A stretch of DNA of 64,000 nt from Octopus vulgaris. Lineage: Eukaryota. A program made the translations under genes and the position numbers. The DNA is taken from assembly GCA_951406725.2 (NCBI GenBank), contig OX597822.1, positions 112,902,001-112,966,000 of the forward strand, read 5' to 3'. Shown here one piece after another: positions 1 to 64,000 of this stretch. Every line of letters begins with the position of its first letter. The stretch's first letter is position 1. A model generated the notes under the pieces. The model was not told where the DNA came from. It worked only from the letters and a program-made list of their open reading frames with translations, and did not search any database.

Positions 1-213
1 TAAAACATACACAAAAAAATCGATTACTAAAACAGTTGGTTAATAATAGTTTAATGTAATCAACACTTGAAATCTTAAATGACATGTGAGAATTACTAGT
101 GTTATAAATCAGTCATATACAACTGTATATGTATATGCGCGTGCATGCGTGCAGATAACAACTCTATAAATATATTGCTATCATAAAAATGGTATCTCAT
201 TCGCATAAGAAAA

Positions 214-438
214 TTAGTAAATATAGAAAACAATGCTTCCATAATTAACTATTGGGTTGTCAAATACATTCGACTTCTTGTGAACGAAGAACTTATTATC
301 AACCGACTTGTTAAAAATAAGGATTGAAATAAATGGTAAGAAACTTGAAATTATCAGGCAGCCCAATATTAATTCGATATTGGGTCCTGTATGAGGAAAA
401 TTTTGTCTTGGAGTAGTATCGTACAAAAAATCAATTTC
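214..438 (-). CDS. Possible further exon of the chitin-synthase-like gene (PNIELILGCLIISSFLPFISIL); boundaries unresolved
   Basis: Hydrophobic stretch recalls the LPxLD..G.LL helix that follows the WP motif in chitin synthases. Acceptors at 438 (phase 0) or 386 (phase 1), but the upstream residues fit poorly and the frame stops at 214-216. Confidence 0.2.
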   Translation of the reverse strand, partial: EIDFLYDTTPRQNFPHTGPNIELILGCLIISSFLPFISILIFNKSVDNKFFVHKKSNVFDNPIVNYGSIVFYIY

Positions 439-678
439 CTGTTTGTGACTCAACACAATGAATTTTTAGGGGTAGAGGTAGGTTAATCTAATTAACGTAC
501 GGCTTGACTGGAATTAATTTATCAAGCCTTAAAATTTTGAAAGGAACATTAGACAAAGACGGTGCCGCAAAAAGAAAAAAAAGAAAGAAAGCAATTTTAT
601 GCAACACTCTGTAGATTTTTTCATTCTTATCATTAAACATCACTTAAATATTTATCCGTATGTTGATGTATTAAATAC

Positions 679-805
679 CGTGGAAAGATGTGACACAGTC
701 GGCCATTTTGTCCATTTCTTGACACAAATGAAGGAGGTACCCCACACGCAGTGAGCTATGTTAAACAAGTGTGGAATTTCCAGCACAATACAAACACAGA
801 TGTAC
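679..805 (-). CDS. Internal coding exon, chitin-synthase-like N-terminal TM region ((W)YICVCIVLEIPHLFNIAHCVWGTSFICVKKWTKWPTVSHLST)
   Basis: Acceptor ttctttctgttacag, donor ACG|gtattt. Open in the phase-2 frame required by the 3011-3126 exon. W...V...P..F...C.W...F...WP pattern resembles animal chitin synthase N-termini (from memory). Confidence 0.6.
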
Positions 806-1189
806 CTGTAACAGAAAGAATATAACATTGATTAGTTTTCTAACAGAACGAAAAAAAAAACCCTGTTTCCTTTCATCAACAATATTTCAGTTTAAAAGGA
901 TGCAATTTTCAATTTCGTAACTCACTTCTTTTACTCCATTAATGTGACACTATACAGAAGAGTGTAATCCATGAATTACCGAAAGGGGTCAACATTTAAT
1001 GTTAAACGTTAGTTAATAATGGAGGACTGCTACATGTGGTTTATTGTGGACAACTGTCTTTCTGATCAGTAAATCTCTACTTTTCTGTCTTCGCTTAATC
1101 CTTTAAGCGATATTTAGAGACTAAAAACTAAGTAGATACACGAAAACTAGTTTTGATAGAATATCAGAATTCCGGGATTAACATTCCCT

Positions 1190-1480
1190 TTAGAGGGTGG
1201 TGGTGATATGAATAGTGGTGGTGTTGGTGGAGCTGTTATGGTGATGGTAATGATATTGGGCAAGGATGACAATGTTGAGGATGATGAAAGCGATGTCGTG
1301 GCGGCGGCTTGGGAGTTGAAGCTGGTAACGTGTAGCAGTGGTGAAGACAGTTTGATAGTGGTAGGGATGGTAGCGGCAGCGGCAGCGGTGGCGGCGCTGG
1401 TGGTGGTGGTGGTGATGATGACGATGATATTAATGATGGTGATGACGAGGAGAAGGAGGAGGAAATTAATGTTGTTAGTA
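1190..1480. repeat. Degenerate GGT/GAT/GGC trinucleotide low-complexity tract
   Basis: Cryptic triplet periodicity; explains the overlapping poly-V/T/P ORFs. Confidence 0.8.
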
Positions 1481-1629
1481 CGTTCACTAGAGGCTACGTG
1501 AAAAGTACGGCATGAACAGAACACGGAAACACGATGCACCCACAAATATCTAAGAAACAAGATGAAAAAAAAGCGTAAACAACTGGGAAATGAAACTACC
1601 ACATGAGTAATACCTCAGAGAAATCGAAA

Positions 1630-2455
1630 GAGAAGTCAAGATCTGAAAGTGATCTGAAAGGATGCACTGAGGCAGAGATGTGCAGAGCCCAGGAACAAGC
1701 TCTGATAACTAATTACACCAAGTTCCAAATGGATAAGAATAGCGAATCGCCCCTGTGACAGCAGAAACGAAACAATCTCACATATTGGGAATGAGTGTAG
1801 GAATTTGGCCCCAAAACACTACAAAAGGACGATAACGTGGCTAAGTTCGTTCACTGGAAGCTTCGTGAAAAGTACGGCCTGAACAGAGAATAGAAGTGGT
1901 ATGAACATGTACCAGAAAGAGTCACTTAGAACAAGGAATATAAGATACTGTGGGATTTTACAATCCGATGTGACTCCCTAATCGAGGATCGGAAACCAGA
2001 TATTGTGGTAGATAAAGGAAAAAAGGGAACCAAGATCATAGATATTGCAATACCTGAAGATGCACGTATAAGTGACAAAGAACGAGACGAGATTGTAAAG
2101 TACCGATTACTAAAAGACGAAATTGCAAGAATGTGGACTAAGAGGAGAGTGTCTGTCATTTCAATAGGTGTAAGGAAACGTGGAGCACTAACAACCAAGT
2201 TCGAGAAATATGTCAAAGAAAACGGAATTGGTATGAAAGCAGAGTAAGCCCCCAAACTGCTCTGCTGGGGACAGCTAGGATTTTGAGATTAGTACTTAGA
2301 TGTTACATGTCTTCCACGAGAATGAACAACCAAGTATCAAAGTTTATAATGTGCGGAAAGAGACCCTGTGAGACCTCTGACTGCAAGCTACTGTCCGTTC
2401 TCACAGAATCTACCAGAACAAACAAGACAGAACTTTTTGAGAATTGAAACAACAA
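1630..2455 (+). mobile_element. Degenerate 3' fragment of an R4/Dong-type non-LTR retrotransposon (restriction-like endonuclease)
   Basis: AQEQAL..., ETISHI..EC, DNVAKFVHWKL, KWYEHVPE, ILWDF, KPDIVV...IIDIAIP...KY..L motifs with stops and frameshifts. Confidence 0.85.
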
Positions 2456-3010
2456 TACCAATGAAAATTTCGGTATTTTCCAGTATTTTGCAAATTGTGA
2501 AAGAGTAACCACATTCTGTGTCCACCCGAAAAATTGTGGTATGTAATATTCATATCACACCTTGAACGTTCATATGTTTGGTACGTCATCTTACAGCAAG
2601 TGGGAGAAAATCGGTTTGTTATGAAACCTTATAAGAAGGTACAATAAAATTTCTTTTTGATGTCCTTACACCACCAGGACTGCTTCCTCGCAATTTGACC
2701 AGTCTCTACGCAGTCGGATCTCTTCTGTACAGTTCGGGCAACCTTCACAGGTTTCGAAAGTCTGGACCCCAGGCGGAAAGGTGAAGAGGGATGTGAGAAA
2801 AGAAGAATGAGAGAATGGAAATAATCCTCGCTGTCTGTTCTGGATAATGCAACAACTGTGTCGTGATGTTTCTGCCTCCATTTTCTTTCTATCTTCTAAA
2901 CCAAATATAACAAACTATTGTTCATAAGACAATACAATCTTATCCAGGATATAGTAATAGTATAGTAAATATTCTTGAAAAAATATAAAGCATTTTCATT
3001 CGTTACTTAC

Positions 3011-3126
3011 CAAGTAGACGAGGATATTTCTTCAAATTTATGAAGGTGCAACAATGAGATTAGTGCTACATGTCCTGTGGTCATAGATACCCACATGACA
3101 ATAAAAAGCAGTACTGCGAAGCCAGC
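3011..3126 (-). CDS. Internal coding exon, TM helix (AGFAVLLFIVMWVSMTTGHVALISLLHLHKFEEISSST), chitin-synthase-like
   Basis: Acceptor ttcttattttctag, consensus donor TTG|gtaagt. Only one open frame (phase 0 in, phase 2 out). Confidence 0.65.
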
Positions 3127-4279
3127 CTAGAAAATAAGAATTATATAGAAGAATAGGAATCTGATTTTTGTTATTGATTTTTGCGCGAGTTTATTGTTCG
3201 GTATCAATATTGGTTAACAGCTAAATCTAGATCATACAAACTTCTTAGCGAGTCCATAGTATGAAATCTATAAAAAAATTTCGACAAAGCTCTACGTAAA
3301 CATCCGTGAAATTTGGTCCAGCACTGACCTTAGCGACACACAAAACTTACATCCTAATTTTCCAACTTTTGATCCATCTCTAGCATATTTCAACTATATA
3401 CTCAGCTTTTAATTTGTATTAATGTATAGTTTGGAGAATCACTATGTTGAAGACAACAATGCTTAGTATTCATTGACGGATGTATTTATTAGGAAAGGCC
3501 AAGTCTTTACACTGTTACTTTCTACTTCACGTGTTGCTACTAAATTAATTCTGGCGTGACAAACGTCAGCATAACTCAGCAAATAGTACATTTGCTGTTT
3601 CCTAGATACAACAAAAAAAGTTTCGGTTTATCTCCAAATGACCAAAACGGTGTCTGTCACCGAAGAGGCAGAATCATGCCGAAACACTATGTCTGATAGG
3701 CTGTCGTATTACTTGAAGCAAGGGTCGAAGTGTTTTTACACACAAATACTACAGAGAATTTTTTTAGCCGAGACAAAAGCCTGCAGTGAATGCCTTTCAC
3801 GTTCTGATGGACAGGACCATATTAAAAATAAATGTACACGTCTTGTATTGCCCCTCGCTACTCGTGTGCCTAAATTAATTTCAGGGTAGCAAACCTAAGT
3901 AAACACCAGTGCAACATTTTCGAGAGTTTAAATAGAACCCGTGGCCTCGGTTTAATTCTAATTTGAAAACATATCAAAAATGTTGTGAAGAAAAGTATTT
4001 CCCTTAGGATATTAGTTTTCCCCTAGGATATAAGTTTTCTTATCTATATAAGGAATATTTATTGTTTGAATAGAGTACATGGAATAAGACAAGTTACACT
4101 GGTTAAGGATGAAGATTCGTAAAGTTGTATTGAGATAATGAAACGTGAGGCTATGTATAGCATGTGTTCAGGCTCTAAATTCTGCCAAATAAATTTCACC
4201 TTTCACACAACCTGAGTAATATATAAATCATATCCCTTCGATTTAAGTGGCTTTATGCTGGGTGGGAAGTTGTGATATA

Positions 4280-4661
4280 GGAAGCACTCCGTCGGTTACG
4301 ACGACGAGGGTTCCGGTTGATCCGATCAACGGAACAGCCTGCTCGTGAAATTAACTTGTAAGTGGCTGAGCACTCCACAGACACGTGTACCCTTAACGTA
4401 GTTCTCAGGGATATTCAGCGTGACACAGAGAGTGACAAAGCCGGCCCTTTGAAATACAGGTACAACAGAAACAGGAAGTAAGAGTGAGAGAAAGTTGTGG
4501 TGAAACAGTACAGCAGGGATCACCACCATCCCTGCCGGAGCCTCGTAGAGCTTTAGGTGTTTTCGCTCAATAAACATTCACAACGCCCGGTCTGGGAATC
4601 GAAACTGCCATCCTACGACCGCGAGTCCGCTGCCCTAACCACTGGGCCATTGCGCCTCCAC
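4280..4661 (-). mobile_element. tRNA-derived SINE, family A body with tail type 1
   Basis: Head GGAGGCGCAATGGCCCAGTGGTTAGG with A/B boxes; multiple copies in window. Confidence 0.9.
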
Positions 4662-4784
4662 AGCTATGATATACATTCTGTTTAAATCAGAATCTTTGTC
4701 AATTAAAATAATAAGCATACAACATAATTTTGTTAATACAGTTTTGTGGTTTCTTCCCACGAGAGCTTGGTTTGAAGCATCAAG

Positions 4785-4990
4785 AAATACTGGTTTCAAA
4801 TTTTGGCACAAGGCCAGCAATTTCAAGGTAGGGGGTAACCCAGTGCTCAATGGGTATCTATTTTATCGCCTCCGAAGGATGAAAGATAAAGTCGACCTCG
4901 GCGGAATTTCAACACGGAATGTAAAGACAGACAAAATGCCACTAAGCATTAATTCAGCGCGCTAATGATTCCGCCAGTTCACCATCTTAA
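4785..4990 (-). mobile_element. tRNA-derived SINE, family C
   Basis: AATTCCGCCGAGGTCGACTTT...TCATCCTTCGG core shared with other copies in window. Confidence 0.8.
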
Positions 4991-5072
4991 TAAGCATCAA
5001 GAAATATCAACAGTATATGATACAGGTTGAATTACCATTTTCCTAAGAACAAGTTAAACCATGTTATTCAAA

Positions 5073-5464
5073 TCTTTATATATAAAAGTGAGGTTGTGTG
5101 CTGTCTGTCTCCTACGATTTAGATTCCTAACTACTCCCATATTTTGCGGTGCAGTTTAACCAAAATCGGGTACCTTATAGTCGTAATTCATATCGAGCCC
5201 TTCTGGGTATTAGCGCGCGTCTACGATGAGTCTACGATTTTAAAAAAAATTTACGATCAATTTTTTCCATTTTTAATGCATTTTTGGCATATATAAGGGA
5301 AGTAACTCTCTAAAAATTTATTATTAAATCTCAGAACGTAAAAAGCTACAGTAACACCCCGCCCTTTATGGTTAGCCATATTGAGATGGCTTTTATACTT
5401 TACATCTCTAAAAATGCTTATATAGTTATTTCCCTTACAAACCCGAGCCGGGCGATACTGCTAG
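5073..5464 (+). mobile_element. Non-autonomous Helitron
   Basis: A|TC 5' end, GC hairpin CCCG..CGGG near the 3' end, CTAG|T terminus, no TSD. 3' end shared with 13169-13551. Confidence 0.8.
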
Positions 5465-5553
5465 TTCAAATATAAAATACAAATGAAACAAGTTTCAGCA
5501 CGGAGTAAAAAGACATACATTTATCGTCCGCAAATGTTATAACATTTACTTAC

Positions 5554-5615
5554 CGTTTGCCTTTGGTAGTTATTGTTCGGTGACGACATTTCCTTCTCTT
5601 CCTTTGTATTTTAAA
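5554..5615 (-). CDS. Candidate start-codon exon (ATG at 5589, MSSPNNNYQRQT) of the chitin-synthase-like gene
   Basis: Acceptor tttatacttctag, donor ACG|gtaagt, in-frame TAA upstream of the ATG, phase-0 end matching the 3126 exon. Confidence 0.45.
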
Positions 5616-5778
5616 CTAGAAGTATAAACTGCTTCGTTCTTTAAAAGAATGTTTATTTAAGAAATATGAGTCAAGATGTTGGTTATATAAACGATGGAGA
5701 ATATAAAATACTCTACCAGCCAACTGAAACTGAAACATACTTTGAATTCCGCTTTGAATGTTATTTTATTACAGCAAG

Positions 5779-6144
5779 ACAAAAGTTATAATTCGTTTTG
5801 GGATTTGGTTTGCAAGATTCTTTATGTGAGTTCGTGTGTTGAAGCATATTTTGTTGTTGTCCGGGGAGAGTCATTTTCTTTTTGTGTCTTATAATGTAAC
5901 GCACTCACCGGTAAAATTTCCACTTATTTCTTCTTTTTATTTTCTAAATTTTTCGTTGCGTCTTGCAACTTTTTCAATAGTCTTTTCAACAGGCAGAGTC
6001 AAGACTATTGAAAAGGTTGCAAGACGTAACGATAAGTTTAGGAATATAAAAATAAGAAATAAGTGGAAATTTTACCGGTGAGTGTGTTACATTATAAGGC
6101 ACAAAAAGAAAATGACTCTCCCGTGACACAACAAAAGTTATAAT
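5779..6144. mobile_element. Fold-back element 1 (about 135-bp arms, tail, 14-bp TSD)
   Basis: Arms 5849-5984 and 6001-6136; direct repeat ACAAAAGTTATAAT at 5779-5792 and 6131-6144. Confidence 0.85.
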
Positions 6145-6327
6145 ATCCTTCACATTAAAGTGCAAAGCCTTTGAGAAATTCATAGAAAATATCATTTTTG
6201 AATAACAAGAGTGGTAATACAAGCAGTAGACTTAAGACAAACGGATAACGCGAACGCTTTCATTCCTTAATTAAAATCATAGTGCCGTTAGCAATTATAC
6301 GTATATATAAATATATGATATGCGCAC

Positions 6328-6465
6328 GCGTGGCTGTGTGGTAAGAATTTTGCTTTCCAGTCACATGTTTCACATGTGACACCATGGGCAAGTGTCCTCT
6401 ACTCTAGCCTTGAGCTGACCAAAGCCTTATGAATGGAGTTGGTAGACGGAAAGGAAAAGCGGTCA

Positions 6466-6536
<71 letters not shown>

Positions 6537-6653
6537 TGTGCGTGTGTGTGCGTGCGTGCGTGTTTGTATGAGACTGTTGTTGGTGTGTTTACGTTCCCGG
6601 ACCTAGCGGTTCGGCAAAAGACTAAACGTTCTCCAAGGTGATAAAATATAAGG

Positions 6654-6655
<2 letters not shown>
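6328..6655 (+). mobile_element. SINE family B with internal (TG)n
   Basis: GTGGCTGTGTGGTAAG head; CCATGGGCAAGTG...GACCAAAGCCTT core. Confidence 0.85.
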
Positions 6656-6728
<73 letters not shown>

Positions 6729-6819
6729 GTATATGTATATATATAATTTATATTCGTATATATACATATAAATTAAATGGTATTAATAATACATATACAA
6801 ATAGAAGTATTTATATATG

Positions 6820-6875
<56 letters not shown>

Positions 6876-8027
6876 ATATTTTCAATTCAAGAAGAAGCTC
6901 ATGTGTTATCATATATAACACAGACTAATATTAGCAAGGCATATAATAAAAGTATAATATTTAATAATTAACCATAAAAACCTATTCAGTAATTTCATAT
7001 CCTAATACACTTTATGATTAGTGATTGCAATTTAATTTGGTTACATTTCAAATATAGATAAAATATTGTCCATACACACCAGAGAGGAAATATATGAAAG
7101 TCTAAAAATTCTAATGATTAGCATGAGTTCGTTTTACTTATACTCTTCAAAAATGCAAATATATCAATATGCTTCACTCCTGTCTCATTCAACAGCTTAA
7201 GTGCTGCATGTTTGTTTGAAAAATTCAGTTGTAAATAGTGAATGATAACGTTTTAGATTAATCAGATTTGGAAGATTAATTTACTTAGTTTGAAATGAGG
7301 CTGAAATAATTATTTTGAAGACTTCGTATGGATACAATTTTGGAAACCAAATTATGGTTCTTTTCTGATTGGTATATTGTCTTTTCTCGTGAATGTTGTT
7401 TTGTAAGACAGTCTCACTTAAGTGATGGTCGTATGACTCGAACGAAAAGATATAAACGTTAAACATGGTAATAAAATTTTATACTGGAGAATAGTAAAGC
7501 AGCGTAAAGCAAGACGAAAGTAAGCTCCAAAGAGTCGCAGGTTTGATTCTGAATGGTAACCACCTAATGGTAGAAATGTTTTGGGGGAAAAATCTAAAGA
7601 CACAGTTTCTGTTCAGTTTTCTTAAAATAATTAGTGCATTCAAAAGTAATCAATGATATAAATATCAATGATCTAAAGGAGACCAAGTTTAATTAAAAGA
7701 TCATGGAACTACAATAGACTGAATGCACGAAGAGATAAATTTTGGGATTATTATTTATTCTCTTTAAACAATTCTTCCTGGCTTCCACAATGAAACAGAG
7801 TTTTACTCACAGCCAAACGATACATAATTACTAAATATTGGGAATAAAACAAGTTGGATATTTACCCATTCATCTATTTATTTCAAGTATCCGTTTTTTC
7901 TAAACTTTAGCAACTTCGGTCAAATGAAAACAACCAGCAGGAATCAAACAAATGTATATACTACCAAATATATATATACATATATATATGTATATATATT
8001 AATCGTAAGTGGTCCTTCTGGATATGT

Positions 8028-8512
8028 GATCATAAATAGTGACTTTTTGTACCACTATTAGTTAGCTTTCCGTGCCAGGTGAAACACTTCAGGCCGGAGT
8101 TGAGGGACACCCACCTTCTGAGATGTCACCGCTTCGTATTATATCAATAGCACAAAAATACTGTTTCGTTGTAACTTTTGTTTTCGCTAACCTCAAAGGG
8201 TTGAACAGTGTCACCGAATATAAGAAATATTGAAAGTAAAATATTTCATGTTACCAAAAGTGGACGGAACGTGACCTATTATGGAATTTAAAATTGACAC
8301 TTCACCGTCTCTAACGCTGATTCGTGCTCCGTACAATAATTTGATGTAGACCTCCATCTTGTAGCACCAACAATGAATTGTTTGCAGAATCCCCTATTTC
8401 CCTCTCCCCCTCTCTCCCTCTTTTCCTCTCTCGCCCCTCTCTCCTTCTTTTCCTCTCTCTCGCTCCATTTCTGTGAGAGAGATTTCTTTACTCATCTATA
8501 TGGCTTCGATTA
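8028..8512. repeat. About 480-bp dispersed repeat; inverted copy at 45473-46394
   Basis: Co-linear reverse-complement match, e.g. GTTACCAAAAGTGGACGGAACGTGACCTATTATGG. Confidence 0.85.
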
Positions 8513-8516
8513 ACTA

Positions 8517-9418
8517 CGAGGGGCTACCCAAAAGAAACTGGAATTTTACAGTATTATTTTATTCACTTAGTTTTACCTTTACACTTTTATCGCCTTCGAA
8601 ATATTTTCCATTTGAGGGCAATGCATCGGTCCATAATTCGAAGCTGTCCTGGAACTCTTGCAAAGTGATGCCTTTTAACGTCTCTGACGTTTTTTACTTC
8701 ATATTTTCCACATCTGCAAATTACGCAACACCAGCTTCTGTCACCAGTGATAGCCTTCGAGAAAAAGTCCGGATCAACTTCCGACTGTTCATTCAGTTCG
8801 CGACACGCATTCAGTCGTGAATGCTTTTGATCTTCCTTGAATATGTGAGGCACAAATTTTGCTGTAATTCTTTTATTTACAATTCCTCGCTCAAAGTTCG
8901 TTGGCAGGAGCTCCAGGACACACCAGTCATATCAACAAGTTCATCAATTGTTCAGTGATGGTCCTCCAAGATCTGTTCATTAGTTTTCATAATGTTTTCA
9001 TTCGTTCGCGGGGTGGGAGTCGATGAGGTCGTCCTGAACGAGGTTAGTCTTCAATCGACAAGTGACCATTCCTAGGGCGTGGAAAGTACTCGTAAGCTTG
9101 AGTTTTGCACATGACGGCGTCCTTGTAAGCTGTCTGAAGCATGGCTACTGTTTCGACCGCAGTTTTTTCCCAACAGAAAACAGAATTTCACGGAAGCGTG
9201 CTGTTCCTTCGTTTCAGTCATAGCAAAAATCGGGGAACAGGGGAGAAGCATTGCAAAACAAAGACGCACCACGTGGCAGTACAACATCTTCACTCGAAGA
9301 CGCCGATCGGCAGACTGATGCCTGAGGGTCGCATCCAGTGTCTTCTAGCGGCGGAATCCTGAACTACAATGTGTTTGTCCCATAGAGAATGTTTCCGGTT
9401 ACTTTGTGTACCCTCTCG
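8517..9418 (-). mobile_element. Internally deleted mariner transposon
   Basis: About 26-bp imperfect TIRs; transposase remnants EQHASVKFCFLLGK, PRSGRP, VPH, ITGDxSW. Confidence 0.85.
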
Positions 9419-9734
9419 GATGTTTTTCATTTTCCTGACAAAAATAAGAAACAATCCAATAGTCGTTTGATCATATTATGAGCTGCTGAACGAAATATAG
9501 TCTTCACAGTACCTCCAAAAATTTGGGTGGATTAATATCTAAGTAATTATACACGATTGTACACTAACTTAGAGAAATAAAGTTGTCTAAAGAATAAGCA
9601 ATCTTGTTTCCGGGTACCATAACGTATACAATCTAATAAAATGACTTAGTGACTCCTCATTACTTCAAGGGGTTTAAATTTAACCGACTGGAGAAGTAAA
9701 TGAACATACACGCATACATACATATATACATACA

Positions 9735-9768
<34 letters not shown>

Positions 9769-9835
9769 CATACATACATAATTAATACATACATACATAT
9801 ACATACATACATACATACATATATACATACATACA

Positions 9836-9869
<34 letters not shown>

Positions 9870-10220
9870 CATACATACATAATTAATACATACGTACATA
9901 TATACATACATATATACATGCATACATACATGCACACATATATGTGTTCGCATATGATGTGCGTGAATATTATAGCACTTACATATCCATACTCTGCATT
10001 CATTGAGTGGAATACATAAATTACATTTCCTTAGTGAGTAATACATCCTGTTTTATGAATGATAGTATATTGTGTAAGAAAATCAAACATTTAATAAATT
10101 GAGAATGAAAAAAGTATGATATTAAAGGCCATACGCTCTGACCTTCCTGATTCAACTATATCTCTGGTGATGGCTATTGGGGTGGTAGTAGAAAATGACG
10201 TACTGAATGGCACAATAAAA

Positions 10221-10462
10221 AATGCGCCCTTTTAAAGCCTAGCCAGGCTCATGGGCCCGGTTTCCCGGTTTCTATGGCGTATGTGTTCCACAGCTGGATG
10301 GGACGCCAGTCCATCGCAGCGTTACTCATTTTTGCCAGCTGAGTGGACTGGAGCAACGTGAAATGAAGTGTTTTGCTCAAGAACACAACGCGTCGCCCGG
10401 TCCAGGAATCGAAACCACAATCTTACGGTCATGATGCTGACACCCTAACCACTAAGCCACAC
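10221..10462 (-). mobile_element. tRNA-derived SINE, CORE-like body with tail type 2
   Basis: GTGGCTTAGTGGTTAGG head, TCTTGAGCAAAACACTT body, CTGCGATGGACTGGCGTCCC tail. Confidence 0.85.
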
Positions 10463-10726
10463 AGCAGGCAGCGCGTCAGTCTCATAATGCAAAATTGAAT
10501 GGCATAATGTACTTTATATATTTTGGTTGAACTGGCTGTATAAAACGTTGCTTTTCATTTCCTTAAAGGTTTATAAAAGAAATACCAGTAATATATGTGC
10601 CATTACTCTAAGCAATGATTCGGCATCTAATGACGGTTAAGTAAATGCACCAAAGAGTCCTGCAAGCCGTTACAAAGTAGATGTTGTAAAGCGAGAGCCT
10701 GACAATGAAGGTTAAATTTCTTTATT

Positions 10727-11049
<323 letters not shown>

Positions 11050-11053
11050 AATA

Positions 11054-11601
<548 letters not shown>

Positions 11602-11615
11602 CATTATTATTATTA

Positions 11616-11821
<206 letters not shown>

Positions 11822-12087
11822 CACATGTATTTCTCATCAAGTTTGCACTTTCCAGCTGTGGCTCAAAATTCAGTTTACGGGTCAGTCGGTCTATTCCCAT
11901 TTCTAGTACATACGTTTTTATGATTGAGAAACCGATAAATAAACAACATCGATTCAACAGATAGTCTTTTGGTGTCATGTTTTCCAAGCTGTCGAACAAA
12001 GAGTGCCGTATTGGTTACATACAATTACAGCAGGAATAAAAGAATTACTTCAGTCATTATAGTATGCTTTTGAAGCAATATACAAGT

Positions 12088-12492
12088 AGGTGTAGGAGTG
12101 GCTGTGTGGTAAGTAGCTTGCTTACGAACCACATGGTTCCGGGTTCAGTCCTACTGCGTGGCACCTTGGGAAAGTATCTTCTACTATACCCTCGGGCCGA
12201 CCAAAGCCTTGTGAGGGGATTTGGTAGGCGGAAACTGAAAGAAGCCTGCCGTATATATGTATATATATATGTATGTGTATGTGTGTATATTTGAGTGTCT
12301 GTGTTTGTCCCCCCAACATCGCTTGACAACCGTTGCTGGTGTGTTTACGTCCCCGTAACTTAGCGGTTCTGCAAAAGACACCGATAGAATAAGTACTAGG
12401 CTTCCAAAGAATATGTCCTGGGGTTAATTTGCTCGACTAAAGGGCGGTGCTCCAGCATGGCCAGCATGGCCACAGTCAAAATGACTGAAACA
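12088..12492 (+). mobile_element. SINE family B, full length
   Basis: A/B boxes, core, internal TA/TG tract, CAGTCAAAATGACTG 3' hairpin. Confidence 0.9.
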
Positions 12493-13168
12493 TGTATACG
12501 TACATACATAATTAATACATACATATATACATACATACATACATATATACATATATGCATACATATACACATATATGTGTTCGCATATGATGTGCGTGAA
12601 TATTATAGTACTTACATATCCATACTTCTACATGCATGCACACACACACACACACACACACACACCAACACACATATACACACGCAAATATATATAAAGA
12701 GAGAATGAGAGAGGGGGAGAGAGAAAGAGTGAGAGATCCTTCGATTTTCCTCTTTATCACAAATTCACTAATTCTCCCCGATGAAACTTTTCTAAATTTA
12801 CACGCAAATTCAAAATCATATCAGATTAATGTATAAAGGGAAATAATCGGGTTTAAAGGCTTCCTCCGCTGTATGCATAAAGCATCTATGGTACATTTGA
12901 GATTTAAGATTCTGCCATATATATGTAGATGTGCATTGAATCTACTGGAACGCACACAATTTACATAACTAAATATTAATGAAAATAGCTAATAAAATTC
13001 GTCGACATTGAACACATTGCTTTCCCCTTACAGCTGTTTAAAATACAGCGGTAAAAGAATACTGTCGTAAATAAATAGCAGTCGGGGCAACTTGTTAGGG
13101 AGAGAGGACACAAAAAATCCTTTTACTACTGGCTAAAGGGACAAAAATACTCTGAATTTATAAAAGTA

Positions 13169-13551
13169 CTAGCAGTATCGCCCGGCGTTGCTCGGGTTTG
13201 TTTCGACCCTTTAGAATTGAAATTTTTGAAAAGTAAACATTTTGAATTATGTAGCTTGTTATTCTCTTTAAGGGAACATTTTTCTGGTTGAAATACACCG
13301 AAAAATGGCGACACGGCAGTCAAAAAATAGGGATTTTCATAGAAAAAAAAGCACCTTTTTTATGTAAATAATTTTTGGTGTTAACATGGTCCGATTTGAT
13401 TTTTTACTTCTACGGAATGAAGAGCAAGCCTTCTTCTATTATACTCTCAATTTTGGTCAACTTGCGCTGCAGGGTCTCGGAGGAGATAGCGTTAGTTGAA
13501 GGCTACCAAACCTGTCACGCACAGACAACTTCAGCTTTATATAGAGAGAGA
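13169..13551 (-). mobile_element. Non-autonomous Helitron
   Basis: TC...CCCGAGCAACGCCGGG hairpin...CTAG inserted in an A|T site. Confidence 0.85.
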
Positions 13552-13972
13552 TAAGGGAAACGTCTAGAAAGAGTTAGAAATAGGAACTATGAAAAATCAT
13601 TCGTCTATTGTTGTTTTGGTCGTATTAGTTTCTAAAACCAACTCGTACATAACTATTGTTAGGACCTAAGCGAACTAAAACAATAAAGTTTCACTCCCAA
13701 CAACAACCACCTCGGCTGAAACTGCTCGGTGTTATTGTTATTGCTGTTACTGAGTTTGTTTGCCACTGCTGCTGTTCCTATAGCTGAGTTGCTGCTGTTG
13801 CTGCTGTTGCTGCTGTTGCTGCTGCTGCTACTACTATTGCTGTTGTTGTTGCTAATGCTCTTACTCTCTCTCTCTCTCTCTCTCTCCTTTCTCTCTCAGC
13901 TTGACATGGATTTGCTCATGATGTCTCTTACAGCTGCCGGCCACGCGACTGATTATGACAGAATATTGTCTA

Positions 13973-14066
13973 CAGGCTTTGCTATACAATGATGACCTAT
14001 CTGCAACTGACGGCAAGAAAATATGCACCGGTGAGGCAAATATATCAGGATGCGAGGATGTTGTCG

Positions 14067-14067
<1 letters not shown>
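13973..14067 (+). repeat. Second copy of the 95-bp (TAA)n-tailed segment
   Basis: Matches 11727-11821 inverted. Confidence 0.9.
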
Positions 14068-14112
<45 letters not shown>

Positions 14113-14126
14113 CAATAATAATAATG

Positions 14127-14187
<61 letters not shown>

Positions 14188-14207
14188 TAACAACAATAAT
14201 AATAATG

Positions 14208-14254
<47 letters not shown>

Positions 14255-14261
14255 AATAATA

Positions 14262-14411
<150 letters not shown>

Positions 14412-14965
14412 GAGTGAGTGAGCAGAGCATGCCATCAAAGTGACACTGGGGTAAAATATACGAAGCCCAGTATACCCATCATGACTACCCGTCTGATAAG
14501 GGTACACCAGGCACATGCATCACAACCATATGTGCGCGACATGGTGATCTCATATCAAGATAAACAGCACATGACCTTGCAGGTGGAGCCCAGTTAGAAT
14601 TTTCTTCAGATCGAGTAACCCATACCGCTCAAAAGGTCCCTGAATAAGGGTTGTTTAAGGACGTTGAACGAAACACCCATGCTTCCAGAGGTGAATTATT
14701 CAAACCCCAAAGAATCCTTCTCAACACATGGCTATGATGCTCCCCCACTACTTCTGCTCGTGATCAGAGATGCACATATCGTCAGCCACTAAGGGACATG
14801 CTCAACTGGTTAAGGTCAAACAACTGACAAGCAAATCTGTTGTATTGAGCAGAATATTTGCTGTAGCCCATCTTTTATACCAAGACAAAACAATGTACAT
14901 GATAACACTTCCAATCAGTTAAGATCAGAAGCCATGAGAGCCACTGCCTGGTACTGCATCAGGGC

Positions 14966-14968
<3 letters not shown>
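14412..14968. mobile_element. About 560-bp non-coding element embedded in (TTA)n; probable non-autonomous TAA-targeted retroposon
   Basis: Sharp junctions with TTA repeats on both sides; no ORF. Confidence 0.55.
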
Positions 14969-15050
<82 letters not shown>

Positions 15051-15179
15051 GTTATATATAAAGAAAATTCATACTTTGAAACGAAAATATTACGGTAGGC
15101 AGAATTAAACTGAGAAGAAATTTTTCACACACGTGCATAAATATACAATCCATACCATTATGAATATATGTATCCGGAG

Positions 15180-15216
<37 letters not shown>

Positions 15217-15219
<3 letters not shown>

Positions 15220-15440
15220 ATATTAGGGAATAAATCCAAACTTACAGGGAAAAATGAGATTTAGGATTAAATCCAATTTTATAGTATAAATATATTATAT
15301 TATATTAAATTAGAGATAGAACCACTATTAGGCAAATCAAACAGTGAAAAACATAAGCTAATACATAAAATTAATTTTAAAATATAAAAGTTAAAAAAAA
15401 AAAATTATTTAAATAATTTAAACTTATAAATTTTATATAT
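15217..15440. mobile_element. AT-rich terminal repeat of a (TA)n-associated, probably Penelope-related family
   Basis: ATTAAATTAGAGATAxAACCACTAxTAGGCAAATCAAACAGTGAAAA also at 32652, 63674 and inverted near 55005-55050. Confidence 0.65.
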
Positions 15441-15614
15441 ATATACTAATATATATATATATATGTATGTATGTATATTTTTACATTTATATATTATTTA
15501 ATTAATTAATTAATTAATTAATGACCGAGAAGAGCAAGTATAGGAGAGAAGAAACAGAGTGGCGTGTGTCTCTGTGTGCAAGATGATGGATGTATATATA
15601 TATATATATATATA

Positions 15615-16611
15615 CAGGATGGGTGAAAGTAAGTAGGCATTAAAAGTTGGTAATAAAACCCATATTGCTTTTACAAATTTATTGAAACAAATGATACATG
15701 TTCTTCATTACATGGGAAAATGAAAGTAAACCTTCATATTTCAACATAAGAACAGGTAGCATCAACCAGTTCCTCAAATGGCCAAAGACAGAATGGACAA
15801 CCTTCTGAAAAACGTCGTCTGGGATATCATTGAGGACCTCCTGAATCCGTGTCTCCAAGTCCGCCACCGTGTGAGGTTTGGCCTTGTACACCTCTTCTTT
15901 TGTGTAAATCCACAGGTAAAAATCACATACAGTGAGATCTGAACTTCTTGGGGGTCCTTCAGGAGGTCCGCGTCGTCCCATCCAGCGTCCAGGAAAATGC
16001 CGGTCTAACCACGCACGCACAGTAAAAGCAAAATTGGGTGGTGCACCATCCTGTATGAATATCAGGTCACCCATGTTATCCCAGCCAATCTTCATGCCAA
16101 CCTAGCATTAACTCTCCATATTCCATTCTGTGGTCAGAGTCTTCGGGATTTAGCTCCTGCACGAAATGGGATTTTCACGAACAGAAATTCAATTCTTCAT
16201 GCAACACCGTAGTATTGCGTGTCTGTTGTTAATCCACTTTCATGAACTGCTTGACATGTTGATTTTTGTGGTCTGCAATTAAAAATCTTTCCTGCACTTT
16301 TGCCATGTCTTCGCTAATCGGGACGTGGTTGGGGGGGGGGGGGCACTTCTTTTTGCATCGTTCACAGAGCCCGTGGTCATCAGCTTTGCATGACAACATT
16401 TTATTGTCTCCAGACGTAGTGTTGCATGCATACCTTTCCATGCACGCCAGCATCTCTGAACCCAAACAATGGAATTCCACATTTCATAGCGTGCCATCCG
16501 GAAAATAATAAATAAGAGAATAAGAAAATAAGAAATCCATTTTGGTGTTGTCTGTGGTATTACAAATTCTAAAAGCAATTTCTAATGCTTAGTTACTTTC
16601 CACCCACCCTG
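15615..16611 (-). mobile_element. Deleted Tc1/mariner-superfamily DD41D (rosa-type) transposon
   Basis: TA-flanked TIRs CAGG(A/G)TGGGTG..AAAGTAA; QDGAPP...PPRSSDLTVCDF with 41 residues between the second and third D. Confidence 0.9.
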
Positions 16612-16855
16612 TATATATATATACATACATAAAACATACATAGTGCATGCATACATGCATGCATGCATACATGCCTGCATACATACATACATACATACAT
16701 ACATACATACATACATACATACATACATACATACATGCATACATGCATGCATACATACATACATACATACACACATACATACATACATACGTACATACAT
16801 ACATACATACGTACACACATACATACGTACAAACATACATAAAACACATACATGC

Positions 16856-16893
16856 GTGGATTTGGTAGACGGAAACTGAAAAGAAGCCCGTCG

Positions 16894-16942
<49 letters not shown>

Positions 16943-17150
16943 ATATGTTTGTATGTATGTGTTTGTTCCCCAACATTGCTTGACAACCGATGCTGGTGTG
17001 TTTACGTCCCAGTAACATAGCGGTTCGGCAAAAGAGACCGATAAAATAAGTACTAGGCTTACAAAGAAGGGGTCGATTTGCTCGATTAAAGGCGGTGCTC
17101 CAGCATGGCCACAGTCAAATGACTGAAACAACTAAAAGAGTAAAAGAGTA
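16856..17150 (+). mobile_element. SINE family B, 3' part
   Basis: Matches other family B copies. Confidence 0.85.
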
Positions 17151-17441
17151 GTAACTGACAATTTCTGAACACTCATTTTTATAATCTCTTACCTCTCTCT
17201 TCCCTCTCTTGTACTCTCTTTTCCATTATGGATTTTTATCTTCCTCTTCTCTTTCACAATCACTTGGGTGTATTTAGTGTTTTTTTTAAATTTTCACTAA
17301 AGTCAACATGTTGTTTATCTAATGTTTTATTTTTATGTTTATCCCCTTTACTTGTCGTCCAGCTTAGTTTTACCTCTATTCTTTCATTTTCTCTTTCTTC
17401 CTTTATATACAGTCTATCACTCTTTTTCTCTTTCTTTTTTC

Positions 17442-17660
17442 TTTATTGCCCACAAGGAGTTAAACATAGAGGGAACAAACAAGGACAGACAAAGGGATTA
17501 AGTCGATTACATCGACCCCAGTGCGAAACTGGTAGTTAATTTATCGACCCCGAAAAGATGAAAGGCAAAGTTGACCTCGGCGGAATTTGAACTCAGAACG
17601 TAGCGGTAGGCGAAATACCGCAAAGCATTTCGCCCGGCGTGCTAACGTTTCTGCCAGCTC
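17442..17660 (-). mobile_element. SINE family C
   Basis: Matches other family C copies. Confidence 0.9.
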
Positions 17661-17953
17661 CCTTAACTTACTCCCTGTTTTATGTTTCCTATCACCTTTT
17701 CGCTTTCCCTTTCTCTTGTTTCTCAATCCGTCTTTATCTTTCTTTGCCAGTTGCTTTTTTTTTCTTCCTAATTCCCTCACAAAACACTTATAACTGCCTT
17801 GACATCTACATCTACCCAACTATGGATGTTTGTTCTCTGTAACATAATGCAATAAAGAATTCTCTGATGATCTGTTGTGGTAAAGCACATGTAATTTCAT
17901 ATACATACATACATGCATACATATATATATATATTACACATACATACATACAC

Positions 17954-18033
<80 letters not shown>

Positions 18034-19389
18034 GCATAAATACATACATACACACATACGTGCACATACACACGCGCGACACACACACACATACATATCT
18101 CTGTGTGTGTTCACGTGTATGTGTATGCGGGCACATTTCTCCTTTATATTATGCAATTTTATGCACACGGGTTCACGAGTACATACATACATACACAGAC
18201 ACTCATACACAAAAATATACGTATGTATACATACACACATAAATACACGCGCACACATTCATATATATCATTTCTCTTCTATATTATACAATTTCATATA
18301 TATACAATCATACATTCATACTGACGCACACCCATATTTACACACCGCTATAAGTACTTCGACTGTGGGTATCACACACTCACATAAAAAAAACATATGG
18401 CGTTTTATATAAAAACACATACACATATATATATACATATATGTTTGTGTGTATTTGTATTTATGTATGTAAACAACATCATAAAAATTATTCGAATTAC
18501 TTGTTTTATCAATGGTGCTTGTACTTTTTATTACCAAGTTTAGAGCCGCTGCTTCCTAAAAATGTTTTTGTTTTCAACTATAAATCATATTCCTCTATTT
18601 CAATTTGGATCTTAACATTAATGATTATGGCTAACAGAGAATGCAAGATAGATTTGCTTATTTTTGCAAATGGTTACCGCAGAAGTTTAGTAACTTAAAG
18701 AATTCAAGATACGACACCGACTGTACGTTGGAATCTTCATTAGTCACAAAGATAAACCTTATGGAACTCATAAAACACGGTGAAGCTTTCTGACCAGTTC
18801 TGAAGGGCAAAAGTGCATAAATAATATTACAAAATAGGGCGACAGTCGGAATATAATTGATGGCTAATTCAGCTTTTGAATAAAATTACACATACATACA
18901 TATATACATACATACATACCCGCATAGATACAAACATAAATATGTGAATGTGTGTGTATGTGTATGTATTTATGTGTGTATATGTGTGTGTGGGGGTGAT
19001 TACATGTGTTTGTGTTAAAGACAAGTGAGACAGACAAGAGGCAAAAATATAGAAAAATAAGACCGTTTTCGTAATTGCTGCAAAACATTGCATGTATTTT
19101 AATAGAAATAAAACATCTGAGCATATAGAATGATTGTGATGTGATACTGATGTTTATCCAATTCAGCTGAAGGGTGCATAGGTAGAATTAATTGCCCTAA
19201 CAAAGATGACTGGTAGGTTGACAAGAACAATGTGAAGCGGACGCCCCTTATTTGCCTGCGGCTGGATATGAATTCATCGCTTCATGTTATCTGTCCTGTC
19301 ATATAATATACACTGTGATATACAATATATAAACTATTAATGAACCTACAGTGATTCAAGGCTAGGTGTGTGTGTGTGTGTGTGTGTAT

Positions 19390-19912
<523 letters not shown>

Positions 19913-20029
19913 CATATACATATATATATATATATACACACACACATTTAAACACATAAGGAATCCACTCGTGGGATTCAATATATATATATATTCCCTG
20001 TATGCATGTGTGCATATTTATAACTATAT

Positions 20030-20408
<379 letters not shown>

Positions 20409-21351
20409 TAATGGAAGCTAAACGCGTCACTCCCGGCGCAGCAAACTTACTGAAATCGGATTAGTCAATTAGTTAAGTGGGCATTGACGTGACTGATGGT
20501 CAACAACAAATGGTGGTACGCTATAGAAAGCGCGATTTAAGCAGAATCAATAAAGTTTAGCAAAGAAATAGCGATAGAACATAGCTTAGAGTGCGACCGC
20601 ATTAAAACTTAGAAGAAAAGTATTGCATTCGAGGGCGTGAGGAAAGTTTCACCCTTGACCAATTTTTCAACGCAAAGAGCAAAGCGTACATTTTTCTATG
20701 TCACTCTAAGGCACAAAAACTGATCGTTGGGTGAAGTGCAACACAATAGAACCACGGTTTGGTCTTTGGTGGACCATAATGGATCAATTCTATCCAAGTA
20801 CGAGTAGATGTGTACGGCATTTCAGCTGCAATTCGCTCAGCTGTTCAGATGAATGGCGGGCCAGAATGCCATGGATTTCAGCGCCTACTTCGACAGCCTG
20901 ATGCAACCCTCAACAATGAAGGCTTTGTCGCTTCTGTATGTACTGGCTTTAATGCCAATACTATGACAAGTGGAGACGTAGAGGAGGATTCCGCGTGAAC
21001 TAGTACGTGGGAGAAGTGTGTTGGCATACGCAGATGGCGTTACCATCATGTTGTCGGACAGCAGACACATAGAGTTAAACAGCACTGCTCGAAGAATATA
21101 CGTTATGGAAATAAGAGCAAAAACCAACTTAGAAAAGTTAGCGTACCTGCAGTTCAGCACGTGCTGGGCGGCACCATGCAGTCTAACAGCGCTATGGCAC
21201 GCTGGATGGGCGGATCAGTTAAATCGCTAGATGTCTGATTTGGTCCAGATGGAGAACTGGGACGAGGTGGTTAGCGGAGTAGCCGATCACTCTCTGAAGT
21301 GGGCCGAGAGAAAGATATTCCAGAAAGGTCGGGCATAAGCAGAAAACGCAA

Positions 21352-21745
21352 GTGGAGGCGCAATGGCCCAATGGTTAGGACAGCGGACTCGCGATCGGAG
21401 GATCGCGGTTTCGATTCCCAGACCGGGCGTTGTGTGTGTTTATTGAGCAAAAACATCTAAAGCTCCACGAGGGGGTGGTGGCGACCCCTGTTGTACTTTT
21501 TCGCTCCAACTTTCTCTCACTCTTTCTTCCTGTTTCTTGTTCCCGACATCCTACGCAACCGCTGAGCCTGGATGCGCATTCATCCACCCAACGATGCTCT
21601 CGGTGTCGGGGGTTGACCTGCGTTCTCTTCTGTGGGTCTTACGAATAGCAAAGGACCAAGTTTCGGACTTCTCCCCTACAGAGGCGCGATCTTGCGAGCT
21701 CTGGGACGAAGACCGCTTCGCTCAACAGGAACAGCAACAGCACCA
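21352..21745 (+). mobile_element. SINE family A with tail type 3
   Basis: tRNA head; tail shared with 45618-45985. Confidence 0.9.
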
Positions 21746-22102
21746 AACGCATATATTGCCTTCGTCGGAAATAATTGCCTGGCTTTTAACCTTTTCACTG
21801 TAACCGCACTGGGGTGTCTAATTTCCCGCTTTCTATGGAAGGGACACGTTCCAAAGACCAACTGTTCCATGTGGTGTCAACACCTGCCGAGTGCAAGACT
21901 AGGTAAGCCGTGGTTGATGAAGTGCTGACATGCACTGAGGCTACGACGTCTCCAGTTTCCTCTTAATTTTGGTGTGGTTGGTTTCTGTTAGACTCGCTTT
22001 TCTGAAGCTCGTCTCTTGGACAGAGCTGCAGTCTTGAAGCAAAAGTAAATAGAGACCGGACGCATAACAGTTAGAGAGCCGTCAGTTGAGCAATACGGTC
22101 GG

Positions 22103-22395
22103 TGTGAAGGCACATGGCCTAGTGGTTAGAGCAGCAGACTCGCGGTCGAGGGATCGCGGCTTCGAATCTCAGACCGGGCGATGGGTGTGTTTATGAGCGA
22201 AACACCTAAGCTCCACGCGGCTCCGGCAGAAGGCACCTCTGTTGACTCTTTCCCCACAACTTTCTCTCACTCTTTCCTCCTGCACCTTGCAGCTCACCTG
22301 CGACGGACCGGCGTCCAGTCCAGGTGGGGAACCTATACGCCAAGGAAACCGGAAAACCGGCCCTTACGGGCTAGGCATGGCTCGAGAAGGAACAA
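22103..22395 (+). mobile_element. SINE family A body with tail type 2
   Basis: tRNA head; tail shared with 10221-10462. Confidence 0.85.
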
Positions 22396-23222
22396 AAAAA
22401 AGAAACGGTTGGTGGAAGTTTTACTTTGGTATTCTAGAGAGGCAAGAGCGACGACTTTTTCGGAGAGACTAACGTCAACGAAAACCAACCAGCTGGTGTT
22501 TTACAAAAGAAACTCATCGGGCTTGAAAATGCTATCGGTTGAGCCTGGCTAAACATGTGCACACAGTGAGAAAATGTTCTGCATACCCACGTCCAGCGCC
22601 CGAGCATTGCTTTATGTGTAGGACAGATCCAACTATTGCGCGTAGGACAGATCCGACTATCGACCGAGTCTGCTGAGGATAACGTTCCATCGCTTTTCTT
22701 AGCAAAGAAGGACAGTGGTCGTCTGTCTGATGGCTTTAGCGAAAGAGGCTGTGTGGTGGACAAAACTGAAATAACTGAAGAGAGATACTTTCCTCTTTGG
22801 CCCCATTACCTTTTTCAAGTTTCACTTGATAGGGCAAGTGTAGCTGAAGAGGGATGTGCAGCCATCTAGCATATTTGTTGAAGGGTGGGTGAGTGTGGCA
22901 CAAATAGTTTAAGCGAAGGGTTCTGCCTTGAGCATGCACCTATAGAATGAGGGAGGAGGAGGAGGAGGAAAGAACATTCATCCAAGTTGTGAGATTGGCC
23001 GTTGTTTTATCAGGATTACTCCAGGAGACCTTGCAGATCTTACGCCCTTTAGAGGAATTTTCGGGCTTGAACTTTTTGCTTCTTTGTTTTTGCTATTTAA
23101 CTCTTTACACGCCTTCATATAACCCTATATCATATCGTACCGTATATTATTGTGTTGAGTCGTCTTGTACTACCATCGATCTTCGATCTTTGTTTAAAGC
23201 TTAAGTGATTAGTATAGAAACC

Positions 23223-23233
23223 GTCATCATCAC

Positions 23234-23281
<48 letters not shown>

Positions 23282-23340
23282 CATCATCCTCATCATCCTC
23301 ATCATCACCATCATCATCATCATTATCATCCTCATCATCC

Positions 23341-23375
<35 letters not shown>

Positions 23376-23439
23376 TTCATCATCTTCATCATCATCATCA
23401 TCATAATCGTATTAATCATCATCATCGTCATCATCATCG

Positions 23440-23471
<32 letters not shown>

Positions 23472-23481
23472 GACATCGTCG

Positions 23482-23534
<53 letters not shown>

Positions 23535-23563
23535 GTCGTCGTCGTCGTCGTCGTCATCATCAT
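23223..23563. repeat. (CAT)n/(CGT)n microsatellite
   Basis: Direct reading. Confidence 0.95.
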
Positions 23564-24842
23564 TGTCTGACATGTTAGAGTCCAAAACAAATACCTTGTG
23601 GCACCTGTTCATATTCTTTCTATTCAGTTCAAATCCTGCCAATATGAACTTTGCTTTTCATGCTTTCGAGGTATATAAAATAAAGTACCAGTGAAGTACT
23701 GGTCGATGTTCTCGACTAACGCTCCAATTAAAAATTTGTTTATCTTTTTTTTACACACATTAGAAATAATAATCAATATTATGGGTGATGAATTGAAAGA
23801 ATAATAATTAGGAAGTCGGATTAAATGCCTTATGGTATTTTCTTGCACAGTTCGAATTATAGGGAACCCTTTAGCCACATCAGAATTCAGCATTGAAAAT
23901 GATGCTTGGTTACAGAAAGTGTTTCGAATTTTCACCTTCTTTTCTCACACCTGTCAATAACCAATATATATATTTACATGAATTGGCATTTTTATTTAAC
24001 CAGTTTGTATTAATGTTGATGTATTTATTATTTATAGGGTGTTATGTTGAGTTAATGTTATATAAACCCAATTAGCCTAATAAGGGCACTATATGAAATT
24101 AGTAAACTAAAAATCTAGACAATGCATTTTGATCAAAATTAAGATCAAATGAGCTGATGAACCTAAATGTTTGATTGATTGATCGAACGATAAATCAAAT
24201 CATCGATTAGTTAATTTATCAAATACTTGATTTGTTAACTAGTAATAATGAAAAACTGAAATAGAATCAGTGCACGTATTTCTTACTGGTATAATGATTC
24301 TCCACAGGTACAACAAAATGTGTTTCAAAACACGATTTCACATCAAAAATCTTACAAACCAAATACAAAAGACAATTATAAGGCAACATTTATAATATAA
24401 TGTAACTTACATATAAAAAGAAGTTTTGTAATATTTTTATAATTTTCAGCTCGAATTCTGCGAGGTTGACTTTGCCTTCCATCCTTTCAGGGTCGATAAA
24501 AAGAATACCAGTTGAGCACTGGTGTCAATCTAATTGACTCACCTCCTCCACCAAACTTGATGGCTTTGTACCAAGCTTTGAAATCAATATTTCTATAAGT
24601 TATTGGTTTGTAATGTATATACACCAATGATAAACATAAGTATATACTTTTAACAACATTGCAAAAATGGAGAGCATTAGAAAGGCAGATAAAATTGTTC
24701 ATATGTCTAATGAACGTTTAACATTTCAGTCTACATACAGCACTTACGCATGGATAAAAATACTTTATTAAGAAAACCTCGTTTGAAAGTAAGAACGTAA
24801 ACATGTACTGTTGTGAGCCTAGAAATTAGTATGCTTAATATC

Positions 24843-25076
24843 TATTTCTTTACTACCCACAAGGGGCTAAACATAGAGGGGACAAACAAGGACAGACAAA
24901 CGGATTAAGTCGATTACATCGACCCCAGTGCGAAACTGGTACTTAATTTATCGAGCCCGAAAAGATGAAAGGCAAAGTCGACCTCGGTGGAATTTGAACT
25001 CAGAACGTAACGACAGACGAAATACCGCTAAGCATTTCGCCCGGCGCGCTAACGATTCTGCCAGCTCGCCGCCTTA
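24843..25076 (-). mobile_element. SINE family C, full length
   Basis: AGGCGGCGAGCTGGCAGAATCGTTAG head, GAGTTCAAATTCC B box. Confidence 0.9.
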
Positions 25077-26066
25077 AGTATGATTAATATATTCAGGTCG
25101 TTTCTGTCGCCTACATCTTCATTACAGTAACGTTTAGAGGAAACAAAACAGTAGAGAAGAAAGGAAACAGTATGAGAGAGGAAAGTTACAGAAGATGCAG
25201 AAATGCAGTTTGCAATATTTAAATGCACTGAAACTAGTTTTATAATGTCTCCATTTAAAAATATTTCAAACATTAAAAATTACAAGTGTAATTACAAAAT
25301 TGTATTTGAAATATTTTAACAGTTTTTTTTTAAAGCATCCGCATATTTCTTATTAAATCTATTTGACAAGTGTAGTGTCTCTATCATCTAATCTTCTGAA
25401 TTTGATTTTCATTCCTTAAAGTTCCTTAAGGCTTTACGTCCCTCATACAGACTAGAGAAGGCTGGCAAAGTCAAAAAGTCCCACATAGTTCTCAGCAGGG
25501 TGCATTAAAGAATTGAGGCAGAGTTGTGCTTTGAGAGTGACACGTGAGGCCTGTGTTGTCTAATTAGCTGTTGGCATTTCTAAATTTGCACACTGCATAA
25601 GTCTCCTCCAAGAATCAGCATGGCGTCCACGCAACGCACCGTCTCCAAGTGTTCACTTCCGGCGGAGGTTGGCAGTAATTACCATTTGCGTAAAGGCAAG
25701 AGAATTGCCAATATTGGTTTTTCAACCCACGACGCTGTTTAGAGAATTATAAAGGATAACGAAGTGTAATCGGTAGCTATAGAAATGCGCAAATATACGT
25801 GCGTAGAATAAAGATTGCCATAAATAAATATCTGCATGCCTATTTATACGTATTAATATTCATTTATATTTTTATAAATGAGTGCATCTCGTACACGAAT
25901 ACGAGCCTTTATGAATACATATGTATACATACATATACACATCCACACTAATGATAATACCTATATATTTAATTGCGGAACACATTGTATATACACATTG
26001 GAAATCTCCTATACATTATGTATACGTATAAAGTCATGTATGTAGATATATGTGTATCTATATAAA

Positions 26067-26383
26067 TATCTACAGATATTGTTATATTTCGGAATGGTCA
26101 TTTTGCCAGTTTAGCCAATAAAAACACACGCACTATATATTTGGTGTTATTTTGCTTCAGTGTTATTTATTTTTTACATTAATCTTAATCTTATTTCGGC
26201 CAGATTAAGATTAATGTAAAAATTAAATAACACTGAAGCAAAATAACACCAAATATATAGTGTGTGTGTTTTTATTGGCTAAACTGGCAAAATGACCATT
26301 CCGAAATATAACAATATCTGTTTCAACACACGACTTCACATAAAAAATCTTCAACAACAAATATTTAAACGTATCTATAGATA
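26067..26383. mobile_element. Fold-back element 2 (120-bp arms, tail, 12-bp TSD)
   Basis: Arms 26072-26191 and 26202-26321; TATCTAYAGATA at 26067-26078 and 26372-26383; tail homologous to that of element 1. Confidence 0.85.
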
Positions 26384-26384
26384 G

Positions 26385-26419
<35 letters not shown>

Positions 26420-26599
26420 TATATAATCTTATCCAAGTAGATCGGTACGCTAAAATAACATTTTTAAGAAAAATTATACAAATATTCTATAATTATAAAC
26501 ATAATTATAATTAGGGGTCAGCTTCACCGTGCACCGAATTTAGTAATAGGAGTTAAAATTCCTTTTCTGCTACCATAAAGATCTCCCAGATAGTAACAC

Positions 26600-26660
<61 letters not shown>

Positions 26661-26661
26661 G

Positions 26662-26727
<66 letters not shown>

Positions 26728-26745
26728 TGTATATATATACAGCCG

Positions 26746-26847
26746 ACAACTGATGAAGGGCCGTTCTTTGTGTTACTTGTCTTGTTTTCCATTTGTTTCT
26801 CTTGTTGCTTGCGTATGTTAATATTACCGTTCGAAACGATCGTATGT
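26746..26847 (+). ncRNA. Degenerate type I hammerhead ribozyme with long stem II loop
   Basis: CTGATGA 26750-26756, GAAA 26833-26836, palindromic CGATCG, TA, weak stems I and II. Confidence 0.5.
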
Positions 26848-26973
26848 GCGGATTAAAATTTTATAAAAGCTTTAACAACTTCTCTCCATCTTTAATTATT
26901 TGTTGAGTTTCATAGGATACGTGTTCTATAAAAGCTCATAACACACCTTATATATATATATATATATATACAT

Positions 26974-27139
26974 AGGCGCAGGAGTGGATGTGTGGTAAGT
27001 AGCTTGCTTACCAACCACATGGTTCCGGGTTACTGCGTGGCAACCTTGGGCAAGTGTCTTCTACTAAAGCCTCAGACCGACCAAAGCCTTGTGAGTGGAT
27101 TTGGTAGACGAAAACTGAAAGAAGCCTGTCGTGTATATG

Positions 27140-27170
<31 letters not shown>

Positions 27171-27372
27171 CTGAGTTTGTCCTCCCAACATCGCTTGACA
27201 ACTGATGTTGGTGTGTTCATGTCCCAGTAACTTAGCGGTTCGGCAAAAAGAGACCGATAGAATAAGTACTGGGCTTACAAAGAATAAGTCCTGGGGGTCG
27301 ATTTGCTCGACTAAAGGTGGTGCTCCAGCATGGCCGCAGTCAAATGACAGAAACCAGTAAAAGAGTAAAAGA
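26974..27372 (+). mobile_element. SINE family B, full length
   Basis: Matches 12088-12492. Confidence 0.9.
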
Positions 27373-27947
27373 ATACTAGCAAACGCATCCCGTCCTTTGA
27401 ACGGTTTAAATTGCTCTGGTGGCATTTTTTTCACCAAATAATTGAACTGCTGAGAAGGTTTATGAGTAGCATGGCAATCTATGTTTCCGATTAACTTAGG
27501 AACGGAAAATCAAATTGAAGGGTGGTTATTGTAGATGTCGCTGCACTTTATTGATCACAGAACATATACATTTTACGTTTTGTTTCTATGTATTTTGTAT
27601 TGTGTGTAAGAAAAAAACCTGATGCGGGGAAATGTCAGTTTCGAAAATATGAAATGTATCATATTAATTGGCGCGTCTCCGAATAAATTTGTGATTTTTG
27701 TAATTTTGGTTTTTCTGTATTTCTGTAAGCCCTTTTATGTTTTATTATCCCAAATTTTTTTATTATGCCAATGTTTTATAACTTTAAGTGTAAATTCACT
27801 GTGTTTTGTATGTAAAACTGCACTGATTCTTATATGTTTATATATATTATATGATTTTTATCTATTTATATTGTTTGTGTTTGTTTTTTGTTTGTTTTTG
27901 TTTTTCCAGTTTCAGCTCTTGAGCTGTGGCCATGCTGGGGCACCGCC

Positions 27948-28102
27948 ATTGTGGTGAAAGAGTACAGCAGGGATCACCACCCCCTGCCGGAGCCTCGTAG
28001 AGCTTTTAGGTGTTTTCGCTCAATAAACACACACAACGCCCGGTCTGAGAATCGAAACCGCGATCCTGCGACCGCGAGTCCGCTGCCCTAACCACTAGGC
28101 CA
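27948..28102 (-). mobile_element. SINE family A, head and body only
   Basis: Matches 4500-4660. Confidence 0.85.
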
Positions 28103-28276
28103 TATATTATTATATTTATATATGTCGAATTTTATATCCGTTCTGTAGATATAAATGAATATATGAATATATGTATGTATTTGATCTTTGTGTGTGGATC
28201 TTAGTAATGTTCCTTTAGTTCCTGCTCGCATTGCCTCCAATCAAATTAAGAAGTGGAATATAGCTCATTTGTAAAA

Positions 28277-28501
28277 TATAGGGATTTTCATAGAAGAAAA
28301 GCACCTTTTTGATGTAAATAATTTTTAGTGTTAACATGGTCCGATTTGAATTTTATCTTCTACGGAAGGAAGCGCAAGCCTTCTTCTATCATACGCTCAA
28401 TTTTAGTCAACTTGCGCAGCAGGGTCTCGGAAGGAGATAGTGTTAGTTGAAAGCTACCAAACCTGCCATAACACAGACAACTTCAGCTTTATATATATAG
28501 A
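28277..28501 (-). mobile_element. 5' part of the Helitron family at 13169
   Basis: Matches about 13327-13551. Confidence 0.8.
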
Positions 28502-29494
28502 TGTGTGTGTGTGATTGCGTGCATGTGTACGTGCGTGCGTGTGTGTGCGTGTGTGTGTGTGTGTGTGTGTCTGTGTGTCTGTGTGTCTGTGTGTGTGTGT
28601 GTGTGTGCAGATAATGTGTATACTTTACGAATCAGATTTGCAACTAGGAGTTTCTAACGTTTTGAACCAGTACTGTATTAAGGGGTGCAATAGGGGTACT
28701 TAGAAGAGGTAAATAATTTACTGTTGCGCATGTGTAGGAGGGAAGTGTTCTGAGAGAGTAAATTGATAGGCGAGGGGAGGTTTTAGAGGGGAAAGACAGG
28801 GAGAAGGAAGAGAAGAGTTTGTAAGGGTAGTTTGATTCGGTGACAAGGCGAACGACTGCGACAAACAACTTGTCAATAACTTCTTTCACGTCTACGCCTG
28901 TTTATACACACACAAAAGGAAAGAATGCATAGTCCGGCTGCTGCTGCTGGCTGGATTATGTTCACCCATAGAGCGCGCACACACGCCGATACACACACAC
29001 GCACGTACACACACTCGCACGCATACACACGAACACACACACACACACACACACGCACACACACGCACGCACACGCCCTCACACACACATACACGCACGC
29101 ACGCACACACACACGCACCCTCACACACACATACACGCACGCACGCACACACACACGCACCCTCACACACACACATACACGCACGAACACACACATCCTC
29201 ACACACACATACACGCACGCACACACACACACGCGCGCGCGCGCGCGCGCAGATGTTTGCACAAAGTCAGATATGTAGTTGGTCGGTAGTTTTTCGCCGG
29301 GTGAGATACCAGGAGGTTACCATTTTTGTTTCTGCCAGCGCTAACCACCTTCGAATGATTTTCGTCTACATTGAGGGCTTGTTGGTGAAGATCAATGAGT
29401 CATCTTTGGCAAAACATTAACTGTTTATCTCAGTATCCGACAATCAAGTCCCTTCCTCGTACGTAACTATTCAGAAGTTCTTAAAAAGCTATAT

Positions 29495-29729
29495 TATTTC
29501 TTTATTGCCCACAAGGGCGCTAAACATAGAGGGGACAAACAAGGACAGACAAAGGGATTAAGTCGATTACATCGACCCCAGTGCGTAACTGGTACTTAAT
29601 TTATCGACCCCGAAAGAATGAAAGGCAAAGTCGACCTTGGCAGAATTTGAACTCAGAACGTAGCGTCAGACGAAATACCGCTAAGCATTTCGTCTGGCGT
29701 GCTAACGTTTCTGGCCGCTCGCCGCCTTA
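29495..29729 (-). mobile_element. SINE family C
   Basis: Matches 24843-25076. Confidence 0.9.
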
Positions 29730-29946
29730 AAGCTCTTGAATAACTATCTCAAGGTTCACACTTGATTCCATATTGGCTTAGGTTTAATACAGAGACAATA
29801 TTTTTTCAGATGTCTTACTGTCACCCTGCACTCGTATAAAATATCTTTGTCTTACCACATACATACATACATACATACATACATACATACATACATACAT
29901 ACATACATACATACACACATACATACATACATACATACATACATTC

Positions 29947-30161
29947 AAAATGTGACCATGTGTGTATCGTTGGCGATTTTTTTCCTCCGTCTTCCCTTCC
30001 TTGGATCTTTTCTTTTCCTATGTTTCTGACGAAGAGCTCCACCCGAAACGTTAAACCCTCCTTCTTTCTTTCCTTTCTTGAGCGTCCAATAACACTATAC
30101 TTGTTCCACGTCCTCGCGTTGTTGTATTTTCTCTTTGTGCTTTCATGTTTGGATTAACTTT
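29947..30161 (+). mobile_element. Short non-coding hammerhead-bearing element (retrozyme/pLTR-like)
   Basis: Flanked by microsatellite; 3' part repeated at 63345-63424; contains the hammerhead at 30022-30056. Confidence 0.65.
30022..30056 (+). ncRNA. Minimal type I hammerhead motif (stem II damaged)
   Basis: GTTT-CTGACGA-agagctccaccc-GAAA-CG-TT-AAAC. Confidence 0.65.
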
Positions 30162-30605
30162 ACATACATGCATACATACATACGCACGTATGGACGTACG
30201 AACGTACGTACTTACATACATACATGTTTAAGCATATGTGCACGGTTAAAATTTTCTTTGCACCCACAAGGCTCTCGATCGATCCTATCTCAGGTTAGTC
30301 CGATTGACAAAACAACACTTATCGACCCACTATGTCAGGTAAAACAGACAATTCATATCGATTTCTCATGTGCATTAAACGCATTACTTAGGCATATTAA
30401 CAATAAAGCATACGTTACGCTACTACACAAAGAACTTTTCTTTGTTCGCAAAAGAGATCTTGCTTTAATAATAAAAGGTGTTTTTAATTTTTAATACTTT
30501 AATAAAATCTTTGCATTAAAGATTTTATTTTCTACAATTTTCGTTTTATCCTAATTTTCAATTCATTCAGTCTTATCGATCTTGATGCATGAAATAACAT
30601 TTAAT

Positions 30606-31252
30606 AAGGCGACGAGATGGCAGAAACGTTAGCACGCCGGGCGAAATGCTCAGCGGTGTCTCGTCTGTCAAATTCCGCCGAGTATTTAACAGTGAAAGTC
30701 GCGGTCGGTTCACATAATTCAAAACAATATGGTGTAGTCAGAGCAATCGATTCAACTGAGTACAAGAAACTAAATGGCCGTTAGGTATCCCATTACGGGT
30801 ATTGCCAAACTGTCAATATTACAGTCTACATAAGTCAACGAGCTGGTAGAATCGTTAGCACGCCGTGCAAAATGCTTAATAGTATTTCGTCCGTCTTTAC
30901 GTTCTGAGTTCAAATTCCGCCGAGGTCGGTTTTGCCTTTCATCCTTTCGGGGTCGATTAAATAAGTACTAGTTACGCACTGGGGTCGATGTAATCGACTT
31001 AATCCGTTTGTTTGTCCTTGTTTGTCCTCTCTGTGTTTAGCCCCTTGTGGGTAGTAAAGAAATAGGTATTTCGTCTGCCGCTACGTTCTGAGTTTAAATT
31101 CCGCCGAGGTCCACTTTGCCTTTCATCCTTTCGAGGTCAATAAATTAAGTACCAGTTACGCACTGAGGTCGATGTAATTGACTTAATCCCTTTGTCTGTC
31201 CTTGTTTGTCCCCTCTGTGTTTAGTCCTTTGTGGGCAATAAAGAAATAAGAA
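30606..31252 (+). mobile_element. SINE family C cluster including a head-to-tail dimer
   Basis: Head fragment at 30606, full unit about 30838-31063, headless second unit to 31252. Confidence 0.85.
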
Positions 31253-31741
31253 ATAACTCTTAATGTACAAATATACATGCAGATATAATATTTTGAATCT
31301 GACTTTACTGGATCTCAGTGAAATAGAGAAGAAAGCAAAGTCACTCCGATCAAAAGTAAGATCTACCTTTTAAACATAATTGTATATATTTTACTTTCCC
31401 TACTTTTGGGAAAAGTATGACAGCTTCTAATGATGAATGATAAAGCAATTGGCTGAAAACTACCAAAATAGTTTGACTAAATGTCTAGTTATCAGTTCAT
31501 TGTATATTAGTGGATTAAAGTAGGATTGAATAAAGTTTAGATGTTCGCAAGTCTAAAAGCAATACATTCCTAGATTTGGTGGTAAGTATAAACATAAGAA
31601 ACTGTAACACGTTTCGGAATCTGGCATTTGTTTATATTCACTTTCATATGTTCTCAATAAATACTTTACATATATTCTATTGCGTTAATTTTATTATTAA
31701 AAGATTCATGTTTAGGGAGTACGTTTACGTATATATATGTG

Positions 31742-31818
<77 letters not shown>

Positions 31819-31839
31819 GTGTGTGTGTGTGTATTTATG

Positions 31840-31904
<65 letters not shown>

Positions 31905-31990
31905 AGAGTTTACGAAAAGAACAAACGTCGAAGACAGGTGGTGTAGAAAACAAACAGATGTATTAGTATAACGCTCAGGAATAGAAAAGT

Positions 31991-32026
31991 CTTTTACGTT
32001 TCGAGCCTACGCTCTTCTACAGAAAG
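31991..32026 (-). ncRNA. Minimal hammerhead variant within a short (TA)n-anchored element (about 31902-32060)
   Basis: CTTT-CTGTAGA-A-GAGC-gtag-GCTC-GAAA-CG-TA-AAAG; second copy at 49925-49960. Confidence 0.6.
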
Positions 32027-32072
32027 GGACACAGAAAAAAACAAGGAGAGAAAAAAAGAGAGAAAAAAAAAG

Positions 32073-32627
32073 AAATAAGAAAATGGAGAAACAATTTAGT
32101 TGGTTTATCAGCTTTCGGATATTAGAATGTTGACTTATTCATTTAAGAAAAACGAGAAACTTAATAACATACATATATACATTATAATTCAATACATATA
32201 AGATAAGAATACATTAAAATCATTAAAATCACTCTTACAGATATTTCTGTAGGCTTAAACAGCTGTAAGAGTGATTTTAATGATTTCAATTATTTATATA
32301 AAGATTTTTTATAATTGTATTCTTATCTTATATATATTGAACTATAATGTATGTTATTAAGGTTCTTGTTTTTGTTAAATGAATAAGTCAACATTCTAAC
32401 ATCCTAAAGCTGATGAACCAACTAAATTGTTTCTCCATTTTCTTATTTGTATTATAAATTAATGGTAAAATATTTCTTTACCTTCACCCATTTAATACAA
32501 TAAGTAAGTTAGTTGTATTGCAATTAAAAACACTTGTGTATTAATGATTTGAGTATTATACCAACAGTATATTGGATAAATATTATCCCTTAGTGGGTTG
32601 GATCCACAACCTCTAACTTACTTGGTG
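32073..32627. mobile_element. Fold-back element 3 (arms 32073-32240 and 32263-32448, tail to 32627)
   Basis: Inverted arms; tail homologous to 62209-62381; hammerhead 3'-half remnant at the apex. Confidence 0.85.
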
Positions 32628-32651
32628 TATGTATATATATATATATATATA

Positions 32652-33910
32652 ATATTAAATTAGAGATAAAACCACTATTAGGCAAATCAAACAGTGAAAA
32701 TCATAGAAATAAAATTAATAAAAAAAAATATAGAATATAAAAAATATAAAATTCCAAATTAAAATATCTAAATTAAAGTAAAAATTAAAAAATTATTTAA
32801 ATAATTTAAACTTATAAATTTTAAATATATATATATATATATATTTATTATTATTATTTTATTTTATTTTATTTATTTATTTTTTAATTATATAACTATC
32901 AAAAAGTATTAAAAGTTCAATATAAGATAAAGAGTAAAAACACTACGATCGTTTCATGCCCGTAACAAATTAGAATAACAATAATTTAAATTCAATTAAT
33001 AATTCAAATTATTATTACAGTCAATCTTCAGGTTAATTGTAATATTTTAATAAATAATCAGAAATATTTAAACAATATTTTTAAGAAATAAATAATATAA
33101 TAATTTTACTTATAAAAAACTCTATTATCAAACTAGAAACTTAACGATTATGATTGTATCATAACATCGATTAAGTATAAATTTTGATTTTTAAGTATTA
33201 ATTTTTAAGGTAAGAAACCCACCAATAATCTAATAGTCAATATCTAATAACATAAATATTTTACAAAAGAAACAAAAACTAATATATTATTAAAAATATA
33301 AAATTTAAATAATATATAAATTATCAATGAAAATATATAAATGTATATAAATATTATAATTAAGATCTAAAATAACCTCTATAAATAAATATAAATGCAC
33401 ATATAATAAAGACCTAATAAATTAAGTTTTCATATTTAAAGATGAAATAGCTAATTTCAAAAATACAAAGAAACAATCTGAAACGAACGCTATAGCAAAT
33501 TAACTATCTTTATATCTCGTTGGCTAAATAAAAACTTTCAGAAATCTTATATTTAAAATACTTAAAGAAATAATCAATTCGTAGTTATATAGTATCAAAT
33601 AAATACTATAAATATATTTATCAATGGGAATAATAAAACTAGTAAATATCAATTTAAAAAGACAATATATAAGTTAAAATAATAATTATAAGAAATTTAA
33701 AACTACAATTAATGCTATTAATACATGTATATACATAAACCTAACTTTAAACAACTCGTATACTTGCTATCAAACAACATATCTATCGCTAAGTAAATTC
33801 TTACGAATAAACTTAAAGTTAATATCTAATAATTATATAGAAAATTACGATAATTAGATCATTACATAAACAACTATATTTACATAAAAAACAATATTAT
33901 TACACCATAA
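32652..33910 (-). mobile_element. AT-rich degenerate Penelope-like element
   Basis: Shared terminus next to (TA)n; hammerhead at 32941-33034; right boundary approximate. Confidence 0.55.
32941..33034 (-). ncRNA. Type I hammerhead with extended AU-rich stem II
   Basis: CTGAAGA...TGACTGTAAT/GTTACGGGCA stem...GAAA-CGATCG-TA-GTG. Confidence 0.65.
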
Positions 33911-34015
33911 GACTTATAAAATATTAAAATTTAAAGATCTTAAATATAAATATATACTTAGCTTATATATATGTATATATATATATATATATACACGCAC
34001 ACACACACACACACA

Positions 34016-34073
<58 letters not shown>

Positions 34074-34518
34074 AGTATAAACGTTAACAAACAAGAATTA
34101 ATGAGGGCAGGCGCTAGCTTGTAGAAGCAGAGATATGTTTGACCTGCGAGAAATAGCAGCAAAACTCTATAACATCTTAAATAAGGGACGACTATATTGG
34201 AGGATGCAATCCTACATAATCTTAAAAACAAATAAAGTCACAGCTGATATGATTTTCAAATCGTGACTACTTGATCAAGAGCCTGGGTGTAAACAAGCAG
34301 AACAACACAAGCCATCTGATTGTAGACAAACAAAAAATGTAACAGATTTTATTTGTATGTGTGTATGTCATCAAACATGGTTGGCGTAATTATTTAAGAG
34401 AATCTGCAAACGATAAAGCACATCCGTCGCAGACCTGATCTGGAACTTCAGCGAAAGAAAGGCACATTACGGCATGCCATGGTCAGTAGTGTGGAATGCG
34501 TATCCATACAATTATAGT

Positions 34519-34670
34519 GGAGGTGATGAAAAATCCCTGGCTTCAGGTAAAAGAAAATACGGGAGGATCAGTAATTTGTGATTTTACTCAACACATTTCC
34601 CTCTCAGATACACATACTTATTGCAGCGGCACTTCAGTTTTTCTAAAACCTGTAAAAGAGCTCGGAAGGA
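34519..34670. mobile_element. Mariner-derived MITE fragment; second fragment at 35676-35812
   Basis: Shared TTATTGCAGCGG..CTTCAGTTTTTCTAA core; mariner-like TIR ends. Confidence 0.65.
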
Positions 34671-34724
34671 AGAGGGGTGCGTGTGTGTGTGTGTGTGTGC
34701 GTGTGTGTGTGTGTGTATACCAGC

Positions 34725-34870
34725 ACCCACGTGTATATTCAAAGTCATGTAATCTCTGCTTAGAAGAGACACTATGCATTGTCTTGCGCAATGGTAAAAT
34801 CATTAACAGGCACTCAGAAATTATTCAAAAATGTAACTATAGAACCAAAATGTTGGCTTGGAATTTGGTA
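34725..34870 (+). mobile_element. Penelope-like GIY-YIG C-terminal remnant
   Basis: SCNLCLEE...IINRHSEIIQKC parallels CDLCISE...LLNKISE...C in the 56868-57368 ORF. Confidence 0.65.
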
Positions 34871-35141
34871 AAACCTTTTGATAATCAACATTATATTATT
34901 TATTTGTTATTTTCTGTTTAATTAGATTTATGCATATCTCTGTGGTGCAATATGATGGTAACTTGTATGTACATACCGGTGCATACAAGTACGTGGCCAC
35001 CCAGTGGCTACAAGTATGTTGTTGATGCATTTGTTATTATTTATTGATATGTATACACATTTATGATGCGCATTTACATGAGCAAATATATAGGGCATAT
35101 ATTTTTATGTCAATAAAAGTATATGCTCTATTCGTTATGCA

Positions 35142-35352
35142 AAGGCGGCGAGCTGGCAGCAACGTTAGCATGCCGGGCGAAATACCTTTATTTCGTCTGT
35201 CCTTACGTTCTGAGTTCAAATTCCGCCGAGGTCGACTTTGCGTTTCATCCTTTCGGGGTCGATAAATTAAGTACCAGTTGCGTACTGGGGTCGATCTAAG
35301 CGTCTGATCCCCTCCCCCAAAATTTCTGGCCTTGTGCCTAGAGTAGAAAAGA
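35142..35352 (+). mobile_element. SINE family C (alternative tail)
   Basis: Head and core match family C. Confidence 0.85.
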
Positions 35353-36325
35353 TATATTTTTATGTCAATATTATATTGCGTGAATAGATAAGTCCTTATC
35401 TATAAAAACTGTGTATGTCTATACAAACAAGTCTTATCAGTTAACCCTATAATATATTTAAATTTTACTTATGGATTCATAATTCTAAATGAATTAATAG
35501 AGATTATTAATATGTGAGTGTGTAGGATCCATTCAAAGGTCGGTATAAAAGTGTACATATTAATGAGAATAAAAGGTGTGCGTGTATAAATGGGTAAAGG
35601 TACGTACATATAAAGTAGTGGGAGGGCTTTGGGTAAAAGAAAATACAGGATGATCAATTAATTATGATAAAACCTAATTCCCTCTTAGATTCACACAATT
35701 ATTGCAGCGGTCCTTCAGTTTTTCTAAGGCCTGTAAAAGAACTCGGAAGGTTGGGCGTCCAACCAGGCCTTTCGCGACCTCATTGAGGCCAGGAATTTTC
35801 CTGCACCCCTTCATACATACATGCATACATACATGCATACATACATGAATGCATGCATACATACATGCATGCATGCATACATACATACATACATACACAC
35901 ATACATGCATACATACATGGATGCATACATACATGCATGCATACATACATACATACATACATACATGCATACATACATGCATACATACATACATACATAC
36001 ATGCATACATGCATACATACATATATACATACATACATACATACATACATGCATGCATACATACATACATACATGCATACATACATACATACATACATAC
36101 ATACATACATACATACATACATACATGCATGCATGCATACATACATACATACAATCATACATAAAACATACAAATCTGCACATAGATACATGCATACAAA
36201 GAAACAAAAATACCCTTTTGTTTATGTTGAAATTCCAATGAATAAACCTTGGATCTAGGTTAGAAACCAGTTCTTCCTCCATTGGCGAGGAATCTTGGAA
36301 TAAACTGAATAATGACATACATACA

Positions 36326-36360
36326 GGTTAGTCATTGTAAGCTGAGACGATAAGACGTGT
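36326..36360 (+). promoter_or_regulatory. Putative internal Pol II promoter with DPE-like AGACG
   Basis: AGACG at 36353-36357 is +28..+32 from the element's first base; Inr-like TTAGTC nearby. Confidence 0.45.
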
Positions 36361-36805
36361 TTTTACTCCTCTCTGCGCCGGTCAGCAGCAAGCTTCACAG
36401 CTACATTCGTCGTAATTGACCATCACATATATTCCTGTATATTTGAAACCACGCTTTTTCCCAACTCGTGAGTAGACTTTTCCTTAACCACAAACTATTT
36501 TCATAATTTTCAAACGACCAAATATTTTCAAACACCTTCTGATAACTAAAGGATCACCCACACATTAAAAATTAGAAAAAGAGGGGAAAAAAAAAAGAAA
36601 AGAAAAGAAAGATAAAATAACTACAAGCTCATAATTCAAATACAAACTTCTCAGTATTACAACAAACATTCTGTACAATCAATTCTACATACTTCTCCTT
36701 AAAAAAAAAAAAAATAAAAAAAAAAGATTAAAAAAATAATAATAATTAAAAGTAATCAACAAAACGAACGAACAAAATAAAATTTAATAAAACATATCAA
36801 CCAGA

Positions 36806-37988
36806 ATGGCTAGCCACCAAAAATCCAACAAAAACTGGTCTGATAATGAAGTCGACGTTCTTATCAACACATGGCATGGCCTTACCGAAACAGAGAGCAT
36901 AGGTGCTTCGTGTCTGAACGAAATTACCAAACGAACAGTTCACCATTTGCAAACTCGATCTGAACAGCAGATCCAAAATAAATTAAAACAAATCGAAGTT
37001 GCTTTTAAATTAATAAATAAACACTTCGATAAACTGAGATGTGTTTTCTCTTCGAACGCATCACCGGCGCAACAACAACAACAACAACCTCAACAACAAC
37101 AAACTCAGCGGCAACAACAACAACAACAGCTACAGCAACAACAACAACTTCAGCAGCAACAACCTCAGAGGCAACAACAACAACAACAGGATGAACCACT
37201 CCTTGATTCATCTACAATGGCCGATTTGCTAAATGAAACGATTGACCCCCCAGTCATCAGGGTCACACAGCAGGAAGCACCACCCCTTCCTTTCACTGCC
37301 CCAGCAGCTCAATCATCATCATTGTCAACACCATCTCCTCTATCGACAAACATCTTTGTCTTGGAATCGACCTCCTCAATCATTACCACTGTCAACATCT
37401 CTTCTACCTACTACTACTACTACTACAGCTACTACTACTAATGCTATCTCAAGGAATTTACCTCCTACAGGTCACAAAGGTCGCCAAAACTTCAACAAAC
37501 TATCATCTACACCTTTCACAGCTCACACACACACACGCACCTACACACCCACTCGAAACCCCATCATTTGCCGATATTCTCTTCGCCATAGACTGTGCAC
37601 TGATAGAGACTGCAAATTCACCCATTTACCTGGAACAAAACGCTCTATCCCCACAAACTACAACAGCAACCACCATAATACAACATCACCACAACCACCA
37701 ATATCTCAAACAAGGAATCCCCAAATCTGCCGCTATTCCCAGCGAGACAGATTGTGCTTGCACAGGGATTGCCCCTTTACCCATCTCCCGGGGACTCGTC
37801 GGACATTTAAAGATAACCACTCACATAAAAATAGCCGCGGCCACAGTCACCTGCGGTTCCCTAGACAGGAAACCACCTCTTCTTCCTCTTTTTTAGCTAT
37901 AATGAATCTAGCAAAAGAACTGGAAAAAAACATCCGAGCTATCACCCACCGCCATCCACCACTATTACCCCACTACACATGCCATTAA
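36806..37988 (+). CDS. LINE ORF1 (one frameshift near 37405): Myb/SANT-like domain, polyQ, two CCCH zinc fingers
   Basis: NWSDNEVDVLINTW...RSEQQIQNKLKQI; two C-x8-C-x4-C-x3-H repeats; 393 aa if one base is removed. Confidence 0.8.
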
Positions 37989-40900
37989 AAAGCAATCAAA
38001 TAAACAAATCACCAAAACAATTAAAACCATCCACTCTCGCCTCAACATTTCTGCTTAATGCCCAAGGCATCAGCCCTTCCACCAATACACAAAAATGGAA
38101 GATAAGATTCCTGGAGGACTGGGTCGAGGCCCATCCAAACCACATCCCTTTCTTCGTCCTCACTGAAACCCATCTTAGTGACCTCCACTTGGAAGCCGAG
38201 GTGAAAGTTAAAAATTTCAAAACCATTCGTGCTGATCGTGTTGGCAGAAGAAAGGGTGGGACTGCCATTTATGTCCATCATTCATTCTCAACAGAAGCCA
38301 TGAACATATTTTCGAATGGATACTGCGAAGCAGTCGCTGTATTCAGTCAAACCAACAACTTAACAGTAGTTGGGCTCTACAGACCACCCCAAACGCCCCT
38401 ACCATGCTTCAAGGAATGCCTCAACAGCATAAAGTGTTTCATTCAGCAGTGTCAACCTGACAACATTTTAATGATGGGAGATTTCAACCTTCCCGGGGTT
38501 GACTGGTCTACAAACAGTCTGCCGCCAGGTTCTTCTCTCTCAACCCCTGACAGGGAGGCAGTGGAATCGCTTCTTGACTTCATGGATGACTTCTTCTTGT
38601 CCCAACTGGTACTCGAACCAACGAGATGTCACAAAAACGTCTTAGACTTAATTTTCAGCAATCACACTGATACTATCCACAATATTGCAGTGGAGAAAAC
38701 TCTACTCTCCGACCATGACATGGTTCTCTGTGATCTGAGATTTCACCGGCCAAAATGCAAAACAAATGTCATCCCTCCTGCTCATCCATTTGACACTATG
38801 GATTTCCACAATGCAAACTGGGAAGCGATCAATAATGATCTTGCACAAGTCGATTGGTCCTTCACGCACACATACACACCCACTAACATCAAAAAGTCCT
38901 GGCAGTCACTTGTAGACACCATCACGAACATATGTGCAAGACACACCCCATTAAGATCTGCAAACAAATCTAAGTGTCGAATCCCTAGAAATAGAAAATC
39001 TCTCATAAGGAAAATTAAAAGAATCAACAAAAAGATCAACATGCTGAAATACTGTCAACAGCAACACACCAACCTGACTGCCATCTCGTCGCTAGAGATT
39101 AAAAAACATAAACTCCAAAACAACATGATGTCTATCATCAATAGTCAGCGAAGAGCTGAGGAGGCCTGGGCCATTGAGAAGATCAAACTCAATCCCAAAG
39201 TGTTCTTTTCATTTGCAAAAAAACACAGAGTCACTGGTTCTACTGTTGGCCCTCTGATTGATGAAAATGGTACTCTTCAAGACAATGCCAAAACCATGGG
39301 AGAAATATTGCAGAAACAATATTGCTCTGTTTTCAGCAATCCTGATATGACTGATCTGGGCTGTATCAGTGATGTTACTCCCCAATACACTTTATCGGAC
39401 ATAACATTTGGCGCTCCTGATGTCTTAGCAGCAATAAAGGAAATGAAGCATAATTCAGCAGTAGGTCCCGATAGGTTCCCTGCTTGTGTCTTGAAGATGT
39501 GTCAAAACCAACTTGCACCCCCTCTAGCCAATCTGTGGCGGAACTCATTGGATGCTGGATATATACCAGAGGACCTTCTATCCCAGTCTGTTGTCCCAGT
39601 TTTCAAAAAAGGACAACAAATCGCTTGCCGTGAATTACCGTCCAATCTCACTCACCTCTCATATCATCAAGGTATTTGAGAGGGTGCTGAAATCGCGTAT
39701 GACTCACTTCCTTGAGAGTCATAATATGCTGAACCCCAACCAGCATGGATTCCGTAATGGGAGAGATTGCCTGACGCAGCTACTGCATCATTTTGATGAC
39801 ATTTTGAGAGCCTTGGGAGAGGGTTCCAACACTGATGTCATCTACCTTGATTTCAGCAAGGCCTTTGACAGGGTTGATCATAAGATCCTTCTGAGAAAGC
39901 TGTCCAATATTGGTGTCACTGGAAAGCTGCTGCAATGGATCAAGTGCTTCCTCTCTAACAGAACCCAACATGTTGTAGTCGAAGGAGTCAAATCCAGCCC
40001 AGCCAAAGTCAGCAGTGGTGTCCCACAAGGCACTGTGTTGGGCCCACTTCTCTTCATCATCTACATAAATGATATTACTGACACCATCAAACACAGTAAC
40101 ATCAGAACCTTCGCTGATGATTCCAAGCTCCAGAAGGTCATCAATGGCGTGGATGACCGAATAAACCTTCAGTCAGACCTACTGGGTGTTGTCCAATGGG
40201 CGGAAAAGAATAACATGTTGCTAAATGAAGACAAATTCGAACTGATCCACTTTGGAAGGGAGGACGCTCTGAAACTCCCATACTCTCTTCCTTCTGGAGA
40301 AATTCTCATGGCATCCAACAACATCAGAGACCTGGGAGTAACAGTGGACAACAACATAAGCTGGGCTACACATATAAGCAGCAAAGTTGACATGGCCCGC
40401 AGAATGTGTTCCTGGATTCTCAGAACCTTCCAGTCGAGAGATTCCCACGCTATTATCCTTCTCTTCTCCACTTTTGCCCGACCCCACCTTGAATACTGCT
40501 GTCCACTGTGGTCTCCCTACACAAAACAAAATATTATGAGAATTGAAGCTCCCCAAAGGTCAATCACAAAAAAGATAGATGGCATGTCAGACCTTGACTA
40601 CTGGGGTAGACTAGAGAAGCTGAAATTGTATTCACTCCAACGACGCCGTGAACGCTACATTATCTGTATGATGTGGAAAATATTCCATCAGCACTGTCCG
40701 AATGATGTTGGCATCACCTTCAAAATGCATCCAAGGCTTAGACCACGTGCCATCCGTCCACAACAAAAATCTAAATCGCATCACATAACGACAATACGGC
40801 ACAACTATTTCACCTCAATTGGACCCGCTCTCTTCAACATTACACCAGGACACGTCAAAAAAGAAACTGACCACACAAAATTCAAGAAGTCTTTGGACAA

Positions 40901-40997
40901 ATTCCTTCAAACAGTACCGGACAAACCACCCACACCCGGATATGTCTCCGCAAACAATAACTCTCTGCTCGAATGGGCCTTGGTGCCCAAATCCTGA
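37979..40997 (+). CDS. LINE ORF2 (one frameshift near 39605-39614): APE endonuclease and reverse transcriptase
   Basis: TETHL, YRPP, GDFNLP, LDLIF, SDH; NYRPISLT, QHGFR, LDFSKAFD, GVPQGTVLGP, FADD, RDLGV; 1005 aa if repaired. Confidence 0.95.
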
Positions 40998-42141
40998 ACT
41001 GAAAGACTTCGCCAGGTGGTGCTATTAAGTTAGACATGGCCTGGGCCAATACTGGCCAAAAACCTTTCTAAGTTATTCTAAGTTACATACATACATACCA
41101 ACCTTGAGAAATTAGGCTTGTCAGAACGAGAAAGGAGAAAGCTAATTCGAAGTCAACAGATGCACTCCATCACTGGATCTGTAAAACTTTTCAGAAGTTT
41201 ATCATTTATGTATATATGAGCATGTCTAGATATGCAACTAAATGCATGAGAATACATACATACCTACATACAAATCTGCACAAACATGCATATATACATG
41301 CATACATACATGCATACATACATACATACATACATACATACATACATACATACATACATACATACATACATACAAGTGTAATGTTGCCTAAAATATCTTT
41401 TCCCATTTAACCCATGTGTGCTGTATATTTTAAGAGAATGAAATGAAAGGTTGTGATGTTGCAGTGCTTTCCTTCAGAAACAGAATAACAAAAATGAATG
41501 ATTTCCAACAAGGCGTGACATGTTGCAGTTTTAGAGTGCTGGGTGTAGCTTAGCTAATTCTCCCCTGCGCTTGATTGCTTGGAGCAATTTTTTGAAGCAT
41601 AAATTTCTGGAAAGAAATTGATTTGTCGAAGAATTATGCATGTTTTAATCCTCGGGATTTCATTTCGGTTTGAATATATAAATATGATCGAAAATTCTGA
41701 AATTCTTTAATCTGCATTTTAAAACTGTTTTCCTTCAAGTAATTTACTGTAATTGTACAAGGAAATTGACACTTAAAAGAATGTTTTATAGTATCAGTTA
41801 CATATTGAGTTTTAAATTTGTTGTGGTTGGGCTTTTGGACAGGAAAAATAGTTCTGCTTGTCTCACTTACTATCATAAGTAGGTACCAAAGCTGATAACG
41901 GTATTTGCTGTACTCGTGGTTATCTGAAGAAGGCAACGAGAATATATTCCTGTTTCAGCCAGGTAATAGAGTCTCGATGGTTTATAATATGGTCTTTGTA
42001 AGAGAACTTCCACATTTGTCGGAGGCGTGGCTGTGTGGTGAGAAGCTTTCTCCCCAACAAAACGGTGCTGGATTCGGATTCAGTCTCAGCAAAACCCGAG
42101 ACGATTTGGATTGACAGAAACTGAAAGAAGCCTGTCGTATA

Positions 42142-42220
<79 letters not shown>

Positions 42221-42223
<3 letters not shown>

Positions 42224-42525
42224 AGCAGTCCGTCGGTTACGACGACGAGGGTACCAGCTGATATGGTCAACGAAACAGCCTGCTCGTGAAATTAACATGC
42301 AAGTGGTTGAGCATTCCACAGGCACGTGTACCCTTAAAGCAGTTCTCGGGGAGATTCAGTGTGACAAAGCTGGCCCTTTGAAATACAGGTACTACTCATT
42401 TTTGCCAGCTTAGCGAACTGGAGCAACGTGGAAATAAAGTGTCTTGCTTAAGGACACAATGCTTCACCGGGAATTGAACTTACGACCTTACGGATATCTC
42501 AACCACTAAGACAGCCACGTGCCTT
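42221..42525 (-). mobile_element. SINE, CORE-like body with tail type 1
   Basis: Body as 10221-10462, tail as 4280-4460. Confidence 0.85.
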
Positions 42526-42786
42526 CACACACACACACACATAATGTGAGTGTGGGGGTGGTGGTCATATCATGATCGCATCTCATGGCTGAAACAAGTA
42601 AACGATAAAAGATTATATCTTTTATGGTTTGATTTTCCCCCCCCTGTAATTTACTGGAATTTTGCAGTTGAAATAAATTGAGTTCAAAATTAAAATTAAA
42701 ATGAATCCTGTAAAGACAACCATATTTCCGAGATTATTTCATAAAAAATTGTAAATTTGTTGAATAAATACCAACATATTACTGCT

Positions 42787-43098
42787 GTGGAGGCGCAATG
42801 GCCCAGTGGTTAGGGCAGCGAACTCGCGGTTGTAGGATCGCGGTTTCGATACTCAGACCGGCCGTTGTGAGTGTTTATTGAGCGAAAACACCTAAAGCTC
42901 CACGAGGCTCCGGCAGCGGGTGGTGGCGATCCCTGCTGTACTCTTTCGCCATAACTTTCTCTCACTCTTTCTTCTGTTGGCCTGCTCGCTTAGCCATCGA
43001 GGTGGCGTCATTTGAAGGCTATAACAATGCGAAGCGCATTGTGACCAGCGATGTGTAGTAACATCTGATAGCCTGGTTGGTCACGGTGATCACGGTGA
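42787..43098 (+). mobile_element. SINE family A with tail type 4
   Basis: Ends in (TCACGGTGA)2; second copy at 62475-62770. Confidence 0.9.
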
Positions 43099-43239
43099 TA
43101 TATATATATATATATATATATAAGTAGGTGAATGAATTATCCTGTTTATCGTCAGCATGGAATGAAAATATGCTGTCTTCGAAACATGTGTCGAGAGTAA
43201 AGGAATTTTGTTAACATCTTCGTTCGACTCCATTCTTTC

Positions 43240-43297
<58 letters not shown>

Positions 43298-45472
43298 CTG
43301 GCAGATGTCATATTATTGCTACTTAAACTATTACTATATTGATATTTAATAGCCATTTATTTTATCAATAGAAACCTCAGTACCGTTGCTCGTCTGTTGA
43401 TATATCGCACCTTTAAATAACAATACCTTCAAACAAAAATAGGAAATATTGGATGATGAGTATCAAGGCTGGAAAGTTATTTAGTCACCATGTCTCCTCG
43501 GTCATAGCTGACCTAGAGTTAAACAGGAAAAACAACCGCTGAAGAAGGAATAGATTAGGCAACCGGATGGGATTAACTGAGATAAAGAGAAACATGTAAA
43601 ATAACGAAAACTTCAGCTATCAGTTCAAATTTACGCGGCCTTTGAGGGACTTGGACATAGCCAAGTCTTCGTGGTACAAGGAAGGGTATACATAAAAAGT
43701 TAATGGACAACCATAATATTAAAAATATAAACAAAATTAATATCAAAATATTAGCAAGAGAACGCAGTTGCAGCTTCTGTTGTAGTTAGACAAAAGATCT
43801 CGATTGCTACAAAGAAAACAAATCTAAACTGTAATTGTCTGCTGTAGTGTCTAAGACAAACATAGCTGATTTCTTACCAATATGTTGGTGCTTTGTAAGG
43901 TTATGTACTGTAAGTGCAGTGCGGACCGAACATTTAGCTGAGTCTCTCGCGAAGATCAAGCCATTGCCTTCTGCAAAACCTCTGCAAAGCGGCGTTGTCT
44001 TCCTCTCTCTGATGATTATGGTAATGGAAGTTGTATAGTGGATGTGGTTGAAATGGTTTAGGGCAGACATTTACCTTCAGGCCAAATCGGGATTAACTTC
44101 TTTTAGCACCACTTAAAGAGGAAGATGAGAGGAGAAAAAGAGGCCCCAATCTACAGTAAAATTTATGAAAGAGATGAAATTTGTTCCGCTATATGAGTCC
44201 ATATTAACCGAGTCGCTATAGATTATAGTTAGAAACTGAGAGATAAGCTGATTTTTGGTGTCATGATAGTTTGGTGTTGTGCATGAATATCTTTATCTAA
44301 TTGGACCTCCATTTTAAGTATCCTTTCTTTGTGGAACTCTATTCTGTACCAGCCATATGACCAAATGGTTAGAGTGTCGGGCTCAAAATCATAAATAAGA
44401 TCGGGTGTTCGATATCTGAGCCAGTGGTGCATTATATCCTTAAGAAAAGCGCTTCATTTCACGTTGCTCCAGGCTTTTCAGTTGTAAATGAGAATAGTGC
44501 AGTTCTCTTTCCGTCCAGTATTGCATAAAAGGATGAGCCACTATGTCAATGAGCGGGAGGGCTCTGAGGATAATGCCTATGTCTGCTGACCACTACACAA
44601 ATAGGAAACGGGCGTCCACATCGGATATGACTTCGACGCAAGCCATATTCCATTGCTTATTAATAGTGAAGGGTGTCACTCGGAATCGAGAGTTACGTGG
44701 TAACACGGACCATACATATTACTGTTATTACCAGTTTTTACAGTGATGTATGGGCAGAATCATTAAAGCACAAACAAAATACAAGCTCTAAAAACAGTCG
44801 AACTTTTCCGGTTCAGAGGGTGACCGAATAATTTTTGTCTCTAAATAATTCAATAGTTTTCTACGCTAATTAGTATACAATATTTTTATTTACTTAGTTG
44901 GTGGTGCCCCAGCATGACCACAGTAAAAGATATATCCGTCTCAAGTTCTCTGGGTATGGTAAAAACTATACTTCGTTCAGGAGTTAATAATAAAACCGAA
45001 ACCTTTTTTTTTTTTATTTTTGCTAGTGATATGAAAAACATCAAGATTAATTCTTCATTTTGGGGTGGGAACAGTGGATCTTGAAGCACATAAAACTATA
45101 AAGAATCGAAGATTAATAAGGGGTTGGAAAACTCTTTTGGATAGAAACAGTTGAAGGCCGCCGTGGAACTCGGACCCACATCTCCTATAAACTATGTTTT
45201 TTTTATCCAAAAGAGAATTCAGCCCAATATTTATATGTTATTGTTTATAGCTTTATGTGCTTCGAGATTTGCAGTTGCAAAAAAAAAAAAAGATTCATGT
45301 TCTCTCGACGTCTACAAGATTTATATTAATATTTGGTAATATATCTTCTCATTTGATATTTCTTTCTTCATAATGTCCCATTTATCAGGCACCAATTTAC
45401 CTTTGATGGTGATTTATTGGTTATTCGTATAAACACAGTTTGAAAATGAAAATGAAAGTAAGTCAAAATATA

Positions 45473-46394
45473 GATTGAAGCCATATGGATAAGTAAAGAA
45501 ATCTCTCTTACAGAAAGAGAACGAGTGGGAAGAAAAGAGGGAAGGAGGGAGGGAGAGAGAGGCAAAGAGAGAGGGAGAGAGTAGGGAAATTCTACAAACA
45601 ATTCATTGTTGGTGCTGATGATGTTGATGTTGAGCGTACGGTCTTCGTCCCAGAGCTCGCAAGATTGGAGCAGTCCGAAACGTGGTCCTTTGCTATTCGT
45701 AAGACCCGCAGAAGAGAAAGCAGGTCAACCCCCGACACCGAGAGCATCGATGGATGGATGAATGCGCATCCAGGCTCAGCGGTTGCATGGGAAGTCGGGA
45801 ACAAGAAACAGGAAGAAAGAGTGAGGGAAAGAGTACAACAGGGGTCACCGCCACCCCCTGCCGGAGCCTCGTAGAGCTTTAGGTATTTTCACTCAATAAA
45901 CACACGTAACGCCCGGTCTGCGAATCGAAACCGCGATCCTTCGACCGCGAGTCCGCTGCCCTAACCACTGGGTCATTGCGCCTCCTGTTGGTGCTGCTAG
46001 ATAAAGGTCAATATCAAATGATATATATTTTTTTTCGGTTGCATAGAAGTAACCGTACGCCTGTCTCTCTCGTATGGAGCTTTATCAAACAGCACGAATC
46101 AGCGTTAGAGACGATAAAGTGTCAATTTTAAATTCCATAATAGGTCACGTTCCGTCCACTTTTGGTAACATGAAATATTTTACTTTCAATATTTCTTACA
46201 TTTGAGGTTCCCGAAAACAAAAGTTACAACGAAACAGTATTTTTGTGCTATTGAAATAATACGAAGCGGTGACGTCTCAGAGGGTGGGTGTCCCTCAACT
46301 CCAGCCTGAAGTGTTTCACCTGGCACGGAAAGCTAACCAATAGTGGTACCAAAAAAAATCACTATTTATGATTCAGACATCCAGAAAGACCACT
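45473..46394. repeat. Inverted copy of the 8028-8512 repeat, split by a SINE
   Basis: Reverse-complement match on both sides of the SINE. Confidence 0.85.
45618..45985 (-). mobile_element. SINE family A with tail type 3 and 11-bp TSD
   Basis: TGTTGGTGCTG at 45607-45617 and 45986-45996. Confidence 0.92.
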
Positions 46395-46613
46395 GTAGAT
46401 TTTAAAGAAGACTTTTCGGTGATACGCTTCAGAAGGAGAATATTTTATTCTGAGTGCAATGCCAATAAATTGTATTGGAGTTATTTTTAAAAAAATATAA
46501 AATAAAATCAAACCCGAGTTGTAACACGCAGATTATCAAGATTGCGTGTTGATTAGTAGCACATAAGCTTCCCTTTGACTTGAAAATATCATGACGATGA
46601 CGATGATTATGAT

Positions 46614-46666
<53 letters not shown>

Positions 46667-46671
46667 TATAT

Positions 46672-47040
46672 TTACTACCCTCAAGGGGCTAAACATAGAG
46701 GGGACAAACAAGGACAGATAAAGGGATTAAGCAGATTACATCGACCCCAGTGCGAAGCTGGTACCTTATTTATCGACCCCGAAAGAATGAAAGGCAAAGT
46801 CAACCTCGCGAAATTTGAACTCAGAACGTAGCGACAGATGAAATACCTATTTCTTTACTACCCGCAAGGGGCTAAACATAGAGAGGACAAACAAGGTCAG
46901 ACACACTGATTAAGTCGATTATATCGTTCCCAGTGCGTAACTGGTACTTAATTTATCGACCCCGAAAGCATGAAAGGCAAAGTCGACCTCGGCGGAATTT
47001 GAACTCAGAACGTAGCTAATGTTTCTGCCAGCTCGCCGCC

Positions 47041-47042
<2 letters not shown>
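46672..47042 (-). mobile_element. SINE family C dimer
   Basis: Same internal junction (GTAGTAAAGAAATA|GGTATTTC) as near 31063. Confidence 0.85.
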
Positions 47043-47085
<43 letters not shown>

Positions 47086-47161
47086 TTTATATATGAGGAT
47101 AATATCGATATTTAAGTATCAAAATTATCAAATTTATATATATATATATATATATATAATA

Positions 47162-47266
<105 letters not shown>

Positions 47267-47307
47267 GTGTGCATATGTGTACATTCATATTTATTATATC
47301 AAAGACA

Positions 47308-47922
47308 ATGTCTTTATGTGTTCGTGTATTACTTACACATTCGAAAACTGCTACACCGATCATAATGAAATTTGGAACACAAAATCGAAGCCTAGGGAGA
47401 AGGGTAATGCTGTGTGTTTCATACAATTTCATGGACCAAAATTACTGAATGGATCCTTATGATATTTGAAACTTGAATTCAATGCATAAGGGCGGGTATA
47501 ATGCAATATGTTTGGTTTGAATTTCAGATGACTTAAAGGGGGAAGAACCCCACCCATGAAAATTCATAAATTTTCGATGTTGTTGAAATTTCAACCATGG
47601 GTAATTGACACACATGTCTTTATGTGTTCGTGTATTACTTACACATTCGAAAACTGCTACACCGATCATAATGAAATTTGGAACACAAAATCGAAGCCTA
47701 GGGAGAAGGGTAATGCTGTGTGTTTCATACAATTTAATGGACCAAAATTACTGAATGGATCCTTATGATATTTGAAACTTGAATTCAATGCATAAGGGCG
47801 GGTATAATGCAATATGTTTGGTTTGAATTTCAGATGACTTAAAGGGGGAAGAACCCCCCCACCCATGAAAATTCATAAATTTTCGATGTTGTTGAAATTT
47901 CAACCATGGGTAATTGACACAC
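47308..47922. repeat. Near-perfect tandem duplication, about 306-bp unit, with diverged sub-repeats to about 48250
   Basis: Units start at 47308 and 47614. Confidence 0.95.
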
Positions 47923-49071
47923 ATCAAGAAGTATTCTCACAGTTTCCACTTCACATGAGGATTCTAAGACACGTTAATGGGGGCCTTAACTCCCAAATTT
48001 TAGTCATTTCTTTTATGATCCAAAACTAAGTCAAAAGTACTGAATGGATCGTTACGAAATTTGGAAATTATATTCTATGCATAAGGACCACAACCCCCAT
48101 GGCAATTAATATATTTTTGCTGTTGATGAAATTTTAACCATAGATATTAGATACAAATGAAGTAATATTTATAAAATCTCATCTTCTTACAAGTTAGAAA
48201 GACCCCTTCATGGGGACTTAACACCCACAATTTTGTCATTTTATCTAAGCAAAGACGAATAGTTGTACTCTTGGAAGCTGTAGGGTCGTCCGAACATAGA
48301 AGATGAGCATTATACACACACATACACACCGTGCCTAGGGTTAAACACAGCTCTTTTGCATGATTTCAACGGAAATCTTATAAGCTGACAAGGCGAGTTG
48401 AGTTTAATCCTAGGCGCGGTGAGAACCACCTCTGAGCATTAAGATGCGTTAAGCATCAAGATGCGAGATCATCAGCGATCTGGCGTATCTGCGGCCGTAG
48501 AGAGCTTGTCTCCCTTGTCAACTCATTAAGAGTGCTTCTGTGGCTATTGAGTTGTTTTGACTCCTATTTCTAGCAATACTGGTGCTGATTAGTGCTCTTT
48601 GGCACTTTAGTGACGCGTATATATATATATATGTAGCGAATCTTGCAAGCAGGAAGTGGATTCGATCCATCATAGCCAAATTTAAATCAACACTGCTACA
48701 GAACTTTTCCCACGATGGAACAATGGTTTTTCTCTGACAGCAGTTTTACATTTTCCAGATGTAATTAGCTAGGCCAAAATAATGTCTTCACCGCTTGACC
48801 TTTTCTAACCTCTTCTACTTCACCAAAAGCTAGAGTAGAGATAAGACCACCAACTAAATCTATTGTTCTCGTTGATATATCTATCCTTCTGGATCTTAAT
48901 ATAAGCACATGCCAAGTAAAAATCAGTTAGTCACCACTCATGGTGACAACTCAGGGAGAACGTAGTCTGGCTGACCAGCTACAATCTTGGCCAGAGGGAA
49001 AAAATGAAGTTTACTGTGGACAACACCCTATAATTCTCTCTGGCTCCAATTCTGTTCTCCTATACCAACAT

Positions 49072-49418
49072 GGATGGAACCTACACTCGCCTCCTTATGA
49101 GAGCTCAAAATCTCTCGTGGAAGCGTCAATCAACCAAAATGCAAATATATGGGAAACTACCACCTGTGTCATCTCTTGTGAAAGGTAGAAGAGTCCAGTT
49201 TGCTGGACATTGTTGTAGAGCTGAAAACGAGGCAATTTCTACTCTTCTCCTCCTCCGGAAGCCATCTACTCGCAATACCAGAGGGCGCACACTCTCCTAC
49301 CCTTATGTAATCTCCAGGGATACAGGCATCCAGCAACAGGACCTCCGTAATGCCATGATGGACCGTGAAGTCTGGCGTAGCATTGTCTCTACCACGGTCG
49401 AAAAATGATGATGATGAC
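49072..49418 (+). mobile_element. 5'-truncated RTE-clade LINE 3' end
   Basis: DGTYTRLL...RRVQFAGHC...DREVWR, (TGA)n tail, TSD ACCAACAT at 49064-49071 and 49419-49426. Confidence 0.9.
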
Positions 49419-49924
49419 ACCAACATTCTATCGCTATCTATGGATTACTACTAACTATACGTATACGTAAAACTATGTAAAGAAAACATTCTACCGCAGC
49501 AAACTTTACTTTCGCATGCTTTTGGATTTCTCAACCTGTCCGTCGAGGTCAGGTATTGTAACGTAACGGTAAATAAACAATTTCCATAAAACTTCATATA
49601 TTTTTCCATCATCTTCTCATCTTACAACTTGCCGTTTTAATAACACACTTTTGATCGTTACTACCGGATCTATCCATCGCATGCTTTTGGATGTATCAAC
49701 CTGCCCGTCGAGGCAAGGTAATTATAACGTAACGGTAAATAAACAACTTTCATGAAACATCATGCATTGTGCATCTTTTACATCTTACAGTAAACAATTA
49801 TAACAACAAATATTTGCCGTTACAATTGGTAACTTCCACTAATCAACTTTAGCCGTTATGATAGATCGTTAGCCACTACACACATTTTATTCTCTCCTTG
49901 CTTCTCTTTTTTTTTTCTATGTCC

Positions 49925-49960
49925 CTTTCTATAGAAGAGCGTAGGCTCGAAACGTAAAAG
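49925..49960 (+). ncRNA. Minimal hammerhead variant in a short element (about 49860-50051)
   Basis: CTTT-CTATAGA-A-GAGC-gtag-GCTC-GAAA-CG-TA-AAAG; core mutated. Confidence 0.5.
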
Positions 49961-50340
49961 ACTCTTTCTATTCCTGAGCGTTATACTAATACAACTGTTT
50001 GTCTTGTACACCACCTGTCTTTGTCTTTTGTTTTTTCGTAAACTCTCCCTATATATATATATATATATATATATGTATGAATGTATGTATGTATGTATGT
50101 ATACAGAAGGGAGGGAGAGAGAGAGGGGCGAGATGTCTATAAATAAATGTATATGTATATATAAAGGTTATACGAATGATTAGCTTAGTATTTCATTGCA
50201 TCTCACGTCGGACCAATTGTTACACATTAATTTATACAGAAAACTCTTCACAGCATTTCCTCTCCAGAAATAAGTGCTTCTAAAACTCGTTCTCCCACTC
50301 CTTCTTCCTCTTTCTCCCTCACTCTCTCTATCCCTCTCTT

Positions 50341-50450
<110 letters not shown>

Positions 50451-51744
50451 CCGCTGTATCTATCTATCTATTTGCCTATCTGTCTATCTATCTATTTTCT
50501 CGGTTTTCCCTTAAATTTGCTGTAATGAACATTTTTTTTTATACTTGCTTCTTTTATTTCTGATCTTCGATTTAATAGAACCTGAAGACAGACAAATATA
50601 TAAATAAATAAATAAATAAATTTAAAAAAAAAACGAATGATGTAGTTAAACTCAAAAAAACCAATAAAAATAGGCTGTAGCTATTGTAAATCGGCCATTT
50701 CTAAATTCGCAGGAGGAATTCACTGTGCACAACTGAGGCGTTCGAATGTCTCAGGTTTTCGCTTTAAACCGGAAGAAGCGTGGCTAGTTTACTATAGTAC
50801 ATTTATTTTGTGGGGAAATTTGTTAGTTTAAGAGAGAACGTGTGATTTGAATAACAACTAATTCTATTGACTCTAATCTTTGATATACTGACATCTTTAT
50901 TCTGTCGGTTAAGGGCCTAATACGCTGCAATCACTACAATAAACACTCAACGTGATTGCATGTTGGCTGACATTTTGTGTCGGTCGTATGTACGTGTGGA
51001 TGATGGAAGAATAGGCGAGATGCGGAGAGAGGGTGGCATAGAATGTGTGAGTGCGTATATCTGTGTGTCTGTGTGTCTTTCTATGTGTATGTGTGTGAAT
51101 ATGTGTGTCTGGGGAGAGAGATAGCGCATGCTTTTTTGTTTGCAGGTATGTATGTGCGTGTGACTCTGTGTGTGTGTATGTGTGTATGTGTATGTGTGTG
51201 TGTGTGTATCTGTGTGTATGTGTGTGTGTGTATGTGTGTGTGTGTATCTGTGTGTGTGTGTGTATCTGTGTGTGTGTATCTGTGTGTGTGTGTATCTGTG
51301 TGTGTGTGTATCTGTGTGTGCGTGTGTGTGTGTATCTGTGTGTATGTGTGTGTATCTGTGTGTGTGTATGTGTGTGTGTGTGTGTGTGTGTATGTGTGTG
51401 TGTGTGTCTGTGTGTGTGTGTATCTGTGTGTGTGTGTGTATCTGTGTGTGTGTGTATCTGTGTGTGTGTGTGTGTGTGTGTTAGTGTGTGCGTGTAAAGG
51501 CAAGAAATTCAAATAGTAATGGTGTGCCAAACATTCTGTGATAGGGTGAGACAAAGTGTTGGACATAAAATAAGAAAGAAATGTTACAAAATGGTCTTGA
51601 GGGAAGAGAAAGAGAAGGAAATGACGAAAAGAAGAAGGGAAATATGTGGGATGCATTGATGGAAAGAGAGAGCGGGGAATGAGAGAGATGCGGGGGGGGG
51701 AGATGCGTGTGTGTATGTGTGTACATACATACATATATATATAT

Positions 51745-51815
<71 letters not shown>

Positions 51816-52079
51816 CACATACGTATACACGTACATAATACAGACATTATATATATATATATATATTATATATGCATATATATGCATATCTATATATATG
51901 GTTTATGAATGCATGGTCAAACTGTTTATCAGTGTATGTTGAGAACGGGTGGTGGGTGCGTTGAAAAAACCATATCTATATATATATACATATACATATA
52001 CACACACATATATGTATATATATTATATATATATATATGCATTTCTATATATATATAAATATACATACACATACACACA

Positions 52080-52131
<52 letters not shown>

Positions 52132-53057
52132 ATACACACACATGAATATACATACAGCCACGCATACAATGGAGAGATCTGATGAGAGAAAAAAAAGCAA
52201 TAGAGTATAGATGTGTGTGCTTTGTGCGCATGTGTAGCGATGCGGAAACATAAGAGAGACACTATTGTCTCTAGAATTTTTTGGAAACAATTGTGTTGAT
52301 AAGGAAACCACTTGAGTGAATTGTATGACCAATGTTAGCAATACAGTTTTGAGTAAGCAACCACGTTTACAGAGATCCTTGTTAAATTTATTCAAAGTTA
52401 CCCAACAACAACATAATATTTGCACAATCTATCTTCTTGGTAGTCACTCTCCACTCTCTCACTCACCTCTCTCTCTCTCTGTTTCTCTGTTTCTTCATCT
52501 CACTCTTTCACTCACTCTCCTTCTCTTACTTTCATTTTTGCCTTTCCGCTTTCTTCTATCTCTCAAAGGCACTTTACGGCCACTTTTCTCCTTACACCAA
52601 TATTTATTGACTGAAAACTTCTTGAAGCGTTTACACAGTCCTCCTTTAGCTTGACAATATATTTGCGCAATATATTTGAGTTTTCAAACATTCTTTTGTA
52701 CAAAAACGAGTAAGAGCGACAGGGGAGAGTGACTGGATGAATGAGAAGGGACGTATAACCTTTGACGGCTACTTGAAATATAATTGCGATGGGATACAGG
52801 AAAGGTGATGGACAAAAATGTTACAACCCCTTCACTGATCTTTAAATTTAGGTTTCACCGAAAGACAAGGCGGTTCAAATGGTGCAGCGTTCGCTTCAAT
52901 ATTTCCCTATATTTCGTTTCGCCCCACTTGGTCTTCACTTCAAAGTCAGTGTTGCGCTCAGAATACATGTTTTATATTCATTAATAGGAACCAAAGATAA
53001 TTCTTCCTGCTGAATAATGAGGAATACGTATTTCAGTATCCCCAATCCCAACATATA

Positions 53058-53453
53058 CTCTTTTACTTGTTTCAGTCAGTTGACTGCGGCCATGCTGGGG
53101 CACCGCCTTTAGTCGAGCAAATCGACCCCGGGACTTATTCTTTTGTAAGCCCAGTACTTATTCTATCGGTCTCTTTTGCCGAACCGCTAAGTAACGGGGA
53201 CATAAACACACCAGCATCGGTTGTCAAGCAATGCTAGGGGGACAAACACAGACACACAAACATACACACACACATATATATGTATATATATATATATACG
53301 AGGGGCTTCTTTCAGTTTCCGTCTACCAAATCCACTCACAAGGCTTTGGTCGGCCCGAGGCTATAGTAGAAGACACTTGCCCAAGGTGCCACGCAGTGGG
53401 ACTGAACCCGGAACCATGTGGTTGGTAAACAAGCTACTTACCACACAGCCACG
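53058..53453 (-). mobile_element. SINE family B, full length
   Basis: Matches 12088-12492. Confidence 0.9.
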
Positions 53454-54213
53454 CATATAGTATAGGGTAAAATTAATTGATTGATTAATTAATAATTAAT
53501 GATTTTACCATGTAGTCAGTTCGTTAAAAAGTATATATATCATTGTTATCTTAAAGATATATTTCATCAGTTTTAGCGTATCACATTCCTCTTGCCTCCT
53601 TTTTACCTCACATTCGCGCCTATATATACATAAAATGGCGGTGCCCCAGCATGTCCACAGCTCGTGAGCTGAAACTAGATAAGATAAAATATAAAAATAA
53701 ATAATACTTACAAACATACATACATACACAAATACACACACACACACATGTATATATATATATATATATATGTGTGCGTGTGTTTGCATGTATATATATA
53801 TATATATATATACGTATATATGTGTACATACACACACACATATATATATTTATATATGGTTCCGGGTTCAGTCCCACTGCGAGACATCATGACAAATGGG
53901 TCGATTTGTTCGACTAAAGACGGTGCTCCAGTATAGCCGCAGACAAATGATTGAAACAAGTAAAAGAATGAAAGTATATAAAAAAAGAACATACATATAT
54001 AATGAGGGAGAAACGCTGAGGACGGGGACAGAGAGAGACCAATTACATCGGGAAAGACAACTTGAAATATTTAAAAACACTAAAAGCTTTTAATTTGCAA
54101 ATGGACATAACAAAAATTTGTGAACAAGAAAATCTGAGTAGCGACACTCGAAAACTCAGTTAATTCTATCGCACTGTAAAAGTACTGAGTACATTTCTGT
54201 CACCATGGAACTA

Positions 54214-54281
<68 letters not shown>

Positions 54282-54287
54282 GAACTA

Positions 54288-54352
<65 letters not shown>

Positions 54353-54441
54353 CATCATTTGTGTGCATGTGTTCGTGTGTGGGGGTGGGGTGGGTGGCTG
54401 TCTGTAAGTGTGTGTACGCCTTTTTTACTCTCTCTTTCTTG

Positions 54442-54476
<35 letters not shown>

Positions 54477-54565
54477 AGGAAAAATTTTTTTTTTAAATGC
54501 AGAATGCTTAAATGAAAGAAAATTTTAATAAAATGAGAAATTGATAAAATATATAAATATATATT

Positions 54566-54606
54566 TATTCAACCGGTTTTCGTCATTGTATGACTTGTCA
54601 AGAATA
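54566..54606 (-). ncRNA. Decayed minimal hammerhead
   Basis: TATTC-TTGACAA-GTCAT-aca-ATGAC-GAAA-ACCGG-TT-GAATA; stems I and II intact, core mutated. Confidence 0.5.
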
Positions 54607-55070
54607 TTTATGTTTTAAAAAGTTTTTTTAAAAATTAGAAAGGGGAAAAAAAAGAAAATTGCATTGTTTTTTTGTAAAAGAATAATGATAAAAATGTACA
54701 AAAATTAAAAAATAAGTTCTCCGATACATTGTGAGTTCGTTGTGTATCTTGAGTTTTATGGTTGTTCACGAAAAAATTGCCTTGAGGTGTTAAGATCCAA
54801 AGGGATTAAGAGCATGTGTTGTGTTGTTTAATTCAGCATATATATATATATATATAATAAAATATTAGGGAATAAATCCAAACTTACAGGGAAAGATCAG
54901 ATTAAGGATTGAATCGTAGTGTTATACTAATTATCTTTTTTTAATAATTTTGATATATATTTAAAATAATATAAATTAATTAATTTTATGTATTGGCTTG
55001 AGTTTTTCATTGTATGATTTGCCTAATAGTGGTTTTATCTCTAATTTAATATATATATATATATATATAT

Positions 55071-55897
55071 ATGTCGTCAGCGAAACGGAGGTGGGTGAGG
55101 AGCTCGCCATTGATGTTGACACCGCCTTGCCTGTGGATGCCTCTGATCATCTGCTCGAGACATGCGGTGAAAAGTTTTGGAGAGCTCGTATCTCCTTGCT
55201 TCACTCCCTTCTCGACCGGCACTCGTACGGGTGATGACAGCAGAGCTATGTCGGTGGTGCATCCAGAATTTGCGACATCGTAATCGTCGCTGAAACCACG
55301 GATCAGCTTCAGACCATGCTGAGAGAGCTCGACATCAAAAGCTCTGCAGTAGGTCTCAAGATGAACCGCATGAAAACGAAGTTCATGTGGTCATACAATG
55401 TACCAACAGGTCGAATGGTGATTGGCAGTGATGAAATAGAGGAGGTAAAGAAATATGTCTACCTGGGACAGGAAATGAATATGTGCCGAGATATCGAAAA
55501 GGAGATCTCACGGAGAGTAAGGGCCGGATGGAAGGCGTTTAATGGCATAAGGGATGTGCTCAAGAGAAGGTTGGACAGGACCACCCGTGCCAACCTCATC
55601 AACAGCACATTTCTACCTGCAATGTTATATGGTAGTGAAACATGGGCTACCACAAAGAGAGAAGAGTAGAGACTGGTAACGGCTCAAAGAACCATGGAAC
55701 GGTCAATGCTTGGAATTTCGTTGAGAGAGCACATCAGTAGCGAAATAATCAGAAAGAAGTCCGGCGTGAGAGATGTCATCGCAGAGTATACACGCAGCAA
55801 GTTTAGATGGGCTGGATACGTCGCCGGTTCACCGATAATCGGTGGACCCACGCAGTTGTCGAGTGGTACCCGCGCGAGCGGAAACGACCACTCGGAA
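55071..55897 (+). mobile_element. RTE-clade LINE RT fragment with 5' inversion
   Basis: Minus strand 55071-55271: GVKQGDTSSPKLF...HLRFADDI. Plus strand from 55273: DIVIVAE...GLKMN..KTK...YLGQ...YGSETW...RWAGYV. Confidence 0.9.
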
Positions 55898-56867
55898 TAC
55901 TGTACAGGTACATAGTATGCCATACATTAATTTTGGAACTCATCGCATCTTTATACATGCACACAGAGTCACACACACACACATATATATATATACACAT
56001 ATACATATATGCATAAATGTATGTGTGTATTTGTAGGTACATATCTTTTACTGTTTACTTGTTTGATTCATTGGAGTATGGTCCACCGCTTCGAAAGTCT
56101 TAGTGAAGCAAATTGACCCTTGTATTGGTTCTCCTGATGCCATTCCTGGAGAAAGTGAACCCCCCGCCCAGGAGATTTAATACAGATCAAAACTACGTGA
56201 TATGGTGGTTTCACGCTAGAGTGACAGGAGTTATCTCCCGTTGGCCACATATATCGAGTGCGAGAAGCACACTGAATAAGCTAGCTGGAGGAGATGTCCT
56301 GGTGTTAAATGGCATTAGTCTTATCTCTCAGAGGATAGCCACATTAAAGATTAAAGTGGCTATAAACCATACATATATCATATATATACATATATATATA
56401 TATAAATACCCTCGACTTAAAAACCTCACTTTATTACCCGTACCACAAACCAAATGAATCCCTTAGATATATAGACATTAATTCCAACCACCCCAAAAAT
56501 ATATTAGACAACCTAGTAAAAAGTGTCTCAATTAGAATATCTAGCCTGTCCGCTACTGAAGATAGCTTTAATGCCGCAGCCCCCTATTACAACGAGGCCC
56601 TGGCCCGCAGTGGCTTTAAAGATAAGATCACCTATACTAGTATAGACCCACGCCAACCCAGGAAAAATAGGCGAAGACACATTAGCTGGTACAACACCCC
56701 CCCCCTTCAACCGTGAGGTCGCTACACCTGTAGCTAAAATCTTCTTCACTCTCCTACAGAAACACTTCCCCACCCAACATAAGTACTATACTATCCTAAA
56801 TAAGAACACCATTAGACTCTCCTACTCTACCACGCCCAATCTAGCCAGGAACCTAGCCAACAACAAC

Positions 56868-57368
56868 GTGAAAAAACTTAATATATCTACTCTTTCCGAG
56901 GCCCATCCAACATCCGATAGCAATTGCAACTGCCCTGATAAAACCACCTGCCCTCTCAACAACAACTGCCTACAGAGGGACCTCGTATATACATGCGAGG
57001 TACGATCAGGCCCCGATGATAAAAGAAAATCGTACATCGGAATGACGTCAAACAGCTTTAAGACCCGCTGGTACGCCCACACACACTCGTTCCGGCGACC
57101 TGATAAATCCAACCAAACTACCCTCGCCGCCCACATCTGGTACCTTAAAAGGAACTCCATCCCCTTCAAGACCAAGTGGAGACTACTACAGAAGGCGCGT
57201 TCGTACACAGGAGGCCATACCTGCTGTGACCTTTGCATTTCCGAGAGCCTAGAGATCTTGTTCGCCAAAGGCCATCTCCTCAACAAGATCTCAGAACACT
57301 CCCCAAATTGCATGCATAAAATTTATGCAAACTACAAGAACTATAGACCCACCCGGCAACCCGATTGA
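56868..57368 (+). CDS. Penelope-like C-terminal GIY-YIG endonuclease
   Basis: CNC...CPL...CL...LVY...YIGMT...FKTRW..H..SF...CDLC..E...LLN. Confidence 0.9.
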   Translation: MKKLNISTLSEAHPTSDSNCNCPDKTTCPLNNNCLQRDLVYTCEVRSGPDDKRKSYIGMTSNSFKTRWYAHTHSFRRPDKSNQTTLAAHIWYLKRNSIPFKTKWRLLQKARSYTGGHTCCDLCISESLEILFAKGHLLNKISEHSPNCMHKIYANYKNYRPTRQPD

Positions 57369-57709
57369 CAACACCCCACCCACAAAAACCCCCCAACCCC
57401 ACCGTTCCCCCAGCACCCCCGATTAACTTTCCTCCTAAGACCATTCACAGATTGTATATGTACACTTGTATATATGTATTGTATATATGTATAGAAATGA
57501 ATGGGTGTTAGTAGGAATATACGCATGTATGTGAGTGCGTGTATATGTATGTGTATGTGTATGTACATGTGTATGTGTGTATGTGTGTGGTTTTTTATAT
57601 ACTTATATATATATATATATGTATGTATGTGTATGTGTATGTGTATGTATGTGTGTGTATATATATATGTGTATGTATGTGTGTATGTATGTGTATGTAT
57701 TTGTATATA

Positions 57710-57764
<55 letters not shown>

Positions 57765-58232
57765 ACGCTCGTGTGTTTATGTATATGTAAGTATGTAGAG
57801 TTATGTGTATGTGCATGTATGTATGTATATATACATATGTGTAGATAGGTATATACGTGTATGCTTATATGTATGTTTCCGTTTGTACAAAGGGTAACTG
57901 CATGTGTATATATATCTATTATTTATTATTCATTATTTATTACATGAGTATGCGTTTGTATGCATGTATGTATTTATGTATATAAGGAGGCGCGTGAGTG
58001 TGTGTATGTGTATGCATTTGTATAAACATATGTATACATTTATGCATGTATGTGCTTGTGTGTGTATATATATATATATGTATATATATACACATATATA
58101 TATATATTTATGTATATATATATATATGTGTGTGTATGTGTATGTGTATATATATATGTGTAAATGTGTGTGTAAATGTATATATATATGTGTGTGTATG
58201 TGTGTGTATATGTGTATATATGTATATGTATA

Positions 58233-58269
<37 letters not shown>

Positions 58270-58413
58270 GTACGCTTGTGTGTTTATGTATATGTAGGTA
58301 TGTAGAGTTATGTGTGTATGTATGTATGTATATATACATATGTGTAAATAGGTATATATGGGTATGTTTATATGTGTGTATCCGTCTGTATAATGGGTAA
58401 CTGCACGTATATA

Positions 58414-58445
<32 letters not shown>

Positions 58446-58620
58446 TGAGTATGCATGTATGTATATATGTATGTGCCTGTATGCATGTATGTATTTATGA
58501 ACATAAAGGAGGCGCGTGTGTGTGTGGATGTGTATGCATATGTATAGACATATGTATACATTTATGCATGTATGTACTTATGTGTATATATAGATGCGCG
58601 TGTGTGTGTGTGTATGTGTA

Positions 58621-58687
<67 letters not shown>

Positions 58688-59583
58688 ATGAATGTATATA
58701 TGTATGTATATGTATATGTATATATATGTATATATATGTATATGTGTATGTATATGTATGTATGTGTATGTATGTGTATATGTATATGTGTATATATATT
58801 AATTAGTGTATATGTATGGACTAGTCTTCTGTGGGTGTGTTGAGGTATGTATGTGTATGCGTGTATGTGAATATACGTGAATGTATGTAGATGTATGCGT
58901 GTATGAATATAACACGTGCGTGTGCGTATGTGTATGTGTGTACGTGTGAGTGTGTGGGCGTGAGTGAGTGCTTGCGTTCGTATCAGTGAGTAGATAGATA
59001 AACGGAATCTTTAGATCATCCCTTGAGACCGGCTGACCGCGGTCAAGATAAAAATAAAGATATAAACAAAAGTAGTAATAATAAAATTAAAATAAGAGAA
59101 TAAAAATGTGTGTGTATGTGTGTGCATGTATATGCATTTGTATATATATGTGCGAGTGTGTATACATATATGTATGTATATGTATGTATATGTGTATCTG
59201 TGTGTACGTACATGGGTATGTGTATATATATGTATATATATATGTATATGTATATGTATATGTATGTATATATATATATGTATGTATATGTGGGTATATA
59301 TGTATATGTATAGATATATGTGAATATGTGGGTGTATATATGTGTATATATATATATGTAGATGTACAAGTGAGAGTCTCCTTACTTACCTAAAACTCTA
59401 TTTTTCTATTTATTTTTTTATTTTTTTATTCTTTTATTTATTCTTTTATCTACTTTACCACCGATTCCTTTGACCACTCCCCTAATAATGACAGTTTTGC
59501 GCCATGCCTACCCCCAAAAAAGTCCCCCACCACCCATTTAAACCTGCCTAAATGTATAAATGCCAAAACAACTCTTGTCTACT

Positions 59584-59634
59584 AGCTTCCTGATGATTTC
59601 TTTTGAATGAAACAGTTCTAGTCCTGTAGAAGCT
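59584..59634 (+). ncRNA. Type I hammerhead ribozyme with intact core
   Basis: AGCTTC-CTGATGA-tTTC-tttt-GAAt-GAAA-CAG-ttctagtc-CTG-TA-GAAGCT. Confidence 0.85.
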
Positions 59635-59716
59635 CCTTCTATATAATAAATTAATTTACTCTGCTATGTATTGAGTACCTTATTTACTGTGGTTAACCCC
59701 GACTCAACCCGGGACC

Positions 59717-59761
<45 letters not shown>

Positions 59762-59958
59762 TACAAAATTAGAGAATGGAAAACATACTTAAATCAGTAA
59801 AACATCAACTATCCGATGATACTCAATCCATACTTTAATACACCATTACATATGAGTAAAGGCAATATATAAAATGAAATGAGATATACAGTAATAGTAA
59901 AAGTAAAAAGATAAAGAGATATAAGTAAAAAATTTCAAATATAATATGCAAATAAATC

Positions 59959-60074
59959 AAAACTGACAGCTGTTTCGGCAGTGAGGACAGTCATACCTCA
60001 TTTAACCTATAAGCCATAAAGGCAGGTATAAATGAGGCATTAACAAGGATGCCCCACGGCCTCTTCAGAGAATT
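59959..60074 (-). ncRNA. Hammerhead with long structured stem II (inverted copy)
   Basis: Reverse complement of 61892-62007. Confidence 0.7.
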
Positions 60075-61499
60075 AAATTAAATTTGTTATAATAGTGAAA
60101 AATATTATATAATCATATACATATAAATATAAAAATATAAAAATGTAAAATATAAAAACTTATACATCATAATGCTACACTTATATAATATAATACACAT
60201 TTGTACAAAAAGGAAGGTAAACAGAACAAAATAAAACAAAATATATAACAGTGTATATATTAATATTAATAAGTACCGATATTATACATATTTGGCTAAT
60301 AGTTTTTTTTATAATTTTGCTTTATAATTATTTTGCTTTATAATTATTACCAGCCTCATATATTTAGTTTATATCTATAGTCCTCTGGATTTGTACTTTA
60401 AACTATCCTTCCATACATATTTACTTTCAACAATATAAAATATATATATTCACTTTATTTATTTTTATTTATTTCCCATTTTATTGTAATATTATCAATC
60501 TTTGCATCTAGTCTTCTATTCATTTATTTATTTGCCTATTTAAGTGTAGATGTTTACATACATATCAAGTCATCTAATTTGTTACCTATTTATTTTTTAC
60601 TTATTTACTTATACTGGTGTAGTTTTATACATACATATCTATCATTTATTTTTATTCAATTTTAATAATATATGAATACATATATACTAGTTTGTACTTA
60701 TAATTATGTGTATAACCGTATTTATTCCTTCGTATTTATTCCTTTTTATTTATTTTATCTCTTTTCATCTTAAGTCTTTATAATATAAAATTTATTTAAA
60801 ATTTCTGTGATGTTCTCATAAACGTTTACATTAATACTTCTCCTTCTATTCTTTAATGCATAAACTGGTATATTATGGCACTATATTTATTAAGTTAATA
60901 AGTGACTTATTTATAATATTTAAATTAATATATATCTTATATTTTATATTTTATAATTTAGCGTACTTAAAATCATAACAAACTTACGATAAACCTAACA
61001 ACCGTATGTTTACTCTGTAACAAACCGGTGTTATAAATTTTTAGTTACCCATGAAATAATTATCTGAATTAGTAACATACTGATATTTAAAAATATATTT
61101 ATATCTAAATTAAATATTTTATAGAATGCATGGATGGTTCTTTTTTTGTTATTGAGGCTCAGTTATAATTTTGAAGGACTAAATGTTAGCATAGTTGCTT
61201 CCCTTTTTTGTTTATCTAAGTGCTAGTTGTTGCTTGTGAATATGTATGTGTATACATATAACTATGTGTGTATGTGCGATTGATCTGTAGATGCGTGTGT
61301 GAATATTGGCGTTCCTTGACTAACCAACCGTATAATTTTCTTTTGTGATTTAAATTTCAAACCAATAGCCAAACGAATTAATCTAAATTTTCTTTACCTA
61401 GTGGTCAGCATTTCTTAACTCATAGTTATTTCGATCTTGAAAGGATGGACTTGGTGCTAACTTAACTGTATCTATTTTTAGTATTTTTTATTATTATTA

Positions 61500-61543
<44 letters not shown>

Positions 61544-61891
61544 AGTAATTTTTATTAACTTTTATAGCTTGAGAATTTTATGAACTGTACCACGGATTTA
61601 ATTATTATTTTTCATCTCCATATGTGTTAGCCCTTTTTTTTTTTTTTTTTTTTATAAAAAAAACTATTAGCCAAATATGTATAATATCGGTACTTATTAA
61701 TATTAATATATACACTGTTATATATTTTGTTTTATTTTGTTCTGTTTACCTTCCTTTTTGTACAAATGTGTATTATATTATATAAGTGTAGCATTATGAT
61801 GTATAAGTTTTTATATTTTACATTTTTATATTTTTATATTTATATGTATATGATTATATAATATTTTTCACTATTATAACAAATTTAATTT

Positions 61892-62007
61892 AATTCTCTG
61901 AAGAGGCCGTGGGGCATCCTTGTTAATGCCTCATTTATACCTGCCTTTATGGCTTATAGGTTAAATGAGGTATGACTGTCCTCACTGCCGAAACAGCTGT
62001 CAGTTTT
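61892..62007 (+). ncRNA. Hammerhead with about 85-nt structured stem II and palindromic stem III
   Basis: CTGAAGA 61898-61904, GGC...GCC, GAAA 61990-61993, CAGCTG, TC; stem I weak. Confidence 0.7.
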
Positions 62008-62381
62008 GATTTATTTGCATATTATATTTGAAATTTTTTACTTATATCTCTTTATCTTTTTACTTTTACTATTACTGTATATCTCATTTCATTTTATATA
62101 TTGCCTTTACTCATATGTAATGGTGTATTAAAGTATGGATTGAGTATCATCGGATAGTTGATGTTTTACTGATTTAAGTATGTTTCTCCATTCTCTAATT
62201 TTGTAGTATTAATTTACGGTAATATTATTACCTTTACCCATTTAATACAATAGATGAACTGATTGCTTGACAATTTTTAACATCTATGTATTAATTTTGT
62301 TGGGTACCTATCTAGCAGTATATTGGATATATATTATCCCATGGTGGGTTGAATTTTCAACCCCTATCTCATTTTATAACC

Positions 62382-62469
<88 letters not shown>

Positions 62470-62474
62470 TATAT

Positions 62475-62767
62475 GTGGAGGTTAGGGCAGAAGCCTCGAG
62501 GTCGCAGGATCGCGGTTTCGATTCCCAGACCGAGCGTTGTGAGTATTTATTGAGCAAAAACACCTAAAAGCTCCGTGAGTCTCCGATAGGAGGGGGGCAT
62601 CCCTGCTGTACTCTTTCTCCACAACTTTCTCTCACTCTTTCTTCTGTTGGCCTGCTCGCTTAGCCAGCGGGGTGGCGTCATTTAAAGGCTAAAACAATGC
62701 GAAGCGCATTGCGACAAGCGATGTGTAGCAACATCTGATAGCCTGGTCGGTCACGGTGATCACGGTG

Positions 62768-62770
<3 letters not shown>
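62475..62770 (+). mobile_element. SINE family A with tail type 4
   Basis: Matches 42787-43098. Confidence 0.9.
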
Positions 62771-62844
<74 letters not shown>

Positions 62845-62890
62845 TAAAGTTTCACCTCAGAGCTGCGGCCATGCTGATGCACCGTTATTA

Positions 62891-63345
62891 CTAGGAGCCT
62901 CCTCTAATATGTGGCAATTGATGAAGAATGGAGTTTGATATAGCTACCCTCATTTGCACCTCTTGCCGTGAGGTGGGCTCATCTGGGACTCTCGACAGGA
63001 AGAGGTCCAGCTTTGATTTAAAAACCCCTACATCTCCTTTGTGCAAGTACCTCAGACTCTTTGGGAGAATGTTAAAAAGCTGTGGGCCCTTGAAACCCAG
63101 GGTGTTGCAGTAACTGGTTCTGAAGCGTGTTGGCATTGCTGGGATCTTTGGCACCATGCAGTGTCGTCTCGTTCTGCCCTTGGTGTAGCTTACATTGCCA
63201 AAATTTGGCACAATTCCACCCAGGATCTTCCAGATATATATTACTGCATACCTCGCCCGTCTTCTCTCCAGGGAGTACAGGCTTAGCTGTTTCAACCTTT
63301 CCCAGTAGCTGAGCTGTTGCAAAGAGACGATCTTCTTTGTGAATC
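62891..63345 (-). mobile_element. 3' fragment of a second CR1-clade family
   Basis: SYWERLKQLSLYSLERRR.RY...GPQLFNILP...FKSKLDLFL..VPDEP, paralogous to the ORF2 C-terminus at 40600-40997. Confidence 0.9.
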
Positions 63346-63418
63346 TGAGCGTCCAATAATACTATATTTATTGCACGTCCTCGCGTTGTTGTGTTTTTTT
63401 GTGCTCTTATGTTTGGAT

Positions 63419-63575
<157 letters not shown>

Positions 63576-63633
63576 TATACATATATATATATACATATAC
63601 ATATACATATATATATATAATATATATTTATAC

Positions 63634-63673
<40 letters not shown>

Positions 63674-63675
<2 letters not shown>

Positions 63676-64000
63676 TAAATTAGAGATAAAACCACTACTA
63701 GGCAAATCAAACAGTGAAAAACATAAAGCAAGACATAGAAATAAAATTAATTAATATAAAATACAAAATATATAAAATATAAAATTCAAAATTTAAATCC
63801 ATAGAAATATGTTACAAAAAGAAAATAGAAACTACACGTGGAAATGTAAGGGAAAAGTAAGAAGAAAAATAAGCGAAAATGCACGTTGGAAATTAAAAAA
63901 TTAAAGGCTTTTTATGAAAACTAACGATAGATATATACAATTAGCAAAACTGAGGTAGGAATAAAAGTAATAAAATTCATTATTGTGAATTGTTAAAGGG
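63674..64000. mobile_element. AT-rich terminal repeat of the 15217/32652 family, running off the window
   Basis: Shared 47-bp terminal motif after (TA)n. Confidence 0.65.

What the first reader, a model, noticed from the sequence alone, without database searches (positions are those of the whole stretch)
36806..37988. CR1 ORF1 with Myb/SANT-like domain, polyQ and tandem CCCH fingers
Seen: an N-terminal W-S..E...LI..W / RS..QI.NKLK signature, a CAA/CAG polyQ, an S/T/P linker, and a duplicated TRNP.ICRYS.R.RLC..RDC.FTHLPGT.R. Knowledge: commonly described CR1/L2/jockey ORF1 modules are RRM, CCHC, PHD, coiled coil and esterase. Trihelix Myb/SANT domains are typical of Harbinger proteins and MADF-type factors, and CCCH fingers bind RNA. 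Inference: a captured module giving ORF1p both DNA and RNA binding, perhaps for targeting or autoregulation. I do not recall this combination being described.
Basis: partly seen in the sequence, partly recalled or inferred. Interest (0 to 1): 0.75.

Follow-up and report, generated by a model that had tools for sequence, protein, structure and literature searches.

The report
LINE ORF1 with Myb and CCCH
A complete copy of an abundant jumping gene (a LINE retrotransposon, likely of the CR1 group) has a first gene that encodes a Myb/SANT-like domain predicted to bind DNA and two selectively conserved CCCH-type zinc fingers predicted to bind RNA, in place of the usual RNA-packaging modules, which would let one protein hold the element's RNA and grip chromosomal DNA.

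Summary
Bases 36326-41084 are one full-length APE-RT LINE between 11-bp direct repeats.

The ORF1 N-terminus matches Pfam Myb_DNA-bind_4 (E 1.2e-5; 26.0 bits against a cut-off of 27). One of three relatives at 41-43% identity passes the cut-off (31.7 bits), and two also carry polyQ behind the domain. Fold searches were inconclusive.

The two C-x8-C-x4-C-x3-H repeats share 24 of 31 residues but only 57 of 93 bases (pS 0.98, pN 0.20), so they are under purifying selection. Their Pfam CCCH matches stay below cut-off.

ORF1 is broken in this copy. One other run holds a contig with 32 more bases at 37341 (a loose end in a second run agrees), which joins the Myb frame to the finger frame. Intact ORF1 is therefore probably about 404 aa, not 393.

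No Myb/SANT or CCCH ORF1 turned up in ten full-text searches or in a 448-element ORF1 survey; Repbase and Dfam were not checkable. DNA and RNA binding, the exact clade and the donor are untested. This is a new ORF1 variant in a group known for swapping ORF1 modules. Interest 0.5.

The parts
36315..36325 (+). left copy of an 11-bp direct repeat, probable target-site duplication (a TACA microsatellite word)
   Evidence: the same 11-mer occurs 120 times on the + strand of the window, so it is weak alone; a loose end of 2 contigs in run X11 at 36325 marks a breakpoint there too
36326..36805 (+). 5' UTR, 480 nt, 45% A, no ATG
   Evidence: 0 ATG against a mean of 3.3 in 2000 dinucleotide shuffles, 1.65% of which had none
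36806..37988 (+). ORF1, broken in this copy; about 404 aa in intact copies (inferred)
36830..37057 (+). Myb/SANT-like (trihelix-type) domain: Pfam match at residues 9-73, long third helix to about residue 84
37067..37189 (+). polyQ tract (33 Q in 41 aa)
   Evidence: a Q run follows the domain in P0003 and P0004 too
37190..37550 (+). S/T/P-rich linker; it holds the break at 37341, where other copies carry 32 more bases
   Evidence: (tables 5c and 7)
37551..37643 (+). CCCH-type repeat 1 (C-x8-C-x4-C-x3-H at 37569-37625)
37710..37802 (+). CCCH-type repeat 2 (C-x8-C-x4-C-x3-H at 37728-37784)
37803..37988 (+). basic, His-rich C-terminal tail with a short amphipathic-looking segment (by eye); no Pfam family
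37979..40997 (+). ORF2 with its own ATG, overlapping the end of ORF1 by 10 nt; APE endonuclease and RT; one extra base at 39614 in this copy
   Evidence: the base at 39614 is left out in contigs of 4 of 4 runs (table 4)
40998..41084 (+). 3' UTR, 87 nt, with two predicted hairpins and a tail of two 10-nt units (41066-41085)
   Evidence: (z -2.1; 7 of 200 shuffles fold as well)
41085..41095 (+). right copy of the 11-bp direct repeat

Best explanation
This is the first gene of a full-length, high-copy LINE retrotransposon whose protein carries a Myb/SANT-like domain and two conserved CCCH-type repeats, and it likely works as a bridge: the repeats are predicted to bind zinc and hold the element's own RNA, and the Myb/SANT-like domain is predicted to grip double-stranded DNA or chromatin, which would help bring the RNA-protein particle to the chromosome before ORF2 cuts and copies. 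Shown: element boundaries, ORF layout, the sequence match of the N-terminal domain, purifying selection on the fingers, and absence of RRM, CCHC, PHD, esterase and Tnp22 matches. Inferred from other runs: the two parts are one ORF of about 404 aa. Inferred from family knowledge: the fingers replace RRM/CCHC as RNA binders; the polyQ and S/T/P linker supply flexible self-association; the trihelix binds DNA with its third helix, probably without strict target specificity. Untested: every binding activity.
For: Myb domain: PF13837 at E 1.2e-5, the only family under E 0.05. Relative P0003 scores 31.7 bits, above the cut-off, and 3 of 4 alignment members match at E<=0.1. In ESM Atlas the top hit is a Myb_DNA-bind_4 cluster at 0.91, recognition 3091, and 10 of the 10 best family-bearing hits share the family or clan. 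hhalign to six host repeats gives probability 95% over 61 columns. Both AlphaFold models have three main helices with a long third. 11 of the 14 invariant columns among 4 sequences lie in residues 51-82, a stretch with 7 K/R against 3 D/E. Fingers: pS 0.98 against pN 0.20, Fisher p 4e-12; 15 K/R against 4 D/E; aromatic residues two places after the first and third Cys (a CCCH RNA-stacking feature, recalled); the weak Pfam and Atlas hits are mainly CCCH families. Part of the element: summed depth in run X7 rises from about 1e4 over the Myb region to 4-9e5 at the 3' end, as 5' truncation predicts; contigs of X2 and X11 cover 36758-37058 with 3 differences; an X8 contig spans 37759-38240 (finger 2 into ORF2) with none. 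Precedent for function: the Harbinger Myb-like protein binds transposon ends and imports the transposase (PMC9392472, passages); the R2 Myb domain binds target DNA (PMC12503042, passages).
Against: The window's domain is 1 bit under Pfam's cut-off; P0004 is weak (E 0.024) and P0005 does not match (19 of 1000 shuffles reach its score). The models are of low confidence (pTM 0.36 and 0.42) and gave no significant fold match. The first Atlas hit shares 165 features, under the tool's guide of 170. The helix-3 aromatic residue of many trihelix domains (recalled) is Leu here, and the whole domain is nearly neutral (10 K/R, 9 D/E). CCCH matches are all below cut-off, and the Atlas scores are under 0.9 with recognition 2031. 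No relative of the fingers was found among proteins of 138-440 aa. P0003 ends at 157 aa and P0004 at 122 aa, both without fingers, and neither has a known context. So Myb plus CCCH in one ORF is shown for this family only, through one printed joint in one run. Conservation of helix 3 is inflated because the relatives were found by similarity. The depth figures are summed contig depths, not copy numbers.
Confidence: 0.42

Rival explanations
1. The Myb/SANT-like domain is a protein-contact module: it multimerises ORF1p, binds ORF2p or histone tails, or aids nuclear import, in place of the coiled coil or PHD of other ORF1s. The fingers bind RNA.
For: ORF1ps typically multimerise through a coiled coil (PMC3905857, passages), and I saw no long coiled coil here by eye. 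SANT/myb/trihelix motifs bind proteins as well as DNA, and the Harbinger protein binds its transposase (PMC9392472). The domain is nearly neutral overall. The last helix is long. PHD, a chromatin reader (recalled), is common at this position in CR1/L2 ORF1s.
Against: The best-conserved residues are basic or polar positions of the third helix, which is the DNA-recognition helix of Myb-type folds (recalled).
Confidence: 0.25
2. ORF1p is a transcription regulator of its own element: the Myb domain binds the internal promoter in the 5' UTR, polyQ acts as an activation region, and the fingers bind the transcript.
For: A DNA-binding domain followed by a Gln-rich tract is a common transcription-factor layout (recalled). 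The Myb-then-Q order is kept in P0003 and P0004. The Harbinger Myb-like protein binds its own element's ends.
Against: No clear repeated or palindromic site shared by the UTRs among the 20 of 46 direct and 25 of 33 inverted repeats shown. The Q run is only 4-5 residues in the relatives against 33 here.
Confidence: 0.18
3. The Myb domain gives sequence-specific targeting, for example to TACA-type microsatellites, as the R2 Myb domain does for rDNA.
For: This copy sits in a TACA word. R2 uses zinc fingers plus Myb to recognise its site.
Against: The word occurs 120 times on one strand of the window. Loose ends near the 3' end are many and agree poorly (90 contigs at 41061, agreement 0.56), though these include related families and the tool skips repeats. 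In R2 the domain is in the RT protein, not in ORF1.
Confidence: 0.08
4. The Myb likeness is a chance or convergent helical match, or the N-terminal part is a passenger that no longer functions.
For: Below the Pfam cut-off; no fold match.
Against: A relative passes the cut-off; the domain is kept at 41-43% identity in three other proteins; it starts at the first ATG of the element; 2 of the 3 differences shown in the domain are synonymous when taken singly.
Confidence: 0.07

Closest known systems
CR1/L2-lineage LINEs with ORF1 types I-V (Metcalfe and Casane 2014, PMC4120745)
   Same: Two-ORF APE-RT layout and a modular ORF1; PHD-bearing subtypes also put a chromatin-type module at the N-terminus.
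   Different: Their Table 1 (448 elements) lists only RRM, CCHC, PHD, Tnp22, coiled coil, esterase and zf/lz. 'Myb', 'SANT', 'CCCH' and 'MADF' occur 0 times in the main text, and 'Myb' and 'CCCH' 0 times in 3 supplements. This ORF1 would fall in type V (unclassified).
Harbinger/PIF Myb-like proteins and the derived MSANTD1-4/NAIF1 (PMC9392472)
   Same: A Myb/SANT-like trihelix domain on a separate helper ORF beside the catalytic ORF of a mobile element.
   Different: They belong to DNA transposons and bind terminal inverted repeats and the transposase. This one lies in a retrotransposon without inverted ends and is fused to CCCH repeats. Descent from Harbinger was not tested.
R2 retrotransposon N-terminal zinc fingers plus Myb domain (PMC12503042)
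   Same: A non-LTR element that uses a Myb domain and zinc fingers to contact DNA; in A-clade R2 one finger also engages RNA.
   Different: In R2 they are part of the single RT-RLE protein and specify an rDNA site, and the fingers are of another type (recalled). Here they are in ORF1 of an APE element with no shown site specificity.
Cellular CCCH zinc-finger RNA-binding proteins (Pfam zf-CCCH, Nab2-type zf-CCCH_2, zf-C3H1)
   Same: Tandem Cys3His repeats with conserved aromatic and basic residues.
   Different: Spacing is C-x8-C-x4-C-x3-H rather than x8-x5-x3; all Pfam scores are below cut-off; the repeats are 53 aa apart.
Zepp-like L1 of Coccomyxa with HTH_1 in ORF1 (PMC5203782, section 16)
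   Same: A published case of a DNA-binding-type domain match in a LINE ORF1.
   Different: A LysR-type HTH in an algal L1; no Myb or CCCH.

Membership tests
APE-type non-LTR retrotransposon (LINE) | ORF2 with an APE endonuclease followed by RT | tested here: met
   Exo_endo_phos_2 E 2.5e-14; RVT_1 E 2.3e-31; best PDB sequence hit is L1 ORF2p, E 2e-12
APE-type non-LTR retrotransposon (LINE) | no LTRs; target-site duplication, 3' tail, 5'-truncated copies | tested here: met
   11-bp flanking repeat (low complexity); tail of two 10-nt units; depth rising towards the 3' end; no long terminal repeat among those shown
CR1 group (CR1, L2, Rex1, Daphne, Crack, Kiri) | placement in an RT phylogeny or RTclass1 | not testable with these tools
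   No reference RT set could be brought in. ORF2 motifs and the region after RT look CR1-like by recall only. The gastropod supplement has similar motifs but no clade labels.
CR1 group (CR1, L2, Rex1, Daphne, Crack, Kiri) | ORF2 without RNase H or a C-terminal CCHC; short 3' UTR ending in short tandem repeats (feature list recalled) | tested here: met
   Pfam finds only RVT_1 in the 3' half; 87-nt UTR and tandem tail
ORF1 types I-IV | RRM+CCHC, Tnp22, PHD or esterase domain | tested here: not met
   No such Pfam hit at E<=10 in either ORF1 part; no C-x2-C-x4-H-x4-C motif. HMM-HMM search for a diverged RRM was not possible, but no unassigned stretch looks globular and long enough (by eye).
Myb_DNA-bind_4 (PF13837) | score at or above the gathering cut-off of 27 bits | tested here: inconclusive
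   window 26.0 bits, P0003 31.7, P0004 15.5, P0005 no match
Myb_DNA-bind_4 (PF13837) | three-helix fold with a long third helix | tested here: inconclusive
   Helix pattern fits. Foldseek has no match at E<=0.001; rows include homeodomains and the Zeste DNA-binding domain at E 1.8-3.2. VIA best Z 5.6, unrelated helical chains.
Myb_DNA-bind_4 (PF13837) | DNA binding | not testable with these tools
   needs a bench assay
CCCH zinc finger | three Cys and one His in finger spacing, conserved | tested here: met
   C-x8-C-x4-C-x3-H twice; all 4 ligands kept while synonymous sites are saturated
CCCH zinc finger | match to a named Pfam CCCH family above cut-off | tested here: not met
   best: Nab2-like 16.1 bits against 27; zf-C3H1 14.7 against 20.9
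Harbinger Myb-like proteins | phylogenetic nesting among Harbinger Myb-like proteins | not testable with these tools
   only one non-family hit (a fish multi-Myb protein, P0006, E 1.7e-4)

The most novel reading that the evidence does not exclude
A lineage of LINEs replaced its whole ORF1 toolkit: it took a Harbinger-type trihelix DNA-binding domain and a CCCH RNA-binding pair, making an ORF1p that binds RNA at one end and specific DNA at the other. ORF1p, not ORF2p, would then choose where the element lands or switch its promoter, and the module would have crossed from a DNA transposon to a retrotransposon.
Probability: 0.15. Interest if true: 0.8.

Novelty: new variant of a known kind. Interest (0 to 1): 0.5.

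Why it matters
What ORF1p does beyond RNA chaperoning is an open question (PMC12503042, passages). This ORF1 separates the candidate jobs into small, testable modules: an 80-aa predicted DNA or chromatin binder and a pair of 31-aa predicted RNA binders under clear selection. If the trihelix binds DNA, a LINE ORF1p would act on chromatin directly. If it descends from Harbinger, it would be a module exchange between DNA transposons and retrotransposons. CCCH repeats would be a further solution to LINE RNA packaging besides RRM, CCHC and basic peptides. The surprise is tempered because CR1/L2 ORF1s are known to shuffle domains.

Tried and rejected
No assembly is held for this window, so other genomic copies could not be aligned and no between-family dN/dS for the Myb part was computed.

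Protein searches. The finger region gave 0 hits from 2 candidates (138-440 aa). The Myb alignment gave 0 hits from 6881 candidates of 276-2000 aa (weak evidence by the tool's note) and only P0003-P0005 from 974 candidates of 42-275 aa. PDB sequence searches gave only insignificant hits (TnsA E 0.08, RecX E 0.3), rejected.

Locus scans. The Myb alignment found nothing in metagenome, genome or viral contigs. The RT half found nothing in viral contigs and one distant 24% match, L001, in metagenomes, not used.

Fold searches of two low-confidence models were inconclusive. A complex prediction of the Myb domain with the APE domain returned no answer. No RNA holder was listed on record as RNA, so expression is not addressed.

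Rejected readings: a single extra base in the ACT repeat as the ORF1 break (replaced by the 32-nt difference); the third open frame 37246-37896 as the coding frame (5 synonymous against 22 non-synonymous changes); TFIIA, DDHD and similar Pfam rows, which are driven by polyQ; DUF5714 on the fingers (below cut-off, Cys-driven). Look-ups of earlier findings by sequence and place were empty.

Full report
THE ELEMENT. The finding lies in one complete LINE at 36326-41084, + strand, 4759 bp. An 11-bp direct repeat flanks it (36315-36325 and 41085-41095). The word is a TACA microsatellite that occurs 120 times on this strand of the window, so alone it is weak. It does sit directly behind a 3' tail of two 10-nt units, and run X11 shows a breakpoint at 36325 (table 7). 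The 480-nt 5' UTR has no ATG (1.65% of 2000 dinucleotide shuffles have none), so 36806 is the first start codon. ORF2 has its own ATG at 37979, overlapping ORF1 by 10 nt, and encodes APE and RT. It carries one extra base at 39614 that contigs of all 4 laid runs lack. Twenty of 24 listed runs, from 10 studies and three coded organisms, hold 73-80% of the sampled words. Summed depth climbs steeply towards the 3' end in all four runs laid, as expected of a high-copy, 5'-truncating LINE; these depths are not copy numbers. Of 217 variant rows, 40 were printed. I set aside 3 in the flank and 4 clustered ones; of the remaining 28 in ORF2, 22 are synonymous, and of 5 in ORF1, 4 are synonymous when taken singly. 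The host is not given. The microsatellite-rich DNA reminds me of octopus genomes (recall, not tested). The CR1-group label rests on layout and recalled motifs; no RT tree was possible.

THE BREAK IN ORF1. The reads point elsewhere. Run X2 has a contig joint at 37341 with 31 letters between and place 37341 on both sides (depth 69.8, bin depth 77.4), and two contigs of X7 have a matching loose end there. Taken literally this is 32 more bases: 536+31+648 = 1215 nt = 405 codons. Place 37341 is the second base of a codon in the Myb frame and the first in the finger frame, and neither part has a stop. The added letters read by eye as a Thr-rich stretch without a stop. This copy has therefore probably lost 32 nt, and the two modules belong to one ORF of about 404 aa. 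The link rests on one printed joint; no listed contig spans the whole ORF, because the tool skips the polyQ and ACT repeats.

THE MYB/SANT-LIKE DOMAIN. Residues 9-73 match PF13837 at E 1.2e-5 and 26.0 bits, with a cut-off of 27. A search of 1.84 billion representatives found 4 proteins at E<=0.001. Three are unnamed Logan proteins at 41-43% identity, and one is a fish protein with six Myb_DNA-bind_4 repeats. P0003 passes the cut-off (31.7 bits), P0004 is weak (E 0.024) and P0005, a fragment, does not match. P0003 and P0004 have a Q run after the domain, and P0003 continues in an S/T-rich stretch. P0003 lies on a 4569-bp contig, near the length of this element, but its context could not be read. 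ESM Atlas gives Myb/SANT clusters at 0.91 with 10 of 10 family hits agreeing, and 165 shared features, slightly under its guide value. A profile of the fish repeats scores the domain at 21.1 bits, with 0 of 1000 shuffles reaching that, and hhalign gives 95%; that template was found with this query. AlphaFold gives three main helices with a long third at low confidence (pTM 0.36 and 0.42). No fold search gave a significant match. I put the probability that the domain is a true Myb/SANT-like trihelix at about 0.88.

THE FINGERS. The two 31-aa repeats share 24 residues but only 57 of 93 bases; 22 of the 36 differences are at third positions. Nei-Gojobori pS is 0.98 and pN 0.20 (p 4e-12), and no other frame shows this. 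The duplication is therefore old and the protein sequence has been kept. The spacing is C-x8-C-x4-C-x3-H. Pfam hits to Nab2-type and zf-C3H1 families are below cut-off, and the Atlas hits are zf-CCCH clusters at 0.86 or less, a lead only. No relative was found among proteins of 138-440 aa. There is no CCHC knuckle and no RRM, PHD, esterase or Tnp22 match. Zinc binding is likely; RNA binding is inferred from the class (about 0.65).

HOW IT LIKELY WORKS. ORF1ps package the element's RNA and multimerise (PMC3905857, passages). Here the only candidate folded RNA binders are the basic finger pair. The N-terminal domain belongs to a class that in Harbinger binds transposon DNA and imports the transposase (PMC9392472, passages); in R2 a Myb domain reads the target site (PMC12503042, passages). 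Its best-kept part is the basic third helix. I favour a bridge: fingers on the RNA, trihelix on DNA or chromatin without strict specificity, joined by a flexible Q/S/T/P linker (0.42). Rivals are a protein-contact role (0.25), autoregulation at the 5' UTR (0.18), site targeting (0.08) and a false or dead domain (0.07). Nothing here measures binding.

COMPARISON WITH PRINT. PMC4120745 (parts 1-2 of 6 read, term search of the whole text, 3 supplements searched) lists no Myb or CCCH among 448 Jockey-superfamily ORF1s. PMC13343379 (passages, section 6, 1 supplement) and PMC5203782 (passages, section 16, 2 of 3 supplements) have 0 occurrences of Myb, SANT or CCCH; the latter reports an HTH_1 match in an algal L1 ORF1. 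PMC9115989, PMC11203168 and PMC10294476 (passages; 12 of 33 supplements of the last) have 0 occurrences of Myb. Ten full-text searches (listings and abstract starts only) showed no paper on such an ORF1. Repbase Reports, Dfam, most subscription journals and the unsearched supplements could hold a description. Earlier scan notes report SAND and SH3 domains in other LINE ORF1s (unchecked), which suggests that such captures recur.

VERDICT. A real, selected and apparently undescribed ORF1 architecture in a known kind of element: new variant of a known kind, interest 0.5.

Noticed in passing
window 41091-41213 (+): An open stretch right after the insertion resembles the C-terminus of a restriction-like endonuclease of R2/Dong-type LINEs (recall); Pfam gives only AF1548-like_C at E 0.083. 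The element may have landed next to an older LINE remnant.
   Followed up: partly
window 62924-63340 (-): 3' remnant of a different, related LINE family, 37% identical to the ORF2 C-terminus, flanked by TA microsatellites.
   Followed up: partly
window 56646-57365 (+): A 240-aa open frame that resembles a Penelope-like element fragment (recall); Pfam gave only a sub-cut-off VtrA_C row.
   Followed up: partly
window 36250-36325: The upstream flank is itself part of a high-depth repeat in all four runs; not identified.
   Followed up: no
window 37979-37988: ORF2 has its own ATG 10 nt before the end of ORF1, which suggests re-initiation rather than a frameshift; I saw no slippery heptamer at the overlap by eye.
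   Followed up: no
window 36576-36760: The 5' UTR has two long A-rich tracts just before the ORF1 start.
   Followed up: no
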